DNA of 15,966 nt from Silvanigrellaceae bacterium. GTDB taxonomy: Bacteria; Bdellovibrionota_B; Oligoflexia; Silvanigrellales; Silvanigrellaceae. Both the position numbers and the translations under genes were made by a program. The stretch is from the NCBI GenBank assembly GCA_049423385.1, contig JBMSQQ010000080.1, positions 1-15,966 on the forward strand, given 5' to 3'. Under the pieces are notes generated by a model. It saw only the letters and a program-made list of their open reading frames with translations, was not told where the DNA came from and made no database searches. Below, one piece after another: positions 1 through 15,966 of this stretch (position 1 is its first letter; the number at the start of each line of letters is the position of its first letter).

Positions 1-2
1 CA

Positions 3-8
3 CTCCTC
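3..8 (-). promoter_or_regulatory. Shine-Dalgarno-like GAGGAG overlapping the yitJ stop codon; suggests a coupled downstream gene beyond the left edge
   Basis: Minus strand reads ATT TGA GGAGTG at the window end, so GAGGAG overlaps the TGA stop at 7-9. Confidence 0.5.
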
Positions 9-1896
9 AAATCAACGCAAGAGCAAGTTCAACCTGCCCCAGTGGCGCAGAGATTTGCAGACCCTGCACGTTTTTCCTGATGTCACTGATCAATTCAAAC
101 GCAATCTGCAAACCTTCCTTGCGCTGATCTTCGGTGGTTTTGCAGGCGCGCATCCGCTCGAGAAGCTTTTCAGGCACATAGACGCCAGGCACTTCATTGG
201 CCATGAATTCAGCGTTGCGCAAACTCATCAGCGGCCAGATTCCCGCGATGATGGGAACCCTGAACTGCGAGGAGAAATCCAGAAACCGCAGCAAGCTTTC
301 GGAATCAAATACCGGCTGCGTGATGGCCCACTGCGCTCCAGCCTCGACCTTGTACCTGAAACGCTCAAATTCTTTTTTCAAATCTGGGGCCACCGGATTC
401 GCACCAACACCAATCGAAAACCCCGTCGAACGGCCGATCGATGTTCCACCCAGATCCAGTCCCGAGTTCAACCGGGAGGCCATGTTCACAAGACCAATGG
501 CATCGATGTCAAATACAGCGGTCGCGGTTGGATAAGGCCCCAGTTTTGGTGGATCACCGGTGACGCAAAGAATATTTTTCAGCCCCAGGCCCGCTGCACC
601 AATCAGGTCGCTCTGAATACCAAGAATATTTCTGTCGCGACAGGCATAATGAAGAACTGTTTCAATTCCGATTTTCTGCTCGATGAGACAGGCCGCAGCA
701 AGGGCAGACATGCGCGCACTGGCGCGTGGACCATCGGGAATGTTGATGGCATCCACGCCTGCCTTTTTGCATTGCGCCGATCGCTCAAGCAGCTTGTCGG
801 TGTCGAGCCCCTTGGGTGGCAAAAGCTCAACCGAGACCACGAATTTTCCACCGGCAAGGCCACGGCTCCATTGCGAGCTCGAATCCTGGTCTGTTGGCTT
901 GGCCTGCACTGAGTTTGTCTCGGAAACAGAAACCGTCGAGCGGAAGGTTTCGCCACCGCGGAAGGCAGCACCCTGACGCAATGCACCCGACATTGCCCGA
1001 ATGTGTTGGGGCGTTGTTCCACTGCATCCGCCCAGAACCCGAACGTCCTGAAGCAATGCCTGGCGAGCAAACTCACCCATGTACTCGGGGCTCGCCATAT
1101 AAATCAGACGACCATCCACCTGCCGCGGAAGTCCGGCATTGGGCTTCAGAATGAGCGGTTTGTTAGTGGACGACTTGAGTCGTTTTGCAAGCTCAAGCAA
1201 CGGGGCAGGGCCATTGCCACCATTGACGCCAACAACATCGGCGCCCCATTCATCGAGCTTGCGAACAAACCATTCCGGCTCTGTTCCATAGAGCGTTTGG
1301 CCGTCATCATTGGTGGCCATCATCGCCACAACCGGATAATCACCCAACGATTTGACGGCACGAATCGCCTGATGAATTTCGTTCAGGTCGGCAAAACCCT
1401 CAAGGACAAACAGGTCAACGCCACCTTGTTGCAACGCCTTGGCCTGTTCAAAGAAAAATTCTTTCGCTTCATCAAACGAAGTGGGGCCCCAGGGCTCAAT
1501 CCTGACACCCAAGGGGCCCAGACAACCCGCAACCCAAACCACATCGCCGGCGACAGCCCGGGCGATTTGAGCTCCACGCAGATTGATTTCCAGGAGCTGT
1601 GAATCGAGGCCATAGTTGCGCAATTTGATGCGATTCGCACCCCACGTGTTGGTGGTCACAACCTGGGCACCCGATTGGATGTATTGTTTGTGGATGTTGG
1701 TAATCAGTTCGGGCTGTGAAAGGTTCACTTCATCAAAAGAACGATTGATGAATACGCCTTTTTCATAAAGCTGGGTGGCAACCCCGCCATCAAACAAAAA
1801 GGCCTGATTGCCCTCGTTGAGCAATGAGAAAAATCGTGAAACGCGCTCAAGAGGAAAGCGCACTGCGCCTTCCCCCGACTCGGGTTGGTTTGTCAT
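7..1896 (-). CDS. yitJ: Bifunctional homocysteine S-methyltransferase-like / 5,10-methylenetetrahydrofolate reductase (YitJ family); HMT zinc site degenerate
   Basis: 629 aa. N-terminal HMT motifs: FDGGVAT, TTNTWGAN, AGCLGP, PNAGLP, GGCSGTTPQHI. C-terminal MTHFR motifs: VELLPPKG, IPDGPRASARMS, HYACRDRN, TGDPP, KVEAGA, ITQPVFD. GGAG lies 7 nt before the ATG. Confidence 0.92.
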   Translation of the reverse strand: MTNQPESGEGAVRFPLERVSRFFSLLNEGNQAFLFDGGVATQLYEKGVFINRSFDEVNLSQPELITNIHKQYIQSGAQVVTTNTWGANRIKLRNYGLDSQLLEINLRGAQIARAVAGDVVWVAGCLGPLGVRIEPWGPTSFDEAKEFFFEQAKALQQGGVDLFVLEGFADLNEIHQAIRAVKSLGDYPVVAMMATNDDGQTLYGTEPEWFVRKLDEWGADVVGVNGGNGPAPLLELAKRLKSSTNKPLILKPNAGLPRQVDGRLIYMASPEYMGEFARQALLQDVRVLGGCSGTTPQHIRAMSGALRQGAAFRGGETFRSTVSVSETNSVQAKPTDQDSSSQWSRGLAGGKFVVSVELLPPKGLDTDKLLERSAQCKKAGVDAINIPDGPRASARMSALAAACLIEQKIGIETVLHYACRDRNILGIQSDLIGAAGLGLKNILCVTGDPPKLGPYPTATAVFDIDAIGLVNMASRLNSGLDLGGTSIGRSTGFSIGVGANPVAPDLKKEFERFRYKVEAGAQWAITQPVFDSESLLRFLDFSSQFRVPIIAGIWPLMSLRNAEFMANEVPGVYVPEKLLERMRACKTTEDQRKEGLQIAFELISDIRKNVQGLQISAPLGQVELALALI

Positions 1897-1988
1897 AAGG
1901 TGCTCCGGGTTCTGCCGCTCGTGTCCTACCAGCGGACTTCACAGCTGTGTCGAGCTTTATCGAAAGATCAAGGGATGGCAAGGATGGC

Positions 1989-2019
1989 GGCCCGCAAGTC
2001 CACCGATTGCGGGTCTTTT
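1989..2019 (+). terminator. Intrinsic terminator-like hairpin in the divergent yitJ/HDAC intergenic region
   Basis: GGCCCGCAA (1989-1997) pairs with TTGCGGGTC (2007-2015) with one G-U, 9-nt loop, followed by TTTT (2016-2019). The U-tract is short and the position is atypical. Confidence 0.35.
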
Positions 2020-2189
2020 CGTGGCCCCACTTGAGCACACGAGACAGGCAAAAATGTGAAGCCGTGCCCAAGCAAACGTTTTTTTGACCCAAACCAATGG
2101 ACCCCACGGGAATGGTTCTGAATAATAGGTTCTGGATAGCTCGCTACGGGCGTCTAAACTGCCTATTCTTAAAGCACTTGGGATGGTGA

Positions 2190-3197
2190 ATGAAGGTTTT
2201 CTACGATCCGGTCCAAAAAACTCACGTGCTCTCGCACGAGATCATTGCCGGAAAGCGATTCCGTCACCACGAGCGACGGGCTCGAATCGACATCATTCGT
2301 CGCCACCTGAAAAGTCATGGCCAGTTTGAATTTATTGTCCCGGAAGCACTTCCCATGGAAGCCGTGCTTGCGGTTCACGACGAAGCATACATTCGCTTTC
2401 TCGAAAGCTCACAGATGCTCTCCAAGGATGAAGTCATCTGGCCTTACGTCTTTCCATGCGATCGCCGGGTTCCGGTTTACGAACCTGTGACCGTATTCAC
2501 CGCAGGATATTATTGTTTTGATGTTGGCACCCCCATCATGAGCGACACCTGGCAGGCTGCCATCGCGGCCGCATCGGGTGCATACGCTGCCGCCCAGCAT
2601 CTCAAGAAGACGGGAGAGACCTGTTACGCGCTCGCGCGTCCGCCCGGACACCATGCTGCCGCTGCATTGTTTGGTGGCTACTGCTACCTCAACAACGCAG
2701 CCATCGCTGCCCGGTATCTTTCACAATATGGAAAGGTCTTGTTGATCGACTTCGACTATCATCATGGCAACGGAACCCAATCCATTTTCTATGATTCTTC
2801 AGAAGTTTTTTACCTCAGCACGCATGGCAATCCGGCCATCGAGTATCCTTATTTCACCGGATATGAGCATGAAGTTGGTATCGATGACGGGGTCGGATTC
2901 AACCTCAATTGCCCGATGGAGCCGCACTGCGGGCCCGAACATTATTTTGAGGTCTTCCACGCTGCGGTTGAAAAAGTACTGAAAAAATTCGATCCAAAAT
3001 TTATTGTCTGTTCGTGTGGATTCGACGTTGCCGACAAAGACCCGCTGGGTCATTTCGGTTTGCAGCCTGAGCATTTCCATTCGCTCGGCGAAACCATCAA
3101 GGCAATCCGAAAGCCAACGATGCTCGTGCAGGAAGGTGGTTACCTGGTGGAACGACTCGGCCTGAACGTCGAGGCGTTCCTCACAGCATTTTTGTAA
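2190..3197 (+). CDS. Zn-dependent histone deacetylase family protein, acetylpolyamine amidohydrolase-like
   Basis: 335 aa. Motifs RPPGHHA, GGYCYLNNAAIAA, DFDYHHGNGTQ, GFD..DKDPLG and QEGGY; catalytic and metal residues appear intact. YCFDVGTP and EYPYFTG resemble the APAH subgroup. Confidence 0.92.
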   Translation: MKVFYDPVQKTHVLSHEIIAGKRFRHHERRARIDIIRRHLKSHGQFEFIVPEALPMEAVLAVHDEAYIRFLESSQMLSKDEVIWPYVFPCDRRVPVYEPVTVFTAGYYCFDVGTPIMSDTWQAAIAAASGAYAAAQHLKKTGETCYALARPPGHHAAAALFGGYCYLNNAAIAARYLSQYGKVLLIDFDYHHGNGTQSIFYDSSEVFYLSTHGNPAIEYPYFTGYEHEVGIDDGVGFNLNCPMEPHCGPEHYFEVFHAAVEKVLKKFDPKFIVCSCGFDVADKDPLGHFGLQPEHFHSLGETIKAIRKPTMLVQEGGYLVERLGLNVEAFLTAFL

Positions 3198-3202
3198 AAT
3201 GA

Positions 3203-3230
3203 CTCCGGGCGGTCCGATAGCCGCGTGGAG
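3203..3230. terminator. GC-rich imperfect hairpin just after the HDAC stop
   Basis: CTCCG-G-GCGG pairs with CCGC-G-TGGAG. No U-tract follows on the + strand; A-runs flank both sides. Confidence 0.25.
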
Positions 3231-3338
3231 AAAAAGGTCTGAGAAATTCTCTGTCAAACCATTTGGCAGTAGAAAAATCCTTTCATAACTTTTTCCACCT
3301 CACAAAAGACAGGGAGAACTTTAAGTTCGCTGCTATCA

Positions 3339-3785
3339 GTGGTTGGCCTCGTCGGCTGCAAATCCTCTGGTTCAGAAACCTCCAGCCGCTGCAATTTGAA
3401 CCCAGAGCAAGCCAAGAAATACAACGAATGCATGGAAAGCAGTCCAACCGAGTACGCGCAGGACGAACTTCACTGTTCCATTTATCCAGCAACGAATAAA
3501 AAGGCTTTAAAAGGAACAACAAAAGTATTGAGCGAGACCTGCATCAAGTCCTGGCATAAGAAGATCAAGACCGGCGACACCTGCTACGTGACAATCAGCC
3601 CGGGCCAATCCAACTTCACTGGCATCTTGAATCGCACGAATTACTTCCTCCGCATGACCGCGAGAGCAGACGAAAGCAACCCGGGTTCCATCCGCAGCGA
3701 GCCCAAATTCCTGGGCTCGCTTTCTGACTATTTATTTTCAAAGTTCTCTGCTCTTCCAGATGGAAAAGCGGAGAAATATTCCTAA
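3339..3785 (+). CDS. Probable lipoprotein, hypothetical; start codon uncertain
   Basis: Lipobox LVG|C followed by a Ser-rich tether (CKSSGSETSS) and five further Cys. The frame is open upstream to the TAG at 3270-3272 and encodes QKTGRTLSSLLSVVGLVGC, but has no ATG/GTG/TTG before 3339. Confidence 0.55.
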   Translation: MVGLVGCKSSGSETSSRCNLNPEQAKKYNECMESSPTEYAQDELHCSIYPATNKKALKGTTKVLSETCIKSWHKKIKTGDTCYVTISPGQSNFTGILNRTNYFLRMTARADESNPGSIRSEPKFLGSLSDYLFSKFSALPDGKAEKYS

Positions 3786-4705
3786 AAGAAGTATCCAAGA
3801 TAGAAGTTGAACAGGCGAAGGCTCGGAAAATCAGCGAAATTCTTCCTGTAATTCTGAGCTTGCAAGACGTCATTCTCGGCGGGATCCACTTCGGATGTGA
3901 ATTTTTGCGAGAAGTCGAATACCGGCACTGAAATGCCGAACCACTCACACCCGAAGAAATAATCACCCTTGCTCCAGTCCTTGCCAAATCCCATCTGGAT
4001 CTGCAACTGCTCGAATTTCGAATAGAGGATCGGCAGTCGATTGGGATTATAAAATTTGGATTCGGGACCGACGTAGAATTCATTGCGTCCCGAGAATATT
4101 TCATAAACAACTGCGCCGCTCAAAAACGAATCCACTCCAAACATCCTCCTGAAAACTGGAGCCGACGAATCTCGGATGCTGAATTTCGCCAGGGCGCCGA
4201 TTCTCAACCGCTTCCAATAGTCGTCATAACAGCCGCCATTGTGGGAAAAAATACAAATCTCTTTCACCTCGGGAACCCAATCCAGAGAACCCTCAAAACC
4301 CCAATGTTCCGTCAGTCCACGTCCAATGGCGAGAGTTAGTCCCCTCACAAACATCAATCCAGCACCCACCCGAACATGGTTGCCATTGAAATCTTCCAAT
4401 CCCATGCCAGGACCAGACTCCCTGTCATCGACATGTTCCTCAGCGCTTCTGGAGGGCTTGGAATTGGTCGTTCCGCCTGCAGCAATTAAAAAATCTGGAC
4501 TTCTTTCTTCAATCAAATGGCCGCGCAAGACATCTCGCTCACTCTCCGAACGAGAATCATGGTCGGCCAGATGTAAATTCGCGAATGATTGATCTCTTAA
4601 ACCTTCATAATCCTCTGTCGAACTCTCCCGGATTGATGCATAAGCTGTGCAAAACAACACTGATAAGGACAAGCATACAAACCTGAAGAATCGTATATCT
4701 TTCAA
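3782..4705 (-). CDS. Putative outer-membrane beta-barrel protein
   Basis: 307 aa. Signal peptide MKDIRFFRFVCLSLSVLFCTAYA, acidic disordered N-region, amphipathic Gly/aromatic strands, and C-terminal beta-signal-like LFNFYLGYFF ending in Phe. TTG start with GAGGG upstream. Confidence 0.7.
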   Translation of the reverse strand: MKDIRFFRFVCLSLSVLFCTAYASIRESSTEDYEGLRDQSFANLHLADHDSRSESERDVLRGHLIEERSPDFLIAAGGTTNSKPSRSAEEHVDDRESGPGMGLEDFNGNHVRVGAGLMFVRGLTLAIGRGLTEHWGFEGSLDWVPEVKEICIFSHNGGCYDDYWKRLRIGALAKFSIRDSSAPVFRRMFGVDSFLSGAVVYEIFSGRNEFYVGPESKFYNPNRLPILYSKFEQLQIQMGFGKDWSKGDYFFGCEWFGISVPVFDFSQKFTSEVDPAENDVLQAQNYRKNFADFPSLRLFNFYLGYFF

Positions 4706-4797
4706 GATTGACTACCCTCGAAATTTGTCATGAATCTTTGTTGTATTTCTTGAAGCTTCAAGAATCGAAGAGAAATCCTAATCCTGGCATCATAATC

Positions 4798-6447
4798 TCA
4801 AAGCCTGTGTAAGAAAACACTGACCACCGTCTTGTAGCCAACATCTGTTTCAAGATCCCGCCGCACGGCAATGCGCAGTTCTTCGCCGAGGCTGTCGGCA
4901 TTCAAACTTGATTTTCTCTGCGCACGAATGATCTCGCGGAACGACGATTTGAAAACTTCCATCACCCGATCGGATGTCACATTGACACCGCGGACCTGAA
5001 TCTTCGGATCTGCGAGCAGTCGGCTCAGGCTGGAATCTGCGACCGCAGACACTTCAATGATGCCGTTGCGCGCAAGCATTACGCGATTACGCAAAACATC
5101 ACTCTTGCCGGACAAAACGCGATCGCTGCCCACAAAATCGCGACCCGATTCCCAGCGATCGGTGACGCCCAAGGGCTCTGGCCCGATGCTCAGCACATCT
5201 CCATTTTCAACAAGAAAACAATTCTCCGGCTTCACACCAGCCGATTCTGCAACACGCAAATGTTGAACCAGATTGCGGTATTCTCCATGCAGTGGCATAA
5301 AAAATTTCGGCTTCACCAGTGCGATGCAATCTCGCAAATCCTCGACATATCCATGCCCACTCACATGAACATCGGCATCCTTGCCCGTCAGGACGCGGCA
5401 GCCCAATCTCCAAAATTGGTTGATCAGGACATTGATGGATTTCTCGTTGCCGGGAATCGCCCGGGCCGAAAGAATCACAACATCATTTCCGTCCAACTTT
5501 ATGTTCTCCATGCTGCCAAATGCAAGACGATTGGCGCCCGAAAACATTTCTCCTTGGGTGCCAGTGCAGATGATGCAAAGCTCATGTGCCGGAATCAGCT
5601 TGAGCTCATCATTTGAAACAACAAAATTGTCATCCACGTCGCTGATAATGCCGAGTCTTCGAGAGATTTCGTAATTGCGCAAAAGAGATTTACCCAGCAA
5701 CAAAACACGCCGACCAGTGGCTTTCGCTGCATCGAAAATACTCTGCACGCGCCATATGTTGCTGGCAAACGTCGCCACCACCACACGGCCCGAAGATGAT
5801 TTGAAAAGTGCTTCGAGATTTCCACCAATTTTCTTTTCCTCGCGATCACGTCCGGGCACAAAGACGTTCGTCGAGTCGGCCGTCATCAACAGCGTCTGTT
5901 TGCCCTGGGTGATGCGAGCCAGATTGTCGAGCGTCACCGACCCTTCGGGAGCCGAGCGGTCGACGCGATAATCACCTGTGTGCAACAGGTTTCCATATTT
6001 TGTTTCAAAATAGAGTCCACAGGCATCCGGAATACTGTGATTGACCGGATACGGAGTCACGGCAGCCTGGCGAAATGTTGTTTTTTGCCAAACCTGCCAG
6101 ATGTGAATCTCGGGCGCTTCCATTCCGAGTCCACGGAATTTTTCCTTGATGAGCTCTGCAGTGAACTCGGTGGTGTAGATAGGCGCCGGGAACTCGCGAT
6201 AAAGCCAGGGCAGGGCACCGATGTGATCTTCATGACCATGAGTGATAAGCCATGCCGTGGGACGAATGCCGCGCTCGCGCACCGCATCCATCGAAGGAAA
6301 AATAAGATCCATTCCCGGAATGGTCTCATCGGCAAAAAGCGTTCCGCAGTCCACAAAGAACCACGACTCATCAACCCGCCAAAGTGTGAGATTCATTCCA
6401 ATCTCGCCACACCCACCCAGGGGAATAACCTGAAAAGATTTGCTCAT
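4798..6447 (-). CDS. rnj: Ribonuclease J (metallo-beta-lactamase/beta-CASP)
   Basis: 549 aa. Motifs IPLGGCGEIGMN, ITHGHEDHIG, VNHSIPD, HTGDY, TFASN, TGTQGE, IPGNE, HVSGH, PLHGEYR. Confidence 0.95.
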   Translation of the reverse strand: MSKSFQVIPLGGCGEIGMNLTLWRVDESWFFVDCGTLFADETIPGMDLIFPSMDAVRERGIRPTAWLITHGHEDHIGALPWLYREFPAPIYTTEFTAELIKEKFRGLGMEAPEIHIWQVWQKTTFRQAAVTPYPVNHSIPDACGLYFETKYGNLLHTGDYRVDRSAPEGSVTLDNLARITQGKQTLLMTADSTNVFVPGRDREEKKIGGNLEALFKSSSGRVVVATFASNIWRVQSIFDAAKATGRRVLLLGKSLLRNYEISRRLGIISDVDDNFVVSNDELKLIPAHELCIICTGTQGEMFSGANRLAFGSMENIKLDGNDVVILSARAIPGNEKSINVLINQFWRLGCRVLTGKDADVHVSGHGYVEDLRDCIALVKPKFFMPLHGEYRNLVQHLRVAESAGVKPENCFLVENGDVLSIGPEPLGVTDRWESGRDFVGSDRVLSGKSDVLRNRVMLARNGIIEVSAVADSSLSRLLADPKIQVRGVNVTSDRVMEVFKSSFREIIRAQRKSSLNADSLGEELRIAVRRDLETDVGYKTVVSVFLHRL

Positions 6448-6456
6448 GAAAAGCCT

Positions 6457-8211
6457 TTATCTTGAATACCTGTCGAGAGTATCGAGATTCTCGCGTACAA
6501 CAAAACGGAAGGGAAAGGAAATCGTGATGGCGCCGTTGATCGGCTTGGGAAAAGTCCATCCTTTGACCTTCTTTTCCAGACAGGCAATGAATCCTGAATC
6601 CTTGATACTCGTTTTTTCAACCTTTGCCTTGTGCAGTTTTCCACTCTCGGCAATTGTCCATTTCCATATGATTGATCCACTCAAGCGTGGATTCCGGTTC
6701 AGCGCAGTATCGTAACATCCTTTCACCTCGGGGCTGCGACTGCGCACAAACGATTCCACTTCAGTCATGCTGATCTTGGGAACCGGCTTGGGTGCGGGAG
6801 GAGGAGCGACTACTCCCAACGACAAATCCGCATTTTTAAACACCTGCTCATCGGATCCACCCAGAATGGAGTTCGTCGGCATCGTCAAGACGCTTGCAAC
6901 AGAGAGCGAATCCCCCGACCAAACCACCGGAAGCCTTGAGCCGTATGATCGCTCTTCATTTCCATCGCCACCATTCTTGTTCTTCCTCTGACGTTCTGCA
7001 GCCAGGGCAGCGAAACTTTCCGCAACATGAAAGTTTTGCTTCTCATCTTGAAAAGCCGGCTCGGCAAGCCGGAAAAACAGGCCTGGTTCTTTAGGCGGAT
7101 CAAAAATCTGTTGAATCTCTGCGTTGTCCTGTTTGTAGAAAGACTTCATGTAATCGTGTTCGACTTCGATCATGTCGACAGCTGCCGCATAGGTTCGTTC
7201 CAACCGCTCGAGGCGCGCTCTCACACGCTCTGGTATCGAACCATTGGCCTCGCCCGCAACCACGACCCGAAAGGGTGTGTATTCATTTTGCCCGCGAAGA
7301 AAAGTTCCAGGAGCAGCAGCTTCCCGCCGCTCGCTGACTTTTTTCCAGTTCTCGTCGAGCACCGACTGCCATTGTCGATGTCTCAGCAATGCATCCTCGG
7401 GCACACTGATGCCATGCAGCACTGGAACAGACGAATCATACCGACGTCCGGATTCCTCACTCGTCCATTTTTTCTGAAGCTCATCGACCCACTCAACCAC
7501 CTGCCTGAATGCCGCTTGCGAACTGAACCCGCTGTTGAACGCCCATGGCAACATCCTGAAGTGGTCAGGATGAACAATATCAACGGCTGCGAAAGGTGAA
7601 AGGTCGCGCAAATCCTTGAACGCATGCATGGGAAACTTGTTGAGCCAAACCACGCCAGGAATTGTGACCAGCACTGAGGCAACGACTCCCAAAAAGAATC
7701 CCATTTTCTCCAGTGGCGTTTGTCCGTGTGGCAAGCCAAAGGGTGCTTTGGGTGCGCCGGCCATTTTTGGAACAGCTGGAAGTTGTTTCGGCTTGGCAAC
7801 GCGAAAGACTATTTTGTAACCCGATATTTCGAGCGCACCACGACTTCCCAATGGAATCGGAACCTCCAAGGGTTCCAGTACCGAAGCAAGCTCCTTGAGA
7901 GCTCCGCGCGGAGCAATAAAATCGCGCACGGAACCGAATCTCTGCCCATCTGAAACAAATCCATCGAGATGTGGATCGAGGCGCACCCTGGCCCCCCAGC
8001 GCGTCACCGAAAAAAGAAACAGATCGTTGGGAAAAGGGGCAAAAGGAACACTCATTTCAGCTTTGTTTGACTTGCCAATACGCACATCGATTGTCCCCTT
8101 CAGTGCAAATTCGGCTTCGCACTGAAGTGCAGGCCCCTGGTAAACCTGCACGTAAAGTTTGGCGGGAGTTTTTTCTGCGACTTTTTTTGCAGAAACTTTC
8201 TTGGCAGCCAT
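6457..8211 (-). CDS. GltG/AgmX(PglI)-like bitopic inner-membrane protein with C-terminal TonB-C-like domain
   Basis: 584 aa. N-terminal beta-rich FHA-like region, single TM (aa ~170-190), helical periplasmic region, Pro-rich linker APPPAPKPVP. C-terminus VKGCYDTALNRNPRLSG..WTI..SG...CL..KVKGWTFPKP..GAITISFPFRF is typical of the AgmX/PglI C-terminal domain. TGATG coupling with the upstream gene. Confidence 0.82.
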   Translation of the reverse strand: MAAKKVSAKKVAEKTPAKLYVQVYQGPALQCEAEFALKGTIDVRIGKSNKAEMSVPFAPFPNDLFLFSVTRWGARVRLDPHLDGFVSDGQRFGSVRDFIAPRGALKELASVLEPLEVPIPLGSRGALEISGYKIVFRVAKPKQLPAVPKMAGAPKAPFGLPHGQTPLEKMGFFLGVVASVLVTIPGVVWLNKFPMHAFKDLRDLSPFAAVDIVHPDHFRMLPWAFNSGFSSQAAFRQVVEWVDELQKKWTSEESGRRYDSSVPVLHGISVPEDALLRHRQWQSVLDENWKKVSERREAAAPGTFLRGQNEYTPFRVVVAGEANGSIPERVRARLERLERTYAAAVDMIEVEHDYMKSFYKQDNAEIQQIFDPPKEPGLFFRLAEPAFQDEKQNFHVAESFAALAAERQRKNKNGGDGNEERSYGSRLPVVWSGDSLSVASVLTMPTNSILGGSDEQVFKNADLSLGVVAPPPAPKPVPKISMTEVESFVRSRSPEVKGCYDTALNRNPRLSGSIIWKWTIAESGKLHKAKVEKTSIKDSGFIACLEKKVKGWTFPKPINGAITISFPFRFVVRENLDTLDRYSR

Positions 8212-8771
8212 CAGCGAGACCCCTTTCCAGCGGGCCCGCCGACATCAACCGCATAGCGAAGCGTGTCGAATCCCAGTCGCACAAGACTGCCTGCGAATGG
8301 CTGAACCTGGCTCATCGGAATTCGAGAATCCACCCAAAGATCAACAACCCCCATGCCGGGCGTCACTTTACGCCTGAGAAGTGCAATCAGTTCGATGTCC
8401 CCGATACGCTTGCGCAGAAATTGTTCGACCTGTGCAGACCCCGATGGCCAAAGAAATGATTCTCCGCTGTCGAAGACGATTTTCATGGAAGCAGGGTCTT
8501 CTGTGGGACGAATGGCCAGAACCATTCCAACCGGAATGGATTCCTGTTTCATTGCGCCTTTTTCTGCCACCTGGTGAAGGGGCAGATTCATGCTTTCGAT
8601 GAGAAAAAAATCGCCGCGTATCTTGAGCGTCAGGATAAAAATCATCCACGTCAGGAAAGCACAGAATCCATAGGCAAGGAGAATTGCCTGGGTTGGTCGA
8701 CCTGCGTGTCGGGCAACACTCGGATGGCCTGTGCGCCAAATGCCAAATTGTTTGGTCCCCTGTGTAAACAT
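8211..8771 (-). CDS. ExbD/TolR (AglS/AglQ-like) family protein lacking the conserved TM Asp
   Basis: 186 aa. Single N-terminal TM (ILLAYGFCAFLTWMIFILTL) and ExbD-like C-terminal signature VDLWVDSRIPMSQVQPFAGSLVRLGFDTLRYAV. GAGGAG just before the ATG; lies in an exbB-like operon. Confidence 0.7.
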   Translation of the reverse strand: MFTQGTKQFGIWRTGHPSVARHAGRPTQAILLAYGFCAFLTWMIFILTLKIRGDFFLIESMNLPLHQVAEKGAMKQESIPVGMVLAIRPTEDPASMKIVFDSGESFLWPSGSAQVEQFLRKRIGDIELIALLRRKVTPGMGVVDLWVDSRIPMSQVQPFAGSLVRLGFDTLRYAVDVGGPAGKGSR

Positions 8772-8781
8772 CAGCTCCTCG

Positions 8782-9339
8782 TTACAACGGATTCACCAAA
8801 TCGACCGGTACAATTGCAGGACGAACCTCGACCGAGAAAACCTTTTTGTTGGCTTCCTCAACAACCGAAGCGAGTTCGGAAATTTCCTTGAATGTGAGCC
8901 TGGAGTTGCGCCTCGTCGATTCTGCAAAGGCGACAATATCAACCGCTGAACTTGAATTTTTTTTCAACCAGCTCTCAACATCCTGGGTCAACTGGCCTGG
9001 TCTCAGGTCAACAACGTTTTTTACAATCAGACGCCCCGCAGACTGAGGCGCTGCGATTTCAGAAATCGGACCCAAGACGACTCCTTTGGCCCCCCAATAA
9101 AAGGCCAATGTATCTTTTCCAAGCTTCAAAGCATTGCCGTCGGCACTGCGAGGCATGCTCGGATAGCTGAAAACCAGCATGCCCGCGGAACGTGGGTGCA
9201 TCAGCAGAATCTGGGATCCAGCCAACGCAGCTCCAATGGCCGTCATCACCGCGAGAATGCCTGACCACGCGCCCCAGGCGAGATCAAATGATCTCTTCCT
9301 CGTCTGGAACGGGATCCGACCGTTCTGCGCTTGCCACAT
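8782..9339 (-). CDS. Second, highly diverged ExbD/TolR (AglQ/AglS-like) protein; start reassigned to 9339
   Basis: 185 aa from the ATG at 9339, preceded by GGAGGT at 7 nt. Basic RKR, then TM (DLAWGAWSGILAVMTAIGAALAG); weak ExbD-like C-terminus (IVAFA...LTFKEISELASVVEEA). Position between exbB-like and exbD-like genes supports the call. Confidence 0.58.
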   Translation of the reverse strand: MWQAQNGRIPFQTRKRSFDLAWGAWSGILAVMTAIGAALAGSQILLMHPRSAGMLVFSYPSMPRSADGNALKLGKDTLAFYWGAKGVVLGPISEIAAPQSAGRLIVKNVVDLRPGQLTQDVESWLKKNSSSAVDIVAFAESTRRNSRLTFKEISELASVVEEANKKVFSVEVRPAIVPVDLVNPL

Positions 9340-10078
9340 CCTGATAACCTCCCTTGCCATTTCCACCAGCATCAGCCGTCTCGTGACTTGTTTCCGTTTG
9401 CATTTCTCCCACACTTGGCTGAGATGCAGCCACGGGCTGAGCGAAGACTGGTTGCATTTCGGGTGCCAATAGATTCAACACAACGGTCAGACTGTGCTCC
9501 ACCTCGCCCTCAAGGCGACTGGCCATGGCATCAAGAACTCCGTATGGAATCATCAAAAAGACCGATGCTGCGAGGCCAAGGGCAATCGGTGTGAGTGCCT
9601 GACTCAACCCACGGCTGAACGCAAAACTCTTGAGACCCATTTCAAGGCCATCAACCATCTGAAAGCTTTGCCATACGCCATTGACAGCAGCCAACGCACC
9701 CAGAAGAACAGCAACAGCTGCAAGGTTTGGAAGCTGTGAAATTCGTCTGCGGATTCGTGGCATGAAAGCCAGCGTTTCCTCTGAGACCACCATCCGCACC
9801 CGAAAATTTTCATTTTCATAAGCTTCAATCGCCTTCGCAGCGATCACCGGAAGGCCTGTGTTTCCGGAAGCCGCACAGTATTGGCGAGCGCGATCGAGAT
9901 CGCCCGCCGACAGCATGCGCCGCAATGTTGAGTTGAACTTTCCGAAATTCAATCGATAGGTCAATTGCAAGACAATAAACCGTTCGAAAACAATCACCCA
10001 TCCAACCGCAAAGATCGCCAGAATGATGTAGGGAATCGGTTCACGTGAACGAAAGAGCTCAAACATTTCCTGAATCAT
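9284..10078 (-). CDS. MotA/TolQ/ExbB family protein (AglR-like) with channel residues substituted
   Basis: 264 aa, three TMs. FER motif after TM1, PRIRRRISQL before TM2, LLGALAAVNGVWQSF and GLSQALTPIALGL align without gaps to ExbB TM2/TM3. Disordered acidic tail. ATGA overlap with the upstream gene. Confidence 0.85.
   Translation of the reverse strand: MIQEMFELFRSREPIPYIILAIFAVGWVIVFERFIVLQLTYRLNFGKFNSTLRRMLSAGDLDRARQYCAASGNTGLPVIAAKAIEAYENENFRVRMVVSEETLAFMPRIRRRISQLPNLAAVAVLLGALAAVNGVWQSFQMVDGLEMGLKSFAFSRGLSQALTPIALGLAASVFLMIPYGVLDAMASRLEGEVEHSLTVVLNLLAPEMQPVFAQPVAASQPSVGEMQTETSHETADAGGNGKGGYQDVASAERSDPVPDEEEII
9347..9352 (-). promoter_or_regulatory. Strong Shine-Dalgarno GGAGGT embedded in the 3' end of the exbB-like gene
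   Basis: Minus strand reads AAGGGAGGT-TATCAGG-ATG(9339). Confidence 0.7.
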
Positions 10079-10422
10079 TGCCCATCTCCAGCAGAATTCT
10101 TGTTCGCATTTTCAGGTTTGTTTTCCAGACCGGCATCCCCGCGAGCAGTCGAGCCGAAAGGCATTGCTTCCGGCGGAAGCAAAAACAAATCAGCATTTCC
10201 CAAGAGCGAAACCAGATCGTCCGAGGGCGTGCGTCTTGGTTTGACCGTAAAAATCTCCGGAGAAGTTTCAACCGGAAGTGGAACATCGGACAGCAAAGGT
10301 ACCGACTGATCACCACGAATGATCAACTCGTCATCTGCCCGTGTGATCCCCGGAGTCAGGATCAGCAACCCCACCGACAAAAGTGCCAAACTAAATTTTT
10401 GCAAAAAAACGTTCATAGTCAC
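10075..10422 (-). CDS. Small secreted hypothetical protein (possible GltF/CglF analogue); alternative ATG start at 10416
   Basis: Signal peptide MNVFLQKFSLALLSVGLLILTPGITRA, then DDELIIRGD and a Pro-rich low-complexity body. Stop overlaps the exbB-like start (ATGA, 10075-10078). Confidence 0.7.
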   Translation of the reverse strand: MTMNVFLQKFSLALLSVGLLILTPGITRADDELIIRGDQSVPLLSDVPLPVETSPEIFTVKPRRTPSDDLVSLLGNADLFLLPPEAMPFGSTARGDAGLENKPENANKNSAGDGQ

Positions 10423-10479
10423 AACCCTGCCACCCTCAAGGTAACAGATTCGAATTGCGGCAATTACTGCACTTTTTAC

Positions 10480-11754
10480 CTATTCTTGCTGTTGCATTTG
10501 AAGAAAGTGAAAGGAAGGGGAGAAACCGCGCAGCTGACTGTCGAGCAACACCCGGTGGGCACAGATTTCCGCGATGTCAGAATATCGGTCCAGTGCACCT
10601 TTGAGAACCTTTTCCCTGCTTTGAACAAGGTCGACCTGGCGTTCGATATGGTCAAGCCTCGATTGCTCGAGTGCGGCAATCAACAAACTTCCCGAACCGG
10701 CATAGAAATCGAGACAACGCTGGGGACGCGCCTTATCCAAAGGTGGAACCATGGAAAGAAGCCGACTCAGCAATCCCACAGGCTTCGGAAAATCAAACAC
10801 CCGAACATCACCAAACACTGCACGCAATTCGTCTTGGCCATCCTCGTTCGTGGGCCAACCGCTTCCATCATCTTCGGCATGACGGCGCTTTTGCTCATGC
10901 GCGAGAACGCGTCTTCGCAATCCGAATTGCCGGGTGATGTATCCCGTCTCTTCCCAGACTTTCTGTTGAATGCGAAATGGCCCGCGCACACGTGCAGCGG
11001 TCTGGACGAGTCCATCCGCAATCACGAGCGGATCAAGCAATTCAAAAGTCAACGACCGGTTTGTGTAAGCGCCTGGTGGATAAATCCCATCGGAACACAA
11101 GGCCGGAAAATGCGCCGGAAAATGCCTTTCAACAATCTTGTTGGTGGCGTTCAACACGGGCCGGGTCGACTCTTCGGTGGGATCACCCAGCAACTTTGGG
11201 CAGGCCCGTGCGTTTCGACTGAAAACCAAAACATACTCAAAAAGGGAACTCATGTGCTTGTCGAGAAAACTCGGCTTGCGCTTGCGTCGCCACTTGATGG
11301 TTCCCAGGTGATTCTCATGACCAAAGATTTCCCGCATCAGCGTCAACAAATGACAAGATTCATTGTCATCGATACTGACAAACATGACGCCATGGTCATG
11401 TAGCAAATCTCTTGCGAGCAACAGGCGGGGATAAATTTCATTCAGCCAGGCTACGGAGCCACCACCACTGCTTGAATCCCTCAGCGTTTTTTTGTCGCTG
11501 TAGGTCAGGTGACTGCCCGTGTTGTAGGGCGGGTCAATATAAATGACGTCGTATTTTTCTTGACCCTTGCGCAGCCATTGAAGCACGTCGAGGTTGTCGC
11601 CCGCATAAACCCGGTGGGAAACCGAATGAATCTCCTGCGGATTGGCCGTGTTCAAGCCACACGCGGGTCGCCACTCGCAAGGCTCTGCGAACCTTTCCAC
11701 AGGCGTGGCGCGAATCGCTGCGTCGACTTTTCCAGGCCAGACAAGCTCAAGCAC
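10480..11754 (-). CDS. Site-specific amino (likely N6-adenine) DNA methyltransferase, beta class, Type III Mod-like; no adjacent Res gene
   Basis: 424 aa. LVWPGK, GDNLDVL, catalytic IYIDPPYNTG, PRLLLARDLL..HGVMFVSIDDNE, FDFPKPVGLL and SAM-binding LDFYAGSGS, with motif IV before motif I. Confidence 0.92.
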   Translation of the reverse strand: MLELVWPGKVDAAIRATPVERFAEPCEWRPACGLNTANPQEIHSVSHRVYAGDNLDVLQWLRKGQEKYDVIYIDPPYNTGSHLTYSDKKTLRDSSSGGGSVAWLNEIYPRLLLARDLLHDHGVMFVSIDDNESCHLLTLMREIFGHENHLGTIKWRRKRKPSFLDKHMSSLFEYVLVFSRNARACPKLLGDPTEESTRPVLNATNKIVERHFPAHFPALCSDGIYPPGAYTNRSLTFELLDPLVIADGLVQTAARVRGPFRIQQKVWEETGYITRQFGLRRRVLAHEQKRRHAEDDGSGWPTNEDGQDELRAVFGDVRVFDFPKPVGLLSRLLSMVPPLDKARPQRCLDFYAGSGSLLIAALEQSRLDHIERQVDLVQSREKVLKGALDRYSDIAEICAHRVLLDSQLRGFSPSFHFLQMQQQE

Positions 11755-11762
11755 AACAGCTG

Positions 11763-12041
11763 TTATTCCTCGTCGTCGAAGTCGGCATCCGACTCCACTT
11801 CATCCCAATTGAAGCCATTGGCGGCAATCACGATCTCGTAATAAGTGTTGTTGCGCTTCACCAGGTCGCCCGTGAAGAAGCAATCTTGACCATCAACAGT
11901 CAAAACGTTCGGCACTTCTTCATCCTCGTTGTCGACATCGTAGCCAGCTTCGCGATAAATCGATACAACTGTTTCGACGTCCACAAGGTAGTATTGTCCG
12001 TTGCCAAAAGCGCGCTCAGCGATTGATGCAGGTGTCGTCAT
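11763..12041 (-). CDS. Small highly acidic hypothetical protein (92 aa)
   Basis: ATG at 12041 with GAGG 9 nt upstream. Hand count 23 D/E against 4 K/R. Stop lies 8 nt before the MTase start. Confidence 0.8.
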   Translation of the reverse strand: MTTPASIAERAFGNGQYYLVDVETVVSIYREAGYDVDNEDEEVPNVLTVDGQDCFFTGDLVKRNNTYYEIVIAANGFNWDEVESDADFDDEE

Positions 12042-12807
12042 GTTCGGTTTCCTCGATTTGGGGCGAAAATCATCGCCCGTGTGGCTTAGCCCAGAACCAT
12101 TCGGTGAACAAGATCTCCAGACGGCAACCCGGCAAAAGGGTGAACTCCGAAAGATCTTGCTCGAGGCACGCGAAAAACTCAAGCAACACGCCCTCTTGCA
12201 CAATCTTCCCTGGGGGCTCGAACACATCCGCCAAATCGCCACCTATTTGAAACATTGTGGTCTGTGCCCCTCCAACGACCACCTTTCACTCCATCGTGGC
12301 GACATTGCCGGATATTGGCCTATCGGTTCCGAGCTTGGGCTTTTGCCCGAATCACAACAGTCCAATGGCCGCGCAACGGGTGTGGACAAAACCAAGTGGT
12401 GGCTGCCGGGAATTCGACAGGACAAGCAGATGGACTGGTTCGAGTTGTGCGACGAGACGCAATCGTGGCCGAAGGACAAGCGCGGACTGCCGATTCCTCC
12501 GGAATCGGTTTTCAAAGGCCTTTTTCCCTCGAAACCCGACGTTCCCTGGCTCGTTTTGACTCCGTGTCTCGCTGCCGATCGCGCTGGTGTTCGACTCGGC
12601 TACGGGGGCGGATTTTACGACAGGTTCCTCCAAAAAAATAATGACAATTGCCTCTCCGTGGCATGTGTTCCGGCAAGCCTTTTTTTTGAAAAGGGCAAAC
12701 TTCCAGCGGATGACCATGACTTTCCAGTCGACATGGTCGTCACCGAAAATCAGGTTTGGGTGCGCGACGAACATGCGCTTGAATTCAAGCTGAAAAAATT
12801 TTCTTAA
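12040..12807 (+). CDS. ygfA: 5-formyltetrahydrofolate cyclo-ligase; start uncertain (ATG 12040 or GTG 12079)
   Basis: Motifs KGELRKILLEAR, YWPIGSE, GLPIP, TPCLAADRAGVRLGYGGGFYDRFL and PADDHDFPVDMVVTE. Confidence 0.88.
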   Translation: MFGFLDLGRKSSPVWLSPEPFGEQDLQTATRQKGELRKILLEAREKLKQHALLHNLPWGLEHIRQIATYLKHCGLCPSNDHLSLHRGDIAGYWPIGSELGLLPESQQSNGRATGVDKTKWWLPGIRQDKQMDWFELCDETQSWPKDKRGLPIPPESVFKGLFPSKPDVPWLVLTPCLAADRAGVRLGYGGGFYDRFLQKNNDNCLSVACVPASLFFEKGKLPADDHDFPVDMVVTENQVWVRDEHALEFKLKKFS

Positions 12808-13742
12808 CTGCTGAACAGAGATCGTGGATACAACTGGCAAGAATCAATCAAATCGCACACGCCGTCAGCCGCCTCTGTGAGTGGTCTGACCATGCAAAGT
12901 GCTTGTTGGTGAGTCTCGCTCAAGTCATTTTTCAACCCGGAGCTCCATGCTCCCGGAGCAACCTGCAATTCAACCGACCTCTCGGCTGCATGAGCAGTGA
13001 AACAACTCCACATCCGCTTCAGGGTTGAATCGTCTTTCGCAAAAAAAGAATGGACAACACCGGAGAAATCGACACCCTTTCCAATAAAGGCTCCAGCGGT
13101 CCACTCACCCTGCGCAGTTTCAAATCCGCAAACCAACATGTCGGGGATTTTCAGAACCATCTCCAATTTGCCGAGTGATGCATGGCTTTCGCAGGGCTTC
13201 CTGAAGCGCTCGAGTGCTTGCCAAATATGCTTTGCTTGACCTGCGGACAGCTCAGAAGTTTTTGTTGGCGCGATAAATCGCTCGCCAGAAGAACCAGAAA
13301 CATGGCCCGCGCGGTGGGAATAGAGTTTCTCCCTGCCAGCAGCCTTGAAACCGAGCGACCCGTAGAATTCATGTTGATCGGAAAACAAATATGCAAAATC
13401 GTGGCACTTGTCCGCCTGCAATTTTGCGAGAACGTTTCGCAGCAAAGCTTTTCCAAATCCCTGCCTTTGCCGGTCGGGGGCGACCGCCACGCTGCCGATG
13501 CAGGCGCCCCTCAGGAATCGCGGACTCGACCAGATTTCGGTATCAACAGTGCACGCAGCAACAATTGAATTGTTCTTGTCGCAGGCCACCAAAATTTGGG
13601 CAGACGAATTTGCAGTGAAGATGTGTGGAAAGCTGAGCGTATATTTTTCAACCGCAAAAGCTGCATCAAGAAGTTTCGAAAGGCGCCGATCGTCCCGCGA
13701 TTCCTGCCACTCGAAAAACCGAATGGATTGGTCGCCACTCAT
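12804..13742 (-). CDS. GNAT family N-acetyltransferase
   Basis: 312 aa. Acetyl-CoA motif A IGSVAVAPDRQRQGFGKALL and FYGSLGF. ATGA overlap with the psd stop. Confidence 0.85.
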   Translation of the reverse strand: MSGDQSIRFFEWQESRDDRRLSKLLDAAFAVEKYTLSFPHIFTANSSAQILVACDKNNSIVAACTVDTEIWSSPRFLRGACIGSVAVAPDRQRQGFGKALLRNVLAKLQADKCHDFAYLFSDQHEFYGSLGFKAAGREKLYSHRAGHVSGSSGERFIAPTKTSELSAGQAKHIWQALERFRKPCESHASLGKLEMVLKIPDMLVCGFETAQGEWTAGAFIGKGVDFSGVVHSFFAKDDSTLKRMWSCFTAHAAERSVELQVAPGAWSSGLKNDLSETHQQALCMVRPLTEAADGVCDLIDSCQLYPRSLFSS

Positions 13743-14692
13743 TTTTGTGATTCCGCGATATGGTCGCCCATCCGCACCAGCGTCTCCAGTCCGCGCGCCG
13801 AGTTTTCAACAAGATCGTCATCAAATTTGATTTTGTTCTTTTCAAAAAACAAAACGCAGGTGCTGCCGCCAAACTTGAAGTATCCCTTTTCATCGCCGCG
13901 CTGCACTTGAGTCCCGGCACGATAGGTTTGAACAATCGAGCCAACAAACATCGCACCGATTTCCATCATCATGACGGAACCAATGTCATTGTTCTTGAGT
14001 TCACAAATTGTTCTCTTGTTGAGGCAATAGACCGGGAGCCCCTGTTCCAATGCATACGGGCTGACACTGTGAAGCAATCCCGGAACAGTTTTGGTGATCC
14101 CGACCTTGCCCGAAACCGGGAAATGAAAGCGGTGATAGTCCGAAGGACAAAGTCTCAAGACCATGCAAGCCCCATCCCGATATTTGCTCGCAAGCTCTTC
14201 GCTCTTGTTGAAAAGATCGAAGAGTTGAATGGGCGCCCACTTGACGTAGGACAGCGTCGTGTCGTTGATTGCAGGAAACACCAAAAGTCGACCGTCACCA
14301 GGAGATGCGATCGCACTTTCACCCTGTGCAACTTCCCGTGCACCAGCGCGCAACTTGCGCGCAAAAAAATCATTGAAGCTGACGTACTCGACCAAATCCT
14401 TGCTGCATTCACCGACATCGATTTCAAGTGCTTTCACAAAATCTTCAATCTTGTGTTTGCTGGCAGCGGAGTCATTGTAGGCGCCGTAAATATTGCTGAG
14501 GACGCGATTGGTCAAAATCCGGCTGGTCACAGCCAGGCCCATGGGATGGCCATAAAACACCTTCATCACATCGTCGCCGTAAACCTTTTCCACGAAGGTT
14601 TGACCACTTCTGCGGTCGACGACCTGGATTTGTTTTGATTCAACTCCCAGGATCTTGGACACCGGAAATTGCCATTCACCCAACTTTGCCAA
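13739..14692 (-). CDS. psd: Phosphatidylserine decarboxylase proenzyme
   Basis: 317 aa. SFNDFFARKL, SPGDG, RLCPSDYHRFHFP, NKR, EIGA..VGSI, and self-cleavage motif GYFKFGGST. GGAGG upstream of the TTG start. Confidence 0.93.
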   Translation of the reverse strand: MAKLGEWQFPVSKILGVESKQIQVVDRRSGQTFVEKVYGDDVMKVFYGHPMGLAVTSRILTNRVLSNIYGAYNDSAASKHKIEDFVKALEIDVGECSKDLVEYVSFNDFFARKLRAGAREVAQGESAIASPGDGRLLVFPAINDTTLSYVKWAPIQLFDLFNKSEELASKYRDGACMVLRLCPSDYHRFHFPVSGKVGITKTVPGLLHSVSPYALEQGLPVYCLNKRTICELKNNDIGSVMMMEIGAMFVGSIVQTYRAGTQVQRGDEKGYFKFGGSTCVLFFEKNKIKFDDDLVENSARGLETLVRMGDHIAESQK

Positions 14693-14695
14693 CTC

Positions 14696-15966
14696 TCAGC
14701 CCTCCTGAAGACGCATCAAAAATTCGCGCTGCACGATTTTTCCTCCCTCAAGTCCACTGCCAGGACCCAACAGGATGAGCTGATCGGCGCACTCCTGAAA
14801 TTCCTTGTGATGCTCAACGACCACAAATGTATGCCCTTGTTTGGTCAGATCCCGCAATGTTTTGAGCAGTTGTCCAACATCTTTTTCAGAAAGACCACGG
14901 GTGGGTTCATCGAGAATACAGAACAACTCCTTTGAACCTTTGGTCAATGCCGCGGCAAGCCGCAATCGCTGGGCCTCTCCTCCCGACATGAAGGTCGTGG
15001 GGACGCCGAGCGGAAGATGCCCCAGCCCAAGGCGAACGGCAACCGACAATGCCCTGGAAAAAGCGGCCTCATGACCCAACGATGCATAGCAGTCTTCCAG
15101 ACTTGTCTCGAGCCATTCCTGAATGGTTTTTCCTCGCCAACGGGCGGCCAATGATTCACGTCGATAGCGCCCTCCCTTGCAATCGGGACATTGCTTGTCA
15201 ACTTCGCCGAGAAAAAACAAATCTTCGCGAATAAACCCCTTGCCGCCGCACTCATCGCAGGCACCCGCACCATTGAATGAAAAGTCACTCGACATCAGAT
15301 CGAGAGCCTTGGCCTCGGGAGTTTGCGAAAAATTGCGTCGCAGATGATCCATCAATCCCAGCACAGTTGCCGGTACACTCGTGATTGTCCTGTGCATGGC
15401 TTTTTGGTCAACCGAGACAATCTCAACGCATTCCATGAATCCATCCGGAAGCCGCAAATTGTTCCAGATTCCTCGACCATCATCCAAATCAAGCCTCTCA
15501 TTGCTCACAAGCCCCTTGTCCATGAACCAATCGAGAGCTGCTTCAAGACCACATTGAACGAGTGTCGATTTTCCAGCACCACTCGGACCACCAACAACTG
15601 TCAAACACCCCAGCGGAACGGCAATATTCAAATCCTTGCAATTGTGCATGGAAAAACCACTGAGAGAGACACAACTTTGCCGCGCGATCTGAAGAGCATC
15701 CACTGCCAATTTTTTACGTTCCGGACGCTTCAATTCAAGAGACTGCAAATCGAGCGTCAGTGACAGTGGCTCTTTGCCCTTGCGCGGCAACAACTCCCCG
15801 CCACGCGATCCTCCACCCGGACCCAACTCGTACCAAAAATCTGCTGCACGGATGAGTTCAGGATCGTGCTCCACCATCAGAACCGTGTTGCCCAGATCGC
15901 GCAATTCCCTCAAACAGTTCACAAGGTGCGGAATTTCAGCCCTGCCAAGTCCCACGCTGGGCTCAG
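14696..15966 (-). CDS. uvrA: UvrA-family excinuclease ABC subunit A-like ATPase, C-terminal part (5' truncated by the window edge)
   Basis: EPSVGL...LRDLGNTVLMVEHD, GPGGG..GGE, HNCKDL, Walker A GPSGAGKST, Zn finger CDEC/CPDC, signature SGGEAQRLRLA, ILDEPT, GPGSG..GGKIV. The frame is open to the edge; may be a paralog. Confidence 0.85.
   Translation of the reverse strand, partial: EPSVGLGRAEIPHLVNCLRELRDLGNTVLMVEHDPELIRAADFWYELGPGGGSRGGELLPRKGKEPLSLTLDLQSLELKRPERKKLAVDALQIARQSCVSLSGFSMHNCKDLNIAVPLGCLTVVGGPSGAGKSTLVQCGLEAALDWFMDKGLVSNERLDLDDGRGIWNNLRLPDGFMECVEIVSVDQKAMHRTITSVPATVLGLMDHLRRNFSQTPEAKALDLMSSDFSFNGAGACDECGGKGFIREDLFFLGEVDKQCPDCKGGRYRRESLAARWRGKTIQEWLETSLEDCYASLGHEAAFSRALSVAVRLGLGHLPLGVPTTFMSGGEAQRLRLAAALTKGSKELFCILDEPTRGLSEKDVGQLLKTLRDLTKQGHTFVVVEHHKEFQECADQLILLGPGSGLEGGKIVQREFLMRLQEG

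Follow-up and report, generated by a model that had tools for sequence, protein, structure and literature searches.

The AglRQS proteins of Myxococcus xanthus together with GltG (PglI) were described by Luciano et al. (2011; PMC3169522) as a 'core complex', a conserved unit whose function outside gliders is given there as unknown. The characterised motors of the MotAB, ExbBD, TolQR and AglRQS type are all described in two reviews (PMC12905483, PMC12204202) as relying on one membrane Asp ringed by Thr, and the Asp and two Thr are deemed essential in the same reviews. The locus reported here comes from a freshwater Silvanigrellaceae-like bacterium and lies within a window (the whole stretch of DNA that was analysed) of 15,966 nucleotides. 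It consists of a motor-like operon of five minus-strand genes, g1 to g5, all with intact ORFs.

As in M. xanthus AglRQS-GltG, the operon contains one MotA/TolQ-type gene (g2), two genes assigned with differing strength to the ExbD/TolR type (g3 and g4), and a gene for a bitopic protein with a TonB_C-like AgmX/PglI domain (g5). In a quick tree, g2 grouped with AglR-like proteins. The operon differs from the M. xanthus Agl-Glt system in several ways: no GltC/D/E TPR or outer-membrane Glt genes are linked to it, the Asp is missing from its inner subunits and the Thr ring from g2, g2 has a DEEEII tail, and g5 gives no FHA match in its N-domain and stays below the GltG full-length cut-off. The operon shares with E. 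coli TolQ-TolR-TolA and ExbB-ExbD-TonB the protein families of g2 and g4 and the gene order (outer subunit, inner subunit or subunits, envelope-spanning protein). It differs from both E. coli systems in lacking the Asp and the two Thr and in having two different inner subunits; g5 differs from TonB and TolA in being GltG-like.

The first gene, g1 (10416..10075, minus strand), encodes a small secreted protein of 113 aa counted from the ATG, with a hydrophobic N-terminal segment that by eye is a putative signal; an in-frame GTG is present at 10422. No Pfam or NCBIfam family matched g1 and its BLAST orthologs were limited to the genus; by eye, a similar ORF occupies the g1 position in other genera of the family. 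An ATGA overlap joins g1 to g2 (10078..9284, minus strand), which encodes the AglR/TolQ/ExbB-type membrane subunit of 264 aa. The start of g3 (9339..8782, minus strand; 185 aa) is most likely the ATG at 9339, behind AAGGGAGG and 56 nt inside g2, and not the GTG of the longest ORF. GAGGAG stands 5' of g4 (8771..8211, minus strand; 186 aa), and a TGATG overlap joins g4 to g5 (8211..6457, minus strand; 584 aa). These five intact ORFs and both overlaps were present as described in the first-pass annotation of this DNA. A gene for RNase J (6447..4798, minus strand; Pfam and NCBIfam) starts 9 nt past g5 with no terminator-like site in the gap, and was the downstream neighbour at all ortholog loci read; it is probably co-transcribed with the operon. 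A promoter and terminator scan of the locus gave nothing above chance. Among sequencing runs listed as RNA, none contained this stretch.

The g2 protein scored 37.6 bits against Pfam MotA_ExbB (PF01618; cut-off 22.9). A phmmer search of the PDB with the single g2 sequence returned no match, and the g2 profile search of the PDB matched TolQ and ExbB structures only. Aligned by profile with E. coli TolQ (chain 8odt), g2 showed all five substitutions that had earlier been read by eye: Pro to V124, Thr to A131, Glu to Q160, Thr to I165, and Pro to F174. Together with N133, these residues occupy the pore positions of g2. Neither of the pore-lining Thr residues (T148 and T181 of E. coli ExbB; T145 and T178 of TolQ) is present, A131 and I165 standing in their place, and g2 also lacks the conserved TM2 and TM3 Pro (V124, F174) and the TM3 Glu (Q160). 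The Pro and Glu are weaker criteria, since even in the outgroup the first Pro column is Thr and the Glu occurs in just 29 of 118 proteins. A Thr-Pro pair (T163-P164) is found two residues ahead of the second lost Thr. Every g2 ends in an invariant C-terminal DEEEII tail, which occurred in none of the 118 untailed relatives. In the quick tree the DEEEII-tailed clade (SH-aLRT 100) adjoined AglR-like proteins, among them that of the same genome, and TolQ and ExbB fell outside.

Two ExbD-like proteins had been proposed at first, and the proposal held for g4. The g4 protein has a periplasmic ExbD/TolR domain (residues 83-175), as seen by profile and by fold, preceded by a single N-terminal membrane helix (from about residue 27). 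It had no Pfam match; its profile matched the periplasmic domain of E. coli ExbD in the PDB (E 2.3e-4) and the canonical ExbDs of the same genome (hhalign, 65.6%, E 5.8e-5). With the AF2 model of g4 (pLDDT 79), TolR/ExbD structures made up three of the top four structural matches (ranks 1, 3, and 4; Z 7.1, 6.4, and 6.4), and Foldseek gave no clear match. The g3 protein is single-pass, with a membrane helix predicted at residues 20-46 and a beta-alpha domain in the periplasm (78-178). Pfam and profile searches did not tie its sequence to ExbD, and profile comparisons with g4 and with canonical ExbD were not significant. The AF2 model of g3 (pLDDT 83.5) matched TolR 5by4 weakly (Z 6.1, rank 11, level with other RNase-H-like folds), and Foldseek returned RNase-H-like folds only, with TolR at rank 13. 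The topology of g3 and its place in the operon agree with ExbD, and fold similarity together with this context weakly suggests that g3 is ExbD-like.

The hydrophobic cores of g3, g4, and g5 contain no acidic residues. The first reading of the two ExbD-like helices as free of acidic residues was thus right for the cores of g3 and g4, and had missed Asp19 of g3, immediately before the predicted membrane helix. Asp19 is a by-product of dual coding. The g3 motif TRKRSFD consists of the DEEEII codons and stop of g2 read one base later (dual-coding core 9283..9304, minus strand), and the Asp19 codon is formed by the GA of g2's TGA stop and the next base. The same two-frame arrangement was found in 54 of 54 genomes, where the g3 residue tracked the g2 stop: TGA gave D (29) or E (4), TAA gave N (10) or K (2), and TAG gave S (6) or R (3). 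The residue is dictated by the g2 stop codon in all 54 genomes, and in 21 of them position 19 is non-acidic (N, K, S, or R); Asp19 was therefore rejected as an equivalent of ExbD D25. The g2 tail and g3 motif are a clean case of one reading frame fixing residues of the other. Where the g3 helix ends on its periplasmic side, some relatives have Glu and the window has Gln.

The g5 protein comprises a cytoplasmic beta-rich N-domain (about 1-165), a membrane helix (about 170-195), a long periplasmic region, and a C-terminal AgmX/PglI (TonB_C-like) domain (482-570), an architecture kept in 17 orthologs. The C-terminal domain scored 86.2 bits against NF033768 (cut-off 40). Against the GltG/PglI model NF033760, g5 scored 57.8 bits, below the full-length cut-off of 650, and the GltG and GltJ models matched at the C-terminus only; against TonB_C, g5 scored 12.6 bits, below the cut-off of 24.6. 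No FHA domain was matched in the N-domain by Pfam (0 of 17 orthologs) or by the PDB profile search, and the N-domain was FHA-like solely as an Atlas lead (0.76-0.82). The membrane helix reads SVLVT, as had been noted for the 'TonB-C protein', and lacks the S-x3-H motif of TonB and TolA. The canonical GltG of the same genome likewise lacks S-x3-H, so g5 has lost nothing. A conserved Glu before the g5 helix was considered as a special site and set aside as not distinctive, the genome's canonical GltG also having acids there. When residues 1-165 of g5 (the N-domain) and 200-264 of g2 (the tail) were put together in a complex prediction, the score was 0.00, which speaks neither for nor against docking of the DEEEII tail on the cytoplasmic domain of g5.

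A full-length ortholog of the operon was found in 109 of 131 genomes of the phylum, and orthologs across the family and class had identical gene order. Within the g2 clade of the window (n = 75), the first Thr column was A in 61 proteins, T in 6, S in 5, and G in 1, and the second was L in 54, I in 18, V in 1, and T in 1. In the sister clade (n = 22), the first column was T in 17 and S in 3, and the second T in 14 and S in 5. Among the 118 untailed outgroup proteins, T occupied the two columns in 111 and 109, respectively. A TM2 column two residues past the first Thr was D in 11 or E in 2 of the 22 sister-clade proteins; the same column was H in 29, N in 23, and Q in 12 of the 75 window-clade proteins, the window itself having N133. 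Nearly every member had a polar residue in this column. The hydrophobic cores of g3 and g4, as printed, contained no Asp at any locus read, sister clade included.

Since the sister-clade partners also lack the membrane Asp, its absence from the ExbD-like subunits is ancestral to the whole DEEEII family, and not a loss that occurred here. Both pore Thr and the sister-clade TM2 Asp were replaced together and in the window clade only. The 'coordinated loss in four genes' proposed in the first-pass annotation did not stand in that form: a coordinated change is seen in g2, at both Thr columns and the TM2 column, and not in g3, g4, or g5. Its companion claim, that the complex is maintained and not decaying, was borne out by the conserved gene order and by pairwise dN/dS far below 1 in all genes: 0.15-0.42 for g1, 0.016-0.058 for g2, 0.10-0.32 for g3, and 0.12-0.21 for g4, figures that are rough because dS is saturated. 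Purifying selection on the operon is strong. A literature search outside the subscription journals found no paper on the DEEEII-tailed family.

With no membrane Asp and both pore Thr replaced, the canonical Asp/Thr proton relay cannot operate, and ion conduction is likely absent, judging from the residues present. The reading we prefer, to which we give roughly even probability, is that selection maintains the operon as a paralogue of the Agl-Glt core envelope complex, a fixed or partner-driven 'pseudo-stator' that is no longer proton-driven. The complex would be made up of the AglR/TolQ-type g2, two ExbD/TolR-type partners (g3 and g4), and the GltG-like g5, reaching from the cytoplasm to the outer envelope layers, presumably in a 5:2-like assembly. 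Its inner subunits lack the membrane Asp throughout the family, and in the Silvanigrellaceae-type clade of the window g2 has additionally swapped both pore Thr and the TM2 acid of the sister clade. Such a complex would no longer be turned by proton flow and may act as a trans-envelope connector, either fixed or driven by a partner. The invariant cytoplasmic DEEEII tail may have a docking role, as a putative recruiter of a cytoplasmic partner. Several features of the sequences count against the pseudo-stator: the polar TM2 column with its titratable His in 29 of 75 window-clade members, the Thr retained at the first column in 6 of 75, the T163-P164 pair near the lost Thr, and the Glu at the g3 helix end in some relatives. 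The weak ExbD identity of g3 counts against it as well, and a working channel would likewise account for the very strongly conserved membrane helices of g2.

The strongest alternative, possible if rather less probable, is that the complex is still an ion-driven rotary motor with a relocated coupling site: instead of the ExbD-like helix, TM2 of the outer subunit would carry it, as Asp in the sister clade and as His, Asn, or Gln here. In the sister clade both Thr are retained under selection even though no ExbD Asp is present, a hint that the family may always have had another kind of coupling. Its Asp or Glu at the TM2 column (13 of 22), the polar character of that column in the window clade, and the very strong constraint on g2 are in line with this alternative. 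GldLM and PorLM, which serve gliding and type IX secretion, are 5:2-type motors with the key membrane acid on the outer subunit (GldL/PorL), and by analogy the sister clade's TM2 Asp/Glu on the outer subunit looks similar; the proteins of the operon, though, are not known to be related in sequence to GldL or GldM, and g2 of the window has Asn at that site. Against a relocated site, the Asn of the window's genus is non-titratable, both Thr are changed to Ala and Ile, and Asp, Glu, and His are absent from all helix cores of the window's g2 to g5. The TM2 column, moreover, is two residues off the Thr column and probably on another helix face.

The genome also encodes a full AglRQS-Glt-like cluster alongside canonical TolQRA and ExbBD, with Asp and Thr kept. 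All four canonical ExbDs keep the membrane Asp. The GltC/D/E TPR and outer-membrane Glt genes, none of which occur within the window, were found in this separate canonical cluster on contig C5. The coexistence of these sets would allow the operon to act as a decoy or brake, its subunits mixing with the cell's active Agl, Tol, or Exb stators, an option raised in the first-pass annotation that we now regard as quite improbable. All 13 genomes of a related genus, several of them 96-99% complete, contained the operon (11 of the 13 at E<=1e-25), and an ortholog of the AglR-like paralogue was not found in those 13 with this query, the best matches (about 1e-11) being g2 itself. A related genus with the operon and no Agl paralogue found weakens the decoy reading. 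Furthermore, g2 is just 20-25% identical to the paralogues, and the operon looks self-contained, as both inner subunits and a GltG-like partner are encoded within it. That the genes are decaying, or the substitutions an alignment artefact, is scarcely credible: g2 is the lowest-scoring of the nine MotA_ExbB matches in the genome and g3 and g4 diverge quickly (45-79% identical within the genus), but frames were intact at all loci read, gene order is kept across the phylum, dN/dS was low (0.016-0.32), the mapping was the same in an independent HMM alignment to structures of TolQ and ExbB, and the same columns are overwhelmingly Thr in the outgroup.

The pseudo-stator reading can be extended to the phylum, at somewhat less than even confidence. 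In this wider form, the operon would represent a phylum-wide AglR/TolQ-type stator family in which the otherwise universal inner-subunit Asp is never present, with an order-level branch, the window among it, that has also given up the Thr ring and the TM2 acid under strong purifying selection. It would be the first natural 'pseudo-stator', of 5:2 type and retained for something other than rotation powered by protons, and the codons of its DEEEII tail also serve the beginning of the gene that follows.

The database-named relatives of the window organism include Fluviispira and Spirobacillus, and some relatives have genomes in one to a few contigs. Relatives of this organism are culturable. Given such few-contig genomes and this culturability, genetic work, pmf assays, and cryo-EM ought to be within reach. 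To fish for a cytoplasmic partner, the invariant DEEEII tail offers itself as bait, and the sister clades form a natural comparison series, one with the Thr ring and TM2 Asp and the other with neither. A natural, conserved family without the Asp, with a sub-branch also without the Thr ring, questions the universality of the Asp/Thr relay, and raises as a second question what role such a complex may have without it.

The first-pass annotation had described five intact, tightly coupled ORFs with ATGA and TGATG overlaps, and reading of the ORFs and junctions bore this out: all five, packed tightly on the minus strand at 6457-10422, were intact. The gene for a small, putatively secreted protein, g1 (10416..10075), shared an ATGA overlap with g2 (10078..9284; 264 aa), which encoded an AglR/TolQ/ExbB-type protein. 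Two ExbD-like partners, g3 (9339..8782; 185 aa) and g4 (8771..8211; 186 aa; GAGGAG upstream of its start), were followed through a TGATG overlap by the GltG(PglI)-like g5 (8211..6457; 584 aa). The start of g3 was most likely the ATG at 9339, preceded by AAGGGAGG and lying 56 nt within g2. An RNase J gene (4798-6447, minus strand; Pfam and NCBIfam families) began 9 nt past g5, and the terminator scan of the window found no terminator-like site in this gap. In 20 of 20 wider loci read, RNase J lay directly downstream of g5 and the order g2-g3-g4-g5-RNase J was preserved.

Several neighboring genes were also recorded. An N6/N4 DNA methyltransferase gene (10480-11754, minus strand) lay upstream of the operon, with no restriction gene seen next to it within the window; its C-terminal part was also found upstream in two genus relatives. 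A 307-aa ORF (3782-4705, minus strand) matched no Pfam or NCBIfam family; its last residue was aromatic, by eye a hint of an outer-membrane barrel, many of which end this way. One 629-aa ORF (7-1896, minus strand) fused homocysteine S-methyltransferase and methylenetetrahydrofolate reductase domains.

The g2 protein passed Pfam MotA_ExbB (37.6 bits; cut-off 22.9), scoring weakest among the nine MotA_ExbB loci of the genome. When a profile of 19 g2 orthologs was searched against the PDB, all matches were chains of TolQ or ExbB. A tree built by a quick method united g2 with its orthologs in one clade (SH-aLRT 100); AglR-like proteins, among them that of this genome, adjoined it, and TolQ and ExbB fell outside. 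Profile alignment to E. coli TolQ (8odt) placed its Pro, Thr, Glu, Thr and Pro at g2 V124, A131, Q160, I165 and F174, the same five substitutions previously read by eye.

Orthologs of g2 were present in 40 of 41 relatives, and a full-length, high-scoring ortholog (E ≤ 3.4e-58) occurred in 109 of 131 genomes of the phylum. Database names of the close homologs (Fluviispira, Spirobacillus, Silvanigrellaceae MAGs) pointed to Silvanigrellales. Among the 217 proteins analyzed, every family member ended in DEEEII, and the residue before this tail divided the window's clade (Pro/Leu/Ser) from a sister clade (Lys/Arg/Gln). In the window's clade (n = 75), the first Thr column held A 61, T 6, S 5 and G 1; the second L 54, I 18, V 1 and T 1; and the TM2 column two after the first Thr H 29, N 23 and Q 12. 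The sister clade (n = 22) held T 17 and S 3, T 14 and S 5, and D 11 and E 2, respectively. The untailed outgroup (n = 118) held T 111 and T 109, and the residues in its third column were for the most part hydrophobic (F 21, V 14, S 13, L 12). These counts indicate a joint change of three g2 positions on the branch leading to the window's clade. In pairwise comparisons with genus relatives, Nei-Gojobori dN/dS lay far below 1, as expected under purifying selection, at rough values with saturated dS (> 1.3): g2 0.016-0.058, g3 0.10-0.32, g4 0.12-0.21 and g1 0.15-0.42. By eye, an HD-GYP-type (c-di-GMP phosphodiesterase-like) gene stood just upstream of the operon in several sister-clade loci (L030, L031, L034-L037), at the place taken in the window by the DNA methyltransferase gene.

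Although g4 had no Pfam match, three lines tied it to ExbD/TolR, as judged from sequence profiles and a predicted structure: its profile matched the periplasmic domain of E. coli ExbD (E 2.3e-4), hhalign against the four canonical ExbDs of the same genome gave 65.6% (E 5.8e-5), and TolR and ExbD were three of the best four structural matches to its AF2 model (pLDDT 79; Z 7.1, 6.4, 6.4). Profile searches and comparisons found no sequence link between g3 and ExbD. Its AF2 model (pLDDT 83.5), in which a beta-alpha domain follows a helix at 20-46, matched TolR at only Z 6.1, level with other RNase-H-like folds; therefore its ExbD identity is suggested weakly, by topology, gene position and fold. 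The canonical Asp, kept in all four canonical ExbDs of the genome, was absent from the hydrophobic cores of g3 and g4 at every locus read in both clades, which indicates that its absence is ancestral to the DEEEII family and not a recent loss. One sister-clade g4 had an Asp just ahead of the helix core, and in some relatives the g3 helix bore a Glu at its periplasmic end, a position that is Gln in the window. Sister-clade g4 orthologs (L055-L073) shared a His near the periplasmic helix end and then an LNPRLG-like motif; the window's clade has K-I-R-G-D/E there.

Overlooked by the first-pass annotation, g3 Asp19 sits immediately before the membrane helix. At 9283-9339 g3 begins inside g2, an arrangement repeated in 53 further loci, and the bases for DEEEII and the stop, read one base later, give the g3 motif (TRKRSFD in the window). 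Phylum-wide, the conserved g2 tail and g3's basic juxtamembrane motif are read from shared bases in two frames. Across these 54 genomes (tail DEEEII in 53, DEEEVI in one), the residue at the Asp19 site followed the g2 stop codon in 54 of 54: TGA gave D (29) or E (4), TAA N (10) or K (2), and TAG S (6) or R (3). The remaining g3 variants (T/M, K/R, L/S, S/F/Y) were those that synonymous g2 changes produce. Asp19 is thus a passenger of dual coding; being set by the g2 stop codon and non-acidic in 21 of 54 genomes, it is ruled out as the conserved proton acceptor.

The g5 protein carried an AgmX/PglI C-terminal domain (86.2 bits) and comprised a cytoplasmic domain, a single helix, a long periplasmic part and a TonB_C-like end, the layout given for GltG/PglI by Luciano et al. 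(2011; PMC3169522). Pfam and PDB profile searches found no FHA match in its N-domain, for which there were Atlas leads only. S-x3-H is missing from the canonical GltG of this genome as well, so g5 has not lost this motif. Of the coordinated loss in four genes originally proposed, the joint change in g2 stood; the ExbD-type Asp and the g5 motif fell away as losses.

According to reviews (PMC12905483 and PMC12204202), Ton and Tol cannot do without an Asp and two Thr, which MotAB, ExbBD and TolQR all conserve. The window's complex has neither the Asp nor the two Thr, and Asn occupies the only conserved polar TM2 site of its g2, so that rotation driven by protons in the canonical way is most unlikely. 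The main competing reading, at a modest probability, is a working motor whose coupling site has moved; the Thr ring and TM2 Asp retained by the sister clade favor it, as does the His at the TM2 site in many window-clade members. The genome also encodes three canonical sets: TolQ-TolR-TolA-like genes (contig C84), ExbB-ExbD (C111) and, as had been sought, a complete Agl-Glt-like cluster with Asp and Thr intact (C5, 17.7-28.2 kb; an AglR-like protein, two Asp-bearing ExbDs, an outer-membrane barrel, GltC, a large TPR protein, GltE and an FHA-containing GltG). The earlier suggestion of a decoy or brake is weakened, since 11 of 13 genomes of a related genus have the DEEEII operon, yet a search with the C5 AglR-like protein found no ortholog of it in any of the 13 (several 96-99% complete), and the operon is therefore independent of that paralogue.

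The literature search, with most subscription journals outside its reach, found no paper on the DEEEII operon family. The reading we favor, at about an even chance, is that the complex is a maintained, non-conducting trans-envelope connector: kept by selection, it would link the envelope layers without conducting, and the acidic g2 tail would recruit a partner.
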